A stretch of DNA of 64,000 nucleotides, taken from assembly GCA_000004985.1 (NCBI GenBank), contig GG738854.1, one strand, 5' to 3'. The first letter of the stretch is position 1; every line of letters begins with the position of its first letter. Positions 1 through 64,000 of this stretch are shown here, piece after piece. Below the pieces are notes generated by a model. That model ran no database searches. It was given only the letters and a program-made list of their open reading frames with translations, and was not told the DNA's origin. Source of the stretch: Naegleria gruberi (taxonomy: Eukaryota). Both the position numbers and the translations under genes were made by a program.

Positions 1-117
1 TCTGTATTCTTTTGCTTCCACTGAATTAAAATTTGATCCTGTTAGTGCCTTTCTAATTTTCTAATGATGTGATTTTGGATGTTAATGTTGAATAATCAAT
101 TGATTATTTAAATAATA

Positions 118-408
118 TTATTTCCAAGGATTTATCCAAAAAGATGGCTTATACAGAGACACAACATCAATGGACTGATAATAGTCTTCCGATCTTGGAG
201 GAGCCATCTCAAATTTCTTCATTTCGGAATCACTGATTTTTAGAATGGACTCAAACTTGTTGTTGAGATTTCCTTCAAACACTCCTTTACGTTCTTCCTT
301 GCTTGGTTTTGTTTTGGCTTTTTGCTCTTTAGCTTGTTGTTTTTGCTCCTTTCTGAGTCTTCTCAGTTCATGCTTGTCTGTTGTTGTTGATGGCTGTGGA
401 TTGTTCAT
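118..408 (-). CDS. hypothetical small Lys/Glu-rich protein (96 aa)
   Basis: Uninterrupted ORF from the provided track. Charged low-complexity sequence with no recognisable domain. Confidence 0.3.
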   Translation of the reverse strand: MNNPQPSTTTDKHELRRLRKEQKQQAKEQKAKTKPSKEERKGVFEGNLNNKFESILKISDSEMKKFEMAPPRSEDYYQSIDVVSLYKPSFWINPWK

Positions 409-529
409 GTTGAGTTGATTTTTTTGAATATGAAAATATTTTTAGAAAACTTGTAAGATTTGAAATTGTAAAATTCGCTCAACTTCAAGATTTACAACCT
501 CAAATTTAAACAATAAAAGAATTGAGTAT

Positions 530-1396
530 TTACTTGAATTTCTTGACAAACCCAGCAACATTTTTCAAATAAGGTAATAATTTTGTTACATGAGAGAGTT
601 GACTTGCGACCTTTGGATCTGCTCCCAATCTCAAACTAGTAAATTCTACCAATTCAACAGCCAAAGACATTGGATCCAAACTATTCTTAATTACAATTTT
701 AGAGACATCTTCCACAAGTTGATCCTTTTGCTCTTGGCTCAATAAATTGCTATATCTGATAGCCTCAAATATTATGTTCATTGATTGATAAATTACATAT
801 TTAAACATGGTTTCTACATAAGAAATGAATGGAACCATATTCAATATTTTCGATAACCCTGATTTCTCTATTTTCATTTGATGTATTGGATGATCTTGAC
901 TCTGAAATAAATCTTGGAAGGATTTTAAAAACTTATTTTGAGTTTCTTGATTCGTTTTCTCTTGTTCAGTTTCACATTTATCCGTTTGTTTCTGATATAC
1001 TACAAGGGCCTTTTCCTCTGCTTCCTTTTCCAATTTTTCAATGTTAATCTCCTTCAAATAGGCAATCAAATTATTAAAATACTGAAGAATATTAATGTTT
1101 GAGATTGTTTCACCAGCAGAGACAACACTTTCCTTCACCTGATTAATATATCCACCCAAATTTGCTCCAACATTTCCCATCCACTTAGAAGCAGCAGCAG
1201 AAGATGACGATGGCTGTGTATTCTTTTCATCTTCATTTTCCTTCTTCCAAAATTCATACATTTTGCATTGATGAAAATTCCTCCCAGAAAATTCTCCACT
1301 AATTCCCTTCATCATCATTGATCGGAATAGCAATCTATTCGAGGATCTTGATTGTAGAGTGGATACAACACGAACCAATGAGAAACACTTTTGCAT
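530..1396 (-). CDS. hypothetical protein (288 aa), possibly organelle-targeted
   Basis: Long ORF with a basic/Ser-rich N-terminus (MQKCFSLVRVVSTLQSRSSNRLLFRS...) resembling a presequence. No family recognised. Confidence 0.4.
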   Translation of the reverse strand: MQKCFSLVRVVSTLQSRSSNRLLFRSMMMKGISGEFSGRNFHQCKMYEFWKKENEDEKNTQPSSSSAAASKWMGNVGANLGGYINQVKESVVSAGETISNINILQYFNNLIAYLKEINIEKLEKEAEEKALVVYQKQTDKCETEQEKTNQETQNKFLKSFQDLFQSQDHPIHQMKIEKSGLSKILNMVPFISYVETMFKYVIYQSMNIIFEAIRYSNLLSQEQKDQLVEDVSKIVIKNSLDPMSLAVELVEFTSLRLGADPKVASQLSHVTKLLPYLKNVAGFVKKFK

Positions 1397-1487
1397 TTTT
1401 TTTTAAATCTAATATTAAAAGTTCAATCAAAATGGAAAATCAAGATTTTACAATGGACAGTATGGTATGGTGTTTATAAAGATCCAA

Positions 1488-2603
1488 TTATAAGGCATTC
1501 AAAATTTCTTCCAACCCCTTAACAACTCTCGAATAATCATCTTCATATCCAATTGCTAATCTGATGAAGGTGTGACCGTCATGCTCTTCAGGCCAGGGGT
1601 CAGTTCTTGATGTTTTACCTCCAAATGACGTTTTGTGTTCAATAATCTTGACACGAGTCAATACACCCAAAATTTGAGATTTACTTCCTTTAACCTTGAA
1701 AGTGAAAACACTTGGTACTAGAAATTCATCCAGCACCTTAGAGAAATACTTGGAAACTAGGGTATTTGTTGGATGTGTAGAAATCATAGGATGATTAATT
1801 TCCAATACTTTTGGGTGTTTGCTCAAGTATTCGGTAATTAACCTTTTAGTCAACTTGGAAGAGTTCTCAATCCTCTCATCGATACTGTACATTTGTTGAG
1901 TAATCAATTCACAATGGAATGGAGAGACATGATTTCCATTCACTATCATCCATTCTTCAATGTGTTTCAGTGCATTCTTTGACCTAGCCAAAACATAACC
2001 TCCAATACAAGTTCCAGCACTATAGTACTTTGTCATTGACGAGACAACATAATCGACTTGTTTCACACTAAATGGATTGAAAATAGTTTCAGTCAACCAA
2101 GTATTATCCACAATAGTTGTCAATGACTTTGAAAGTGATTCCAATTTCTGTAAAATTGAAAAATCAAATATTTTACCATTTGGATTAGAACACGATTCAA
2201 AGAACAAGACATTCACTTGTTTCAACAACTTTTTGTCTTGAAATTGTGAAATAATTTGCTGAGGTTTACCAACATCCACACTCACCAAGTTAATCTTAAA
2301 GCTTTTAGCCAACCAATTGAATAATCTTGGCGAATCACAATACAGTTCATTGGAATAGATTAAATTAATTGGTCCAAACTTATTTTGACTTATAATTCCA
2401 TGGAGAGTAGCACTAATGGATTGAATTCCAGAAGATACCAATTGACAAGCTTTTGCATGAGGTTCATGTCTCTTGATGAGTAATTCTTGGAGTTCAATAT
2501 TCTCTGGTGATGATGACCGATTGTAGAAGAATTTTCCTTCAGACCCTTCACCGAGAACTAGATGTTCATCTTGGAATCGTTCGTTGGTGTGTTGTTGCAT
2601 CAT
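1488..2603 (-). CDS. PLP-dependent enzyme of the Cys/Met-metabolism (gamma) family, divergent
   Basis: 371-aa ORF. The 'VVSSMTKYYSAG' segment matches the Ser-x-Thr-Lys PLP-lysine motif of cystathionine gamma-synthase/lyase-type enzymes. Overall architecture matches that family (aminotransferase-like N-terminal part, C-terminal small domain). More divergent than the canonical cystathionine gamma-lyase at 49042-50235. Confidence 0.6.
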   Translation of the reverse strand: MMQQHTNERFQDEHLVLGEGSEGKFFYNRSSSPENIELQELLIKRHEPHAKACQLVSSGIQSISATLHGIISQNKFGPINLIYSNELYCDSPRLFNWLAKSFKINLVSVDVGKPQQIISQFQDKKLLKQVNVLFFESCSNPNGKIFDFSILQKLESLSKSLTTIVDNTWLTETIFNPFSVKQVDYVVSSMTKYYSAGTCIGGYVLARSKNALKHIEEWMIVNGNHVSPFHCELITQQMYSIDERIENSSKLTKRLITEYLSKHPKVLEINHPMISTHPTNTLVSKYFSKVLDEFLVPSVFTFKVKGSKSQILGVLTRVKIIEHKTSFGGKTSRTDPWPEEHDGHTFIRLAIGYEDDYSRVVKGLEEILNAL

Positions 2604-2748
2604 TTTTTTTGATAGATGAATGAATATTCGGAAAGGTATCTGTTTATTACTTTAATTGTTTCAAATTCGAAATTGAAAAAGTCAAATTGAAGTTGATTGC
2701 ACAATGAATGTCTTTTCGAATGATTTCGAATAGTAATGAAGATCAGAT

Positions 2749-4701
2749 TCAATCTCTTTTATTGACAAGTTCAAAAGATGCAACATTAGAATACGATGTC
2801 AAATATTTGCAAATTGATTCACATGATTTGAAAGATTGCTGATTATCAAGAATGAAACTGAGACATGAAATGATTCTATCGCAAGAAACATCATGATTCT
2901 TAAATTCCTGCTCTGAGAATTGTTTCAATATTTGGAATGCATGACCAACATATCCAACAGCATCAGATTGTGAAAGATTTTCATGAGCTTTCCAATATTG
3001 AGTGGTGAAAAGATCAAATACCTTTGAGTATTCTTGGAATTTGTTATTCTTTTTGGAATTTTCCAAAGAGTACAACCATTCGTCATCTTGATCATCTAAC
3101 TTTTGAGCAATGACATCATATATTGTGAAAATTGAATCGTCTGAAGTTTCGGTTACTTTTTGAATCCTATCTAGAGGTCTATACACTAATTTCTGTGAGG
3201 AGGAAATTGAGCAATCGTCAGTAATGATTTTAACATTGAATTTAGAGGCCAATTGAGAGGTCTTTGCCTGTTCAGAAACTGAGCCAACCATACTGAAATA
3301 TCTTGCAGTTGAAGATCCAATATTTCCAACATAACCATCTCCAATAGAAACACCAACCCTGGCTGTGATTTTCTTTTGTAAACTTTCAATTACCTTTACA
3401 ATTTTCAAAGCTGCATCAAATGCCTTTTCTTGAAGTCTTACATCTACACTGTTACTATTCAGTGATAATTGAAATTCATCACATGAGAAGACGTTTAAAT
3501 TTCCTTGAGATAGTTTTACAATTGGACCAAGAAGGTTTACAATATCTCCAAAAATAGTTGTAATACTGTCAGGAGATTTTGATGACAGTCCATCAATTTT
3601 GACATGAATAACTGCACAACCCTTCTTGGATAAACCCATCTTGAATAAATTGGAGGCGTGCTGACCCTTTTTCATTGTGCTCTTACTTGAAAAGTGACTT
3701 CTGGAGGCGTTTGAGGCAGAAATTGAATTTCTTGATATTTCTGCATTCTTTTCCAATTCTTGTTGATTTTCAACATGTTCTAAGTGTTCATTTTGAATCT
3801 GTTCAAATACTGATTGAGGAATGAAAGTTTTAATTTCAGCAAGCCACTCAACTGTATTCTTCAAATTATTGAAAATTGAGTTCACTTCTCTAAACATGGA
3901 ACTGTTATTCGAAACACTACCCAAATCAAGAACTTTGATTCTTTCGAATTGCTTCTCCAAGAACTTCATAGGTCTCGAAACAACTAGTCCAGTAACAAAA
4001 CTTCCAACAATTCCAAGAACAATAATTCCAACAGTGACACCAATAGAAATTGAAGTTGTCAAAATCAAAGCTTCAGTCACCTCTGATTCGTACAAAACAA
4101 AGAAAATGTTCCACTGCATATTTTCCAAAACATACTTGTACGGAGTAATGATATAGCTAACACCATCAGATTCTCCCACAATTTTCATCACAGATGGCAA
4201 AATACTAAATGTTCTATTGTTCAACTCGTAGAATTGTTTCATTAGTGAACCAGCATTTCTCGACTTGACATCAAAGATGTTTGTGCTATTTAAACCATCT
4301 CCTGAAATGGTATCGATGGATCCACCAATGACAATGAAATTGTCCTGAGCTACCAGAACGTAACCTCTTCCCAGTAATTCAATCTTGGAGAGAAAGTTTA
4401 CAATCGTTTCTAGTGAAAGATTAACTTTGGCCAATCCAACCAATGATTTCGTCTTGTTTAGTTTGTAAATTTCTGGATCGTACATTAATTGAGAATAATA
4501 AATGGCAACTGTACTTCCCAAAACCTTGTATGGTTCTCCATACACTCCTTCCAACCCCTTTTCGTAATAGTTTTTCAATGTATAAATGAAGAAATCTTGT
4601 TTGGCAGGTACGTAAGGAGTCAAGTCAACTGTAGAATTGACTTTTACAATGTCTCCTGTGGTGATGTTCACAATATCTCTCAATGGTGCCTGGATATCCA
4701 A
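2749..4701 (-). CDS. receptor-type protein: extracellular dCache-like sensor, TM, and degenerate class III nucleotidyl-cyclase homology domain (downstream part, after the transposon insertion)
   Basis: The long minus-strand ORF continues the dCache-like ectodomain (YGEPYKVLGSTVAIYYSQLMYDPE...GYVLVAQDNFIVIGGS). A TM segment follows (ILTTSISIGVTVGIIVLGIVGSFVTGLVV). The C-terminal region has cyclase-homology motifs (AVIHVKIDGLSS..., RVGVSIGDGYVGNIGSSTARYFSMVGSVSEQAKTSQLA) but lacks several canonical catalytic residues. The ORF-track start at 4848 lies inside the inserted element, so the true upstream exon is 5414-5998. Confidence 0.55.
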   Translation of the reverse strand: MDIQAPLRDIVNITTGDIVKVNSTVDLTPYVPAKQDFFIYTLKNYYEKGLEGVYGEPYKVLGSTVAIYYSQLMYDPEIYKLNKTKSLVGLAKVNLSLETIVNFLSKIELLGRGYVLVAQDNFIVIGGSIDTISGDGLNSTNIFDVKSRNAGSLMKQFYELNNRTFSILPSVMKIVGESDGVSYIITPYKYVLENMQWNIFFVLYESEVTEALILTTSISIGVTVGIIVLGIVGSFVTGLVVSRPMKFLEKQFERIKVLDLGSVSNNSSMFREVNSIFNNLKNTVEWLAEIKTFIPQSVFEQIQNEHLEHVENQQELEKNAEISRNSISASNASRSHFSSKSTMKKGQHASNLFKMGLSKKGCAVIHVKIDGLSSKSPDSITTIFGDIVNLLGPIVKLSQGNLNVFSCDEFQLSLNSNSVDVRLQEKAFDAALKIVKVIESLQKKITARVGVSIGDGYVGNIGSSTARYFSMVGSVSEQAKTSQLASKFNVKIITDDCSISSSQKLVYRPLDRIQKVTETSDDSIFTIYDVIAQKLDDQDDEWLYSLENSKKNNKFQEYSKVFDLFTTQYWKAHENLSQSDAVGYVGHAFQILKQFSEQEFKNHDVSCDRIISCLSFILDNQQSFKSCESICKYLTSYSNVASFELVNKRD

Positions 4702-4761
4702 GAGGGTAATATGTATCCGTGTTATCCAGCCAACGCTGGATTGAAAGGATTTTGTCAGATG
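4702..4761. repeat. left terminal inverted repeat of the MITE
   Basis: 60/60 match to the reverse complement of 5354-5413. Confidence 0.9.
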
Positions 4762-5353
4762 GGATCCACTGTAAGTGGATCCCATCAAGACAAAGCCAGG
4801 ATAAAATGGATAATGGATGGATATTTCCGATTTTATTGGATTCTGCAAAATACAATTTAGTACACAGAAGAGCTGCTATTATTTCAGTTGGCAAACTAAC
4901 ACAGAAAGACTCATATCTACAAGCAACAGATCCAATTCATCACGTGAATCAAGTCAACATATTGGAATTGGTAGAATTGGTAGAATCGGAAGTTAATCAC
5001 AAATTTATTCATCTAGTGATTGTATTAAGAGAGATCAAACAAAAATAACAATAAATGATATGATTATAATTCAAATTGGAAATAGTTGGAAAAAAAGCAA
5101 GATTTAATAGAAGAGTTTGAGTGAATGTGCAGTGTTATTTTCTTTGCAGAACTAATAAGAAATGCACAAGATGGTAAATTGCAAGATCTTAGCCATGAAT
5201 TCCATTGGCTATACGAAAGTTTTGAATCAGTTTAATGATGGTATTGATTGGTTACTCGCCCCCCTTTAATTTTATCCATTAAATCCAGATTTTTCCTTGA
5301 TTTATCTGATTTATCCAGATAAAAATCCACTGGCAGTCGACGGAATCCACTTA

Positions 5354-5413
5354 CATCTGACAAAATCCTTTCAATCCAGCGTTGGCTGGATAACACGGAT
5401 ACATATTACCCTC
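5354..5413. repeat. right terminal inverted repeat of the MITE
   Basis: 60/60 match to the reverse complement of 4702-4761. Confidence 0.9.
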
Positions 5414-5998
5414 ATATCCAAAAGGTTGATAGGCAAAAACTGGAAATGGATTACTCGTGGTTCCACTAATAGTATAGGTGTATCTGGATGGGAGAGGAAC
5501 ACTGAAGAAGAATCCACAACCAGTAGTTCGAAATTCTACAAACTTTGGAAACAAGTAATTTCTAAACATGGGAATGGTCACAACACCTGTGGTATATTCT
5601 CTGGCCATGGTTTTGGTCAATTTGGCGATTGGTGTCATAACACCATCTAGATAGGTTATAATCTTTCTTCCAGATTCGTTTATGAGCTTGGTCGACAAAT
5701 CATTAATTGCCTTCTCTGTTACCAGATAAGAAGATAGCCAAACCAATAAACACCCACTTAGAATCATTACTGAAATAATTGAAACAATAAAGAGATTGAG
5801 TGGAATAATACCTGTGCAGCAAGTACGCGGCTGTGTCTTTGGATTGAGTGGTTCTTTGATGGCCACAACGGATGGAGTTGTCTGTTCCTCATACTCACTT
5901 CCTGATGGTGCAACTTTAGTCATTGAAACTGAAGGATGATGATGATGTTTTTTCTTATTGTTTTTCAATACAATTACGAAAGAGCTGCTAATTTGCAT
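5414..5998 (-). CDS. 5' exon of the same receptor gene (N-terminus, signal-anchor TM, start of the dCache domain), separated from the rest by the MITE
   Basis: ORF 5351-5998 (-) encodes MQISSS...HHHH, then a TM (IISVMILSGCLLVWLSSYLV), then a Cache-like start (EKAINDLSTKLINESGRKIITYLDGVMTPIAKL...). It reads straight into the element TIR and stops after 19 TIR-encoded codons. The flanking frames differ by +1 even after in-silico excision. Confidence 0.5.
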
Positions 5999-6183
5999 TA
6001 GGGAAATTAAAAGTTGTTTGAGGGAAATGATGGAAAGAAGTTTCGCTTATTAGATGCAAACTGTCAATTACTATCAGTTTATTGTATTAATATTAATACG
6101 AAGCAATTGTCTTTTGCCATTAGTATGGAGTGACTGTCAATAAACCTCAATTCTGACTTGGGCAGTACGCATGTTATTATGGA

Positions 6184-7924
6184 TTGAAAACTATTCAACA
6201 AATCTCGTGCTTGAGTACTCTCCAATTAAAAATGTCGGAACCAACTAACAGCAACATTCTGGACGGCACGCAAGAAATTACGTGGGAGGAAACGCCTAAT
6301 AAAGAAGCCGAGGAAATTGAAGAAATACTTCGACGATTTTTGCACTCATTGTGTGATATTTATAATACAAAGTCTAAAACAAATCATACAATCGGTGCTA
6401 TATGTGATACAATTTTCACCAAGAATGGAATTGAGTTGTTTGTTGATAGTTGCACAGAGAGTAAGGCAAAAGGAATTGAAATAATTGAACAATTATTAAT
6501 GATGGAGCCTGCTAATAGTTGTTGTGAAGGGAAAATTATTGAGGAGGAGATTCAACAACTAAATCACAACGACAACACTAGTACCTACAAAAAAGTACTG
6601 GCTGAAGAAAATAGAACATTCTTGGATCAACATAATGTAAAGTTGGATGATAATACTTTCAATTTTTGTGTAAACTTTCAAATATGTTTCAAGATTGAAC
6701 CAACAACCAGTAATATTGCAGACACAACAAGGATTTCCAGATTTGATGGCACTTCTTCATCCAATACTCGAATATTTTCTCTATTCGATCCTTTATTAAA
6801 CTATTCTAAATTCACAAAAGCTGGAATAGAAAACGAGTGGACATATCTGACTTGCATTATTGAAAATGCATGTTTAAGTAACGATCAGCTTTTATTCCAA
6901 ACGTAAGTACTAGTTCTGTTTAAAACAACAACTTTGAAGAGATGGCCCCTTTAACATGGTAGACGAATGTTTGGATCGAGCCCTGAAATTTTGTGACATC
7001 CCATCCTATTCTTTCACGTCATCTTTGAAAAGGGATTGTCATGTAATTGCTTCAGTTGATACCACTCTAAATCACATATGCCTTGTTATAGAACACCAAC
7101 GAGACAATTGCTCTTCCATTTGGAAACACAAAGACTTTGCAAAAATCCTCTTATTGATGAGAACATGTTTGAAATCTTCCATGTTAACAGCTCAAAGAAA
7201 CAGAAAACATTGCCCAAAGCCGTTAAGAACATTTGGAATTTTGTCTTCTAGAGACAATATATTCATACTCTGCATGCAAGCCGATTTACTTTCTGTTGAG
7301 AATGTTCAAATCGAGACTTTTGGAATTGAGTACGCATTGACCTCACATGCATTCTCGTTGAACAAAGAAGAGGAAAGAGAACAATTTATCGAGAAACTTA
7401 CAGCTCATTTAGATTATTTCAGAGCTATTTCTCTTGTTGAAAAGGAATACCAATTTTTGTCATCACCTAACACATCAATAAGCAAATTGAGAAGAGGACG
7501 CTCTGTGATGGTTTATGAAAGTTTTTTAACATCAGATAATAATATGATCAATGTTTATCCACAACTTTCAAGTATGAAAGAATATTTCAAAAATTATGAT
7601 TTTGAATTCAAAAAAGAAATTGGTATTGAAAAACCAATGTTTGAAAAGCAAACAACACATTTAGCGGTTATCCCTTATTCGAAACTGAATGAATTTGAGT
7701 TGAATTCGTACACCAAAGTAATGGTTGTTGGTTTTGTAGCAACAACCAATTTGCAAGGTTTTATATTTACTAAAAACAAAACTTCCAAATTGCAAAAAAA
7801 GGATTCAAATTATACAAAATATACTGCTGATGATGAAGAAAAATTGACAAAGATGATGAAGATTACAAAGAAAAACCAAATACATTCAATAAGAGAAATA
7901 GGAATACCAAAGGAACAGGATTAA
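6184..7924 (+). CDS. hypothetical protein, two exons (6184-6902, 6940-7924)
   Basis: ORF 6184-6906 ends at a GTAAGT donor (6903). The acceptor AG at 6938-6939 restores the frame into ORF 6956-7924 via a 37-nt intron. No recognisable domain. Confidence 0.45.
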
Positions 7925-7974
7925 AGAAACAAAAAGTATCAACCATCACCAAAGAAATTAATTACTCTGATAAT

Positions 7975-8781
7975 TTGAAAGAAATAGTTCAAGGATATGG
8001 AATTAATGGTAAAACAGCTACCAAAATACGAAATAATGACAAGATAGCTCTATATTTTAAACTTGAAAGTGGGTTTTTAAAGATAGTTCACTATTTTGAT
8101 AATAGTTCAGAGAATGTGAATGGTATGGAAATTGTCAAATCCATTCAACATGACAATATTAATAAGATTTTTCAATTTAAGAAACACTCTATAACTAGTT
8201 CGCAATTGGATGAATTGTTTTTTGAAAGCATTCCACTTACAACCCAATTAGAACCAACAATTTTTGTAACATTTTCACAATTTGTTGGGGATATTGTTAC
8301 TTTCTATATTTACCTTAACCAGAAAGATTTCAACACCAAGTTATTGTGTTTTATCAAGTTAATGATGGACGCTATTGAGGCAATTAACATTTTACATGAA
8401 AATAACATTATTCATAGTGATATTTCTATTAGAAATGTTGGTGTGTTATTTACAAAACCTGTCATGACAGCTCATGCCAAAGAAAAAAGTACAATACTGG
8501 AACAATTGCCGAAAGTTTCTAACTTTAATTTCATTTTACTTGATTTCAATCATTGTAAAGTGGAAGGACAAGAACAAGCCACATTTCCAGAATGTAACAA
8601 CAATTCTGAAAATATGTTCTTTCCATTTATATCAGAGCCATACTGTCCTCCAAACGAATTAGTTCAATTTACAAAAGAACATGATTATTATAGTATTGGA
8701 TTAGTGTTGGCACAATTATTTTTGACAATTGTTTGCAATGTGCCAATTTCTAAAATTTTTAAATGTAAAAGGGAAATTTAA
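7975..8781 (+). CDS. protein kinase-like domain protein, possibly degenerate (pseudokinase-like)
   Basis: 268-aa ORF with kinase subdomain-like motifs: Gly-rich loop region (QGYGINGKTATK), catalytic-loop-like IHSDISIRNVGV, DFN in place of DFG (LDFNHCK), and an APE-region-like YYSIGLVLAQLF. It lies only 50 bp after the stop of the preceding ORF, so it may belong to the same transcription unit. Confidence 0.45.
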   Translation: MKEIVQGYGINGKTATKIRNNDKIALYFKLESGFLKIVHYFDNSSENVNGMEIVKSIQHDNINKIFQFKKHSITSSQLDELFFESIPLTTQLEPTIFVTFSQFVGDIVTFYIYLNQKDFNTKLLCFIKLMMDAIEAINILHENNIIHSDISIRNVGVLFTKPVMTAHAKEKSTILEQLPKVSNFNFILLDFNHCKVEGQEQATFPECNNNSENMFFPFISEPYCPPNELVQFTKEHDYYSIGLVLAQLFLTIVCNVPISKIFKCKREI

Positions 8782-9295
8782 AAGAAAGAATAGTGAGTGA
8801 GCTCAATAAGAAAAAGAAGGAATTCAATAATATAGGAGTGATTGTTCAAATGTTGAAGGATGTTATTGAGAATGAGGGTAAATCTGAGATTTTCCATTTC
8901 AAGAAAACATTCAACTGCTTTACAAGTACTTGGAGTTTTTGAGCAAATTGGTTAACATTCCAAAGCTGGTCAATTATTTGTTAACAACAATACCCGCATA
9001 CTTCCATGGCATGGAAGACTTGTTTCTACTGGCATATACTCATCTTTGAAATTTAGGAATTTTTGATGAGTAGTTTTGAGTTTCGAATTGTTAAAATCAA
9101 TAATGCCTCAAATTCCTATAGCAGAACGATTGGAAGACTTACATCACAATGAATAATTTTCAAATCATGCAAATCTTTTTTCGATAACATATCAACACTT
9201 CTTTCAGAAAACCAAATTTTGTAATAATAAAGGAAGCGGTACTGAATAATCATAAATTAAAGTATAAATATTCTGAATTATTGTAATTCCATTGG

Positions 9296-12202
9296 ATGGT
9301 GGAAAGAAAACAAAAAAAAATGGCTCCAAAGCGAAAGCTTGATTTTCTAACGATTGAAATTGAAGCTAACCATGATCAACCACCAGTAAAATTATCAAAA
9401 CCATCATCATCATCAGAAGAAGAAGAAGACAATGTAATAATTATTTTGGATGAAACACATGCTTCCGATTGGCTAGAAATTAAACTCCAAAGCACACAAT
9501 TTCTTGTGGCTCTCCTTCCACAATTAGATTCATTTCTACAAGAATTTGGCTACACCATCATTGATGATCCGATGGTGAGAAGTTGTCTGGCTAGAATTAC
9601 TGGAAAATGTTTGTTGCCCAATTCCGAACGTTATGCAGAGTTTGGCAAAATTAATTTAAAAGCACAAAGGCTTATTATTAGTGATAGAACTTTTGTTCTA
9701 CACCTTTCCGATTCGCTGTACAGGCTGGGTGAATCCTATATTCAATCAATAGGAGCAGCTTATCATAATGATATTGATGTGGTTTATCGATACAAAAACC
9801 ATTTAAACAAATTTATCTTCATGAAACCATCAACTGCTATTCAATTGTTAAGAAAAAATCCTCAAACTCTGTTATCGATTCCTGAAAGATTTTATGAAGA
9901 TTCTGAATTTCTTTCAGAGGCTATTTCTACAGAAATAGAACTATTGGAAAAAATTCAAGATCCTACCAAGAATGAATTATTAATACCCCCAATACTACTA
10001 TGTCAAAACAAAGTTCTTACGAAAGCACTTGAACTTGGATTATTCAAGCCAGTTAAAAGTAGTATCCAATACGAAAGTTTAAACAACAGAGAATTAGTAA
10101 TTACTTTACTCAATTTTGGATGTGATGTAATGTTGTATAGTATTTTACAACTTTATTCCAACGACAAAGAAATTTTAAAGATATGTAATGAGAAGTTTCC
10201 ATATTTAATTAACAACAACCAATATTTGAATCTTGTAGAATCTCCAACTAGCTTCAAGTATCTCGACCATGAAACTAGAAACGACAAGGATTTTGTTTTG
10301 AAAATAGTTGAAAAATGTCAGATTTATAATTACCTTTCTTCTGATCTTCAGAAAGATCGTAGTATTGCTTTAAAAGCAGTCCGTGGAAACCCTGGTTATT
10401 ACAAGTACTTACCCAGAGAGCTCAGACGTGACAATGAGATCGCTTGCATAGCAATTTCTAATAATCCAGACATGTACTTTTATGTATCAGAGAATTTGAA
10501 AGATGACCATAATATTATTGAAATTTTCAAAAATAACATTCACAAGTTGAGTCATTTTCATATTGATTTAAGATATTTACCTCCTGATTTTAGAAAAGAT
10601 AAGGAAATAGTATTAAAATCAGTTAAAAGTAGTGGGGAAATGATATTATTGGCATCAGAAGAATTATTAAACGATAGAGAAGTACTTTTATTGGCCTGCA
10701 ACACATATACATACTATTACGACAAGAAAGATTTTAGAATTCCATACTTTATTCCAGAAACATTTCGAAAGGATGCCTCCTTTATGTTAGAAATATCAAA
10801 GACAAATCCTATTTGTTTTGAGTTGGTTCATGAGGAATTAAGGAACGACAAGACTTTTCTATTAGACTTTTTCAAGGTAATTGAACGATTTCTCAACATG
10901 GCATTAACTACAGATGATGATGATTATAACGATCGAGATAACGTTGAAAAATTGATTATGCAAAACGTCTTTAAACTCATTCCTAACAAACTTCTTAATG
11001 ATAGGAATTTTTTATTGGAATCTCTAGAAATTAATGTGACATTGATTAATTTCTTTCCTTATGAATGGGGAAATGATATTTCAGTCATAACATTAGTGTT
11101 GAAACAGAAGCCTGAATATTATAACAATTTAACCAACTTTAGGGAACACAAGGATATTGTCATGCTAGCGCTTGCTGATCCAAATATGAAGATTCCATCT
11201 AAATTCATGTCTGACAAAGATATTGTAATGAAAGCAATGGAATATAATGCATCAAAAACATTTAAAGTAGCTCACAAAAAACTACAAAAAGATAGAGATG
11301 TAATTTTACATTATTTAACGCACAATACTAATAGCTGTTATGGGCAGACCATCAATGATATATTTTTTCAAAATCCAAACCTACGAAATGACCGTGAAGT
11401 AATGCTAGCTCTTTTGCAACATAGAATGTTGCACTTTAAACATATTGACGAAAAATTGAAAAAAGATCCAGAGTTTGCTTTCCAACTGATTGAAAAAAAA
11501 TGTAATGTTGATGTAAGAGGAACTAAAATATCAAAACAAGAACTCATGAAAGCAAATTCCATTGATTCATTCATAGAATTTTATCTCAAAGATGAAGATG
11601 ATTCACACTTTTCTTCTGTCAAGAAACAAGTATTTGGTGCATTAATCAAGCTTTTTTCTAATGAGAAAAGAGTAACAGAATCACTTAAGGTTCACCACCA
11701 AAATTTATTTAAAAATGACAAAGAATTTACATTACAATGCTGTTTGTATGAAGGATTTGGTTCCTGTCTGGGTAACGCATTTGTAAATGATGTGGAGTTT
11801 ATGAAAAGAGCAACTTTATTGAATTTCAATAATGTAATATACTCAAAAGATTTCTTCATGGAATGTTGGACAAGTTACTTAAATGAAAAACTGAATTACA
11901 AACGAATGAGGAAGTGTTTCAATTATTTGAGTAGTCATTCTTTTGATACAACAGGATGGAACGAGGACCCACGATCACAAAGGGTAAACACTTATTTGGA
12001 TTCAAATATTTTGAAAGGTTGTAATCGTGTGACTACTGAAACTAGATCTACTATTTTAAAATTTTTGACAGGTATTTCAATTCTTGAAGAAAAAGTTCTC
12101 ATTCACGAAGAAGTCACTGATGGTCAAAAGATAAAAATTTACTTCCATATGGATCACACAAACAAAAAATGGAAAAAGATTATGCAGAAGCAATCCCTAT
12201 AA
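9296..12202 (+). CDS. large DUF4116-repeat protein (968 aa)
   Basis: About 15 tandem ~40-50 aa repeats of the form D[KR][DE][IVF][VAL]LxAVxxN...L....LxxD (e.g. DKDFVLKIVEKCQ, DRSIALKAVRGNPGYYKYLPRELRRDNEIACIAISNNPDMYFYVSENLKDD). This is the DUF4116 pattern. Confidence 0.65.
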   Translation: MVERKQKKMAPKRKLDFLTIEIEANHDQPPVKLSKPSSSSEEEEDNVIIILDETHASDWLEIKLQSTQFLVALLPQLDSFLQEFGYTIIDDPMVRSCLARITGKCLLPNSERYAEFGKINLKAQRLIISDRTFVLHLSDSLYRLGESYIQSIGAAYHNDIDVVYRYKNHLNKFIFMKPSTAIQLLRKNPQTLLSIPERFYEDSEFLSEAISTEIELLEKIQDPTKNELLIPPILLCQNKVLTKALELGLFKPVKSSIQYESLNNRELVITLLNFGCDVMLYSILQLYSNDKEILKICNEKFPYLINNNQYLNLVESPTSFKYLDHETRNDKDFVLKIVEKCQIYNYLSSDLQKDRSIALKAVRGNPGYYKYLPRELRRDNEIACIAISNNPDMYFYVSENLKDDHNIIEIFKNNIHKLSHFHIDLRYLPPDFRKDKEIVLKSVKSSGEMILLASEELLNDREVLLLACNTYTYYYDKKDFRIPYFIPETFRKDASFMLEISKTNPICFELVHEELRNDKTFLLDFFKVIERFLNMALTTDDDDYNDRDNVEKLIMQNVFKLIPNKLLNDRNFLLESLEINVTLINFFPYEWGNDISVITLVLKQKPEYYNNLTNFREHKDIVMLALADPNMKIPSKFMSDKDIVMKAMEYNASKTFKVAHKKLQKDRDVILHYLTHNTNSCYGQTINDIFFQNPNLRNDREVMLALLQHRMLHFKHIDEKLKKDPEFAFQLIEKKCNVDVRGTKISKQELMKANSIDSFIEFYLKDEDDSHFSSVKKQVFGALIKLFSNEKRVTESLKVHHQNLFKNDKEFTLQCCLYEGFGSCLGNAFVNDVEFMKRATLLNFNNVIYSKDFFMECWTSYLNEKLNYKRMRKCFNYLSSHSFDTTGWNEDPRSQRVNTYLDSNILKGCNRVTTETRSTILKFLTGISILEEKVLIHEEVTDGQKIKIYFHMDHTNKKWKKIMQKQSL

Positions 12203-12479
12203 CCAAATCATGCTGGATGTTTCAATTTAAATGATTCCTAAATTGATTTGAAAGAAGATTAGAATTGGATTAAGAAACATTACAATTATTGTAAAAATCC
12301 CGAGGACTTCGTATCTCAACTATTCGCTTTCCGAAATTAAGAAATCAAATCTTGAACACTAATTGGAAGATATATCGAATTGGAACTCCTCCTTTATGTA
12401 ATCGGATCCTAGTACTTAACATACTTTAAAACTTGGCCCAAACCACTCTCTAGCACTAGTGTGAAAAAAATAACTCAAA

Positions 12480-14093
12480 ATGGTAGTCACTGAACTAAGC
12501 TCTTCACTTGATGGTTTATTTCAAGTCATGTACCTAATCATTGGCTTAGTACTAATTTATATCATGATTCATACCTTTAGATTTATAAGAATCTACTTGA
12601 AATATAAACACATACCTGGTTATGTCTCATTCTTCCCTTCAATTATAGATTCACTCATGCATGGAGATCCAATGTTTGTTTACTATGGTTATTTGTGTAG
12701 CATGCAAGCTTTTACAAAACATCCAAATGCAGCAATGATTAAAGTTCAACAAGGATCAGAGATATTTTTCACAATAGCCAGGGATAAGGAAATGATCAAG
12801 GATGTTCTTGTTAGAAAGTATAAATCTATTGGAAAGGGTGAGCTATTGGCTCCAGTTGGTTTGTTTGGAGCGAATCTATTCTCAGCTGATTCTAATAATC
12901 CACTTTGGAAAAAGCACAGAACATTGGCTAATCCAGTATTCAGTAACAGTTCTCATTTAAGGAATGTTTTTAGAGTTACAATGGAGGAATTAGCAAAGAT
13001 GATTCCATACTGGACCAAATATAATGATTCAGATTCTAATGGAAATATTCGAAATGTTAACACTACACAAGAGTTGAAGTCTATTACATTAAGCATTATC
13101 AATAGAGTTGCATTCGATTTCAATATAGAGATATTTGATAAGAATCCTGAACACAGAGACGAAGTACATGGTTGGATTTCTGATTTATTAGTTGGTTTAT
13201 TATACAAGTTTGTATTCCCTGAATGGTTATTCGAATATGTTCCTTTTGGAATTTTCAAAAGATTTAAAGATGCAAAGAATAGATTCAGAGAGACAGCCAT
13301 GAAGATGATTCTCAAAAAGACAAAGGAATATGAGAATGACAATCAAGTGAAAGAAGATGAAGATTTACTAAGCTTATTGTTGAAAAGCTCCAATAATGGT
13401 AAATTAACAGAGGAAGAACGTTTGACAAATGACGAATTGGTTAGTGCCATTTTCATTATTTTCTTTGCTGGATTTGAAACAAGTTCCAATTCTTTGAACT
13501 TCATGTTGAGATTGTTGGCAACCAGACCAGAAATACAAGAAAAACTCATTGAAGAAATTGATAATGAAATTCCATCCATGGATTCAATCAAATTTGAAGA
13601 TGTCACTGAAAAACTTCCATATTTGACATCATTCATTAAGGAGGCATTTAGAGCCAAACCAATTGTTGGTGATACCACAAGAATAATTACCAAGAAGGGA
13701 GGTGAAACTATTGGTGGACAAATCCTTGAAGAAGGAACGGTTGTTAACGTTGGAATATATGCTCATCATAAGCTGTCTCATAATAATGCTATGGATGATT
13801 TCAAATTTGATCGTTTCTGCATTCCAAATAATATCGAGAAGGGAACTATGGGAAATTTATCTATTGATTTCCAAAAAGAAGATTTAATTACCTTCTCTAT
13901 TGGCCCAAGGGATTGTATTGGAAGAAGAATGGCATTAATAGAAATCAAATTAATCCTTGTTTATTTGTTGAAACAATACAGGATTAAGGTTCCAGAGCAT
14001 TTGAAAGAACAACAATCAAACATCAAAGAAACATACATTATTACAAGAACTGTTTTAGAGCCATTCATATTTGATTATGAAAAGAGAGTTTAA
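12480..14093 (+). CDS. cytochrome P450 monooxygenase
   Basis: 537-aa ORF with an N-terminal membrane anchor. It has the I-helix AGFETSS, an ExxR motif (KEAFRAKP region) and the heme-binding FSIGPRDCIGRRMA (FxxGxRxCxG) near the C-terminus. Confidence 0.9.
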   Translation: MVVTELSSSLDGLFQVMYLIIGLVLIYIMIHTFRFIRIYLKYKHIPGYVSFFPSIIDSLMHGDPMFVYYGYLCSMQAFTKHPNAAMIKVQQGSEIFFTIARDKEMIKDVLVRKYKSIGKGELLAPVGLFGANLFSADSNNPLWKKHRTLANPVFSNSSHLRNVFRVTMEELAKMIPYWTKYNDSDSNGNIRNVNTTQELKSITLSIINRVAFDFNIEIFDKNPEHRDEVHGWISDLLVGLLYKFVFPEWLFEYVPFGIFKRFKDAKNRFRETAMKMILKKTKEYENDNQVKEDEDLLSLLLKSSNNGKLTEEERLTNDELVSAIFIIFFAGFETSSNSLNFMLRLLATRPEIQEKLIEEIDNEIPSMDSIKFEDVTEKLPYLTSFIKEAFRAKPIVGDTTRIITKKGGETIGGQILEEGTVVNVGIYAHHKLSHNNAMDDFKFDRFCIPNNIEKGTMGNLSIDFQKEDLITFSIGPRDCIGRRMALIEIKLILVYLLKQYRIKVPEHLKEQQSNIKETYIITRTVLEPFIFDYEKRV

Positions 14094-15054
14094 TAAACTT
14101 AAATATTTTACAACACTCAATTTAGCGCTTATTTTCTTGTAAACGTTTCACGTTAATCAAAATTCCAGTTAAACAATAAAATGAATCTCCTGAATATGTG
14201 AGGGTCTTGAGATGGAAATTGAAATATACGAATACCATCCTTATTAATTTCAACATCGCTTATCATTTGGGAATGGATAAGAGTGTACAGCATGGCATCT
14301 GGGAAATTGGAAATTTTATCTGTGCTCAATTTAAATTGAGAAAATCCTACTTAAACAATAATATTATCGTCAGTGCTGTCCATATTATTTGACCCATAGC
14401 AATACTTTTCTCTAATGAGTCTTCTTTCTTCTAGTTTCCATGTCCTTTCTACTAATCTATCAATGGAATAAAATGGTATTAAACAAGAGGCCAATGTACA
14501 TTCTCCTATTATTCTCATGTTTCAACAGATTTATCAGTTATGTGGTTTAATAGGTTATACTTCAGCTATGAATATGGGACCACTTGCGTTGACTGGAGCT
14601 TTTCTTGGTTTTGAGTTTGCTGGTTATTTATTGAGCTTGACCTTGTGGATATATTGTCAGGCAGTCATCACCAAAGTTCTTTATGGTGTCTACTTTAATG
14701 AAAATCAGGCATGGATGAGACTTTCGAAAGTTCATTCTATTTGTAAGAAAGTGGTACTAATCTGGTTGCATTTTTCAATTCATTGTTGATATTGACTTTT
14801 ATCCTAATAGGAATGATTTTTTTAATTTGTCGGCCCCCCATGAATATTTCGTTTGTACCATTGACCAAAAGGAAATCAACAAACAAGAATGAGGTTGAAA
14901 AAAGGGATGAAAAGGCAAAAGTTTCTAACAAGATTATGGCTGAAACAATTGTAGACACAATCGAACCAACAATTACAAACACTGTGCAATAAAATCCCTT
15001 CACTTATCTATTAATCACCATTTCAAATCCTTTTTTTCATCTTAAAACAAAAAA

Positions 15055-15174
15055 GACTACAACACCACAGGTTCCCAAGTTGTCTCCAACCTCAGTACTG
15101 ATGTGGCTCGACGATGCTTAACTTCTCAAATCGGACGGGATGAGGTGCATTCATCGTGATATGGCCGTAGCCAT
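15055..15174 (-). rRNA. 5S ribosomal RNA gene, copy 1
   Basis: The minus-strand sequence GCTACGGCCATATCACGATGAATGCACCTCATCCCGTCCGATTTGAGAAGTTAAGCATCGTCGAGCCACATCAGTACTGAGGTTGGAGACAACTTGGGAACCTGTGGTGTTGTAGTC aligns along its whole length to eukaryotic 5S rRNA. This includes the box A region (AGTTAAGC) and the GTACT...GGAGAC...TGGGAA block. It is followed by an oligo-T Pol III terminator. Confidence 0.9.
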
Positions 15175-15442
15175 CAATAATCTAAATTTCTAATATATAA
15201 ATCTAGTATAGGGTGAGTAAAAGTTGTTCACAAAAATTCAATTATTATTAAGGATTATTAAGACGAAAAGCCTGCCAGGAATATGGCGACGATCCCGCTG
15301 CAGTCTTTGACTGTATGAACATTGTTCAATGTGAATTCAAGAGTTCTTGGTTGATCAGCCCTATATTTATTCACAATTAGACCTGTTGAATCGCTTGACT
15401 GTTTTTCTCCAGAAAGCTGAATTCAGCATTTACAACAAATAA

Positions 15443-15492
15443 NNNNNNNNNNNNNNNNNNNNNNNNNNNNNNNNNNNNNNNNNNNNNNNNNN
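15443..15492. other. assembly gap (50 N)
   Basis: Run of n characters in the supplied sequence. Confidence 1.
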
Positions 15493-15793
15493 ATTTTAAG
15501 TTTATCTCTTAAACCACTGAGAAAATAAACAAACGACACCCTCTTCCTATTCTTTGCTTTTTCAAGTTCCAAGTTCCTTGCCTATCTTTCAAATTATTTC
15601 CGCTTATCCATCAAACTTGAAACAATTCTATTGGTTAATGCACAACCAATCTTTCAAAATTGTCTCCTTTCTACTCCCAAATTGCAACAAGTCCACTTCA
15701 AAATAAATATAAATACTTGCATTGTGTTCGAAACTTTTGAAAAACAACAACAAAACAAATATCTAAACAACTAAACAACTCAAACTAATCAAA

Positions 15794-16246
15794 ATGATGC
15801 TTAATTGTCAATTCAGTGATGAAATTATCAAAACCTATGAAGAAATGAGAATGGGAAAGGGTTCGAATAAGGATAAAAAGTTTCTCGTATTAAAAATGCA
15901 AGAAAGTTCCATTCAAATAGATCAAGAATTGTCCCAACTCTCTTCATTGGACGAATTAACTGCCAATCTCCCACCAAAGAATTCTCGTTTCGTTTGCTAT
16001 CATTTAAGTTTCGAAATGCCATCCCAAAACGAAACTTGTCAAATCAGAGAAGGAACCAGAACCAAAATGATGTTTCTCACTTGGTGTCCAAACGAAACCA
16101 ATGTTAAGGAAAAGTTTCAAGTTGCTGCCACTGTCAAAACAGTTAAACAAAAATTAAATGGTCTGAGTGCAACTATTCACTGCTCAACCAAGAGTGAAAT
16201 TGATGAAAAGTCAATGATTGAAAAATGTTTAACTTTTATGAAATAA
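15794..16246 (+). CDS. ADF/cofilin-family actin-depolymerising protein
   Basis: 150 aa, and the similarity to yeast/animal cofilins is collinear. Example matches are EEMRMGKGSNKDKKFLVLKM ~ the KYKFILF region, LPPKNSRFVCYHLSFE ~ LPENDCRYAIYDFEYE, and KMMFLTWCPNETNVKEKFQVAATVKTVKQKLNGL ~ [34 protein letters not shown]. Confidence 0.75.
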   Translation: MMLNCQFSDEIIKTYEEMRMGKGSNKDKKFLVLKMQESSIQIDQELSQLSSLDELTANLPPKNSRFVCYHLSFEMPSQNETCQIREGTRTKMMFLTWCPNETNVKEKFQVAATVKTVKQKLNGLSATIHCSTKSEIDEKSMIEKCLTFMK

Positions 16247-16733
16247 TAGACATGAAAACCAACAATTATAAAAATGTAAATAAATGTAAATACTAATAGA
16301 TGTAATTATTCCAACAAAGCTGAACTCTAAAATTGAATCATATTTTAATTATTAATAAATTCAAACCACATGCAAAGAAATGCAGAAATAACATCACTTT
16401 GTAATAGCGATGAATTTTTACATGGTTCATAAGAAACATAACTGCAACCCAAACCAACAACAACGTCTGCTGTCCAAAAATCTGTTTCTGTTCAAAATAT
16501 CTTTTCATTTTGCCGTGCAATTTTAAAATCAATCGGAAACTATCTCTGGACATTGTTATTATATGAAAACATCTATTAAGAAAAACCTTAAAAGACTCAG
16601 ATCAGAATTTTAACACTTGTATTAATAGCTGTACAATTGCAGCAAAATAGGCAAAATTGTTGTTTAGCCATATTTCAAACTTGATAAAGGACTTTGGCAA
16701 TAAGCTTAGTGTAAAATGCAAAATAGGCAAAAA

Positions 16734-16853
16734 GACTACAGCACCACAGGTTCCCAAGTTGTCTCCAACCTCAGTACTGATGTGGCTCGACGATGCTTAA
16801 CTTCTCAAATCGGACGGGATGAGGTGCATTCATCGTGATATGGCCGTAGCCAT
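16734..16853 (-). rRNA. 5S ribosomal RNA gene, copy 2
   Basis: Differs from copy 1 at one position near the 3' end. Flanks are unrelated and there is a T-run terminator. Confidence 0.9.
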
Positions 16854-17067
16854 TCATTATATCAACTTGTGAAATATGAATCAGTTCACTCCTTTTTCTT
16901 TACCTTTCTGAACTGCTATGAAATTGAGTGTATATAGCTCCATTAGAAAGTTACAAATGACTTGTTTTTGGATGTTGATTAGTATATTGAATAAATTTTA
17001 CTCATGTTCACTATTCAATAAATAATTTATTGACAATAATTGAGAGAATCTATGATATTTTGCTAAC

Positions 17068-17526
17068 TTAACCACCTCTCAATCTCAATACTAAATGCAC
17101 AGTTGAATCCTTTTGAAGATTGTAATCACCAATAGTTCTTCCATCTTCCAATTGCTTACCGGCATAAATCAATCGTTGTTGATCTGAAGGAATACCTTCC
17201 TTATCAAATATCTTTTGTTTCATATTCTCAACAGTAGCATTCGATTCCATTTCAATAGTGATTGTCTTTCCAGTTAAAGTTTTTACAAAAAGTTGCATTC
17301 CTCCTATTAATCTCCACACCAAATGAAGTGTTGAATCTTTCTGAATGTTATAATCATTAATAGTTCTGCCATCTTCCAATTGTTTTCCAGCAAAGATGAG
17401 TCTTTGTTGATCTGGAAGAATTCCTTCCTTATCATGTGCCTTTCTTTTCACATTTTCAATTGAATCATTAGATTCAACCTCCAAAGTGATAGTTCTTCCA
17501 GTGAGTGTCTTGACAAATAATTGCAT
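17068..17526 (-). CDS. tandem di-ubiquitin-like precursor with two diverged ubiquitin units, each ending in GG
   Basis: 152 aa made of two 76-aa units. Unit 1 is [76 protein letters not shown]. Unit 2 is [76 protein letters not shown]. Each is about 75-80% identical to canonical ubiquitin and differs from the other unit. The stop follows the terminal GG directly. Confidence 0.85.
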
Positions 17527-18026
17527 TCTGTTTGTTGTCTTGTTTTTTTTCTTATTATTTTTCTTGAATTCAAAACACTGCGGTTCCTTTCTTTTTATAC
17601 TTTTGAAAACTGATTATTTTTAGAAAGTAGTTCTTGAAGCGATGGCAATTTGAAATTCTGTCAATGAACTGATTTTTTGTTTCTGGACGCAAACTTGGTT
17701 CAACATGTTTTGTAAGATAATTGAGCAACTCTATTGTTGGTATGTACAATTCAATATTTCAAAAAGTGCCTTAGATGTCCACCATTTCATAACAGTTTCA
17801 AATCTGAAATAGAATATTACAAGTGCGCACGAGGAGTTGAAATCCACGTCACATTAACAATAAAAAAACCAATCATCTTCAAGTAGTAAACTTTTTATCA
17901 TCATCAAACTTTTATATATTCCACCACCCTATTATTTATTATTATTATTGAATAAAAACGAGAGAGGAATTATTTCGCATCACATATTATAAACAAAATT
18001 TAAATAATAAAAACATATAACCGAAA

Positions 18027-18548
18027 ATGTTATCATCATCATCAAATAGTAATAATAATAATTCTTTAGAAGAAGAACAAGAATTAGCATCACTAGCAAC
18101 ACCTACCTACAATGATCAATTATCATCCTACAGAGAAAAACACAGAGTCTACAAGGAAAAGAAGAAGAATCAAGATATGGCCTCCCTCACAGCCTTCCTC
18201 ATTGCCTCCAAATACGACCCACAAACATCATTGACTTCATCGGGTCTGGAACGTTACACTCCAAAGGCTACTGGATTCTGTGGCAATACACCAACCAATG
18301 CTACGAGGAGTAAGGTGAGTTTCAGAGCATCGAATGTGAGAGGGAGAGGTCTACCAACTGTGCAACCAGGAAGTTGGTTTAAACCTTCAATACAACAAGA
18401 ACATCATGTTGATGAACAACAAGAATTGGCTAAAGATGAATCAGCAACAGTAGTGGAAGCATCGTTGAGTAATTTGTCATTGAAAGAGGAGGTTGTTGTT
18501 TCTTCTTCTTCTTCTAGTTTGAATGTTGTTCCTGTTAGAAGATTGTAA
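18027..18548 (+). CDS. hypothetical Ser/Asn-rich protein
   Basis: 173-aa ORF, low complexity, no recognisable domain. A GTGAGT near 18318 could be an intron donor but I cannot resolve it. Confidence 0.3.
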   Translation: MLSSSSNSNNNNSLEEEQELASLATPTYNDQLSSYREKHRVYKEKKKNQDMASLTAFLIASKYDPQTSLTSSGLERYTPKATGFCGNTPTNATRSKVSFRASNVRGRGLPTVQPGSWFKPSIQQEHHVDEQQELAKDESATVVEASLSNLSLKEEVVVSSSSSSLNVVPVRRL

Positions 18549-18621
18549 ACTAATCATATAAATTATATTTATTGAAATTTACTTGTGTTATTGAACTAGT
18601 AAATGATGTTTTGAATTAAAT

Positions 18622-19473
18622 TTGTTATCCAATGCTTCGGATGATGAAGATATGAATCAGAGTTTCACTGCATTTCATCACAGACATTCATTCTGTCATT
18701 TGTCATTCAACACAAAACAAATGCCATCACATAAAATACGAGAAAATTCAACAACTCCATCCATCATTCTTTGTATTATCCTTGGACTTTCACTAATTCA
18801 ATGGGTATCTTCTGCATCATCTCCTCTGCCGAAATGTGCCTCCTGTGGTTCAATTCCAAGTGATTTATCATTTTGTAAAAATTATGTACCAACGAGTGGA
18901 AATATGTATGTTTGCAATCATCATTATTGATTTTAATTGTAATTGGATTGATAGTTGTATACCAGATAAATATTTAGAGGTGGAAAAGAATATTTCCAAT
19001 ATTTATGATAGTACTAATCAATTTTTGCCATTCGAAAGTTCATGTAGAGATGCTTGGAAGAATTATGCATGTGCAAGAGCTTTTCCACGATGCACAATTT
19101 CGAATAATGGAACATCGGATATCTATACTCCCTATGAAATTTGTTACTCTGTCTGTAAACAGTACGCTTACAATGTATGTAAATTGTAATTTGTGAAATT
19201 TCAATTTTTACTAATTATTGACTGTAACTATTTTGTTTCAACAATATTCAGTGTTGGGCTAGAGATGGTGGAGCAATTAATTGGGCTATTCAACCAATTT
19301 GGGATGTTGCCACATTAAACAAGAAATTGGACTATTTCTGTTCACAGGAAGTTGGATCTGATGGAGCTATTTGTTCATTGGGAGGTAAAAAAATTAATGG
19401 AGGAAATTCAATTTGGAATTCTATTACTCTTATATCTTCAATTGTTGGATTTACTTTATTAGTAGCCCTCTAA
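18622..19473 (+). CDS. secreted/membrane-tethered protein with a Frizzled-type cysteine-rich (FZ/CRD-like) domain; 3 exons (about 18622-18905, 18958-19174, 19252-19473)
   Basis: Candidate signal peptide (PSIILCIILGLSLIQWVSSASS). The Cys spacing C..C..IPSDLSFC...CRDAWKNYACARAFPRCT...PYEICYSVCKQYAYNVC...CWARDGG...C...C resembles the 10-Cys Frizzled CRD (AW..YAC..FP.C / PC...C..V...C). Introns 18906-18957 (GTATGT...TAG) and 19175-19251 (GTATGT...CAG) keep the frame. Hydrophobic C-terminus (ITLISSIVGFTLLVAL), GPI-signal-like. Confidence 0.5.
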
Positions 19474-19479
19474 AATAAA

Positions 19480-21238
19480 TTAATTTCCAAATACCACTCG
19501 GATGATATTGTTGGCATCTTTCTTGAAAAAGGAATGTTCTGCAATCTTTCTTCCATCCATTCCTTCTACGAAATAATTTGGAAGAATTGGCTTACCTGAC
19601 TCGTTCAATGTTAACTTGTCGGCAGGTATGATTGATCTGTAAAATTTGCTTACAAAACTCTTTACAGAACTGCCATGTCTCATTAGGGCAACATCTTCAA
19701 ATACCTTTACATCAACATCCTCTCTAAGTTTCAGATTCTCAGCCAATTGTGGAATATTCTGATTCACTGGATAAATGACAACTGGAGATTGTAAATTAAC
19801 AGCCTTTACAATAGCTTCCAATACACCTGTAGTGTCAAATCTTGCCAAGACAAAATCTCTGATATTCTTCAAAATTCCGACATTCTTTTCATCCTTAATT
19901 GGTTTCAACAGTTTCTAAACATTTCAATAATATGTTAAATCAGTTCCAATGCAATCAGAATTTTACAAACCTTTTCTTCCTCATCTTCGCATTCCTCAAA
20001 TGTTTTGAAATCACTATCTCCTTCATGGTAGATAATATGACCCTTCTTTCTCATGGTCTTCAAGAAACATTCTGACAAGGCAGATGTCAAAACAATCTTA
20101 TCCATATCATATCTTTCAAAGAATTTGTTAATGTACTTTGAACTGGCCTTGTGGTCAATCTTATTTAATGCATAAATGCAAGGGAATCTAAAGGCAATAA
20201 ATAGTGAGACACATGTATGAACATCTGCTTCCTCCCATTTTTCAAGAGGTTTCATATGCTTTGAAAAATCAATTTCCTTATTAGAGGTCTGATTGGAGAG
20301 TTCATCTTCAGTTTGGAACATTTTTGTAGAGATGTGATCACAGAACGCAACAATGAATTTTCTGTTACATCCATAACCACTCAATTGTTGTGAAAAGGTG
20401 TCTACAAGGGTATTTTTACATTGTCTATGTCTTCTTACGATAGTATCCCATCTATTCCACAAATTGTTAAAGATCCAATCATGAATTTCCTTTTCCAACC
20501 ATTCTACATCTCCAATAGGATCATAATTTTCAGTATTTTCTCCCTTTTCATTTGTTGTTCCACTGACATCTATCCCAATAAATTTATAATAAATTCTCAT
20601 TCAAAACATACCCAAAACATGAATCAAAACTTGAGCATGACGCAAATCATCCAAGAATTTGTTTCCCAATCCTTTACCCTAATCAAATATGAAATCATTA
20701 AGTAAAATAACCATCAAAACATACCAATGAAGCTCCTGGAATCAAACCAGCAACGTCCATCACACTAATAGGAATATATCTCACAGAGTTTACACATTTA
20801 CCATATTTTGGAGAGCAATACTTTTGTAAACCATATTCAGCACAAGGACATGGAATACTTGAACGATACAATGCAATACCCTAATTGTAATATGTAATTA
20901 TTGAAAATTATTCCAAACACAAACACCTACATTATTTGGTTCAATAGTTGTAAATGGATAACTTCCTATAATAAATATTTCATCAATAAATTCCATAATC
21001 ATCATCACTCACCAGTTTTTGCATTTGCATCCGAAATTGCATTCAAAAGAGTTGATTTACCTAAATTCCGATCATTAATTTTCTCCAATCATTATAAAAA
21101 ATCATCACACATACCCGCCGAAGGTTTTCCAATAATACCAATTTTAATAAATGAACTAATCCCAAAGTAACAGCATGAATCATTAGAGCATTAATAAATC
21201 CGAACATGAAATAAGCCCACCCACCTATTTGTACTCAT
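19480..21238 (-). CDS. Obg-family P-loop ATPase/GTPase with C-terminal TGS domain (OLA1/YchF-like), about 7 exons
   Basis: I reconstructed the exons by hand. They are a 14-nt exon (ATGAGTACAAATAG), the G1 motif IGIIGKPSAGKSTLLNAISDANAKTG, then IPISVMDVAGLIPGAS + GKGLGNKFLDDLRHAQVLIHVL (the OLA1 [31 protein letters not shown] region), then DVSGTT...DPIGDVEWLEKEIHDW..., and the C-terminal ...NYFVEGMDGRKIAEHSFFKKDANNIIRVVFGN (TGS-like). Introns are about 40-60 nt with GTAAGT/GTATGT/GTGGGT donors. Confidence 0.7.
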
Positions 21239-21588
21239 TTTTTTTCTATTTGAATTTTTATTAAAATTTTAAACTTTGCGTAAATATTTGATTTTCAAAT
21301 TCGAATTTGAAAGAAGCAACTTTCAACTTGGAATTTGAAAACAGAATGAATTTTATTATACACTGATTCAAGATCAGACATGAAGACGAACTGTGCATTG
21401 GCACTTTTCTCCACTTACCAAAATTACCAAAAATTAACAAATGCCATAAAAATCCCAAAAAGTGGATCAGTAAAAAAGGGTGGACAATTGGGACATCAGT
21501 TAAGAAGAAAAATAACAAACACAAACAATCCACCTTATTTGCAAATGAGTCTCAATCATTTATACGCAACAGACAACAATAAAACAAA

Positions 21589-22961
21589 ATGACTCAAAAC
21601 CATGAGGAGCAGCAGAATCATCAGGAGCATCATCAGATGATGGAAAACACTGCAGAGACAAACCTTACTTCCTCCATAACGAATGATGAAGATTATATTA
21701 TTGTTGATATTTGTGATTCATGTGCTGCTGCTGGAAAACAAGATTGTTCGATTTCAATGCCTCAATCAGCAATATCAATTTCAGAGAGGATAAATGTTAA
21801 GGAAAAACAAAAGCATAAACAATATCAGAAAAAGGAAAATGTTCAAAAGCAAGAGACGGTTGTGAAACAGCCAGAGATTGTGTTATTTAATACTCCAAAA
21901 CAAGTATTGGAAAAATTTAAAACTGATGGGGTACGGAAATCCAAGTTGACCTTTGATCAAATGACAATCCTATCCTTGTTTGCAGGAATATTTATTGGAC
22001 TGGCTAGTGCTTTGGGATTGGTTGTGGGTGGGAATGTACCAAGCATTGAGAAAGAAAATCCTGGATTGCAGAAATTGTTAACTGGAATGTAGGTTTAGTC
22101 TCATTTCAATTCTAATGTTGTTGAAAGTGTTTTTCCATTGGGATTGATACTTATTGTAATGACTGGTTCTGAACTATTCACAGGAAATGTATTAGTGGTT
22201 CTTATTGGGTTATTTTCAAGACGGTGGCGATCTAAAAAGTTTCTTCTCCAGTAAGTAATCAAGATTCGAGTTAATTGACCATCAAATGATTAGATATGCT
22301 TTATTCTCAAAGAATATTCTGTTCAGTTATGTTTTCAATTGTGTGGGATCGTTTTTATTTGCTTATTTCTTCATGTATTTACCTCAACCTTGTTGCTCTG
22401 CCTATTGGATTAGTTATGTGCAAACTATTTCTGAAAATAAGGTGAAAAAAGCATTTGGAAGTTTAGTTCTGCTTGGAATTATGTGCAATGTGTTAATTAC
22501 CATTGCTGTTTGGTGTGCAGCAGCAGCAACAACTCTTTCAGGGAAATTTCTTGGCATTTGGTTCCCAAGTAAGTTTAATCTACGTTCATATTTAATTGAA
22601 ACTTGACAATTTCACAGTTTTAGCATTTAGTTGTTTGGGTTATGAACAAAGCATTGCAAATGCATTCTACATTCCACTGGCAATGCTTTATGGAGCTAAT
22701 ATCACAGTATACGACTTTTTAATTACAAACATGATTCCAGTAACTATTGGAAACATTATAGGAGGTGCATTAATCAATGGGTGCCTAATGTATTATGTTC
22801 ATGATTTTAGAGTCAGAAAACCAAAGGTGATATTTTCTTGGTGTAAAAAGTTGTGGAAACGTCTCACAAGTAAGAAAGTCGAAATGTTGCCAACTACTAC
22901 TACACCAAACAAATCAATAGAAATGGATTTATCGACAAATAATATTATTGGAATAAAATAA
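21589..22961 (+). CDS. formate/nitrite transporter (FNT) family channel with a long His/Gln-rich N-terminal extension; about 4 exons
   Basis: Spliced product contains LTFDQMTILSLFAGIFIGLASALGLVVGG, the FNT hallmark LILIVMTGSELFTGN, and further TM helices (FNCVGSFLFAYFF, LLGIMCNVLITIAVWCAAAAT, ALAFSCLGYEQSIANAFYIPLAM, MIPVTIGNIIGGALINGCLMYY). Donors at about 22090 (GTAGGT), 22252 (GTAAGT) and 22568 (GTAAGT). Confidence 0.7.
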
Positions 22962-22967
22962 GCCCTA

Positions 22968-23990
22968 TTAATCAGAATATGAATCCGATAGAGCAAGTTT
23001 AGGATACTTTTTAGAAAGGAGAGATTTCAATTCTTGCTCTTGCTTCTCATTCACATCGTTATTGCTAATAAACAACTTCTTCAATTGGGATAAAAGTGGC
23101 CAATCAATAATGGTTTGACATTCTTCAAAGGTTAGTCCACAGGAGTGAAGTCTCAATGTCTCTAATTTTGGTAAGGGACTATTCTTCAATAATTCTAACC
23201 CATTTTCTCCAAAGGAATTATATGCTACTGAAAGAAACTTGAGCTCTCTGAAATTTTCACTTGAGCCAATGAGTGCAATACCTTCCTCATCTATTTCATT
23301 ATTTTCCAAGTCCAAATGAGTTAATTGCTTCAGATATTTACTCTTGGCAATATGTTCAAGTCCTGTATTACCAATAGCATTGTTATACAGATCTAAAAAT
23401 GTCAAATTACTCATTATTGGACTGTTTGCCAACATTTTTACTCCTGTTTCACCAATGTCACTGTATTCCAAGGCTAAAGTTTTCAATTTCTTCAAACAAG
23501 ATCCATCTGAAACCATATTTGCAATACCCTCACTTCCAATAGTGCAATGATTCAAGTAGAGCTCTTCTAAATTGTATAAGTATTTACTCTTAGCCAACCA
23601 CTTGGTACTGCTTTCATCCATTTCACAATTTTCCATATTCAAACATGTAGTGTTGGCAATGTTTGGACATTGACAAACAATCTTCAAATTGTAAGTCTCT
23701 GTATCTTCTTCTTCATCTTCATCCTCATCCTTGTCCTCTTCTTCAGCAATAATGCACTCGCAACCTGGTAAATCGAGTGATAATCTAACATTAGCAGAAG
23801 CTTCTTTCCATTCTTTTGAAACCAACATTGCACTTTGTAAAATAAACTTGAACTTGGAAAAGGACAAGATGTTGATCAGGACATCTTTGTAAAAGATTGT
23901 CTGCTGGTAAATTGGTGAAGAATTATTCTTTCTCTTCTTTGATGGAGGTTCCAGAAGCGTATTATCGGAAGACATTTTTTTCTCTTTCAA
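22968..23990 (-). CDS. leucine-rich repeat protein (ribonuclease-inhibitor-type LRRs) with F-box-like N-terminus and acidic linker
   Basis: 340 aa. F-box-like segment VLINILSF...SKEWKEA. Repeats of about 28 aa include LEELYLNHCTIGSEGIANM, LKTLALEYSDIGETGVKMLA, LTFLDLYNNAIGNTGLEHIA, LTHLDLENNEIDEEGIALIG and LKFLSVAYNSFGENGLELL. Confidence 0.7.
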   Translation of the reverse strand: MKEKKMSSDNTLLEPPSKKRKNNSSPIYQQTIFYKDVLINILSFSKFKFILQSAMLVSKEWKEASANVRLSLDLPGCECIIAEEEDKDEDEDEEEDTETYNLKIVCQCPNIANTTCLNMENCEMDESSTKWLAKSKYLYNLEELYLNHCTIGSEGIANMVSDGSCLKKLKTLALEYSDIGETGVKMLANSPIMSNLTFLDLYNNAIGNTGLEHIAKSKYLKQLTHLDLENNEIDEEGIALIGSSENFRELKFLSVAYNSFGENGLELLKNSPLPKLETLRLHSCGLTFEECQTIIDWPLLSQLKKLFISNNDVNEKQEQELKSLLSKKYPKLALSDSYSD

Positions 23991-24445
23991 GCTAGATATT
24001 TAAATATCTCCGCACACCATTACAATGGCCAATAAAAATATTAATAATGTAACAATACTAATAATTTATAATATTAATTAAATATTGTGGCAACGTTAAG
24101 AGAGCTGTTGAACAATAATTTCATCACCAATCCTAAAACACTTTTATAGAAAATTGGATAATTAAATTTTTCTTCACAAATTGATGGATCTAAAATTAGG
24201 CTCGTTTTTTGCTTGCAATGATTTTTGAGAAGAGTTTGAAAAAAAATATCAACAACACACTCAATATTTGTGGATTTTAATTCGCCTCTTTTATTATTGT
24301 CGTCTTTGATAATTGTTATATCATCTCATCAACGGACGATATTTGTTGGTGGATTTTATCATCATCACTATAGATTTTTTCTAATAATATATAAATATAT
24401 TTATTTAATAATTTAAAAAAGCGAGAGAAATTGATCATCTAGAAA

Positions 24446-27000
24446 ATGTTGACTACATCAAGGAGTTCATCATCACTGAGTTTACAGTCCTTTTCTAGTG
24501 GTTCAAAGTTAATGTCCTTTGAACAATTTAATGAAAAGTTTAATCAACCAAAATTACTCTATCAACATTCATCAGATGTTGTTCAAGTTTATCAATATAA
24601 TGAAACATCATCATCAACACATAGCTGTTTGGTGTTTGTACATCACGGTACACTTCTTCAAACAGGTAGATTATTTAAGAAATTAATTGATAACAACAAG
24701 TTAATGCCAAACGTAATGCCATACGATGAAGCATATAAAGACGAGGAGGAATATGACGCATCATATTATATGGTCTGTAGAGACTCTAGTGTTTTGAATG
24801 CCTATCAGTCACAACAGGTTAAAACTCTTGAGGATGTTTTCAATGATCCTACTGCCATTCACATGTTAAATGATTTTGTAGCATTGAAGAATCTGATATT
24901 GGATATTGCTAACGGCCTCAGACAATTGCACAGATCTGAATTGACTCACAATAATTTATATGCCTATACTGTTTTACTTGTTAATAACAAAAATTACGAT
25001 GGAACTGCTAGGTCACAGGCTAAGAGAGCCATACTTCAATTCCCTGGTATTGGTATTTCCTATTTATTACATATTGGATCAGATATTAATTATGCTCCAG
25101 AAGTCACTCACCACACAGAATTCTCTAAAGAAAATGATGTATTCATGTTTGGTTTGTTGGTTCTCAAAATATTGACATTCAGAGATTTGAATATTCATGC
25201 AGAAAACTTTGAATGGAAGAAGGATGTGCAAGAAAAAATAGCAGCTAGATTTGGAGCTAAAGCCTCTTCGCCCTTCATTAGATCTCTAACTGCTTTAGCT
25301 AAGGAATGTGTTCTTTCTCAATTCAGACCAACTTCGGATCATTTAGTTTCTAGAGTTAATGCTTTATCGGAAAAGGACGAAAAAGTGACACAACCAGTTA
25401 TGGATGATTACGACTATGAGGATAGCTTTGCTTCTCTTGGTGTTGGTAGCTCACATTACTTTGATTCTTCGGACGCTCCTCATTTGAATAATTATGGTGA
25501 GGAAGATTTCCAAGTACATAACTTTGATGCAGGTCCAGTCATTATTGATATGGACGAAGATGATGAAGAATCTGATACTTTAAGTGGAGAAGTATTCGAT
25601 AAAAGAAGAAAATCAAGTAGAATGGTAAGTGAAAATTTGGATTTATTAATAACTGTAATTTTTAGTCTGCCAATTTGAGTAGTATGAAGGACACATTAAA
25701 GGATAGACTCAATGAACTGAATCCGGAAGAGGAAGTAAAACTAACAGGTATTAAGAAATTATTTGCCTGTTTCTTTGGAGGTCATGAAAAGATTGACCAT
25801 GATGGAGCTAACAGAATTGATTTATATACAGCAACAGCTAACGAACAATCACAGGAGGATGCTCTCCCTGATTATTTGATTGAAGGTAAAAAGAAAAGAG
25901 AAACACTGTTTTGCGAGAAATTAATCAGAAGAGTACCTAGTGGATCAATCATTCTTGTAAAGGATGAAAAGACAAGAACCAACATGACAATGAAAAAATG
26001 TACAAAGGGAAATGAGGAATTTTATGAAAGGGAAATCAAAGCTTTGAAACAAATGGATCACCCACGTATAACCAAGTATATTGATAGCTTTGACTATACA
26101 GACGATGACCACTATACCGATCACATTTCAAAACACATAGTTCTCAAGTACTATCCAAATAGTGACTTGGAAGATTGTTTCCTTAGAAAGAAGCCAAAGT
26201 TTGTGCTGTCACCTGTTTTATTTATGAAGATAATAACTCAATCATTTGAGGCTCTAGCCTATTTGAATGAAATTTCGCGTGTTCATGGTAATATAACCCC
26301 AGCAAATATTGTATTGGATGATTCGATGAATGTTGTGTTTGTCGATTTTGCTTTCAGTTGGAGAAAGGATGAAAAGATTACGTTTGTAGTTAAAAGTAAC
26401 TACACAGCTCCAGAACAAAAGATTGGAGCTTTAGCAAATCCAATGTCTGATATTTTCAGCTTGGCTACCTCTATGCTTGAATTATTAATGGGAGAAAGAA
26501 TAGATATCAAGACTTTGAAAAATCAAAATATGACAGTAACAGATGCTCTGCGATTAATTTTGGGCAATGATAATTTTACTCACAAATTTTCAGTATTGCT
26601 CAATAACCCAAACCTCAACACTAAGAATATTGGAGAAATATTAAGAGATGCCTCTGCCTTGGATGTTCAAAACAGAAAACCAGCTGCACAGATAGCTAAG
26701 GATTGTGCCAACCTGAGAGAACAAGTAGCAGCAATAGCTATTCAAAGATATTATCGTGGTTCAAAAGTTAGAAAACAGTACAAAGACAAATTACCTAAGA
26801 AGGAGCAAAAACAAAATCTCACCAGAAGAGAGATTAGAAGAATCAAAGCAAGTCAAAGTAATTACGCAATCAGTTCCATTTCCAAAAGTAGTAGCAGTTA
26901 TGGCATTGCATTACACAACAGAACTAACTCTGCCACAATGACAGGTATCAGCAGATCAACCAGTATTGATGATTCTATTGCTCGATCACTCATGCTCTAA
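24446..27000 (+). CDS. two-domain protein kinase-like protein with C-terminal IQ motif; 2 exons joined by a 42-nt intron (25624-25665)
   Basis: ORF 24446-25678 ends ...RRKSSRM at a GTAAGT donor (25624). The acceptor TTTTTAG at 25665 continues in frame into ORF 25675-27000. Domain 1 is kinase-like but degenerate (LHRSELTHNNLYAYTVLL). Domain 2 has IKALKQMDHPRITKYIDSF, HGNITPANIVLDDSMNVVFVDFAFS, YTAPEQ and DIFSLATSMLELLMG. IQ motif at IQRYYRGSKVRKQYKDK. Confidence 0.55.
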
Positions 27001-27190
27001 ATTATCAAGCCAACCCACTACCAAACCATCCCAAATACTTCCACACTCTAAATTAAACCACCATAATGTACAAACAAATACTACTATTATATTGCAATTA
27101 TATTATTGTGACTGTCATCCAACGGTCGAGTTACAGTAAATCCATGAGCTTAATAGTGGGAGTCTTATTTCCCTCAATCACCCACAAAAA

Positions 27191-28968
27191 ATGTTTGAAT
27201 CACCTTCATTGTCTCCGCCCTCTGTTCGTTCCTCACGTTCCTCATTATCTTCTCTCTCCAGTAACTCATCTCACCAATATCATAGAACATCTTCTTCCCT
27301 ATTGAATTCTTCACCACCTTCACAGAAGGATTTTTCTCGTCCAATTTCAGCAAGTTCTGGGGTGAGTTTGTTATCGGACAAGTCTCTTGAGAGAAAAGCC
27401 AAAATCAAATCCTTCCTTGCCATGTCTAAGGCGCACAATTTGGTTGATATGGCAAAAGTGAATATCTCAACAATTACTCGTTCACAAATGAAGGAAATCA
27501 ATGAGTTTGTACCATCAATTTTCTGCCGTATCATTCAATTTAAGGATCAAGAACAGGCGAACGATAGTGATGAAACGGAAGGATCGATCGGATCAAGCTA
27601 CTCTAAAAAACTGTTAAATCAAACCTTAAATTTAGATGATGTCATTATAAGTGAAATTGAATTTCCAGAATTAAGTAAAAAGGAAAAGATGGAAGGTTCT
27701 AAGGTGATCCATTCATATCCTCCAGAGGTTTCGTTAAAAACAGTCACTTGTGGATTGGGACACTATGTATTTGTATTTAGGTAAGTAGTTAAGCTATAGA
27801 AAGTATTAAGTCAAAAAGTAATGGATCAGTTTTTGTGTTGGGAAAGAATTATCATGGAGAGATTGGACTTGGATATGAAATTGAGAGCATTCATGGGTTT
27901 AATGCAAAGAAGAATACATTCTTTGATGTTGATAAGAAGAGAGGATGTTTGGATGCATCTTGTGGAGCTTCTCATTCAATATTCTTTTGTGAAGATGGGT
28001 ATTATTATGGTTGTGGAAGGTAGGTTGTTTGTGGATTGGCAGCTGTGTTGTGAACTTTAATAGTAATCAATTTGGTCAATTGAATTCTTATTTAAAAACA
28101 TCAGGGGATTGGATTATACCTAATTCATGTCTCTATGAGCCAACCAAGTTGTTAATTGGAGGATTTAGTTCACTTGTAAGATCACTCGGAGAATATGCCA
28201 CAATTGAATATCAAAATTATCAGACACGAGTTTGTGGAGCTAATTTTAATGGAACTATTGGACCAAAATCTAGGAAGATCATTGAGGAAATGAAAGAATT
28301 AGTTGATTCAGCCATGTTGGATGAAATTCACGTACAGAAAACTATTAACATGACTCTGAGAAGGAAGGATGTTGTGTTTGTTGCAGCAACTGCCACTCAA
28401 ACTTGGTTTGCTGTTGATAGAACAGAAATGGCTGTGGATTATTGTTTGGAAATTGGTAAAATTGAGAATGGAGTTATGAAATATATTTTCACATTTGATG
28501 ATCCAGATCACATGGTTGGAATTCATTGTACAAAGTACTATCCATTAATTCATTGTTGTAAGTTTCAATAACTTTTATCCCTTGTTCTCATTTCAATTAT
28601 TTCAATATCAATTATTCCAAAAAGATGACAGAAAAAGTAAATGTGAAGGAATCATTGTTCCATTAGATGTTGCCAAGTTCTTAGAAAGTACACCATCAAG
28701 AACCATTCCAACATCCAAATGTAAACTTGTCTTTGTACCTTTCATTAGTTTCATCAACACGGATTCAGAAATTGAAAGAGTGGAAGCATCTCCATACAAT
28801 GGTCATGTATTCTTCTATGAAAGAGGAGGAAAGACAGCATGGCTATTGAATGATTCATTTGAAATTACTCGTCTCGAAGCAACAGGTCTCATTGGAGGAG
28901 AATGTTATGAAATGTCTATGCATTTAAGATCTAGTCAGGATAGAACAATTCTCTTCTTGAAGAATTAA
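27191..28968 (+). CDS. RCC1-repeat (regulator of chromosome condensation-like) protein with Ser-rich N-terminus; 4 exons
   Basis: Exon ends at GTAAGT 27782, GTAGGT 28020 and GTAAGT 28558, with in-frame acceptors at about 27830, 28064 and 28626. RCC1-like blade motifs present (VTCGLGHYVFVF, GKNYHGEIGLG, SCGASHSIFFCEDGYYYGCGSNQFGQLN). Confidence 0.55.
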
Positions 28969-29054
28969 TTGAAATTCAATACTCGGAATATTAAACATTT
29001 CAAAATTATTGTAATGTACATTAAAGCGATCTCTATTTTTAAAATACAAAAAAA

Positions 29055-30113
29055 ATGATCAACGGATTACCTGATGAGATTATTTGTGTGATTGCTTCGT
29101 TTCTTTCATTCCGAGGCTTGAATAGGCTTTCTAAAGTGAATAGAAAACTTCATGAATTGATAATGGAAGATGAGGATTCGTTGGATTGTTTGTGGGCTCC
29201 GATTGCTCAGTCAATTAATGAAAATTATTTCTGGATGTTCGGAGCTGCTTCTAATCATTGTCCTATTCAAGTAACATCGGATCAATGTAAATTAATTGAA
29301 AAAATTGATGATGTTGATGATGACGATATATTGATCAATTCTCCTCTGAAATCATCTTCAGTGCTGAAATTTAGAAAGAATATTCAAAATTTTAGAGGAA
29401 AAATGATCAAGATTACACCTAGGGCCTTGTTATCGAAATCAGCATATTTGATTGGATCAGATAATGGATTTGGTGCTGCAAAAATTGACAGATCAGTTAT
29501 AAAGACAATGGCTGACTTGGTGACTAGTAGTTCCATAACTTTGAGTTTGTGGTTCAAGATTGATGATATTTGCAATGGAGGTGTTCTTTTCGGAGTACAA
29601 AATCAAGACTTTAGTAGTGGCTCAGCTTTTGTTCCAGTTATTTATTTGACCTACTCTTTGGCCTTAAGAGCAACATTTTGGGGAGCTAGAGCTCTGGTTT
29701 ATTCTGATTTGAAATCTAATGGTAAATGGCAACACGTGGCTCTCACAAAACACAAGAATGAACAGAAGCTTTATGTTAATGGAATCATGGTAGATTCAAG
29801 CACATCTAATCAATTTACACATCACGAACATCGCTTATATTATGGTCAATTAGGAAGTGGATTATGTGACAGGTGGCCAGGAGCAGATATGAATTATAGA
29901 ACTAATTGTTACACACTTTCAGGAGGTAAAATCTCAGATGTTTGTATCCTGAATAAGGCTCTGGACGCCACAGAGTTGAAGCAATTAATGATCAATCCTC
30001 ATTCATCAAATTCAATTGCACACTTTGACTTTATTCAAGACAAAAAGGTAACAATTGTTGGTGACTGCATTAGTATTGGAACTGATTTTGAAGGATTTAT
30101 CAAAAATGAATAG
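29055..30113 (+). CDS. F-box protein with C-terminal concanavalin-A-like/LamG-type jelly-roll domain
   Basis: N-terminal F-box (LPDEIICVIASFLSFRGLNRLSKVNRKLHELI). The C-terminal half has the LamG/ConA-like lectin signature (ITLSLWFKIDDICNGGVLFGVQ...WQHVALTKHKNEQKLYVNGIMV...LYYGQL). Confidence 0.5.
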   Translation: MINGLPDEIICVIASFLSFRGLNRLSKVNRKLHELIMEDEDSLDCLWAPIAQSINENYFWMFGAASNHCPIQVTSDQCKLIEKIDDVDDDDILINSPLKSSSVLKFRKNIQNFRGKMIKITPRALLSKSAYLIGSDNGFGAAKIDRSVIKTMADLVTSSSITLSLWFKIDDICNGGVLFGVQNQDFSSGSAFVPVIYLTYSLALRATFWGARALVYSDLKSNGKWQHVALTKHKNEQKLYVNGIMVDSSTSNQFTHHEHRLYYGQLGSGLCDRWPGADMNYRTNCYTLSGGKISDVCILNKALDATELKQLMINPHSSNSIAHFDFIQDKKVTIVGDCISIGTDFEGFIKNE

Positions 30114-30120
30114 TAATTCT

Positions 30121-31269
30121 CTACATGCCCTTGATAGTTTTCATAAATATTCTATGAGTTGGAATTAATTCTGAACAAACACATAATTCCATCTCTCTGA
30201 AAAGACTAACATTGAAAACACCTCCTCCCTCTGCATCTTGAATTTCCTTTCCAATAATAGAAACCATAGCTTTGTTGATATACCTGAATGATTGTTTTCT
30301 TTCCACTAAAAACTTTTGATAGATATGATTAGCTTGAGTTTTCATGTCAGCCTCATCTTTCATCTTATTGAAATTCATAATTTCAGCCAATAAGAAGTAG
30401 GAATCTGTTTTTTTCTCTGTAGTACATGCTTGTTTGAAAAATTTGGACATGGTTGAATCATTCATTGTATCCATTAACTGAATAACTCTTGAATTTTGTA
30501 AAGTTTCAGTTAGAGTTGATTCTCTTCTAATATTCAAAATGGTCATCACGATAACAATTGGAATTACAACAGCCAACGAAACACAAACAACTATCAAAGT
30601 ACCTGTTGATGAATTATAGACCAAATCATCTTGATCTCTGGAATCTGTCTTGACAGAATTAAACACAGTTGACTGTTGTTTGTACCATGTAGTAGTTGCG
30701 TTCTGATAAGTTCCTCCCTGATACAATTCAAAAGCTCTATCATAATTGTTCTGTTTCAGTAATATAATAATTTCTTCCATCAATGGTAATGTATACATGT
30801 CAACACCATTCTTACTTCCATTATTGAAATTTGAGAGTTTAACAACTGGATCAACATATTCAAAGAATCTATCGAGTGCATCAATCATCTGTTCTTTATA
30901 GACATACCACTTGTCAACCTCAGAGTTGTTACGAGATAGAGCTCCAACTCTAACAATATCGAGCATTAATTCATTGGTATTGAGAGCATCACCTCTTGCT
31001 ATCAATACTTTCGAGAATGAATTTTGAGTTATATTAAACATGTCAATGGTTACTCCCGCAACAATAATAAAGGCAGCAATATTAATAAATAAACTGATTA
31101 GTGACAGTAATCGCATACAATCAAGTTCTAGCACTCCACAACATAGTTTAATTTTAAAACTTAGAGAAGAAATGGTTCCTTTGCTGATCTTTGATGTTCT
31201 AGATGTTTGGGTGAAGGCAGTTGACTTGGTTTTGTTCTGAATAATTTGAGAGTTGGTTGATTTGTCCAT
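30121..31269 (-). CDS. transmembrane receptor-like protein with extracellular helical sensor domain and intracellular RGS (regulator of G-protein signalling) domain
   Basis: 382 aa. N-terminal signal-anchor TM (LLSLISLFINIAAFIIVAGV). About 170-aa predicted extracellular region. Second TM (TLIVVCVSLAVVIPIVIVMTIL). The C-terminal ~110 aa aligns to RGS boxes: FFKQACTTEKKTDSYFLLAEIMNFNKMKDEADMKTQANHIYQKFLVERKQSFRYINKAMVSIIGKEIQD against RGS4 [56 protein letters not shown]. Confidence 0.55.
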   Translation of the reverse strand: MDKSTNSQIIQNKTKSTAFTQTSRTSKISKGTISSLSFKIKLCCGVLELDCMRLLSLISLFINIAAFIIVAGVTIDMFNITQNSFSKVLIARGDALNTNELMLDIVRVGALSRNNSEVDKWYVYKEQMIDALDRFFEYVDPVVKLSNFNNGSKNGVDMYTLPLMEEIIILLKQNNYDRAFELYQGGTYQNATTTWYKQQSTVFNSVKTDSRDQDDLVYNSSTGTLIVVCVSLAVVIPIVIVMTILNIRRESTLTETLQNSRVIQLMDTMNDSTMSKFFKQACTTEKKTDSYFLLAEIMNFNKMKDEADMKTQANHIYQKFLVERKQSFRYINKAMVSIIGKEIQDAEGGGVFNVSLFREMELCVCSELIPTHRIFMKTIKGM

Positions 31270-32165
31270 TTTTTTTGTATGGTTTGGAAAGGGATCTCGT
31301 GCCTTTCGAATAAGATATCGTTATCGTTTGTACAACTACGAAAGGTACCTTCCATCTTTGGTTAAATCAAATTTATTTTTTGCATTTCAAATGCAATCAC
31401 AATAAATTTACAGTTGACACGATTGTATAAAAGAATGCATAAGCGCAATAATAGGGAATATCTTCTTTTCGTTTTATTGAACTTCCAAGGTCCTTGGTAA
31501 GGACATTCTTGCTTGTTAGAGTCATGACGATCACATCTGGTCTATTAAGGAAATTGATAGTTAAATAACACAGTGTGAACAGTGTTCATCTACAGTTGTT
31601 AGGTTAAAAAAACCGTAGTTTGTTAAAAGTACATATGAAGAGAGTTTCAATACTTAGATCAACTTTGATCACTCGAGAGTTTTGTTATCGATTAAAAAGC
31701 TCACCAAGAGATTTTCTAGATGGTGGTTAGGTGTTGTATTGATTATTTTGGATTCAACAGCAGCAGAATAATGCAACATTTTCTGAATATTCAAAACTCA
31801 AAGTTGAAGGTACATGTAACGTGCTGAATCTAATTGGACTATTTCACTAATGTGCGTTTGTAAAACTGTAAATTACATTCGGTTAAATTAAAACTAAAGT
31901 TTACAATTGAGTATGTTCAACATGATTCTCAAGTAACGACAAGAGTACATAAAGCTCACAATAGTTCGCCCACAATAATCCTTAAGCCTCACGATTTTGA
32001 TTTTCTTTGTCATTTTTTCTTAATTTGTTATGGTAATTTAAAAGAAAGGTTTATCTCTTCTCAACTGTATTCGAAACCAAATGGCATGACCGAGGCAAGG
32101 TCACAAGCATTTCTAATTTACCCATCGTTTGAACATTATTTAAAAAACAAACAAAAGTCACCTGC

Positions 32166-34010
32166 ATGTCCCTAGTAATTTTGATCACAATTATTGTTCT
32201 GTTGATTACAGGTGTTTCGAGTCAGTTGTCTGCACAACTGTTATCAAATGAAACTCTTCCAATTCTAAGTCAGTTCATCTATCCAGAGAATGAATGTTTG
32301 ACACTTCCACCGATCACACAATTCTACTATCCTTTCATGTTTAGTTTAGATTCGAATTACTTTGATTATTGTAAACTGCCTTCTCTTAACAATGCTCCAA
32401 AGGAATTTTACGCAAATTCATGGCTGATTCAACAAATAACACAAAATGAAAATGTTTGTGTCGACATTTTGTGTTCATCCAATACTGAATGGGATTTTAC
32501 AAACAAGACTCAAGTTTCGAATTTAGGAATTTTATGGAATTTTTGTTTAATGTGTGAAAATTCACAATCAGCACTATTTAGAAAAGCCATCGATACCAAT
32601 AATTGTACAGCTCTCACTTTTATTAATTCTTCTTTATCATCAAGTGAATTTATTTCTAATTTTGGAAGAATTTCTTCTTTTCATTGTAATGGAAATGAAA
32701 ATAGGAATCACTTTGGATTTTTTGATTACAACTTTCTGCAGAGTGAATATTTTGTAAATACTTTCAATGCCTTCAAGAAGGACAGATTTCAACAAACTTT
32801 CACAAATGTTAAAGATGCTGTGAAATCTGTCAACCTGCCAACACTGATGACATTTTATTTTGAAAAGTATTTCAATATGGAAAGGTTGGAGCAAGAGAGC
32901 AGGCCACTAAATGTACCTATTACTTGTTGGTGTGATTACAGAACAAAGAGGGAGTTTAGTTTTCAATGTTATGATTTTTATCATAGTTGGCAGCTGACTA
33001 TTTCATATCGAGTTTCAGTATTTATTCTTGCTTTTGTGTATGGAGGTGTATTTCTGTATCTAACGAGTTTCATTTTGATACCAAGAGTAGTGGAGAGAAT
33101 AGTTTCTTTCAAGAAGCGACCTGATATCAAGCTTCTCCCAATTTGGAAAAAGACTCTTTTCTTTTTAAGGCATTTCTTTGATATTGTTGTACAGCCACCC
33201 ATTTTCTTTGCAATTTCTTCATTCACAGGCTTTATAGAAAACTTTCTTCGATTTCTATTCAACTTTCGAGGTGTCCTTCCATTATATCAAGTTTATTTTC
33301 CTGGAATATTTCGTGGATTGGCTGCAATTTTCATGATCTGTGGTTATTCCTCATTGATTATCTCATGGTCACATGTAATTGACATGTCCAAACGAAAGGG
33401 TACCTCTCAATCCTCCAACAAACTCTCAAAAGTCAATGCCATCATTCTCAGCTTATTCTACATTGCCATGTTACTTGTTGGAATCATTACGGTAATTGTT
33501 TTTGTGGTAGTGAAGAATTATGCACCTGCTTGGATATTACTTTCTGCAGCAGTGATGATCTACTTGTTGACCTTTGTGATTGGATTTGCCTTTTATGGTG
33601 TGAAAATTTTGATTCAATTGAGAGGGTCGAAAGGTTCCTTACTGGAATACAAGTTTACCAAGTTTATTCTATACGAAACTGCACTTTTCATAATTGGATG
33701 GCTGGTTTCATTGTTCATGTTAACTACTTACATTTTTGGTTATGATTCAATGACATTATTTTGGGGATTGAATAGAAATATATTTATGGACTGTTCTTTG
33801 AATGCAGTGCTCATACTTTCGTCCTATATTACCTTCAATGATACGGCTTTTGTTTTAGTTTATGGAAAAAAGGCACTTTCTATTGTTTCATTCATTGGAA
33901 CTTGTGGAAGATCCTATTCGAAAGCAAAGAATGCCAAAGCTCAAGAAAAACCTCTCGAAGAAACTCAAACCGAATCCAAAGACCCACAAACATCAACACC
34001 CACCATTTAA
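32166..34010 (+). CDS. orphan seven-transmembrane (GPCR-like) receptor with signal peptide and ~270-aa Cys-rich N-terminal ectodomain
   Basis: 614 aa. Signal peptide MSLVILITIIVLLITGVSS. Ectodomain with about 20 Cys. Seven hydrophobic helices between about aa 280 and 570 (VSVFILAFVYGGVFLYLTSFILIP, FFAISSFTGFIENFL, GLAAIFMICGYSSLIISW, AIILSLFYIAMLLVGIITVIVFVVV, WILLSAAVMIYLLTFVIGFAFYGV, ALFIIGWLVSLFMLTTYIFG, LNAVLILSSYITFNDTAFVLVYG), then a short cytoplasmic tail. Confidence 0.55.
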   Translation: MSLVILITIIVLLITGVSSQLSAQLLSNETLPILSQFIYPENECLTLPPITQFYYPFMFSLDSNYFDYCKLPSLNNAPKEFYANSWLIQQITQNENVCVDILCSSNTEWDFTNKTQVSNLGILWNFCLMCENSQSALFRKAIDTNNCTALTFINSSLSSSEFISNFGRISSFHCNGNENRNHFGFFDYNFLQSEYFVNTFNAFKKDRFQQTFTNVKDAVKSVNLPTLMTFYFEKYFNMERLEQESRPLNVPITCWCDYRTKREFSFQCYDFYHSWQLTISYRVSVFILAFVYGGVFLYLTSFILIPRVVERIVSFKKRPDIKLLPIWKKTLFFLRHFFDIVVQPPIFFAISSFTGFIENFLRFLFNFRGVLPLYQVYFPGIFRGLAAIFMICGYSSLIISWSHVIDMSKRKGTSQSSNKLSKVNAIILSLFYIAMLLVGIITVIVFVVVKNYAPAWILLSAAVMIYLLTFVIGFAFYGVKILIQLRGSKGSLLEYKFTKFILYETALFIIGWLVSLFMLTTYIFGYDSMTLFWGLNRNIFMDCSLNAVLILSSYITFNDTAFVLVYGKKALSIVSFIGTCGRSYSKAKNAKAQEKPLEETQTESKDPQTSTPTI

Positions 34011-34149
34011 CCAATGTTTAAAGCTTCTATTGGAAACGTCAATGAAATTCCTCGAAAAACAACCATATATAAAATTGGCCAATTTTTGTTGTATGAAGGA
34101 AATTTGGCGCCAAAACTGAAATCCTTACTAAAATAAAACACAAAAAAAA

Positions 34150-34790
34150 ATGGACTACTACAACGGAAGCTTTTATGGCAATGATAAGATTGAATCGGAA
34201 CCTTCTCAGATTGAATTGTTGAGTGGGTTGATAGAGGAAAGTGAAACGGTGGAGAAAAAGTCAAATCCAGAAATTGAAAGAAGTAAGAGAGAGGAAGAAG
34301 ATTATTGGAGAAAGAGACGATTGGAGGAGGAACGTGTTTTGAGTAGAATTGATAAGGGAGAGGATGAGGATAATGATGTCGACTATGCAAGTGTTTCAGG
34401 CCATTGTATAATTGAGGAAGTTGATAAACTGAAAGGAACAAAGGCAGCAAAGTTAGATCCTAATATTTGGACTGCAGAAGATTTGGAATTTTTGGATGAT
34501 AATCAGGGAGATAACAGAGAAACACCAGAGTAGGTTTCTAATTATCATAATGTATTTAACCAATTGTCTAGTTATGATGTTGTTTATCAGCAACAGGTTT
34601 CTTCGAGTGATGTTTACTTGGGAATGGACCCAGAAAAAGATCCATCAACAATGAGTAGTGATGCTATTGCTTACTCAATCAAGTTGCCAAAGACTGAGAA
34701 GATGTCTGAGATAGAATTAAACATTTCTTCAAGATCATTTTCAATCAAATCAGAGCATTAGTAAGTTTTAACAATTACAGCTTTTATGAT
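34150..34790 (+). CDS. hypothetical acidic protein, 2-3 exons
   Basis: ORF 34150-34533 ends at GTAGGT. The acceptor at about 34569 continues ORF 34564-34761, and a further GTAAGT at about 34762 may add a short terminal exon. No domain recognised. Confidence 0.3.
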
Positions 34791-34974
34791 TAACTCGATT
34801 CAGTATTCTTGGAGTTTCATTTCCTCAACCAGTACTGGATAATGAAGCAAAGGCAAAATGGAATTCAAAAACAAAATGCCTTTCTCTATCAGTACCTTTT
34901 GTAAAATAATTTGTAAATAATTTACTTTTTATCATTTCTTTATTGATATGTTTTACAAAGGATAAAGTTAAAAA

Positions 34975-37476
34975 ATGTCCCAACATAATCCCTCTTGCTC
35001 TCTCGCCGACCTTCCGACAGAAATTCATCATACCATCTTTTACTATCTAGACTATATTCGAGATATTTGTTGTGATCAGTTATTGTTTGTTCCGATAATA
35101 GAAATACCATCAACATTGGACGAATTTGAACAGAATATTAACGTGGAGGAATTTATTGATTTTGAACAGCCCAGTAGAGTACCTTTCTTTTTAGCTTGTC
35201 GATCATTGTTAAAATCGGTAAAATCATTCAGACCAACTATTCTAAATTTGAGTGTCTTTTCAGAGAAGAAACTGTGCAACTATTATTTAGATAATGTATA
35301 CAGAGAGTCGTTACGTAGCTTTCCGTGGTTTAGAAGTTCACAACCTTTCTCATTTAGTACTAGTGATTGGATGGATATTTTTATTGAACTTTTTGCAAAG
35401 ATGAAAAGGTTTTGTAAGACTAACCCCTTGTCAAAAGTGGAATTTGTTTCCTTTTCTACTAATGTTGGAAGAAATTATTCTTCAAATTATGGATATTTCA
35501 ATTTTTTTAATTATTTTGAAAAACTATTAGTAGATCACCTGCCTACTGTTAAATATGCACTATTTGGTTTCAATCCTTCCTTATACTTTCCCATTGCAAG
35601 TGAAAAATTCAAGTCAATCACCACTATTTATACATCCCTATCAGATTATCACCACTCAAGTTTAGCACAACTGAATAATGTCTACTGGACATCAATGGAG
35701 TACGAAAGAAACCAGGTGGTTCCATTCGAGAAGTTAAAAAATGTGTTTCCCCTTAATTACCCAACTAATATTGAAATATTCCTCTACAATTCCATTATGT
35801 CAAATAATTTCCCAGAATCGGATTACATTATTACCAATTTTACCATTGATGTCAATTTATTTTCTTATCTCTGGAATATTAGATCCGATATTAGGAGAGA
35901 AATCTTTGTGGACAGTCTCAAACAAATTATGGACACACTGAATAATATTTACCAAAAATATCCATCTTTTAGGATGTTTAAAATTCCAATAGACAGTATA
36001 GAAAATTTAAAGCTAATTCTATCATATCCATTTGTCGATATTAGCGTCGGTAAAAACATTACAAAACTATTTTTAATACGTATTAATCAAGAAGATGTTC
36101 AATCCTTATCTAGAGATTATAATATAGATTTCTCAAAACTTGGTAATCACAAATTCTCTGCTGCTTGCTTTGAAGAAGCAAGTAAATTGTCAGTGCAGAA
36201 AACGTGTGACATTTTTGGCGTATCTACATCTATGTTTAAACGTACTTTGGACAAAGACACTAATATTAACGAAAAGGACAAGTTTGGAAATAATATCCTC
36301 CATTATTTAAGTGTTACACCAATTAAAATTGATAACTTGATGGAATTCCTTTCAGAAGATGAAATTAAAATACTTGGACAAGAACCAAACATGTTTGGTG
36401 TCACTCCTAATGAAATAGCTATTCTAAAGGACAGTAACATCAAGATCAAAAGGCTTAACAATAAGTTCAATTTTGAAGGTTTGGTTAAAACTGGCATATC
36501 AATTTACCCTAGACTTGTACAGTATGATGGCTTTGAAATTAATGAAAGAATTTTAACTGCATTAGTACATAATTTCAAACCCAATGAGTATAACTATGAT
36601 GAATATAGAGATATTAATTATAGAGATGTGAATGGAAAGCATCTAGTCCACTATTCACCGTATTGTTTTAGTGAAAAAATAACGAAACTTTTGGATATAC
36701 CATTGAAAGATCTTGTCTTTTGCAAAGATAATAATCAATCTATACCAATTCAAATATATAATTATAGCTATTATGTAGCTTTGGATTATTTGGGAAAGAT
36801 TGAGAACATGCCTAAATTGAACTTTATTTCCTATACTGATGACTTTGAAATGTGTAGATATTTATATTTATTTCTTCACCAATCCCTTAATATTAATACT
36901 CATTTAATGGTAGAGGAAGCCAAAAGTTTAGGGTTTGATTACTCTTCAGGACATCCCGAACTTGTATCATTGTGCTCTCATTATTTAGATGGACTCTATC
37001 ATTTTACAATTGAAAAAAGCTCTTTAAAACAATTAAGAAATATCAAATATTTTGGATGTGTTGATGGAGATGATTTTTCGCATTATGTAGTGAGATTTTT
37101 TTTGGATTTCATTAAGAAAAATCTAGGAAGATATATAGACTATTCAATGTTACAAGCTTTAATTGCTAGAGGATTGAAACTTGATGTTGTACGAAACTCG
37201 GAGGGACAAACAGCTTTTGATTTGTTGGAATTCAAAGGAACACGAATAATTTTGAAACATGTGAAACAATTAAAGGAAGTTTGCAGACAGGGTCTGAGTA
37301 ACAAATCTAAAGCTTTACCCAAATTCTCCATTCACTACAAAGATATCCCCAAAGATCTAATATTGGAAGAATCCGAAACCAAACTCATTCTAAAAACAAA
37401 TACTGTTTCATCATTCAAAATTGGAATCAAAAGAAGGTTATATTTTGAATATCGAAGTAGTAGAAATATGAAATGA
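34975..37476 (+). CDS. F-box protein with ankyrin-like repeats (833 aa)
   Basis: N-terminal F-box (LADLPTEIHHTIFYYLDYIRDI). Ankyrin-like units in the C-terminal half (DKFGNNILHYLSV..., GVTPNEIAILKDS, DVNGKHLVHYSP, GQTAFDLLEF). Confidence 0.45.
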   Translation: MSQHNPSCSLADLPTEIHHTIFYYLDYIRDICCDQLLFVPIIEIPSTLDEFEQNINVEEFIDFEQPSRVPFFLACRSLLKSVKSFRPTILNLSVFSEKKLCNYYLDNVYRESLRSFPWFRSSQPFSFSTSDWMDIFIELFAKMKRFCKTNPLSKVEFVSFSTNVGRNYSSNYGYFNFFNYFEKLLVDHLPTVKYALFGFNPSLYFPIASEKFKSITTIYTSLSDYHHSSLAQLNNVYWTSMEYERNQVVPFEKLKNVFPLNYPTNIEIFLYNSIMSNNFPESDYIITNFTIDVNLFSYLWNIRSDIRREIFVDSLKQIMDTLNNIYQKYPSFRMFKIPIDSIENLKLILSYPFVDISVGKNITKLFLIRINQEDVQSLSRDYNIDFSKLGNHKFSAACFEEASKLSVQKTCDIFGVSTSMFKRTLDKDTNINEKDKFGNNILHYLSVTPIKIDNLMEFLSEDEIKILGQEPNMFGVTPNEIAILKDSNIKIKRLNNKFNFEGLVKTGISIYPRLVQYDGFEINERILTALVHNFKPNEYNYDEYRDINYRDVNGKHLVHYSPYCFSEKITKLLDIPLKDLVFCKDNNQSIPIQIYNYSYYVALDYLGKIENMPKLNFISYTDDFEMCRYLYLFLHQSLNINTHLMVEEAKSLGFDYSSGHPELVSLCSHYLDGLYHFTIEKSSLKQLRNIKYFGCVDGDDFSHYVVRFFLDFIKKNLGRYIDYSMLQALIARGLKLDVVRNSEGQTAFDLLEFKGTRIILKHVKQLKEVCRQGLSNKSKALPKFSIHYKDIPKDLILEESETKLILKTNTVSSFKIGIKRRLYFEYRSSRNMK

Positions 37477-37478
37477 TT

Positions 37479-39497
37479 TTATTGCTCACTAATAACCATT
37501 TGTTTCTCAGCCAACTTTCTATAAATTCCATCTTGAACATTCAGTAAATCTGAATGAAGACCAGATTCCTTAATCTCTCCCTTAACAAGCACATAAATAA
37601 CATCACAATTCTGAACAGTTGACAATCTGTGAGCAATGGAAATGGAAGTTCTTCCTTTCATGAGAGTTTCAAGAGCTGCCTGAACAAGAGCTTCTGATTC
37701 CGTATCGAGAGCTGAGGTTGCTTCGTCCAATAGAAGAACTTTGGGATTTTGTAAAAGAGCTCTAGCAATAGCAACACGCTGCTTTTGTCCACCTGAGAGA
37801 GAAACGCCTTTCTCACCAAGTAAGGTGTTATATCCATTTGGAAGATCTACAATGAAATTGTGACAATTGGCAGCTCTTGCAGCTTTTTCAATCTCTTGAT
37901 CTGTTACATTTTCAATACCAACTGCATAAGCAATGTTTTCCCTAATAGAACAGGCAAATAATACTGGTTCCTGAGTCACAATTCCAACTAGTAATTGTTA
38001 TGAATTAACTATTATAGAGTCAACTTACTGTTCTTGTGCAACCATGCAGAATCAATTTCCTTAATATCCACTCCATCAATAAGCACTGATCCTTCTTGTG
38101 GATCATAAAATCTTTCCAACAATCCAACAATTGTACTCTTACCAGATCCGGATGGTCCAACTAGAGCAATCGATTGTCCAACTTCAATATTCAATGAAAA
38201 ATCTTCCAAAACTTTCACATCAGGACGAGAAGGGTAAGAAAATTTAACATTTCTGAATTCAATTTTACCAACATTCTCACCCAAACTCTTTCCTCCAGTT
38301 GTTGGAATGGCTGGTTTTCTTTTAATTACAAGTAGAAGTGTTCTGTGAGAGGCCAATGCTTTGGAAATGTCTGGTAACATGATAAATCCTTGTGCCATTG
38401 AAAAAATACTTTACAATTGGTCAACCTTGATTGTTTGAACAACAACTTACGCAAAAAGCAATAATCCAAATACCTTAACAAGGTCTCCTATTGTGATTAC
38501 TCCATCAATAACCAAATTTCCTCTTTAAATATGTTAAATATAACCAAAACAAGCAAACATATACTTACGCATACCAAAAAGCAAGTGAGCTAGTTCCCCA
38601 CATGATCAAATTCTCAGCACCCATACTCACTCCTTGTGTTAGAGCCTTCAACAAACCATACAAGTGAAGTTTCTTCAATATACTTGCAAATTGCAATTGT
38701 TCCCTCCCTTCAACTCCCATACTTTTCACAGTTTTAAAGGAAGAAACAACCTCATTGGCTTTGGAAGCACTTTTTGAAATGACATTTCCTGATCGGACAG
38801 TCAATACTTCAGTAAACTTTCCCATTACACCTCCAATAACAAGCATAAGTGGAACTGTTGAAATTGAAACAAGTGACATTTGCCAACTGCTTACAAAAGC
38901 AAGAACTAGGCCAATAATGATGGTTGTCAAATGTTGCATGAGTGTAGATAGCTTGTTTGTCCATGCGTCTTGAATTTTAGAGATGTCATCACTCAATGGA
39001 AGAGTCAAAGCTCCTGTTTTCTTAATATCAAAGAATGCAACATCTTGATTAGTCAATTGGTTGAAATAACTTTTTCTCAAAGTGATTCCAATTCTTTCAT
39101 TGGCCCAACTCAAGAAAAATTGAGCTGTAAAGCTTGCCACCATACTACCAATTGCAACATAGGTAAACTTTAAGGAAATATCAGAGATGGCAGCTCTCAT
39201 GACATCAGTGGAAGGCATTACTCCATTGACAGGTTGGAAAATGTTGATTAAATCTCCAAATATAAATTGGAAGATTAACATAATAACACCATTTCCCATC
39301 GATCCAAGCATTCCTAACAAGATTAGAAACCATGTCCATCCAAACAACTTGAAAATTCTAAAGTGATCAAAGAAATAAAGTTTAGGCTCCCTTTCGTCTT
39401 TGATTTCTTCATTTTGTGGTTTTTCTGGAGCAGAGTTTGGCAAAGTATCCATGGTGGAGGTACTTGCTCCTTCTTTTTGATTTGAATTAATTGACAT
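37479..39497 (-). CDS. ABC transporter, ABCB-type half-transporter (TMD-NBD); about 4-5 exons
   Basis: Exon 38572-39497 is the TMD (six-helix region, ...[18 protein letters not shown]...). A small exon at about 38452-38520 reads [15 protein letters not shown]. Exon 38012-38398 carries Walker [23 protein letters not shown]. Exon 37479-37979 has [10 protein letters not shown], the signature [15 protein letters not shown], Walker [13 protein letters not shown] and the H-loop [14 protein letters not shown] donors are visible at about 38026 and 38571. Confidence 0.8.
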
Positions 39498-40871
39498 TTT
39501 CTTTTTGAATTGGTGAATAAAGTGAAGTTTCTATGCTCGTTTAAATAGTCAAGAAAAATAAATTGTGCTCCTCGGATTAGGGTGAGGGTTTTTGTAAAGT
39601 TGACTATTCAACTAATTTGCGCATTTTCCTTCATGATATTGAAGTAGATATTAATAGACTTGATTTTCAAAAAACTCGAATTTTCCCACCATGGCACGTT
39701 TTGATATAATTAATCATCAATTCTACTGGATCGTTATTTGTTGCATTGTAAAGGGAAAGAGCTTTCTAAATTCCTCTTCTGTAACATTGTTTTCTGAAAT
39801 ATCATGATTGGCAGTATCCAATAGGTATTCTGAGATTCTTCAGAAGTCTTGTTTTCGTTAGCCTCCATCCATAATGGATAGACGTAATTTGTATTGTTCA
39901 ATTTTGTCTTGTAGATTTGAAGATGGGAAACTGGCTTTCTAAGTTGTTCGTGTTGCCAATATTTCACCCACACAACATATCTACACAATATTCCTCCCAA
40001 CAAAAGATATCCAATCCTAGCATCAAACTTGACCTCAATTATTTTTCTCAATTCGGAATTATCACACCAATATTTTTATTCAAATAATTTCTTACTAAGT
40101 TTCGAATGACGCAAGTAACTGATGTTGTAGTTCATGATTTATAAAATTGTTTATCATTTTAAATCATGATTATTTAATGGATTTGGTTAATGGAGATATC
40201 TTTTTATTAGCCAGAATTTGATTTAACCATTTTCAAAGAACAGCACCATAGTAAATATGACTTTACAAAATCCATTAAACGAATATTCCACACAATAATA
40301 TTAGTCAGTTACCATATATAGTTTTTAAGCAAGGTTCCACATCGCACTTAGATGATTCCCAAAAACATCCACATTAACCCGCTTATTCAACCAGACTAAC
40401 CACCAACTGACTTAGAACTTCGTTCTCTGCTTGTAACATCATCGGGTAAGAAGATACTTTGCCAACATTCATCTTTTACATTAATAAAAATTGATGATGA
40501 AGTAGGGAATCGAGATTGTTTAATCGGAATCCAATATTGATGAATTTCCATTAAGAAGAACTTTTAATTCATCCACCCCAACGTTTTCTTACCAACAAAT
40601 GACTGAGAAAAGAAGCAAAAACCCTTATCTTTTTATCATGCTCTTGATGATTCGTTAATCGGTTTCTTAATGTCTCTTGTCAAATTGAGAGAATTGTAAT
40701 CTCAACACCCTAGAACCTCAATAATTATTTTTACGATCCTCAACCATGACGACGAACCAACCAGAAATTACCTCATTCCTCAGTTTCGTCCTGCCTTCTC
40801 ACGCAGCGAAACTAAACCCTCAACGCCAGACGCTGTCAGCAATCACACAGCCCTAAAAAAAAACCTCAACG

Positions 40872-43267
40872 TTGCTCTCTGTTCAACAAACAAAAAACCT
40901 TTATAAAATGAGTGAAGCAGCAATTCTCAACGCTCAGCCTGTAAGGACATTGGTCAAGGAAGAGGAAATGCCAAATGTCACCACATCAAGTACTTCATCT
41001 TCACCTACAAACAATAATTTACCATCAATTAATAAGCAAGAATCCGATCAGAGTGATGCTACTGAAGCCTTATCGTCCTTCAATAAGACTTTGCTTGATC
41101 AAGAAGCACACGATGGCTTGCTTGGCTTGGCACAATGTAAGTTACTTGAGAATATTTATTCTAATATTATTCTAATAATATTATTCGAAATTCGATGATG
41201 ATACTTTCGCAATCCTGTGATCCACTCTTTGCTCTCCTCTGAACTTCCTTAATTTAAATTGATGTGATGATCATATTTTTACCGCGGTCCAAACTATTCG
41301 AAACTCTCATTTTTCACTTTGGTTACTTCTTGCCCTCACGTACCATGCTGGTTCATCTTGATGATTCTTTGCAATCCATCATGCCAACAATGCATGTGTT
41401 GATGAAATATTCATGCCCTCAATTCTACATTCTAATAACATCATTCTATACTATCCACCACACATTATCTTTCATCATTTCCAAAATAATAATTTACTCC
41501 CTTTCTCCCTTCTCTTTCTCTCTAGTAAATCATCAAGATCATATTAGTGATAGTGATGAAGACGAAAATGAAAGTGTTTCCAAAGTGAGTGCCTTGTACT
41601 CACTTTTACAAGATGATTCTGATGATGGAGAACATGTTAGCTCATTGCCACCATCAGCTACTGTAGGAACCAATACACCATCATTGGCCAATACTCATTT
41701 GGCAAAGAGAGCTTCCCGAATGTTGGCTGCTCAACAAGAATCATCTGCTGTTTCGAATAGTAAAGGTTCATCAACACCAACTCCAAGAAAGAGAAAGACA
41801 TCACGTAGAAGTGCTATGGAAGATGATGAAATTGCCGATGCAGGAGCAATGGAAGGTGATGATGATGAATATATTGCCGATGCAGGTGAAGAAGATGATG
41901 AAGAAATGGCATTGGCAGGTGTCAAGAAACGTAGCAGTACCAGAAGAGAAAGAAGTCCAGGTCTCGGAGCTAGTGCTGCCTCTTCTTCTTCTAATAGAAT
42001 GGATACTAATGAAGATGAAGTCATTTCTGAAGAAGATTTGATTCATTGCGTTGTTTGTAGGAGAAGCAATTTACAAGTCAATTTCAAGAAGAATTACACA
42101 ATTAACACAAATAATTACAAGACTTATTGTGATACTTTCCCTCAACAATCCGAACAAATTCCAAAACCAAGAGATGGTGAATCTCTTTCTGTATGTTCAA
42201 CTTGTTATAATAAGCAATGGAGATTTGCTCGTGGTCAATACGATCCTAATAAGAAGTAAGTTTAATTCATCACCTTTTCAAATTCTAATAACATTTTGAA
42301 ACAATTATGAATATTGATGAATATTAATAGTCGTGTTGTGAATAAGAGAGAAGGTCTCAAGCATCCACCAAAACTAAAGGATTCCCCACGTCTTGGATCC
42401 GAGGGTGGTGAAACTCCAACTCTTGGTTCCTCCACTCCAAATCTTGGTGAATCACCAGCAGTTGAAGGAAAGAAGAGAAAGGTCACAAAGAGAAGAGCTT
42501 CCACATCCACTACTGAAGATGCCCTCAATAATTCAACAACAACTATCAAGGATGAATCTGGTTCCACCACCACCACCACCACAACTAATGGTGATGAAGC
42601 AACCACAGTTGAAACCCCAAAGAAGAAAGCTAAGAGAGCCATCAAAGCCAAGAAAGTCCCAATTCCACCACCTCCTTCTACTCTCCCAACAAGTGAAGCA
42701 ACAACTGCTGCAGGACCATCTACAAGTGGAATTGCTGCTTCTGCAGTTGCTGCCAATATGGGAGCTTCATCAGTTCCAATCTCAACCCTCCTTCCAGGAA
42801 CTGTCACGCTTGCCAATGGAGCATCCACCACTGCCATTCCATCTCCATCTCCAAGTAAGAGAGGAAGAAAATCTAAGAACCCACCAGCTAATATTGGCGT
42901 TGTGTCTGGAGCTCCAGCAACTAGCTACAAGAAGGAAGAATCTCTTTCACCACCTCCTCCTCCAGTCATTTCCAACACTGCTCTCCTCATTAGTTACATG
43001 AAACGTATTAATGGAGTCTTGGAAGAAATTTATACCACCAAAATTGTGACACAAACCTGTCCAGACACAATCGAACAACTCAGAGATTTAGTAATGGAAA
43101 GATTAACTCAAAAGAAAGGCGACTTGTTTACTTTTGATCGTGCCTGTTGCAATTCAATTGATCGTTTCAACAATTCTATTAGAGTTGAAGTTGATGAATT
43201 CTTCTTTAAGGATGTCAAGCTCAATAATAATGATTCATTGTGTATCTATGTCAATGACAAACAATAA
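40872..43267 (+). CDS. hypothetical nuclear low-complexity protein (acidic, Ser/Thr/Pro-rich, basic patches, CxxC...CxxC zinc-ribbon-like element); 3 exons
   Basis: ORFs 40872-41198, 41264-42259 and 42314-43267 are linked by GTAAGT donors at about 41137 and about 42257. Contains CVVCRR...CSTCYNKQW, KRGRKSK/PRKRKTSRR basic motifs, and is locally GC-richer than its surroundings. Confidence 0.35.
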
Positions 43268-43443
43268 ACTTTCGTATCAAACAAAAACTAAACTCTTCAA
43301 ACTATCAAGAAGTTCCCTTTCAAAATGCAACTTACCTGTAATGTAGATGAAACTTTGAATTTGCCTTAGACAAGTTCAAACAAAGATGAACACGAGTTCA
43401 AAGTTCATCACTAAAATTGTACTTTTAAAGATCTGAAGCGAAA

Positions 43444-44772
43444 TTGGCAAAAAATCAAAAGAAAAAAATGTCAACAAGTAATAATAGCAATTCTTCAATC
43501 TTTGTGCGTCTTTTTGAGAAATTATATAGCATGTTGACCTCTCCTTTTAGATGGATTTGGTCAAAGGTTGTTCCATCATCAAATTCTTCATCTTCGTCTT
43601 TGGGAAAAACAAGCCTTGATGATAGATATGCTGGAGTGGCTAGTCAGAATCCTGGAAAGACAGTTATTGAATATCCTACATTGCCTGTTCATGAATTACC
43701 GAAAATATATGATGAGAAGGCTGGTTCCAGTTTTGTAAAGGATTTTGATATTGAATTGGATAGCTCGGAGGAAATACTCAAGTTTTTCAATGAGTTTGGT
43801 GTGGTTGTATTTAGGAATGTATTGAATGAGGAAGAGGTTGATAGATCATTGGATGATGTTTGGAATATTTTGGAAAAAGAAGAACATATGAAACCAAACG
43901 ATCCTGAAACTTGGAAGAAGGGATCAAGAATGGGAATTGTTGGGAATGATGTTTATTGGACAAGGGTCGGAATGGAAAATAGACAGAATGAAAAGTTGGT
44001 AAAATGTTTTGAGTTGGTGTATGGAATGGATAGATCAAAGTTGTGGACTAGTTTTGATAGAATTGGTGTTTTAAAGCCAACAGTTGATGTACCAGTTCCT
44101 TACAATGATTCAAACTCGCTTCCCAAATCTAGACAATTGAGTGAAATGCCTTCAGAAACAAGTCTTGTTCAAAAGAAGGAGTTGAAAACAGAATCTCAGT
44201 GGTTGCATTGGGATTTGAATCCTTACTACTGCTTGGGTGAATATCCAGCCCAAGCTGAAGATGAAAACGATAACAAGCAAATTATTGGAAGTAATCCAGA
44301 CTATTACTTTATTGTAGAGAATAATTCAAACTATGAAGTAATTAGATTGCAAGGTATTTTAGCTATTTCTGAAACCAGAGAGCAAGATGGAGGATTTGTT
44401 TGTGTACCTGGGTTCGTTCAACATGTAAAGGAATATGCAGAAAAATTGAGGGATTACAAACCTGGGCCAAGATGTACATTCCTCTCAGTGAGAAAGGAAG
44501 ATCCACTCATCTCACAAACCCAAAAAGTTCCAGTCAGAAAGGGATCTTTAATCATTTTCAACAGCTTACTTCCTCATGCTAATTTCCCAAATTCCTCTGA
44601 TAGATTCAGAGTTTGTCAATACATTAAGATGGTGCCAAAGAAGGGAAGTGAGGAATTCCAAAGGCTTAGAGCTACTATGGTCCATGATTTAATGTCTCAA
44701 GACTTTGTACCAAATGAGATTGGTAAGGAAGTCTTTGGATTTAATCTGCTGGATAAATATAAGCAACAATAA
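43444..44772 (+). CDS. phytanoyl-CoA dioxygenase (PhyH)-like 2-oxoglutarate/Fe(II) oxygenase
   Basis: 442 aa. Putative HxD (WLHWDLNPYY) and a distal His/Arg motif (GSLIIFNSLLPHANFPNSSDRFRVCQY) in the spacing typical of the PhyH family. Confidence 0.45.
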   Translation: MAKNQKKKMSTSNNSNSSIFVRLFEKLYSMLTSPFRWIWSKVVPSSNSSSSSLGKTSLDDRYAGVASQNPGKTVIEYPTLPVHELPKIYDEKAGSSFVKDFDIELDSSEEILKFFNEFGVVVFRNVLNEEEVDRSLDDVWNILEKEEHMKPNDPETWKKGSRMGIVGNDVYWTRVGMENRQNEKLVKCFELVYGMDRSKLWTSFDRIGVLKPTVDVPVPYNDSNSLPKSRQLSEMPSETSLVQKKELKTESQWLHWDLNPYYCLGEYPAQAEDENDNKQIIGSNPDYYFIVENNSNYEVIRLQGILAISETREQDGGFVCVPGFVQHVKEYAEKLRDYKPGPRCTFLSVRKEDPLISQTQKVPVRKGSLIIFNSLLPHANFPNSSDRFRVCQYIKMVPKKGSEEFQRLRATMVHDLMSQDFVPNEIGKEVFGFNLLDKYKQQ

Positions 44773-45189
44773 TTTATTTCATCATTCAATTCCTTTCAGA
44801 ATCAGAAGGTGCATCTATTGTTGGTTGAGTTGATGATCTGTCACTTGATTTAATGTTCAATGTTTTGTCGCTTTTTGGTTTGGATACAAGGTACGATCCA
44901 GCTCTTCCGATTAAATATTCTGTCTGTTTCAATAAAGATTGGCGAGAGAATTTCGTTTGTTGCTCTAGGCTTACTGACGGTTGTAATTCTCTTTCAGAAC
45001 CATATGAAAAATTCCTGTCATTCCTAAGTCTTTGTTTTTCACTGTTCTCTCTATTCGCAATTATTTCTTCATCCGAACAAGGTTGGCTTTTGTTCATTTT
45101 TTATTATTTAAAATTACAATTTGTTCTTGTCAATCTCGAAAATATAAATTTACAAAATTTGATTTCTCTTATTGTAATTCTAATGAATT

Positions 45190-46272
45190 TACACTGTTGT
45201 AATACCCATAAACTTTTGGAAGCCTTCATAGCACAATAATGTAATACCAAAGAGTGGTGAAATAATTAAAACTCTAGGTAAAGTTCCCTTCCAAAGTAAC
45301 TTGTTAGTATAGCAATATTTAGCAGCTTGAGCATATGTTAATCCTTCCATTCCAGTAGTACCAGAATATTGCTATTTGAAATAGTATTGAAAATTATTCG
45401 AAATGATTGAGAAAACCGTTTAAACTTACCAAACGTGTCTTAATGACATCCATAGGAGTTGCAAGAGCAGCAGCAAAGGTACCTGCAATAATTGAAGAAA
45501 GCAAAACCTTTGGCAATGGAAGATATTGTTCTTGAGTTTGAGCTCTGAAATAATTCTTAACACGAGCATATAATGAGAAGTACATCATTGAGAAAGGAAC
45601 ATCTCTTGCCAATGTAGCAAAGAGTCCCTTATACATTCCCTTAAGACCAACTCTCTTAATAAAATCAACAGTTGAGTGATCCTTTCCAGCCATTTGAGCA
45701 TTAATTTTCAATAATTCCATAGGAGTAGTTGCTACTACTTGGCACATTCCAGCACTTTAAAAGTCAATTAATTCTGATATATTATTAAATAATTACCTTG
45801 CACCACTATTCAATTCGTTCAATTTACAAAAATTCAATTTTTAAATATATTTACCTCAAAACTTCAATCCAAAGTGGCAATTGTTGAATTTGACCATTTG
45901 ATGTAGTTGTTCCAACAAATTTAGCAGTATAGAATGAACGGAAAAAGTCGTTAGCTAATTGATTATTTCGAATTTCATCTTGTCATCTTTGAACATACCT
46001 GATAATTTAATAGCTTTTTCTGGCATGATACCAACAAGATTTGGAGCTAACCCACGATAAAGTGCTCTAAATCCACCATTGCTTGGATGAATAGTTTCCT
46101 TGACAATATCAATCATGCCCTTTCCGGCAGCTCCTGATTGAATTTTAGTTTTTAATAAATCCAAAGGAAAGATTGTACAGGCAGCAATAGCACCCGATGT
46201 TGCACCAATTCCCAAATTCTTTAAAAAGATGTTGCCACTAGCACTGGTAGTTGTTGATGATGAAGATGACAT
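45190..46272 (-). CDS. mitochondrial carrier family (SLC25) protein; 5 exons including a 9-nt micro-exon
   Basis: Exon 1 is 45997-46272 (...GIGATSGAIAACTIFPLDLLKTKIQ...LYRGLAPNLVGIMPEKAIKLS). A 44-nt intron follows. Exon 2 reads ANDFFRSFYTAKFVGTTTSNGQIQQLPLWIEVL. The micro-exon TGGTGCAAG (45797-45805) is flanked by AG/GT. Exon 4 is 45394-45747 (...AGMCQVVATTPMELLKINAQ...). The last exon ends at 45190 (...LWKGTLPRVLIISPLFGITLLCYEGFQKFMGITTV). Three Px[DE]xx[KR]-type repeats. Confidence 0.8.
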
Positions 46273-46421
46273 TGTTATGAATTTTTTTGTGATTTTTAAA
46301 TTTTTGAATACAAATATACAACGGTCACATGATTTGGTGATGGGTTAAGGTGTAATTATGGAGAGAGCAATATCGCCGACACATTCTGATTGTGTATTGA
46401 GGGAGAACTTATTGAGTGTTT

Positions 46422-48855
46422 TTATAAGAGACCTAATTTAACATCACTTGAATGAACTGCCACAATTGTGAATTTTCTTTCATCACCTGCATTGTAAGTG
46501 GATGGTAGAATGTAGTAAGCAATATTGGCCTGAAGTGAAATTGTGAGAGCTGCAACTCGATTGAATCCCCAAGAATTGGTTTTTGCACATTGACATGCTG
46601 ATCTCATCTCACCCTTAAAAACATGGAACCCAACACCGGCCAGTTTTCCATCCTTTTCTTCCTGACATAATAAGATATCCACTTCACAATCCTTAGCTGC
46701 TGAAATCATGACTTTTGGATTTTTCCAAAATGTTTCCTTATTATTTGGACATCCACCTGCTGTTTCTTTTGTCCATTCACATTCTAAATACTTTCTCTTG
46801 AAAATAGAATCTGTGAGAGGAATCAAGTCGACAGTTACTGGTGGACCTGGAGGTTTTTGGATGAAGGCCTTGGTGGTAAACTTCATCTCTATACCAGTTT
46901 TGAATGTTGTTGGAATCAGGACATAATTCTTATTTGTTTCCAGATCGAATGCATCATCACTAATATTGTCCGCTCTGTTAATGAATTGAAGAGGTTTGGC
47001 TGCCTCCTTATTTTCATAAATTGGTTTTGTTGGGTTCTTGTCGTTAGCCTGTAATATGTACATTCCAGTAAACTCTGGTTGATCAGAAACTTGCTCCACT
47101 CCTACTCTGACTCGCAATTTTTTACTCTCGTTACTCTTCAAAGTCAGTAAGAATTGTGGGTTCTTTATCCACCTCCAAGAATTCATGCACCCACCAGCAG
47201 ATAAAAAGTCCCATTGACTTTCCTTAGCAACGTAATGATAATATTCCTCTTCACCAGGCAATAATTCAACATTGAATCCCTTACAGCTTGATCGAATAAA
47301 TGTTCTAATAACAAAAGATCCGACCTTATCCTTAAAGTACACTGATGGACAAATCAAATAGTTTCCAGCTGCTAATTGATTATATTTCATTGAATTTTCT
47401 CTACTATATTCAAATGTACTCTTAAACATAATACTAGCTGGTTTGACAAAGAAGCATCTATCCTTATTTTCATCAGATTTCATTACATGGAAACCGATAG
47501 GAAAGTCCTTGTCCTTAACATCTGACAAGTACTTTGATGAATGTAGTGTCAAACTTATTATTACATCTGAAGTTTCTTGAAGAGTGAAAGTGAATTGAGG
47601 TCCTCTCCTAGAAACTTTAGTATTAGCAGTGAACAATCCTTCACCATTCCAATTTCCTAACCTAGTTTGGCATTTCCATTCAACAACAGCTGGTGTATCT
47701 GGATTCACAGGGTAATTAATTAGTCTACAAACATCCAATGTAGTGAAATATTTACAAAAATCCTCAATGGTCATATGGAAAGTTCCGTCATCTGCAAAAG
47801 AAGGCTTTACAACCTCTGCAACTTTAGGAGAGTTTTTCCATTCCGCTGCATTATCAGCCCAAGCACCTTTCCATTCTCCATTGGCCCCTATTTTCATTAA
47901 GATCTAAAATAATTCAAACAACTTACAAGGATTTTTCAATCTAATTAATTTTACATCTGCAACTTCAAAACAGTCAATAACGGCATATGCATGTCCTGCC
48001 ATAAGGCCTGTACTTCCAATCCCAGTTTCTCCTGTTGTTGATGATGAACTAGCTCCAATAAGAGTAGCTTGCTGAGTTCTCTTGCTGACATAGTTCCACA
48101 CATCCAAAACAGTTTTCTTTTTCATATCCATTACTTCAGAGAAACCTCCTGTCATGTCAACAAGCGCATTTCTAGTAAATCCTCCTTCAAGACTTGCATA
48201 AGATCCCATAAATTTTGCATAGGCTTTTTCTAACAACGGAACCCAAAATTCATTTGGGTTGGTGCTTTTAGCAAATACCAAGTTCCCTTTCAGATCACAA
48301 GGTAATCTGTCATCAATTGATACATTTTTCCATTGACCATCCCTAAAGAATCTAAATGAATATTTTCCTCTTTCCTTAGTTTCTGGTTTTGAAACAATCA
48401 ACTGTTCAATTCTGTGTCTTGAATCTGCAAGAATACATAATGACCCAATAAACCAACTATTAAATTATTAAATTAGTACTTCAATAATAGGCAAAAAAGA
48501 GTACTTACCAATCACCTAGACCTCCTTGTTGTACATCAAGAACATTTACATCATCAACGAATAATTCTGGATTTACAGCACCATTCACCTGGTGAGGTCG
48601 GAGCCATTTCTTTATCCTAGCAGCACCTGGAGGTGGTTTTTGATTTGGTTTATAAACGCTTATTGTCTCAGCTGGAAATTCCAAATCCTCAAAAGGTTCT
48701 GTTGCTGTATCAATCTCTGTTTTAAATGTATCTAGTGGAGGAGCCTCGGGAATCTCATGATCTTTGGGCTATTATCATATGATAAAGTAACAATAACAAT
48801 AGAAATTATTTAATAAAAACTACTAAGCGAGTGGGCAACATACATTGAATGGCAT
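46422..48855 (-). CDS. calpain-family cysteine protease; at least 4 exons
   Basis: A 12-nt first exon (ATGCCATTCAAT, 48844-48855). An exon with the catalytic Cys motif (...VNVLDVQQGGLGDCW...). ORF 47904-48401 has the catalytic His region (GLMAGHAYAVIDCFEV). ORF 46422-47897 encodes a long C-terminal beta-rich region (C2-like/domain III-type). Confidence 0.8.
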
Positions 48856-49041
48856 TTTTTCTTAGTAGTACCTGCTCTCTCTGAACAAAGACACAACAGT
48901 AATGTCAGTTTGAATTTTGAAAGGTAATAATGCCAGCATTGAGGCAAATTATTAATTACAGTGGTCCACTCAAGAGAGACCGTTAAATATTAACGAAATA
49001 CAAGAAAACATACAATTAGAAGGGAAAGGGATTTTAATAAT

Positions 49042-50235
49042 TTAGAGAGTAACATGAGAGAAGGCAGTTTCCAAATCTTGAATTAAATCTTCAACATCTT
49101 CAATACCACAGCTCAATCTGATCAAAGTATCATCAATACCGAGCTTTTGTCTCAATTCGAGTGGAACTGAAGCGTGAGTCATAATGGCAGGATGGTTAAC
49201 CAAACTTTCAACACCACCCAAACTTTCAGCCAATTGGAATACCTTCAAGTTTTCAAGGAATTGTCTAGCTTGAGTAATATCACCCTTAATCCAGAAAGTG
49301 ATCATACCACCGAAACCAGTCATTTGTTTCATGGCAATATCATATTGTGGGTGTTCTTCCAAACCTGGATAAGTGAGCTTGGCAACCTTTGAGTGACCTT
49401 TCAAGTATTTAGCAACAGCAATACCAGCAGCTTGATGTTGACGCATACGAACGTGCAAAGTCTTCAAACCTCTCAAAGCCAAAAAGCTGTCGAATGGTGA
49501 TGGAATAGCACCCATAGCATTTTGCAAATATTTAATCTTCTTGTAGATTTCTTCGTTGGCAGTAGCACAAACACCCATAACAACATCACTGTGACCGTTC
49601 AAATATTTAGTGACAGAGTGCATGACAATATCAGCACCATGATCTAATGGTCTTTGGAAATATGGTGACATGAAAGTGTTATCGACAATGAGAATAGCTT
49701 GTGGACAATATTCCTTTCTCCAATTATGAACTCTAGCAATATCAGTAATACGCAAAGTTGGATTAGTTGGAGTTTCCAACCAGATGAGTTTGGTCTTTTC
49801 TCTAACAGCTTGCTTGAATTCATCTTCCTTGTTCAAATCAATGAAAGAGAATTCGAGTCCAAACTTGCCAGCAACTTGTCTGAAATAACGTCCAGTACCA
49901 CCATAAACATCATCAACAGAAATAACGTGATCACCTTCACTCAACATGTGCAACAAAGTGGTAGTACATCCGAGACCTGAACCAAAAGCACAAGCATATT
50001 TGCCATTTTCCAAAGCAGCAACACAACCTTCGAAAGCATCACGAGTTGGATTGGCGGTTCTGGCATATTCATAATGACCAGGATAGTGAACACCTGGAGA
50101 AACTTGAGCAAAAGTAGAACTCAAGGAAATTGGTGTAATGACAGCACCAGAGTGTTTATCTGGTTCTTGTCCAGCATGAATAGCATCAGTTCCAAAATGA
50201 GCGAATGGGGCAATGTTAGTGATTTGTTGAGACAT
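49042..50235 (-). CDS. cystathionine gamma-lyase (Cys/Met-metabolism PLP-dependent gamma-family enzyme)
   Basis: 397 aa, single exon. Alignable over its full length with cystathionine gamma-lyases: FGTDAIHAGQEP, ISLSSTFAQ, YARTANPTRDAFEGCVAALENGKYACAFGSGLGCTT, DDVYGGTGRYFRQVA, ETPTNPTLRITDI, VDNTFMSPYFQRPLDHGADIVMHSVTKYLNGHSDVVMG (PLP-Lys), LAESLGGVESLVNHPAIMTHASVP. Confidence 0.9.
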   Translation of the reverse strand: MSQQITNIAPFAHFGTDAIHAGQEPDKHSGAVITPISLSSTFAQVSPGVHYPGHYEYARTANPTRDAFEGCVAALENGKYACAFGSGLGCTTTLLHMLSEGDHVISVDDVYGGTGRYFRQVAGKFGLEFSFIDLNKEDEFKQAVREKTKLIWLETPTNPTLRITDIARVHNWRKEYCPQAILIVDNTFMSPYFQRPLDHGADIVMHSVTKYLNGHSDVVMGVCATANEEIYKKIKYLQNAMGAIPSPFDSFLALRGLKTLHVRMRQHQAAGIAVAKYLKGHSKVAKLTYPGLEEHPQYDIAMKQMTGFGGMITFWIKGDITQARQFLENLKVFQLAESLGGVESLVNHPAIMTHASVPLELRQKLGIDDTLIRLSCGIEDVEDLIQDLETAFSHVTL

Positions 50236-50509
50236 TTTTTGTTATTGTTGTTTGTCTCCGGAATCCTTCACGAAATTTGTTGCGTTTTTCTAGCACACGC
50301 AACAACACAAGTCGTCATATTTTGCTATTTTTTTCTTGTGATGAATAAAAATTCAATGGAATATTGTTGAGAGATTGGAATTAACTTTACAAAGAAGAAT
50401 TGGTGTTGGTTGAAAAGGCGAGTCAGAAAATCGAGGAGAATCTTATTGTACGCCCTTTTAGTGAACTTATTTGGAGAAGATTTTGGATAGATGTTTTATA
50501 CAATCAATT

Positions 50510-52366
50510 TTATTGTTCGATTGGTTGATCATCTACAGTTTCTTCTTGCTGCTGATTTGGTTCCAATATTACATTGTTTTCTGAGTGGGTCAGTTCTGAT
50601 GAATTTTCATTAGCTTTCCAAAAGTTTTTGGTGTAAGCCACCTTCATCTTGAAATGCCTAGTCTTGGTGGTAAACAATGATGATCTGTCAGAGTAAATGA
50701 TATCAAGTAAACTGTATTTGATTTCCTTACTCTTTTTAGCTTCTTCTTTCCATGTGTTTTCATTCCAACCCTTTCTTAAGTTAGTATTGAATAAGTGATT
50801 GGATGGATACTTTTCACATTTTAGATAATAGTATCCAATCAGTACATCCATGGAGGCATAGTCTATTCTTTTGAGACAATGTGAAAGTGTTGGATTCAAA
50901 TCATGTGGTTGCCATTTGTACTCGTAAAATTCAAGAATTCCCTTAAATTTGTAAAACATTTTTTGATTGCTGAATGTGTGGAATGTAACCAATTTGGAGA
51001 GACCTACTGAGTAAGGATCTCCTTCAATCCATCCTTGATCATTCATATAATCAGGAGTGTTGATGAATGTTCTGTCCAAATTTTCCATGTTATGTTCAGT
51101 CAGCCAATTATTAATTCGTTTCAAATCTCCATTCAGTGCAAATCCAAGTTTGGTAAATTTAGGATTAAATAAAAAGTCCACTAAATAGTCTGCAGGTATT
51201 TCATCGAAATCTACCAATATCATGAAACAAACAAAAGAGTTTGCTACTTGTATAACTCGTACTCCTGTTTCTTGTGGATCAAAGAAATTCCACTCTGTAT
51301 CAAAAATAAAAGGGAATTTACCATCATTAAGGAATATATTCCATAATTCTGGAGACATTTCATTCATGTGTTGAATGATAACAAGTCTATTTTTCAATTC
51401 CATAAGAGGTAAATTATCAATAAGTTCACCTTCTTTCAATTCTGTTTGATTTTTCAAAAAATTATAGGCATGGATATCCCACATTGATAAATTATCAGTC
51501 TTTTCCTTCCCAATCACTGAATAGTAGAAGTGATCTCTGAAATCATTAGTCACTATTTGTTTCACTAACTCATAAAATTTAGCTCTAGGCATTCCAATAT
51601 AATTATAGTGTGCAAACATGCCAATAGAAGTGCACGGTTTGTTTTGATATAAATTTACAATTCTGATATTCTTCCTCAAAATATCAAACATATACAATTT
51701 GAAAAAGTATGGTGCATATTGAGACTTATTTGGTTCATATAACAGGGATTGTTTTTTGGTTATATATAAATTTCCAACAATAGATGCTTCACAAAGTGCA
51801 CCTATGTTTTTCTCAATAAATTTAGTATTGAATAATTCCAGAGATTTTGGCAAATGTTGTCTCAAATTACTCTTTAACAATTTAATGTCTGCGCTTTCAA
51901 ATTCCTTATTGAACTCTTTCCCATGTATTCTCATATAATTATTTAAAAATACAATTAAATTAGTTTCATGATCTTCATTGAATGAAATTAGTAAATTATC
52001 TAATCCTTTTCTCTGTTCGGGAGACAATGTTTTAATATTCTTAAAATTTTGTTCCTTTTTCTGTTTCTTTTCCGAATTAGAGAAATTATCCTTCTTTTCC
52101 TGTTTCTTGATATGTTTTGTTTTTTGTACAATTGGTGTGATTTGTATATTTTCAATAATTGTTGATTGAACCACTTCGGAAGGTGTTTCCACTTGTTGCT
52201 TTATACCTTCAATATTGTTATTCTTTCCAAGAGGTAAATTATTCACACTCGGAGTGACAAGATCACTGTTATTTGTTGTTGTATTTTCAACCTTCTTATA
52301 CCAAATTTTGGCTTGGCTTGGTTTTTTGTTTTTATGGGATTGTTTGTTAGTTTCTTGTTTCTGCAT
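50510..52366 (-). CDS. 3'-5' exonuclease (DEDDy/RNase D-WRN-Mut7-type) domain protein with Lys-rich N-terminus
   Basis: 618 aa. Exo I-like FIFDTEWNFFDP...VRVIQVA, Exo II-like GFALNGDLKRINNW, Exo III-like YxxxD (DYASMDVLIGYYYL). Confidence 0.5.
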   Translation of the reverse strand: MQKQETNKQSHKNKKPSQAKIWYKKVENTTTNNSDLVTPSVNNLPLGKNNNIEGIKQQVETPSEVVQSTIIENIQITPIVQKTKHIKKQEKKDNFSNSEKKQKKEQNFKNIKTLSPEQRKGLDNLLISFNEDHETNLIVFLNNYMRIHGKEFNKEFESADIKLLKSNLRQHLPKSLELFNTKFIEKNIGALCEASIVGNLYITKKQSLLYEPNKSQYAPYFFKLYMFDILRKNIRIVNLYQNKPCTSIGMFAHYNYIGMPRAKFYELVKQIVTNDFRDHFYYSVIGKEKTDNLSMWDIHAYNFLKNQTELKEGELIDNLPLMELKNRLVIIQHMNEMSPELWNIFLNDGKFPFIFDTEWNFFDPQETGVRVIQVANSFVCFMILVDFDEIPADYLVDFLFNPKFTKLGFALNGDLKRINNWLTEHNMENLDRTFINTPDYMNDQGWIEGDPYSVGLSKLVTFHTFSNQKMFYKFKGILEFYEYKWQPHDLNPTLSHCLKRIDYASMDVLIGYYYLKCEKYPSNHLFNTNLRKGWNENTWKEEAKKSKEIKYSLLDIIYSDRSSLFTTKTRHFKMKVAYTKNFWKANENSSELTHSENNVILEPNQQQEETVDDQPIEQ

Positions 52367-52450
52367 TTTTTTTCAAGTTGGGAATTGAACAGAATATTAT
52401 CTTTGCACAATAAGAATAGAAAGGTTGAGAATTCACAATCTAACTTTAAT

Positions 52451-53584
52451 TTATTTATTGTGTGTGGTTGGGGCTTTAACTCTGCTTCCTCTTTTAAGAA
52501 ATGGTTTCTTTGGTTTTGTGGTTTGAGAAGGAGGTTCAGAATATTCTTCAACATTAAATTTGGTTTTTTTCACAGCATTGATAGAAATTCTATCAAAATC
52601 TGACTCTGATGTTGTGGCTCCAGACCAATATTTACTGTTGGAGTGTATCACTTTGACAAGTTCATTGTCACTGTTAAAAGATTGAGCCCCTAATATCTTT
52701 GTCTCATAACATCTCAATTGATCTCTGAAACCATTATTGGGGCAAACAAATGGTCTCTGACTAACTGTCCAAATCAAGGCCTCCTTCAATGAAGCAGAAA
52801 ATCTTGAGGAGATCAAGTAGGCCAACACTATGGATGGGCTTCTTGACCAACCAGCTCTGCAGTGGCATAATAGTTTACCGTTTTGGTCCTTTGCCGATTG
52901 AATGAATTCATTAGTAGACTCAAAGTACTGGGATATATCTGCCTTTTCAATATCCCAAATATCTATTGGTAAGTAATTAATGGAAAGTTCCTTTGCTGTT
53001 TCTTCTGAATAATGCTCATTTGTAGCATCAATTATGTGGGTAATACCTAGAGCTTGAAGTTGGGACATTTCAGAACCATTCTGAAAGTCTCCCAAGTAGA
53101 GAAAGTTTGGAATTATTTCTGAGGCATAGTATTGGGTTCTGAATCTCAATCTCTTGTTTGTTTCCTCAGAAAATAAAGCTGAATTGATGAGGTATTCACA
53201 ACCATTATATTGTGACCAAAACTTTGCAGAATCAACATAACTTAATTGAAGAGGCTCTTCTCTTGGGAGTATAATATTCAGACATTCTTCAATTTCATTC
53301 ATGATACCAAGATCTTCACAAGTAGATATAAGTACAACAGCTTTGATATTCTTTACGAATGGTTGACTGAGTCTTCCATTAAGAATACTCTGCAAACCTT
53401 CCATTACACATCCTTTTACAATATGGGATGATTTTTTCAAGTGAATCTCTTCAAATTTTGTATTTTCTCTCGAATCCAATATCAAGATTGGTTCCATGTT
53501 ATTCAACTTGTTGAACAAAATGTGAGGTTCAATTTCTCGCCATACAATGTGCGCCATTTTTTTACAGTTTTTAAAAAATTGCAT
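52451..53584 (-). CDS. dual-specificity protein phosphatase with N-terminal rhodanese-like domain (MAP-kinase-phosphatase-like)
   Basis: Catalytic signature LLCHCRAGWSRSPSIVLAYLI (HCxxGxxRS). N-terminal rhodanese-like fold (...ILILDSRENTKFEEIHLKKSSHI...). The true start is likely the internal MAHIVW. Confidence 0.75.
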   Translation of the reverse strand: MQFFKNCKKMAHIVWREIEPHILFNKLNNMEPILILDSRENTKFEEIHLKKSSHIVKGCVMEGLQSILNGRLSQPFVKNIKAVVLISTCEDLGIMNEIEECLNIILPREEPLQLSYVDSAKFWSQYNGCEYLINSALFSEETNKRLRFRTQYYASEIIPNFLYLGDFQNGSEMSQLQALGITHIIDATNEHYSEETAKELSINYLPIDIWDIEKADISQYFESTNEFIQSAKDQNGKLLCHCRAGWSRSPSIVLAYLISSRFSASLKEALIWTVSQRPFVCPNNGFRDQLRCYETKILGAQSFNSDNELVKVIHSNSKYWSGATTSESDFDRISINAVKKTKFNVEEYSEPPSQTTKPKKPFLKRGSRVKAPTTHNK

Positions 53585-54920
53585 TTGAAACGTGTTTTCT
53601 TTGTTGTGGGATTGTAATAAGGTTCCAATTCAACCACTAAATCAAAAAGGTGTATTAAAACTGATAATTATCTCAAGTTTAAGTGTTGTGATGAATATTC
53701 CTTAGGAGATTCAACAAAAACAGAATTTAAATGATTCTACTCATTGTCAATGAGCAAGAAGGAATGTCTCAATCAAATCAACAAGACAATTATGCTAAAA
53801 TGAAAGTGTGCTACTAAAAGATATGGAAAAAAGGTTTGCTATCGCAGTACACAAGGTCAATATTTCGATTGGAAAACTCTTAAGAAAACAACTTGAAACA
53901 TAAGAATTACTTTCATTGTAATAATATCCATCCACTACAGTAACTACAGCAACAATCAAATTAATTCTTCAACTTGGAAGCTGATTCGGCAATTCGGTTT
54001 TTCCAAACAATTTTCGAATTGATTACAATAAAAATTCAATAATCCCAAAAATAAGTTGTCCTACCCTTGCAGGTAATTTGTTTGGCCGTATCAGCAGCTT
54101 AATTTTCAATCTCAATTAAAGACAATATTTACCTCAAGAGTGTTAATGTTACTTTGTAAAATAGTTAATGTAATTGTAATATAATACAAGCATTATACAT
54201 TAAAATTCAATCAAAATATACAACAATAACTCTAATTTAGTTTTATGCGCGCACTTTCAATAGTTGTCCCATTATCCCGGCTTGGTAATTGAGTAATTAG
54301 ATGCAAATCTGTCAACATTTGTTCTTTTGGTACAAATAGCAAGTTATCTAGATCCTCATAGAATCTATCTTAACTCATTGTATATTTCATGATTGATCAA
54401 TATTGTGATTTGTAGAACTCAATGTTGTAAATATTATTACAATACTCTGAGTTTGTCAATTAATACAACCAACATCAAATGGACAAACCAAAAACATTGA
54501 TATTGTAACCAGCAATTCATATCATTACCCTAGTGACATCCAAATTTTCCAAAAAGTCACCGAGACTTCAACATGAAAACGTTCTTTGTTTCACAAATGA
54601 AGATATTCCGAAGGTAAACCTAGATTAAGAATGAAGAATAGCCATCCCATATCTGTAGGTTGGCTCAACAGCAACATTCTCTCGAATTTTTCATATTCTT
54701 CATTCTTGTTGTATATTTAATGAATTCAAGGCATACATTGATAAACAACAGACAGTGTGTATGTTAATGAACCCACCACCATAAAAAAAGCTACTATCTC
54801 TTTTAAAGTTGTGTGTGTTTTTTTGGTTTTTTTCTTTGAGGGTACGGAGCCCTTTCTTGTTATTAATAAAATCAAGTCAAAAAAAACAACACATCCTGCT
54901 AGCCCGCTTTCGTTTTCAGC

Positions 54921-55850
54921 ATGAACCAAACCTTCTACACGCCGATAAACGAACCCTATCACCAACACCACTACACTTATTTACCAACAAGTACAATTAA
55001 CGGACAAAAAAACAAGAAGGGGAACAACACTCCAACAACAAGTTCTCCCAACAATAACACCAACAATCAAGACAACAATACTCTTCCTTCCTTTGTAAAA
55101 ACCACCTCTGCATTGTTGGATTGTGATCGCCAACAACAACAACAAAATAACAACACTGCATCATCATACCTGTACAATAATCATGGAATCTATAATGAAG
55201 CACCTTCACCCTCTGTCCACCACCAACAACAACAAGATAATAACATTCTGCCACCTTTATCCTCTCTGTTACCACCTGCTGTAGATATCAATTCCACTAC
55301 TAAATATAGTTCTAATTACCCACACCCACTCAATAACATGAATATGTCTTTTGTTCCTCCAAACGTATCATCGCCATTTAACTCTTCAAGACCTCACGAC
55401 ATCTATCAACCAATATCTTCTCCTGTTAGTAATGCAAGTCGTTCTACTACCGAATCACTCTCACGAAGGAACTCTATATCTTCATCTGCCACAAGCTCTC
55501 TTGATACTCCAGAAAATCAAAAGAGGATCTTCCAGACCATGATATCCAGAGTAATGATCAAGGAAAATAAGAAAGTTGTAAAGATTAACCAACAACAACA
55601 GAGTTCCCTTTTGATGAAAGTATTGAAATTCAATCAACTTAAACTTGCCCAAATGATGGCCCAATCAAACAGGTCACATCATACCATTTCTGCTCAATTG
55701 CTAGATAACGGCGGAAAGTTAGATGTTTATGTTTTGGCTAGAAGGAAAAACATTGGTGTAAATAGTGTTTCCAATATGGAAAGAAGAGTTGACTGTTTCA
55801 AGTTGGACGATTATTCCTTCAACATTGTTGTTCTAGAACCAAACCACTAA
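54921..55850 (+). CDS. hypothetical Gln/Asn/Ser-rich protein
   Basis: 309-aa ORF with long N/Q/S/T low-complexity runs. No domain recognised. Confidence 0.3.
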   Translation: MNQTFYTPINEPYHQHHYTYLPTSTINGQKNKKGNNTPTTSSPNNNTNNQDNNTLPSFVKTTSALLDCDRQQQQQNNNTASSYLYNNHGIYNEAPSPSVHHQQQQDNNILPPLSSLLPPAVDINSTTKYSSNYPHPLNNMNMSFVPPNVSSPFNSSRPHDIYQPISSPVSNASRSTTESLSRRNSISSSATSSLDTPENQKRIFQTMISRVMIKENKKVVKINQQQQSSLLMKVLKFNQLKLAQMMAQSNRSHHTISAQLLDNGGKLDVYVLARRKNIGVNSVSNMERRVDCFKLDDYSFNIVVLEPNH

Positions 55851-55889
55851 AAAATTGTAAAATAACATTCCAAAAAAACAAATAAATAT

Positions 55890-56752
55890 TTATTCAATAT
55901 CCTTAAAATCCTTCAAATCCTTTTCTGTTTCATTTGAGTTTGAAATGGATGAGAATAAACCCTTCTTCTTTTCAGTGGTTGTGGTTGACTTGTTTTGGAA
56001 TGCTTTGAAATTTCTCATTTCTCTTATTACTGTTTCGAATGCTTCATCGATGTTGACTCTGGTCTTGGCAGAAGTGAAGAGAATTGGAACTTGAATATCA
56101 AGTTCTTGTTTCATAAAGGATGCAACATCCTTTTCACTTAATTCAAAGTTTAAATCACACTTGTTACCTAAAATAATACCTGGGAAAATGTTTCCATTAG
56201 AAAGTGGTTTGTTTTCGTCTAGTTTAGTTCTCTTAATTTGCTCTACAAATATTTTCAATTCTTCCAAAGTTCTGTAAGATGTCAAATCAAAAACAAGAAT
56301 AAATCCATAACAGCTCTTCATCCAAGTATCTCTTAAAGCAATATAATCATCTTGACCTATTATTATTTTTGTTTAATAATGGTCAATTAATTCCGAATTG
56401 ATGACATACCTGCAGTATCAACAATTTCTAATTCAACACCAACTCCATCAATCATTCTCTTACAATAATAGGCATCTATTCAAGTAAATTTACAACAATT
56501 ATTCACAAATTTAAAAAACCTACCTTCAATTGTTGGATCATAAGTTTCTTGCCTGTCAAATATATTTTGTGTAAATTGAATACTTTAAAATGGTCAATTA
56601 TTGATATTTTAATGATGATTAAAAACCTACGTAATGGCACTTTTACCGACAGCACCAGTTCCGACTATAATCATTGACAACAACAATAGAACCACACACC
56701 ATTGCATTAAAAACTACTTACCAACAGCCAATTTAAAACGATCAGGGTTCAT
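55890..56752 (-). CDS. Ras-family small GTPase (Ras/Rap-like) lacking C-terminal CaaX; 6 exons
   Basis: Spliced product: MNPDRFKLAVVGTGAVGKSAIT (G1), QETYDPTIED (switch I), AYYCKRMIDGVGVELEIVDTAGQDDY (G3), LVFDLTSY..., ILGNKCDL (G4), TSAKT (G5). Introns are about 45-60 nt with GTAAGT/GTAGGT/GTATGT donors. C-terminus ...FKDIE with no Cys. Confidence 0.8.
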
Positions 56753-56915
56753 AGGTAAAGTTGGAATGTTGGTGGTTATTTTTTTTAATTAAAAGATATG
56801 AAGAGTGGAACATGACGACTTCCAATGGTTCAAAGATCATCTGGGTGGATATTATTGTATGATGTTTATTGTAAAGTATTAATTGGTTAATAGTGATAAT
56901 TCCAAATAGAAAAAA

Positions 56916-57971
56916 ATGCTCTCATCACTTGCTGGCTACGGTTCCGATTCCGATGATGAAGTTATTGTACCATCGTCGAAACAAAATGTAGCAACGAGAA
57001 ATACTACACCTTCAACTACTGCTACTAATGCAAACGTACAAAAAGTTACAAAAGTTAATGCTGATGAGGAATTGATGATTGAATCGGTTGGACCTGTTGG
57101 AGTTTCAAATATGAATTATAAACAAGTTTCCTCTGCACCTAGTGTAGCCTCTTCATCAACAGTGATTAATAGTAATGTAATAACACGATCGGAAAAGAAG
57201 GAGAAACCATTGGAACAAAAGAAGAAGAAGCAAAAAACTAATAGTTACAAAAAGAACTTGTTGAAACAAATTTCTGAACACTCTCTGTTCAATGATGATT
57301 CAAAGAAAAAAGGAAAGGATCAAACAATTGAACAAGAAAGATTTTTAGATGATGAGGATGATAATGATGATTACAATTATAACTTTATTGAAACAAAACC
57401 AAGTGAACCTGAGGAAGAGGATGAGGAGGAAAAACCAAAGTTGTACATACCAAGAAATAACGACGTTGAAATTCAAAATGATGATAATGAGGATGATTTT
57501 GAATTTAATCCATACTACAATGAAGAGGACGACGAAGTTTACAAAAATTTGGAGAATATTACACCAGAAGACAATGAGGAACCAATAACTGCCAACAGGG
57601 GAATTCCACAAGATGTTTTAGAAGAAATGAAACGACAAGGAATAGATGTTGATTCTGGAAATTTTGAAATATTGGATGTTAGTCAAAATGGATCTAGTAA
57701 ATTAATCAATGTCGAAGCTGAAAGAAGAAAGGCCCTCATTGAAAAGCATAAACGTGACGTCTTCCTTACAAAGGATGAGAGTGATGCTTTGAAACAATTC
57801 AATTTCACAACAGAAGGAGCTGGTGATAAAAATCGTGTCAAGGTGGCTAGAACCAAAAATCAAATTTCCTACCTAGCCCAACAATCTCGAGGACGTGAAT
57901 TGGAAATGGCAGAAAGATTAGAAAAATCCAGGCAAAGTAGCTCAACAGCAAAGAGAAAGTACGGATGGTAG
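56916..57971 (+). CDS. hypothetical acidic/Lys-rich (nucleolar-type) protein
   Basis: 351-aa ORF with D/E runs and K-rich stretches. C-terminus ends ...KRKYGW. No confident family. Confidence 0.35.
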   Translation: MLSSLAGYGSDSDDEVIVPSSKQNVATRNTTPSTTATNANVQKVTKVNADEELMIESVGPVGVSNMNYKQVSSAPSVASSSTVINSNVITRSEKKEKPLEQKKKKQKTNSYKKNLLKQISEHSLFNDDSKKKGKDQTIEQERFLDDEDDNDDYNYNFIETKPSEPEEEDEEEKPKLYIPRNNDVEIQNDDNEDDFEFNPYYNEEDDEVYKNLENITPEDNEEPITANRGIPQDVLEEMKRQGIDVDSGNFEILDVSQNGSSKLINVEAERRKALIEKHKRDVFLTKDESDALKQFNFTTEGAGDKNRVKVARTKNQISYLAQQSRGRELEMAERLEKSRQSSSTAKRKYGW

Positions 57972-57980
57972 AATATAACT

Positions 57981-58841
57981 TTATTGAGATTTGATAGACT
58001 CCTTCTTTTTCTGAGTATCAACTTGCAAGAATATAGAAATAATTGTTATTATAGTATAAATGGTGAAAATTACTGGAGTTTGGTCTGGAGGAGAAACAGA
58101 CCCATCAATTACAGAATCAGCCTTCTTTGCTAAATCATCTCCGAAATAAACAATATAAGTGATAGCACCACTCAATGCCAAATAAACCAATGCAACAATC
58201 CAAAATCTAAATCTAGGTCCTCCAAATCTGAAATGTGCAACTGTTAGAGCCATAAATCCAATAATTACAGAGCTCATTTCCAACCAGTAATTTTCCCATA
58301 AAGTCCAATTTTGCCAAGTTCCATATCCAATCTTTAATGTTGTCAATGGTGGTAGAATGGACATGTCAGGTCTATGTACAAGCACATCCAAAGCCCAATG
58401 AGAAGCAACGCCCAACAATAAGATAAAATAAAGAGAAAGGAGTGATCTCTTTCCTCTTCCATGAATAAGGGTATATAAAATTGTAAAAGGAATTGTCAAA
58501 GTAAATGCTCCAGTCAAACTATGTGAAAAAGTAGCATGTGAATTGAATGGCAATGGTTTGCGACTTCTCATCAATTCAACATTGAATGTACAATACTCAG
58601 AACAAACAATAGGATATGGACAAGAATCAACATTCAAATTACAAACTAATTTACAAGAATAAGACAATACAAAATAAGCAATATCAATTACTTGTGTGCT
58701 AATCATCAACCACACGAAGGAAATATCGTTAAACAACAAGTGTATGATACCGGCTGGCCCGTAGTGTCCTAATAACATTTTTTTGAAGGTGGGATTCCGA
58801 ACATGATATTTTTGGAACATCCACATTAACACTGACGTCAT
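57981..58841 (-). CDS. polytopic membrane protein, possibly metal-dependent hydrolase-like (HxxxD...H)
   Basis: 286 aa with about 6 hydrophobic helices. HWALDVLVHRPD motif. Confidence 0.3.
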   Translation of the reverse strand: MTSVLMWMFQKYHVRNPTFKKMLLGHYGPAGIIHLLFNDISFVWLMISTQVIDIAYFVLSYSCKLVCNLNVDSCPYPIVCSEYCTFNVELMRSRKPLPFNSHATFSHSLTGAFTLTIPFTILYTLIHGRGKRSLLSLYFILLLGVASHWALDVLVHRPDMSILPPLTTLKIGYGTWQNWTLWENYWLEMSSVIIGFMALTVAHFRFGGPRFRFWIVALVYLALSGAITYIVYFGDDLAKKADSVIDGSVSPPDQTPVIFTIYTIITIISIFLQVDTQKKKESIKSQ

Positions 58842-59086
58842 TTGTTTTTGACTTTTTAAGACAGATAATATTCTACTATTCGATTTACATCATTTAATAA
58901 ATAATTCTATAGATCAATTTACAAATGTTCATCTTCCAGTGTTTTATCAATGTTATCAGAAAATAGTTACAATGCTGCAAATTCAGATCCATCTGTTCCT
59001 CAAAACTGGTTGGCTCATTGTCTTTTTCATCTTGTGGGTTTAAACAATAGAAACATTTAATTTGATATGGATAGCAACAAAATGTA

Positions 59087-59690
59087 TTGAAATATTGGGG
59101 TTTGAACAACACCAATAAATTTGTTATCACAACTTTGGAATTCAAGCCAACATTGAAAAAAAATAGGAGCATGAGCATCAACAGTAACGATAGAGGTATT
59201 TTAAAGAAGAGCAAACTTCAGGAAATTGTACAACAAATTGATCCTCGTCATTCCCTTGATCAAGAAGTGGAAGAGGTGGGTTTTTTCATATGATGATGAT
59301 GATGAGAATGTTTATATCAATATTTAAATTTAATTAATTAATTTGTGTGATAATTTTATTGTTGTGGATATCGGAACAAAGATTTTGTTGGAAATTGCTG
59401 ATGACTTTATTGAATCAGTCACTACAATGGCTTGTAATTTAGCCAAACATCGTGGTTCGGATACATTGGAAGTTAAAGATCTTCAACTCTACTTGGAAAA
59501 TACGTGGGATGTTAAAATTCCAGGCTTTACACCAAGCTCCTCTGTAGTTTCCTCATCAACAGAAGAAGCACCTAGAATTCAAAAACGACCAGCCGTACCA
59601 GAAGTACACAAACAAAGATTGGCCTTTGTCAAGAAGGCTCACGATCAAATTCAAAAGCAAAAACAAAAACAACAAGAAAAGAAGCAATAA
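59087..59690 (+). CDS. TAF12: TFIID subunit TAF12 (histone-fold), 2 exons (to 59275; 59382-59690)
   Basis: Exon 2 encodes [49 protein letters not shown]. This is near-collinear with the TAF12 histone fold ([48 protein letters not shown]). Exon 1 ends ...KLQEIVQQIDPRHSLDQEVEE at a GTGGGT donor (59276). 106-nt intron. Confidence 0.7.
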
Positions 59691-59964
59691 TATGTAAATA
59701 TACCACCACCATAGCAACAACACCACTAGGAAAAATTTAAATAATAATTTATATAGAATCATTCAACCCTCTCCTCCATACTCTGTCATCCAATATTAAT
59801 TGTGAAGAATCTAATACAATCCATCCTTCAAAATTATTCTTCGTTGCCATCTTCATGTTCCAAAACAATAATACGACAAGATTCAAACAAAAAAATATTA
59901 TTGCCTTGAAAGCAGAGAATTCTTGTCGTTTTTGAAAGCAAAGCTATTGTAAATTATATTCTAG

Positions 59965-61734
59965 ATGATCAAGAAGGTTGTATCGTTAAATAAAACAACA
60001 CACCAAATCAACAAAATTGTTGGCAATGCTGTTGCGAGAGGATTTCATGTAAGTCAATTCCGAAGAGAGGAGGAACATGTTGCTTCTAATACTTCATCGA
60101 ATGCAGGTGAAGCAAAGAGAGTACCAAGAAAGAAGAGATTTGCAACTCTTGCTGTTGAAGAGGAGATTAATTCTAGCACTTCAACATCCACTAGTACACC
60201 ATCAGTTCAACGAGAAGCTCAAAGATTTGAAGCATTCAGATATTCAATTCCTTGGAAAGATGCTGAATATTACAATGAAGAAAAACTCGAAAATGAAATG
60301 AGAAGAATTTTTGAAATTTGTCATGGATGTAGAAGATGTTTCAATTTGTGTGAATCATTCCCTTCACTTTTTGATATGATTGACAAGGTTGAAGTTTTGG
60401 AACAGGTACCTTCTAGTGAATTCAAAAAAATATCAGACAAGTGTACAATGTGTGATTTGTGTTACAATACCAAATGTCCTTATGTACCTCCACATGAATT
60501 TAATATCGATTTCCCTCATTTAATGTTGAGATATAGAGCTGTAGAACAAAAGAAGAAAAATGAAAGTCACACTACTCAAAATCCTCCTATTCAACTTCGT
60601 GAAACAACAGGATTCTTGACAAAGGATTCACCAAACAAGGAGTTTGAAGCTCCAGTTCATGAAGGTGTTGATAGAAAATTAACTTTGGAAAAGGAAAGTG
60701 AACTCTCTCAACAACTTCTTACAAAGATGGACAGAAATGGCTTCCTTCTTACTAGACTTCCTCAATCTATTAGCTACTTCTTGATGAACAATTCAATTAT
60801 TAGAACAATTTTGGACAAGCTTAATCTAGTTCACAAGAAGGCATATCTTCCACCATTTACCTTTGGAACACTTATGGGAAAGTTGAATTCCACAACACCA
60901 AAGAATCAATCATCCAATACTAATCAAGAAAAAGTAATCATTTATACAACATGTCTTGGAAATTACAACAAACCAGAGTTGGTTGAGTATTCTAAATATA
61001 TTTTGGAGAAAAATGGAGTTGAAGTTGCTATTGATTACAATATGTGTTGTGGAATGCCTTACTTTGAACAGGGTGACTTGGCTGCTGTGAGCAAATCCGC
61101 TGAAAAAGTTTCCGATTTCCTTGTAAATAAGTATATTAGTAAGGGATTTAAGGTTGTCACAGTTGTTCCAAGCTGTTCTCTCATGTTGAAATCTGAATGG
61201 GCCAATGTTCTTCCAGAAAATGAAAATGTCCAGAGCGTTAAAAGAAATACTATGGATATTACAGAATATTTGGTTTATTTGGCAAAGAAGAATGGTGGTA
61301 AATTACCAACGCACGACCAAATCAAGGAAATTCCATACAGTATTACTTTGCATCATGCTTGTCACGCAAGAGCTCAAAATATGGGTAATAAGGGTTTAGA
61401 TGTTTTAAAGTTTATTCCTAATGCCAAAGTTAGTGTTATTCAAAGATGCAGTGGTCATGGAGGCAGTTTTGGTACAAAGAAAGCACACTTTGATACAGCT
61501 GTAAAATTCGGTATGCCAGTTGCTAAGAAGATTTTACAAGATGCAAGCAAATCCAAAACAACTCACGTAATGAGCTCTGAATGCCCACTCGCTCAAGAAC
61601 ATTTGGCTCAAGTAACTGAAATGTCAAAGGAGGAAAAACAAGGAACTGTTTCCACTATTTCATCAAATGGAAATGATCACAACATTCAAAGCAAGCACCC
61701 AATTGAGATTTTATATGAAGCTTATCAAAAATAA
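59965..61734 (+). CDS. Fe-S oxidoreductase with 2x[4Fe-4S] ferredoxin motifs and two CCG (cysteine-rich) domains (GlcF/GlpC/HdrD-like), with N-terminal targeting-like extension
   Basis: CHGCRRCFNLCESFP and CTMCDLCYNTKCPYVP (CxxCxxCxxxCP x2). CCG-domain motifs (TTCLGNYNKP...CCGMPY; HHACHARAQ...RCSGHGG). Basic N-terminus. Confidence 0.65.
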   Translation: MIKKVVSLNKTTHQINKIVGNAVARGFHVSQFRREEEHVASNTSSNAGEAKRVPRKKRFATLAVEEEINSSTSTSTSTPSVQREAQRFEAFRYSIPWKDAEYYNEEKLENEMRRIFEICHGCRRCFNLCESFPSLFDMIDKVEVLEQVPSSEFKKISDKCTMCDLCYNTKCPYVPPHEFNIDFPHLMLRYRAVEQKKKNESHTTQNPPIQLRETTGFLTKDSPNKEFEAPVHEGVDRKLTLEKESELSQQLLTKMDRNGFLLTRLPQSISYFLMNNSIIRTILDKLNLVHKKAYLPPFTFGTLMGKLNSTTPKNQSSNTNQEKVIIYTTCLGNYNKPELVEYSKYILEKNGVEVAIDYNMCCGMPYFEQGDLAAVSKSAEKVSDFLVNKYISKGFKVVTVVPSCSLMLKSEWANVLPENENVQSVKRNTMDITEYLVYLAKKNGGKLPTHDQIKEIPYSITLHHACHARAQNMGNKGLDVLKFIPNAKVSVIQRCSGHGGSFGTKKAHFDTAVKFGMPVAKKILQDASKSKTTHVMSSECPLAQEHLAQVTEMSKEEKQGTVSTISSNGNDHNIQSKHPIEILYEAYQK

Positions 61735-61739
61735 ATAAT

Positions 61740-64000
61740 TTATTGGTATTCGATTCTTTGTCTGAATTCTTTGATACTTTCAAATATTTCTTCGAAAGAT
61801 GGTCTCTCAGTGTCAAGAGCAGACCAGCATACCTTCATTAAACTGATATAATCAACAACTACAGAGGCAATATATGTTTTTGGATGTTTGGTCAGGATGG
61901 TATCAGTAAATTTCTCGAATGCTTTTGGATCTTCGGTATTGAAAGGTACTACTGGTCTTAAACCATTAATAACCTTTAAGGCAATGGTAAATAAGTTAAA
62001 ATCTTGATTCTCATATGGTTTACACTCAAAAAGAAGTTCATACATCATTATTGCAAATGAAAACACATCACATTTTTCAGTATATCTTTCTTCTTGAAGA
62101 CATTCTGGGGCAATAAATTCCATTGTACCACAGTGCCCAGTCATTGTTGCTTGAACGTCAGCAACTCTTGAAATACCAAAATCTCCAATCTTGGCAGTTC
62201 CCCCTCTGTTAATCAAGACGTTTTGAGGTTTGAGATCACGGTGAAGGCTAATCGATTTGTGAGTTAAAAAGAGATTGAAATTACTTACATTCCCTTATAA
62301 TGTAAATACATCATTCCTCTACAAATGTCCAACAAAATGTCCAATTTTTGCTCTATAAGGAACTTTCCTTTAAGCTTTTTAGTGTAATGATCTAGTGATC
62401 CATTTTCCATAAATTCAGTAATGATGAATTGATGTTTAAGATCTCCACTAGTACTAATACAAACTCCTATAAATGACAATACATTTGGATGTCTTAAAGA
62501 TTTAAGTAAAAATACTTCTTTTTGGAATAACTCTTGGTCTTCGGTGTACCCATCTGATAATTTCATTTTCTTGATGGCAACCTCTGTTCCCTTAAACCTT
62601 CCCTTGAAAACAATAGCAAATCCACCTTCAGATAATCTTTCTGTGAATTCCAAATCTTCAATTTTAATCATAAAGCTGTCATCATAGTCTACAGAATTTG
62701 AAATATTAAATTCACTCTTGAGAAGGGTATCTTCAAATTGCTTTTCAGCATTTTGTTTCTTGTAGAGTGCCTTTCTAGTTTTGAAAAATACAAATGTCAA
62801 AGTAAATGAGAGAATCAACAATCCCAAACCAGTTCCAAATAATGTCCATCTGAAAACGTCTTGAAATATTTCTGGATAGACAAGGTAGATAAATGTATAT
62901 GAAGAGGTAATATCTGCAACCACGAGATTGTCTCCTACTTTAGAGATTTTATAGTTGGAATTACTTGTGTCTCCTCTCTTTACTTGAACAGAGGTTTCAA
63001 CATATAAATGTTTTGCCCAGCCTCCAACTACAAGCTTACTCAGCTCACCACTACTTGAAATTGTGTAGAATACATTATTACTAGTATTTTCTGCATAAAG
63101 ACTCACATAATAGTTGTCATTAGTATAGTAATTATCAGAATCTGTTTGTGCAGAACAATTATTTTCACTTCAAAAGTTAGAATATTAATAATCTCATATA
63201 CTTACTGGGCCTTAAGAAGAACTAAAGTATTTCTATCTAATATTATCAATTTACAACCACAAGCAATTACCAAGTAATTGTGCAACCAAATGTGTCTAGT
63301 CAAATCAAAGTCACAACCTAAGAAATCATTTTTCGTATCATGGAAAGTGCTTACAACTTTGAAATCATTTTGAAAATCTCTTCCAACAAGCCTAGTACCA
63401 TTGTCATCTATTTCTAATGCAAGAAGAGTGTTATACAAAATATCTACTCCAAACATTGTACTGCTTCTACTCGAGTGTTCACCAAAGTCAAATTGGTTTC
63501 CTTCTTTCCAAGTTATTGCTTGATCTTGTACTGTTATAAATAACATTTTCACTTTTTGTAAATCTGAATTATCATTACAAACAGCTGTGACAATAAACAC
63601 ATCCTTGGTTGAGTCATATTTCATTGAATATGGAATAAAACAAGAATCTGATTCTTCATATTTTTGTGAGGCAACCAGTTTCAAAAAAGTAGAGTCAAAC
63701 TTGTAAAAGGTAAAGTTATCATCCAAAATATAATAATAATCTAATGAAATATGATAACCAATTATAGTTCTAGAACGTTGAGGAACATATAGATCATAAA
63801 CTCTCTTAAAAGTGCCATCAACAATCTGAAGAAGTGAAATGGTCTTTTGTCCAATGGCAAACAATGAATGCTTGTCATGTCCATGGTGTAATTCGCTGAC
63901 CATAAAAAGGTCATCTACTTGATATGATGTAGTAAATGGAGAGTCTTCTAAAAAAAGGTTGGTATCTCTCGATTTGGTTCTGGTGTGAACAATGCTATTC
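61740..64000 (-). CDS. receptor-type protein kinase (TKL/Tyr-kinase-like) with extracellular domain and single TM; partial (5' end beyond window)
   Basis: Kinase exons 62289-~63171 and 61740-62247 (41-nt intron, GTAAGT). GxGxxG-like EGGFAIVFKG, VAIKK, HRDLKPQNVLIN, KIGDFG, APE, CW. TM GLGLLILSFTLTFVFF. Ectodomain exon(s) 63202->63903 continue upstream. Confidence 0.7.

What the first reader, a model, noticed from the sequence alone, without database searches (positions are those of the whole stretch)
4694..5421. MITE-like DNA transposon with 60-bp perfect TIRs and 8-bp TSD inserted into the coding exon of a receptor gene
The structure is the classic DNA-transposon footprint, seen directly in the sequence: TSD(ATATCCAA)-TIR(60 bp)-AT-rich core-TIR'-TSD. 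Because the TIRs are perfect, the insertion may be recent or the family may still be mobilisable. The element splits the dCache ectodomain-coding region. Both flanking reading frames run open for hundreds of codons, so this looks like a fresh gene disruption. An 8-bp TSD points to hAT, P, Merlin or MULE-type transposase families. The termini (GAGGGTAATATG...) do not match the common hAT CAG/TAG start, so the family may be undescribed.
Basis: seen in the sequence. Interest (0 to 1): 0.7.

Follow-up and report, generated by a model that had tools for sequence, protein, structure and literature searches.

The report
Small transposon splitting a Naegleria receptor gene
A 712-base non-coding "cut-and-paste" transposon has landed inside the coding sequence of a receptor-type cyclase gene of the amoeba Naegleria gruberi and broken it, which is an ordinary kind of event.

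Summary
[quoted passage not shown] The window is Naegleria gruberi DNA. The element sits in the ectodomain-coding part of an intronless Cache-like/cyclase receptor paralogue on the minus strand. An uninterrupted homologue carries the target sequence once, so this is a true insertion and not an intron.

New points:
- Each arm carries six copies of TGGAT in about 140 nt (0.37 expected). These are probably transposase-binding sites.
- The target, TGGATATCCA, is an inverted pair of that same motif and occurs only once in the window.
- Precise excision would not restore the gene. An extra G at 4681, 13 nt from the duplication, shifts the frame.
- The public gene model XP_002680337.1 starts at an ATG inside the element.

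I found no second copy and no transposase, but the N. gruberi genome itself could not be searched. The superfamily is therefore unresolved. hAT-like is the best fit: the 8-bp duplication matches nTnnnnAn and the terminus reads xAGGG. MULE and Merlin each fail one defining feature.

Verdict: a real, young, ordinary MITE-like (miniature inverted-repeat element) insertion. Interest is modest.

The parts
4694..4701 (.). Left copy of the 8-bp target-site duplication (ATATCCAA; TTGGATAT on the gene's sense strand)
   Evidence: Identical to 5414-5421 and directly abuts the TIR. The uninterrupted homologue L002 has this sequence once.
4702..4761 (+). Left terminal inverted repeat, 60 nt, starting GAGGGTAATATG
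   Evidence: 100% complementary to 5354-5413. Unique in the window.
4702..4845 (+). Left arm: the TIR plus a subterminal region with 6 copies of TGGAT (element positions 36, 75, 106, 113, 117, 136). A 13-nt local hairpin lies at 4758-4786.
   Evidence: Motif count is 6 against 0.37 expected per 170 nt, and 0 in the 372-nt middle. The arms align with indels out to about 140 nt. Hairpin I6.
4762..5353 (.). Internal region with no coding capacity
   Evidence: Stops in all six frames; the longest ORF is 109 aa. A six-frame translation searched against 5.8 billion proteins hit only P0001, which overlaps the element itself. No Rfam family at a meaningful score. Only two tiny 9-nt tandem repeats.
5273..5413 (-). 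Right arm: the TIR plus a subterminal region with 6 copies of TGGAT read inward (positions 36, 65, 85, 97, 127, 136 from the right end)
5354..5413 (-). Right terminal inverted repeat, 60 nt
5414..5421 (.). Right copy of the 8-bp target-site duplication
5422..5998 (-). 5' part of the disrupted host gene: N-terminus, first transmembrane helix and the start of the Cache-like ectodomain. The likely true start is the ATG at 5923 (MTKVAPS...).
   Evidence: ORF 5351-5998. It aligns with the N-terminal parts of paralogues P0002-P0004 and P0006.
2749..4693 (-). 3' part of the disrupted host gene: the rest of the ectodomain, second transmembrane helix, linker, and a divergent class III cyclase-homology domain
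   Evidence: ORF 2749-4848. 100% identical to P0001. hhalign to a dCache_1 + Guanylate_cyc protein gives 98.8%. Weak Pfam Guanylate_cyc hit, E 0.0034.
4681..4681 (-). Extra G on the sense strand (ACC ATT G AGA GAT). This +1 frameshift relative to all homologues lies 13 nt 3' of the TSD.
   Evidence: After in-silico excision the upstream frame reads FGYPGTIERYCEHHH...stop, and the downstream ORF is in another frame. The homologue DNA reads ...CCA GGA ACC ATT CGT GAT.... Paralogue alignment.
4691..4700 (.). Pre-insertion target: the perfect 10-nt palindrome TGGATATCCA, two inverted copies of the arm motif. Coordinates are those of the left flank copy after in-silico excision.
   Evidence: It occurs once in the reconstructed 63-kb window, at the insertion site. 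12-mers containing both TGGAT and ATCCA make up 0.025% of positions.
4783..4785 (-). Start codon of the public gene model XP_002680337.1 / NAEGRDRAFT_64468, lying inside the element
   Evidence: P0001 starts MGSTYSGSHLTKSFQSSVGWITRIHITLLDIQAPL. That is 28 element-encoded residues followed by 7 residues of TSD and host codons read out of frame (coordinates).
5349..5354 (-). Consensus-type splice donor GTAAGT on the gene's sense strand, starting at the last base of the right TIR. Relevant only to the unproven splicing rival.
   Evidence: It is the only GTAAGT on the sense strand between 6000 and 4500. Putative introns in the window use GTAAGT. 3 of 27 downstream AGs would give a full-length ORF, which is about the chance rate.

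Best explanation
Window 4702-5413 is a non-autonomous (MITE-like) class II cut-and-paste DNA transposon of Naegleria gruberi.

Mechanism, inferred by analogy with known DDE-transposase elements. A transposase encoded elsewhere in the genome binds the TGGAT repeats in the two roughly 140-nt arms. It cuts at the ends of the 60-nt TIRs and joins the element to target DNA cut with an 8-nt stagger. Repair of that stagger produces the 8-bp duplication.

This copy integrated into the palindrome TGGATATCCA inside the Cache-like ectodomain-coding sequence of an intronless receptor-type cyclase paralogue on the minus strand. It separated the N-terminus and first transmembrane helix from the rest of the protein.

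Shown: the TIRs, the TSD, the arm repeats, the absence of coding capacity, an empty site in a homologue, and disruption of the gene.

Inferred: trans-mobilisation; youth of the insertion (no TIR or TSD mismatch, and the host ORFs otherwise intact); loss of gene function.

The allele carries a second lesion, a +1 G at 4681, so it is a young pseudogene or null allele and not a cleanly revertible insertion. The superfamily is unresolved. hAT-like is the best fit at roughly 40-45%, ahead of MULE-like, P-like and others.
For: - Perfect 60-nt TIRs and an exact 8-bp TSD, unique in the window.
- DNA fold z-score of -16, dominated by TIR pairing.
- TGGAT occurs 6 times per arm against 0.37 expected, and not at all in the middle.
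- No coding capacity, no protein relatives and no RNA family.
- The host is N. gruberi and the host gene is identified.
- Paralogues and the intronless metagenomic homologue L002 are continuous across the site and carry the target once.
- Architecture is Cache-like ectodomain plus cyclase.
- Putative introns in the window are 37-70 nt with GTAAGT donors, unlike this 712-nt insert whose ends are GAGGG...CCCTC.
- The TSD fits the hAT pattern NTNNNNAN and the terminus fits YARNG at 4 of 5 positions (features as stated in PMC3014272).
Against: - No second copy and no autonomous partner were found: not in the window, not in viral contigs, and not in JGI metagenomes, where the single hit was a chance match. 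No window ORF that was scanned has a transposase domain.
- The N. gruberi assembly could not be searched, so multi-copy status, a defining property of a transposon family, is untested.
- The extra G so close to the insertion is not explained by the integration mechanism.
- The first base, G, departs from hAT's Y, and 60-nt TIRs are long for hAT.
Confidence: 0.85

Rival explanations
1. The insert behaves as an intron. The pre-mRNA is spliced from a donor supplied by the element to an AG in the element or the flank. The donor would be either the consensus GTAAGT at 5354 or the weak G|GTAATA at the element tip. The gene would then still make a full-length receptor with a small or 45-residue change, and the extra G would be intronic or compensatory. 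This would be a transposon-to-intron transition, like the spliced Ds/dSpm alleles of maize or 'introner' elements.
For: - GTAAGT is the dominant donor among putative introns in the window, and the only one on the sense strand in 6000-4500 sits at the inner edge of the upstream TIR.
- Donor 5354 joined to acceptors ending at 4769, 4736 or 4679 gives ORFs of 862, 851 and 832 aa. The tip donor joined to the acceptor at 4677 gives FGY-E-DIVNITTG.
- The frameshift lies within 13 nt of the element.
Against: - In-frame combinations occur at the chance rate: 3 of 27 acceptors with the extra G and 3 of 27 without it. The G is therefore not specifically compensatory.
- The required introns (586-733 nt) are about ten times longer than the 37-70-nt putative introns in the window.
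- Nearer AGs (25-58 nt after the donor) would be used first and lead into stop codons (my reading of the sequence).
- The element ends are not GT...AG.
- The tip donor hexamer GTAATA is not among the commonest donor hexamers of putative introns in the window.
- No protein model of a spliced form exists in the database.
Confidence: 0.05
2. The extra G at 4681 is a base-calling or assembly error next to a hairpin-prone repeat. The real allele would then be a simple insertion whose precise excision restores the intact gene.
For: - It is the only frame-breaking lesion in about 814 host codons.
- It lies 13 nt from a strongly self-pairing element.
- Without it, the reading is exactly the FGYPGTIRD of the paralogues.
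Against: There is no direct evidence of error. The base lies outside the inverted repeat, in a non-homopolymer context (ATTGAGAG). The public gene model uses the same frame.
Confidence: 0.2
3. The structure is an assembly or cloning artefact, or an ordinary ancestral intron, and not a transposition product.
For: Only one copy was seen with the accessible data.
Against: - An exact 8-bp duplication of a sequence that is single-copy in the homologue is the signature of staggered-cut integration, not of chimerism.
- The homologue and paralogues have no intron at this position.
- The ends are not GT-AG, and the length is far outside the range of putative introns in the window.
- The motif-rich symmetric arms are typical of transposase substrates.
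Confidence: 0.02

Closest known systems
hAT-superfamily non-autonomous elements and MITEs (e.g. maize Ds1; the hAT-N families catalogued in animal genomes)
   Same: The TSD is 8 bp and fits the NTNNNNAN target pattern. The terminus xAGGG resembles YARNG and Ac's CAGGG/TAGGG (the Ac comparison is from my own knowledge). Short subterminal repeats cluster within about 150 nt of both ends. There is no coding capacity. hAT features as stated in PMC3014272.
   Different: The first base is G, not C/T. The perfect TIR is 60 nt, against the usual 10-25 nt. No hAT transposase partner was identified.
Mutator-like elements (MULEs) and their non-autonomous derivatives. A MuDR-type element with a 9-bp TSD is reported in N. 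gruberi (PMC3164196).
   Same: Long arms carrying internal binding-site-like repeats. A G-initial terminus (maize Mu begins GAGATAATTG, from my own knowledge). The superfamily is documented in this species.
   Different: MULEs are defined by 9-11-bp TSDs and TIRs of typically 100-500 bp (PMC3310237). Here the TSD is exactly 8 bp, and the inverted repeat is perfect for only 60 nt.
P-superfamily elements and their MITE BuT5 (PMC3698922)
   Same: An 8-bp TSD. A MITE of about 1 kb with an internal sequence unrelated to the master copy. Sub-terminal inverted repeats.
   Different: P termini (CATGATG..., from my own knowledge) and the 31-bp TIR do not resemble this element. I found no report of P elements in Naegleria.
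Spliced transposon insertion alleles (maize Ds/dSpm) and introner elements of algae and fungi (from my own knowledge: Wessler and colleagues; Huff et al. 2016; Gozashti et al. 2022)
   Same: A DNA transposon sits in a coding exon and brings a consensus splice donor near its end.
   Different: There is no evidence of splicing here. In-frame donor/acceptor pairs are at the chance rate. The length is far above that of putative introns in the window. No family of such insertions in genes is shown.

Membership tests
Class II TIR transposon, non-autonomous (MITE-like) | Terminal inverted repeats at both ends | tested here: met
   60 nt, 100% complementary. Imperfect extension to about 140 nt.
Class II TIR transposon, non-autonomous (MITE-like) | Target-site duplication of fixed length directly flanking the TIRs, with the target single-copy at an empty site | tested here: met
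   The 8-bp ATATCCAA appears twice. The homologous gene in L002 has TTTGGATATCCAGG once and is uninterrupted. This is a homologue, not an allele, so it is only a proxy for an empty site.
Class II TIR transposon, non-autonomous (MITE-like) | Small size and no transposase coding capacity | tested here: met
   712 bp. Stops in all frames. The six-frame search hit only P0001, which overlaps the element itself.
Class II TIR transposon, non-autonomous (MITE-like) | Multiple dispersed copies with different TSDs in the genome | not testable with these tools
   No copy elsewhere in the window, in viral contigs or in metagenomes (one chance hit).
Class II TIR transposon, non-autonomous (MITE-like) | An autonomous partner sharing the termini | not testable with these tools
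   No transposase domain among the 30 window ORFs scanned, which include every ORF of at least 233 aa. The rest of the genome could not be reached.
hAT superfamily | 8-bp TSD | tested here: met
   Exactly 8 bp. Criterion from PMC3014272.
hAT superfamily | Target pattern NTNNNNAN | tested here: met
   ATATCCAA and its complement TTGGATAT both have T at position 2 and A at position 7. The chance is about 0.1, so this is weak evidence. Patterns listed in PMC3014272 Table 1.
hAT superfamily | Terminal motif YARNG | tested here: not met
   The terminus is GAGGG. Positions 2-5 fit (A, R, N, G) but position 1 is G, not C/T.
hAT superfamily | Mobilised by a transposase with a hAT dimerisation domain | not testable with these tools
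   No partner was found.
Mutator / MULE | 9-11-bp TSD | tested here: not met
   The TSD is 8 bp and the flanking bases differ. Criterion from PMC3310237.
Mutator / MULE | Long TIRs, typically 100-500 bp, harbouring binding sites | tested here: inconclusive
   60 nt are perfect, and similarity continues with indels to about 140 nt with repeated TGGAT.
Merlin | 8- or 9-bp TSD and TIRs of 24-462 bp | tested here: met
   8 bp and 60 nt. Criterion from PMC8101967.
Merlin | Conserved terminal 5'-GG-3' | tested here: not met
   The terminus is 5'-GA (GAGGG). In addition, the Merlin survey of Discoba reports only Euglena and two kinetoplastids and never mentions Naegleria.
P superfamily | 7-8-bp TSD, about 31-bp TIRs with sub-TIRs / THAP-binding sites | tested here: inconclusive
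   The TSD length fits. The TIR length and sequence do not resemble the canonical P element. THAP sites were not tested (criteria from PMC3698922).
Spliceosomal intron / introner element | GT...AG boundaries that remove the insert and keep the frame | tested here: not met
   The ends are GAGGG...CCCTC. Internal and flank donor-acceptor pairs that keep the frame occur at the chance rate (3 of 27). The length is ten times that of putative introns in the window. RNA evidence is not available.

The most novel reading that the evidence does not exclude
The element belongs to a still-active and so far undescribed DNA-transposon lineage of Heterolobosea. Its transposase reads TGGAT both in the element arms and in the target, and so homes to TGGAT/ATCCA palindromes. 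In addition, this copy may be partly spliced from the receptor mRNA through the GTAAGT at its TIR edge, which would be a snapshot of a transposon turning into an intron.
Probability: 0.08. Interest if true: 0.6.

Novelty: new member of a known kind. Interest (0 to 1): 0.3.

Why it matters
Naegleria genomes are poor in transposons. N. lovaniensis has 3.4% repeats and 1.25% DNA transposons (PMC6125883), and only a small fraction of N. gruberi repeats can be classified (PMC12344493).

A copy with flawless ends and an intact duplication inside an otherwise open gene suggests that a cut-and-paste transposase was active recently in the lineage of the sequenced strain. That would be of practical interest as a possible insertional-mutagenesis tool for an organism with few genetic tools.

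It also corrects a public annotation. XP_002680337.1 begins inside the transposon and lacks the true N-terminus and first membrane helix.

Beyond that, this is a textbook insertion.

Tried and rejected
1. Other copies. A TIR 30-mer with up to 3 mismatches in the window found only the two arms. Window-wide inverted and direct repeat scans found nothing related. A 22-mer in IMG/VR found 0 hits. A 20-mer in JGI metagenomes gave one hit, L001, which diverges immediately after the 20-mer, has no inverted partner and sits in unrelated GC-richer DNA, so it is a chance match. A six-frame translation of the element against 5.8 billion proteins hit only P0001.

2. Reaching the N. gruberi assembly through exact-protein look-ups failed for window ORFs, P0001, P0003 and P0004. 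Only the metagenomic homologue P0002 was retrievable.

3. A transposase in the window. Pfam scans of 30 ORFs, including every ORF of at least 233 aa, found ordinary cellular genes only.

4. A known RNA or SINE-like origin. Rfam at E<=1 gave only noise, and there are no tRNAs.

5. Literature. No paper describes this element or its TIR sequence. The N. gruberi genome paper and the Yuan & Wessler superfamily paper are not held.

6. Ordinary intron: rejected.

7. A compensatory-frameshift/splicing rescue looked attractive at first. It lost its force when the same number of in-frame acceptors (3 of 27) appeared with the extra G removed.
Full report
**Observation.**
- ATATCCAA at 4694-4701;
- a 60-nt arm at 4702-4761 (GAGGGTAATATG...CAGATG);
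- 592 nt of internal sequence;
- the perfectly complementary arm at 5354-5413;
- ATATCCAA again at 5414-5421.

The bases outside the two octamers differ, so the duplication is exactly 8 bp. Nothing else in the 64-kb window comes close. The next-best inverted repeat is 45 nt at 73%. A 30-mer of the arm with up to three mismatches is found only at these two places, against 0 expected. Folded as single-stranded DNA, the element is dominated by the arm pairing (z = -16). The internal region has the same GC content as the window (33%).

**Source and host gene.** The window is gene-dense, 33% GC and has long ORFs. The ORF downstream of the element on the minus strand is 100% identical to 'predicted protein [Naegleria gruberi]' (P0001 = XP_002680337.1 / EFC47593.1 / NAEGRDRAFT_64468) on a 665-kb scaffold.

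Four N. gruberi paralogues (27-45% identity) and one metagenomic homologue (P0002, 49% identity) have a common layout: N-terminus, transmembrane helix, an ectodomain of about 330 residues, a second transmembrane helix, then a C-terminal region. Pfam sees only a sub-threshold Guanylate_cyc match. A profile of the family aligns at 98.8% probability (E 1e-16) with a protein carrying dCache_1 and Guanylate_cyc domains. That alignment starts just downstream of the insertion site and runs through the cyclase domain. 'Receptor with a Cache-like ectodomain' is therefore supported by remote homology. The insertion lies in the ectodomain, about 170 codons after the likely start (ATG at 5923).

**It is an insertion, not an intron.**
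- All homologues read ...(F/Y)G(Y/F)(P/I)G(T/S)-(I/Y)RD.(I/V)NITTG... across the site.
- The metagenomic homologue is one uninterrupted 796-codon ORF. Its DNA reads TTT GGA TAT CCA GGA ACC ATT CGT GAT, so it contains the target TTGGATAT once.
- Putative introns in the window have GTAAGT donors and are mostly 37-70 nt. This insert is 712 nt with GAGGG...CCCTC ends.

**Anatomy beyond the TIRs.**
- The two arms remain alignable, with indels, to about 140 nt.
- Each 170-nt end contains six copies of TGGAT in the same inward-reading orientation. That compares with 0.37 expected from the window frequency and none in the 372-nt middle.
- Clustered short subterminal repeats of this kind are the usual transposase-binding sites of hAT, P, CACTA and Mutator elements (established knowledge).
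- The interior has stops in all frames, no protein relatives, no Rfam match of note and only two trivial 9-nt tandem repeats.

**Target site.** After in-silico excision the target is TGGATATCCA. This is a perfect 10-nt palindrome made of two inverted copies of the arm motif. It occurs once in the reconstructed window, at the insertion site. Only 0.025% of 12-mers contain both TGGAT and ATCCA. This suggests that the DNA-binding specificity which reads the arms also helped capture the target. It is a single case, so it remains a lead.

**Consequence for the gene.** Removing the element and one duplication (720 nt) does not rejoin the reading frames. The upstream frame continues FGYPGTIERYCEHHH... 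to a stop, while the downstream ORF (...RDIVNITTGD...) is in another frame. Comparison with the homologue DNA and the paralogues shows one extra G on the sense strand at window 4681 (ACC ATT G AGA GAT), 13 nt past the duplication. It is the only frame-breaking lesion in about 814 host codons.

The locus is thus a young pseudogene or null allele with two lesions. Their order is unknown. A random indel falling this close to the insertion has roughly a 1% chance (my estimate: about 35 nt out of 2.5 kb), so the proximity is unexplained. A base-calling error is one possible answer.

The public gene model starts at the ATG at 4785 inside the element. Its first 28 residues are element-encoded, and the next seven (LDIQAPL) are the duplication and host codons read out of frame.

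**Splicing rival.** The sense strand has a consensus GTAAGT exactly at the inner edge of the upstream TIR (5354), the only one between 6000 and 4500. Joining it to AGs ending at 4769, 4736 or 4679 gives full-length ORFs. However, that is 3 of 27 acceptors, and the same number (3 of 27) is obtained after deleting the extra G. The required introns would be 586-676 nt in a window where putative introns are about 40-70 nt. Nearer AGs would lead into stop codons. I therefore rate functional splicing as unlikely (about 5%), though it cannot be tested without RNA data.

**Family.** No other copy and no autonomous partner could be found in the window, in IMG/VR, in JGI metagenomes or among predicted proteins. 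Copy number and superfamily therefore remain open. Measured against published definitions:
- **hAT** (8-bp TSD, NTNNNNAN, YARNG; PMC3014272) fits, except for the first base and the unusually long TIR.
- **MULE** (9-11-bp TSD, 100-500-bp TIR; PMC3310237) fails on TSD length, although MuDR-type elements exist in N. gruberi (PMC3164196).
- **Merlin** (terminal GG; PMC8101967) fails on the terminus and was not reported from Naegleria.
- **P** (PMC3698922) fits only in TSD length.

I rank hAT-like first, but below 50%.

**Verdict.** The finding is real and correctly interpreted: a MITE-like cut-and-paste transposon freshly inserted into a receptor coding exon. It is an ordinary kind of event and a new member of a known kind. 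It has three modest points of interest: a target that mirrors the arm motif, an unexplained neighbouring frameshift, and a mis-annotated public gene model.

Noticed in passing
window 15054-15172 and 16733-16851 (minus strand): Two 5S rRNA genes 1679 nt apart (Rfam RF00001, 102.8 and 105.4 bits). They differ at one position over about 125 nt. A 150-aa ORF (15794-16246) lies between them. They first appeared as a 154-nt direct repeat at 93% identity.
   Followed up: yes
window 2749-4785 (minus strand): The public model XP_002680337.1 / NAEGRDRAFT_64468 starts at an ATG inside the transposon. Its first 35 residues are artefactual (28 element-encoded, 7 out of frame). The true N-terminal exon sequence (5422-5923) matched no separate protein model in the homologue search.
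   Followed up: yes
window 4691-4700 after in-silico excision (target site): The insertion target TGGATATCCA is a perfect palindrome of the element's own subterminal motif TGGAT. It is the only such site in the window.
   Followed up: partly
window 4681: A single extra G shifts the host reading frame 13 nt from the target-site duplication. It is unclear whether this is a second mutation, a sequencing error, or something linked to the insertion.
   Followed up: partly
window 17068-17526 (minus strand): A 152-aa ORF made of two ubiquitin-like units, encoded by a 228-nt tandem duplication at 75% identity.
   Followed up: no
window 1488-2603 and 49042-50235 (both minus strand): Two Cys/Met-metabolism PLP-dependent enzyme genes in one window. 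One is canonical (Pfam E 2.5e-148) and one is divergent (E 1.9e-44).
   Followed up: no
window-wide, e.g. 6903-6939, 25625-25665, 62288-62248, 63205-63168: Putative spliceosomal introns are very short (about 37-70 nt) and almost uniformly start with GTAAGT.
   Followed up: partly
L002 820-3210 (JGI metagenome 3300002220): An environmental contig encodes an intronless homologue (49% identity) of the disrupted receptor. It matches the window at 20 of 21 nt around the target site, which points to an uncultured Naegleria-like organism.
   Followed up: partly

What the first reader, a model, noticed from the sequence alone, without database searches (positions are those of the whole stretch)
2749..5998. 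dCache-TM-cyclase-homology receptor is split by the element and out of frame after in-silico excision; cyclase domain looks catalytically degenerate
The upstream exon (5414-5998) and the downstream ORF (2749-4701) encode consecutive parts of one Cache-type sensor receptor. Removing the element plus one TSD copy leaves the two parts offset by one nucleotide. The upstream frame then terminates about 25 codons later. Possible explanations are a pseudogene, an additional indel or assembly error at the junction, or a cryptic splice event that I could not find. Separately, the cyclase-homology domain lacks several conserved class III catalytic residues. This suggests a pseudo-cyclase receptor that signals non-enzymatically.
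Basis: partly seen in the sequence, partly recalled or inferred. Interest (0 to 1): 0.5.

Follow-up and report, generated by a model that had tools for sequence, protein, structure and literature searches.

The report
Transposon-broken copy of Naegleria pseudo-cyclase receptor
One copy of a Naegleria gruberi sensor-receptor gene is interrupted by a recently inserted small DNA transposon and also carries an extra base 13 nt past the insertion, while an uninterrupted near-identical copy sits elsewhere in the same genome assembly, so this is mostly an ordinary broken gene copy, apart from an untested chance that the transposon is spliced out like an intron.

Summary
The window is Naegleria gruberi. 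On the minus strand, one gene of a large Naegleria family (dCache sensor, TM, HAMP-like linker, class III cyclase-homology domain, helical tail) is interrupted. The interrupting element is 712 bp (4702-5413), non-coding, with perfect 60-nt TIRs and an 8-bp TSD (TTGGATAT). Removing the element plus one TSD copy leaves the two halves one nucleotide out of phase. I traced the offset to one extra G at 4681, 13 nt past the TSD. The decisive result is a second N. gruberi protein, EFC35967.1, on a 43.9-kb scaffold. It reads straight through the junction (…QPYGYPGTIRDIVNITTG…) and is 411/412 identical to the repaired window protein. The window copy is therefore a disrupted allele or very recent duplicate. 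The cyclase domain is real but lacks metal Asp1, the substrate Lys, and the catalytic Asn and Arg. Every relative I aligned shows the same losses, so this is an old family trait, not decay of this copy. A consensus donor (GTAAGT, 5354) and an acceptor (ACTTACAG, ending 4769) lie inside the TIRs. They define a 586-nt intron whose removal gives an open 887-codon frame, but only because the extra G is present. No transcript data were reachable.

The parts
5414..5923 (-). 5' part of the receptor CDS. The likely start is ATG 5923-5921 (MTKVAPS, as in the paralogues). It holds the cytoplasmic N-tail, TM1 (5720-5809) and the N-terminal part of the dCache ectodomain (5414-5719). The annotated model P0068 runs on into the TIR and stops at TAA 5353-5351.
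5414..5421 (.). Target-site duplication, copy 1 (ATATCCAA on +, TTGGATAT on -).
   Evidence: family D5
4702..5413 (.). 712-bp non-autonomous DNA transposon (MITE-like). All six frames are full of stops, so it has no coding capacity. It is the only copy in the window.
5354..5413 (.). Terminal inverted repeat, gene-proximal 5' arm (60 nt, perfect).
   Evidence: I1
4702..4761 (.). Terminal inverted repeat, 3' arm (60 nt, perfect).
   Evidence: I1
4694..4701 (.). Target-site duplication, copy 2.
4769..5354 (-). Candidate 586-nt intron inside the element. The donor is CAGAT|GTAAGT (5354-5349) and the acceptor is ACTTACAG| (AG at 4770-4769). Removing it gives an open 887-codon frame that retains 134 nt of element plus TSD. 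Predicted only.
4690..5409 (-). Alternative candidate intron of exactly 720 nt (= element + TSD). The donor is GAGG|GTAATA (5409) and the acceptor is ATATCCAG| (4690). It would restore the original length with Pro->Glu, but stays out of frame because of the extra G at 4681.
   Evidence: read; frames
4681..4681 (-). Extra G (minus strand ...ACC ATT G AGA GAT...) that causes the 1-nt offset. It is absent from the intact copy P0009 (…PGTIRDIV…) and from the homologue on L001 (…ACC ATT CGT GAT…).
4066..4680 (-). C-terminal part of the dCache ectodomain (RDIVNITTG… to …YESEVTEAL).
3979..4065 (-). TM2.
3793..3978 (-). Conserved juxtamembrane helical linker. It looks HAMP-like by motif only; no Pfam hit.
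3103..3648 (-). Class III cyclase-homology domain, catalytically degenerate. Asp1 -> Lys (within 3586-3612). Asp2 is retained (within 3472-3489). Asn -> Glu and Arg -> Thr (within 3259-3285).
2749..3102 (-). Conserved C-terminal helical domain (DEW.Y.LE..K.N motif) plus the stop codon. Function unknown.

Best explanation
The locus is one copy of an N. gruberi gene from a large Naegleria family of single-pass-pair receptors. The architecture is N-tail, TM, dCache ectodomain, TM, helical linker, catalytically dead class III cyclase-homology domain, and a helical tail. This copy was hit recently by a 712-bp non-autonomous cut-and-paste DNA transposon with 60-nt perfect TIRs and an 8-bp TSD. The element landed in the loop between two beta-strands of the membrane-distal dCache module. 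The copy also carries a +1 insertion (G at 4681) 13 nt past the TSD. As it stands, the unspliced message encodes only a 190-residue N-terminal stub, so this copy is most likely a null allele or young pseudogene. Function would be covered by an uninterrupted counterpart elsewhere in the same assembly that is 411/412 identical. Shown: the element anatomy, the frame offset and its cause, the domain architecture, the residue losses, and the existence of the intact counterpart. Inferred: that the insertion is recent, from the identical TIRs and the otherwise identical protein; that the two copies are alleles rather than duplicates; that this copy is non-functional; and that the dead cyclase domain signals non-enzymatically, for example as a dimerisation or scaffold module. 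The last point rests on its own conserved motifs (GN.G, R, RP) surviving across the family.
For: Organism and annotation: the window matches N. gruberi P0001 at 100%. P0068 and P0001 are adjacent models on the same 665-kb scaffold. TIRs and TSD. Frame offset. Cause of the offset. Intact counterpart: P0009 = EFC35967.1 on a 43,883-bp N. gruberi scaffold, 411/412 identical to the repaired protein and continuous across the junction; it is 100% identical to P0001 over their shared region. The homologue P0002 is a single uninterrupted ORF, so there is no ancestral intron at this site. The insertion site lies in a loop between strands E146-152 and E159-164 of the P0002 model, where pLDDT is about 90. 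Family size: 4254 hits at E<=1e-3. Domain evidence. Residue losses across 20 aligned members. Naegleria is described as mainly a heterozygous diploid with at least 81 cyclases (PMC9928731).
Against: Apart from the two lesions, both halves are fully open: 650+ codons in a 33% GC genome. The only other protein-level difference from the intact copy is one residue next to the TSD. Two lesions 13 nt apart in an otherwise identical copy are unlikely to be independent. The extra G is exactly what makes the GTAAGT...ACAG splice product in frame, which would fit a compensated, still functional allele. Allelic status is not shown: three neighbouring genes have no second NCBI member in their 90% clusters. 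No reads or transcripts could be examined.
Confidence: 0.6

Rival explanations
1. The transposon behaves as a new intron. The spliceosome uses the consensus donor GTAAGT at the inner edge of the 5' TIR (5354) and the acceptor ACTTACAG at the inner edge of the 3' TIR (4769). The mRNA keeps both TIR arms and the duplicated TSD (134 nt). The extra G at 4681 is a compensatory +1 that brings the total to 135 nt. The result is an 887-residue receptor with a 45-residue insertion in a dCache loop.
For: The splice product is open through all 887 codons. All ~10 introns I could infer in this window use GTAAGT, and several have a yUnAy-like branch motif 8-25 nt before the AG. The element has TCTTGAT 17 nt before its AG. 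The insertion falls in a surface loop of the model. Given near-identity elsewhere, the position of the +1, 13 nt past the TSD and before the first stop in the shifted frame, is hard to explain as an independent random event.
Against: Being in frame is a 1-in-3 coincidence for any one donor/acceptor pair. The inferred introns in this window are 37-75 nt, whereas this one would be 586 nt. In the pre-mRNA the TIRs form a perfect stem of more than 60 bp that also pairs donor with acceptor (dG -254 kcal/mol, z -13.7). The public annotation has no such model. No other N. gruberi protein carrying TIR-encoded peptides was found, though that search also missed P0001, so its sensitivity is poor. An intact copy exists, so selection to rescue this one would be weak.
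Confidence: 0.22
2. The extra G at 4681 is a consensus or sequencing error next to a heterozygous insertion. The true allele is then a clean 720-nt insertion. It could be removed exactly by the weaker splice pair GAGG|GTAATA (5409) and ATATCCAG| (4690), changing only Pro to Glu.
For: The 5409/4690 pair removes exactly element + TSD (720 nt; read). The intact copy shows no extra base. Assemblies are least reliable around heterozygous indels.
Against: The G is not in a homopolymer, and it lies in sequence shared by both haplotypes, where misalignment is not expected. GTAATA departs from the invariant GTAAGT donor seen in this window. The stronger GTAAGT donor downstream would compete with it.
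Confidence: 0.1
3. The two annotated models (P0068, 190 aa; P0001, 678 aa) are genuine separate genes. One would be a truncated sensor stub and the other an N-terminally truncated receptor expressed from inside the element.
For: This is how the public annotation reads. An ATG within the element opens the downstream ORF.
Against: P0001 would lack TM1 and half of the dCache fold. All full-length relatives are single ORFs. The first 28 residues of P0001 are TIR-encoded.
Confidence: 0.04

Closest known systems
Class III adenylyl/guanylyl cyclase catalytic domains (Pfam PF00211; e.g. P. aeruginosa CyaB 3R5G, human soluble AC C2 domain 4CLF)
   Same: Same fold and clear profile homology: E 2.6e-13 to CyaB and 1.7e-15 to sAC C2; Foldseek TM 0.74-0.78 to CyaB and Cya2. 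The second metal-binding Asp is retained.
   Different: Asp1 is Lys, the substrate Lys is Val, the transition-state Asn is Glu and the Arg is Thr. With one domain per chain, a homodimer has neither a complete C1-like nor a complete C2-like half-site. The window protein scores below Pfam's cut-off (15.7 vs 21.9 bits).
Bacterial dCache_1 chemoreceptor ligand-binding domains (e.g. Vibrio Mlp24, 6IOR; B. subtilis McpB/McpC)
   Same: A double-PDC ectodomain between two TM helices, followed by a helical linker. Foldseek TM 0.66-0.72; Pfam dCache_1 in 10 of 36 relatives.
   Different: The output module is a dead cyclase domain plus an uncharacterised helical tail, not a methyl-accepting domain. The host is a eukaryote. 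Ligand-binding residues were not examined.
MITE-like non-autonomous DNA transposons of the hAT or Mutator type
   Same: TIRs, an 8-bp TSD that fits the hAT target pattern nTnnnnAn (from memory), no coding capacity, and an empty site in a near-identical copy.
   Different: 60-nt TIRs starting GAGGG are long for hAT, and 8 bp is short for Mutator (usually 9-11; from memory). No transposase or further copies were available, so the superfamily is unassigned.
Transposons spliced as introns (maize Ds/dSpm insertions spliced from exons; introner elements of Micromonas, Aureococcus and others) - from memory, not re-read here
   Same: An exonic DNA-transposon insertion with host-consensus splice signals close to its ends. 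TIR pairing would bring donor and acceptor together.
   Different: No transcript evidence. Only a single copy is seen. The predicted splice leaves 134 nt of element and TSD in the message instead of removing the element cleanly.

Membership tests
Active class III nucleotidyl cyclase | Cyclase-homology fold / profile homology | tested here: met
   PDB profile search: 1.7e-15 to sAC and 2.6e-13 to CyaB. Foldseek TM 0.78 to 3r5g. Distant relatives pass Pfam PF00211.
Active class III nucleotidyl cyclase | First metal-binding Asp (F-x-D-I-x-G-F-T) | tested here: not met
   It aligns to Lys in VIHVKIDGL. The position is K, R, Q, T and similar in all 20 aligned relatives.
Active class III nucleotidyl cyclase | Second metal-binding Asp (G-D) | tested here: met
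   SCD aligns to CyaB VGD. The position is D or E in most relatives.
Active class III nucleotidyl cyclase | Substrate-specifying Lys/Glu four residues before Asp2 | tested here: not met
   Val in the window protein (GNLNVFSCD vs GTIDKFVGD).
Active class III nucleotidyl cyclase | Transition-state Asn and Arg (V-N-x-A-x-R) | tested here: not met
   GSVSEQAKT vs GREVNLASR gives Asn->Glu and Arg->Thr.
dCache_1 sensor receptor | Double PDC fold | tested here: met
   The AF2 model of paralogue P0002 (pLDDT 79.6) matches Mlp24 and McpB/C ligand-binding domains. Pfam dCache_1 matches 10 of 36 relatives, best 4.9e-10. There is no Pfam hit on the window protein itself.
dCache_1 sensor receptor | Ectodomain bracketed by two TM helices | tested here: met
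   Hydrophobic helices at 5720-5809 and 3979-4065, and long helices in the model.
dCache_1 sensor receptor | Ligand-binding pocket residues | not tested
   Not examined.
Non-autonomous cut-and-paste DNA transposon (MITE-like) | Terminal inverted repeats | tested here: met
   60 nt, 100% complementary.
Non-autonomous cut-and-paste DNA transposon (MITE-like) | Target-site duplication | tested here: met
   8-bp ATATCCAA at 4694-4701 and 5414-5421.
Non-autonomous cut-and-paste DNA transposon (MITE-like) | Empty site in a related sequence | tested here: met
   P0009 reads through the site, at protein level only. The L001 homologue has TTTGGATATCCAGG once.
Non-autonomous cut-and-paste DNA transposon (MITE-like) | Multiple copies in the genome | not testable with these tools
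   One copy in the 64-kb window. The metagenome scan gave 0 hits.
Non-autonomous cut-and-paste DNA transposon (MITE-like) | Superfamily assignment via transposase or TIR signature | tested here: inconclusive
   The 8-bp TSD fits hAT, while the long GAG-initial TIRs resemble Mutator. No transposase is available.
Transposon-derived intron (introner-like) | Functional splice signals at or near the element ends | tested here: inconclusive
   GTAAGT at 5354 and ACTTACAG at 4769 match the window's intron consensus, but their use is unproven.
Transposon-derived intron (introner-like) | Spliced transcripts | not testable with these tools
   No N. gruberi transcript data reachable.
Transposon-derived intron (introner-like) | Many near-identical copies sitting as introns in unrelated genes | not testable with these tools
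   The TIR-peptide search found only this locus, and its sensitivity is poor.

The most novel reading that the evidence does not exclude
The element is a nascent intron caught in the act. It would be a Naegleria MITE whose sub-terminal palindromes carry the host's invariant GTAAGT donor on both strands and an ACAG acceptor. It would be spliced from an exon, with a nearby +1 mutation restoring the frame, so that the receptor gains a 45-residue TIR-encoded loop. The pre-insertion state would still be present in the same genome.
Probability: 0.2. Interest if true: 0.6.

Novelty: new member of a known kind. Interest (0 to 1): 0.33.

Why it matters
As a broken gene copy it matters little biologically. 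It does correct the public annotation: NAEGRDRAFT_64468 and NAEGRDRAFT_64469 are two halves of one receptor. It also shows that a cut-and-paste transposon has been active recently in N. gruberi. The family-wide dead cyclase domain is a useful caution, because some of the many 'cyclases' counted in Naegleria genomes are probably non-enzymatic receptors. If the splice prediction holds, the locus would be a rare case with both the before and after states of transposon-driven intron gain in one genome. It would also come from a lineage (Heterolobosea) in which my literature search found no introner reports.

Tried and rejected
1. I looked for other copies of the element. There are none in the window. 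An exact 26-mer TIR scan of JGI metagenomes gave 0 hits. A protein search with concatenated TIR-encoded peptides returned only P0068, and it failed to return P0001, which should match, so this negative result is weak.
2. I tried to fetch DNA or transcripts for P0001, P0068, P0009 and the 215-aa ORF. None is on record. As a result, the intact copy is known only as protein.
3. I tested whether the 43.9-kb scaffold is a collinear haplotig by looking up neighbouring proteins. There was no second NCBI member for the P450, RGS or PLP-enzyme genes, so allele versus duplicate stays open.
4. I considered other splice pairs. 5409/4690 removes exactly 720 nt but is out of frame. 5409/4769 and 5354/4690 are out of frame. 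5354/4736 and 5354/4679 are in frame but have weaker acceptors.
5. I considered a pre-existing intron at this site. I rejected it because P0002 and P0009 are continuous there.
6. Rfam found nothing credible in the element.
8. Literature searches for Naegleria MITEs or introners found nothing relevant. The N. gruberi genome paper is not held.
Full report
**What the window is.** The downstream ORF is 100% identical to an N. gruberi predicted protein, P0001 = EFC47593.1, on a 665-kb scaffold. GC content is about 33%. The gene of interest lies on the minus strand.

**The observation.**
- ORFs 5351-5998 and 2749-4848 on the minus strand align end to end with full-length paralogues from N. gruberi, N. 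lovaniensis and a metagenome.
- Between them lies a 712-bp element, 4702-5413. Its 60-nt terminal inverted repeats are 100% complementary (I1).
- The element is flanked by an 8-bp direct repeat. It reads TTGGATAT on the gene strand, at 5421-5414 and 4701-4694.
- The TIR occurs nowhere else in the window, and none is expected by chance.
- All six frames of the element are full of stops, and Rfam finds nothing credible. It is a non-autonomous, MITE-like DNA transposon.
- Removing the element plus one TSD copy leaves 2530 nt, with length mod 3 = 1. The upstream frame then stops 22 codons later.

**Where the 1-nt offset comes from.**
- The closest homologue with DNA available is P0002, a single 2391-nt ORF on metagenome contig L001.
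- At the junction it reads TTT GGA TAT CCA GGA ACC ATT CGT GAT. The excised window reads TTT GGA TAT CCA GGC ACC ATT G AGA GAT.
- Paralogues all have G-Y/F-x-G-x-I-R-D with no length variation.
- The offset is therefore one extra G at 4681, 13 nt beyond the TSD.

**An intact counterpart exists.**
- The exhaustive profile search returned P0009, 412 aa. This is EFC35967.1 / XP_002668711.1, 'predicted protein, partial [Naegleria gruberi]', on a 43,883-bp scaffold of the same assembly.
- It reads …TSNPFPVFAYQPYGYPGTIRDIVNITTGD… without interruption.
- It differs from the window protein, once element, TSD and the extra G are removed, at one residue in 412. That residue is F->Y in the codon that overlaps the start of the TSD.
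- It is 100% identical to P0001 over their shared 292 residues.
- The window copy is therefore the derived, disrupted version of a gene that also exists intact.
- I could not decide whether the two are alleles or a very recent duplication. Naegleria is described as mainly a heterozygous diploid (PMC9928731).
- The perfect TIRs and the near-identity of the two copies indicate a recent insertion. This is an inference.

**What the protein is.**
- The family is large: 4254 proteins at E<=1e-3 and 94 at E<=1e-30.
- Pfam finds dCache_1 in 10 of 36 aligned relatives and Guanylate_cyc in 13 of 36. More distant relatives pass the Guanylate_cyc threshold.
- The window protein itself is below threshold for Guanylate_cyc (15.7 bits against 21.9) and gives no dCache hit.
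- An AlphaFold model of P0002 has mean pLDDT 79.6. It shows TM, double-PDC ectodomain, TM, long helical linker, alpha/beta domain and a helical tail.
- Foldseek matches the ectodomain to Mlp24 and McpB/C ligand-binding domains (TM up to 0.72). It matches the alpha/beta domain to CyaB, Cya2, CyaC and soluble guanylyl cyclase (TM up to 0.78).
- A 20-sequence profile of the cyclase-homology domain hits soluble adenylyl cyclase C2 at 1.7e-15 and CyaB at 2.6e-13.

**Catalytic residues.** In the HMMER alignment to CyaB the canonical positions map as follows.

| Canonical position | CyaB | Window protein | Outcome |
|---|---|---|---|
| Metal Asp1 | VFFSDIRGF | VIHVKIDGL | Asp -> Lys |
| Substrate Lys and metal Asp2 | GTIDKFVGD | GNLNVFSCD | Lys -> Val; Asp2 kept |
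| Transition-state Asn and Arg | GREVNLASR | GSVSEQAKT | Asn -> Glu; Arg -> Thr |

- The same losses run through all aligned relatives, while other motifs (GN.G, R, RP) stay nearly invariant.
- With one such domain per chain, neither a C1-like nor a C2-like half-site can be formed. This follows from the established two-metal mechanism of class III cyclases.
- The pseudo-cyclase reading is therefore supported. It is a long-standing property of the family, not evidence of decay in this copy.

- The last base of the 5' TIR plus the next five give CAGAT|GTAAGT (5354-5349). The TAA that ends the upstream ORF lies inside this hexamer.
- Just inside the 3' TIR lies GGGATCCACTTACAG| (AG at 4770-4769).
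- Splicing 5354..4769 (586 nt) gives an uninterrupted 887-codon frame.
- In this window, GTAAGT sits at the end of 13 long ORFs. For about ten of these, a short in-frame intron of 37-75 nt can be drawn. All have GTAAGT and a TAG/CAG/AAG acceptor, and several have a yUnAy-like motif 8-25 nt upstream. The element has TCTTGAT 17 nt before its AG.
- The arithmetic is notable. Element plus TSD is 720 nt. Removing 586 leaves 134 (+2), and the extra G makes 135, or 45 codons.
- The product replaces PGTI with a 49-residue segment, a net gain of 45 residues. The first 42 residues (EGNMYPCYPANAGLKGFCQIGSHLTKSFQSSVGWITRIHITL) are TIR-derived, and the last 7 (LDIQAPL) are frame-shifted TSD and flanking sequence. 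The segment sits in the loop between strands 146-152 and 159-164 of the P0002 model.
- A second pair, GAGG|GTAATA (5409) and ATATCCAG| (4690), would remove exactly 720 nt with only Pro->Glu. It is out of frame unless the extra G is an error.

**Weighing the explanations.**
- For a simple null allele: an intact copy exists. The predicted intron is about ten times longer than the others seen here. The TIRs would form a perfect RNA stem of more than 60 bp that pairs donor with acceptor (dG -254 kcal/mol, z -13.7). In-frame status is a 1-in-3 coincidence. The annotation has two separate models.
- Against independence of the two lesions: the copies are otherwise identical at protein level, yet the TE, the +1 and the only amino-acid difference all fall within about 30 nt. 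That clustering points to one mutagenic insertion event, to selection for a compensating +1, or to a consensus problem at a heterozygous site.
- I put the null allele or young pseudogene at about 0.6, the spliced in-frame allele at about 0.2, the assembly-error variants at about 0.1, and the rest on minor options.

**Novelty.**
- A transposon-disrupted copy of a multigene-family receptor is ordinary.
- Degenerate cyclase-homology domains are a known kind of thing. Splicing of exonic DNA transposons is also known (maize Ds; introners), from memory.
- The locus is worth a small follow-up. Both the empty and the filled site appear to be in one genome, and the element carries the host's exact donor consensus at the inner edge of each TIR.

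Noticed in passing
window 6903, 22569, 25625, 28558, 42256 (+); 63205, 62288, 47926, 38028 (-): Every intron I could infer in the window has an invariant GTAAGT donor and is very short (37-75 nt). 13 of the 31 GTAAGT hexamers in the window sit at the ends of long ORFs.
   Followed up: partly
window 4758-4786: The left sub-terminal region of the element holds a perfect 13-nt palindrome, GATGGGATCCACT/AGTGGATCCCATC, around GTAAGT. It amounts to a 10-nt insertion relative to the other end. As a result, GTAAGT faces inward on both strands of the element.
   Followed up: partly
window 5420-5422: The only amino-acid difference between the window copy and the intact copy P0009 is F vs Y, in the codon that overlaps the first bases of the TSD. 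Both TSD copies carry the F-type sequence. The clustering with the insertion and the +1 is unexplained.
   Followed up: partly
window 19333-24010; L002, L003: An ENA/Logan metagenome assembly (run ERR1078381, PRJEB11402) contains contigs 99.0% identical to this part of the window. A strain very close to N. gruberi NEG-M, or its other haplotype, is therefore present in that sample.
   Followed up: partly
window 9296-12202 (+): A 968-aa ORF made of about 10 DUF4116 repeats (Pfam E 4.7e-58).
   Followed up: no
window 6184-8781 (+): Three adjacent ORFs. The first two appear to be joined by a GTAAGT intron at 6903. The last has a weak, sub-threshold protein-kinase match (23.4 bits vs cut-off 31.7).
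   Followed up: no
window 2752-3102 (-) and the same region of all relatives: A conserved helical domain of about 115 residues follows the cyclase-homology domain. It has a nearly invariant DEW.YELE..K.N motif and no Pfam assignment. It may be the real output module of these receptors.
   Followed up: no
P0005 and P0003 (N. gruberi paralogues, not in window): P0005 fuses an RCC1-repeat N-terminus to the C-terminal two-thirds of a receptor. P0003 lacks about 50 residues in the core of the cyclase-homology domain. Both look like gene-model problems or further damaged family members.
   Followed up: no
window 12480-14093 (+): The cytochrome P450 gene has a >=90%-identical 537-aa variant (P0154) on a 4.7-kb ENA contig. 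This fits the related strain noted above.
   Followed up: no
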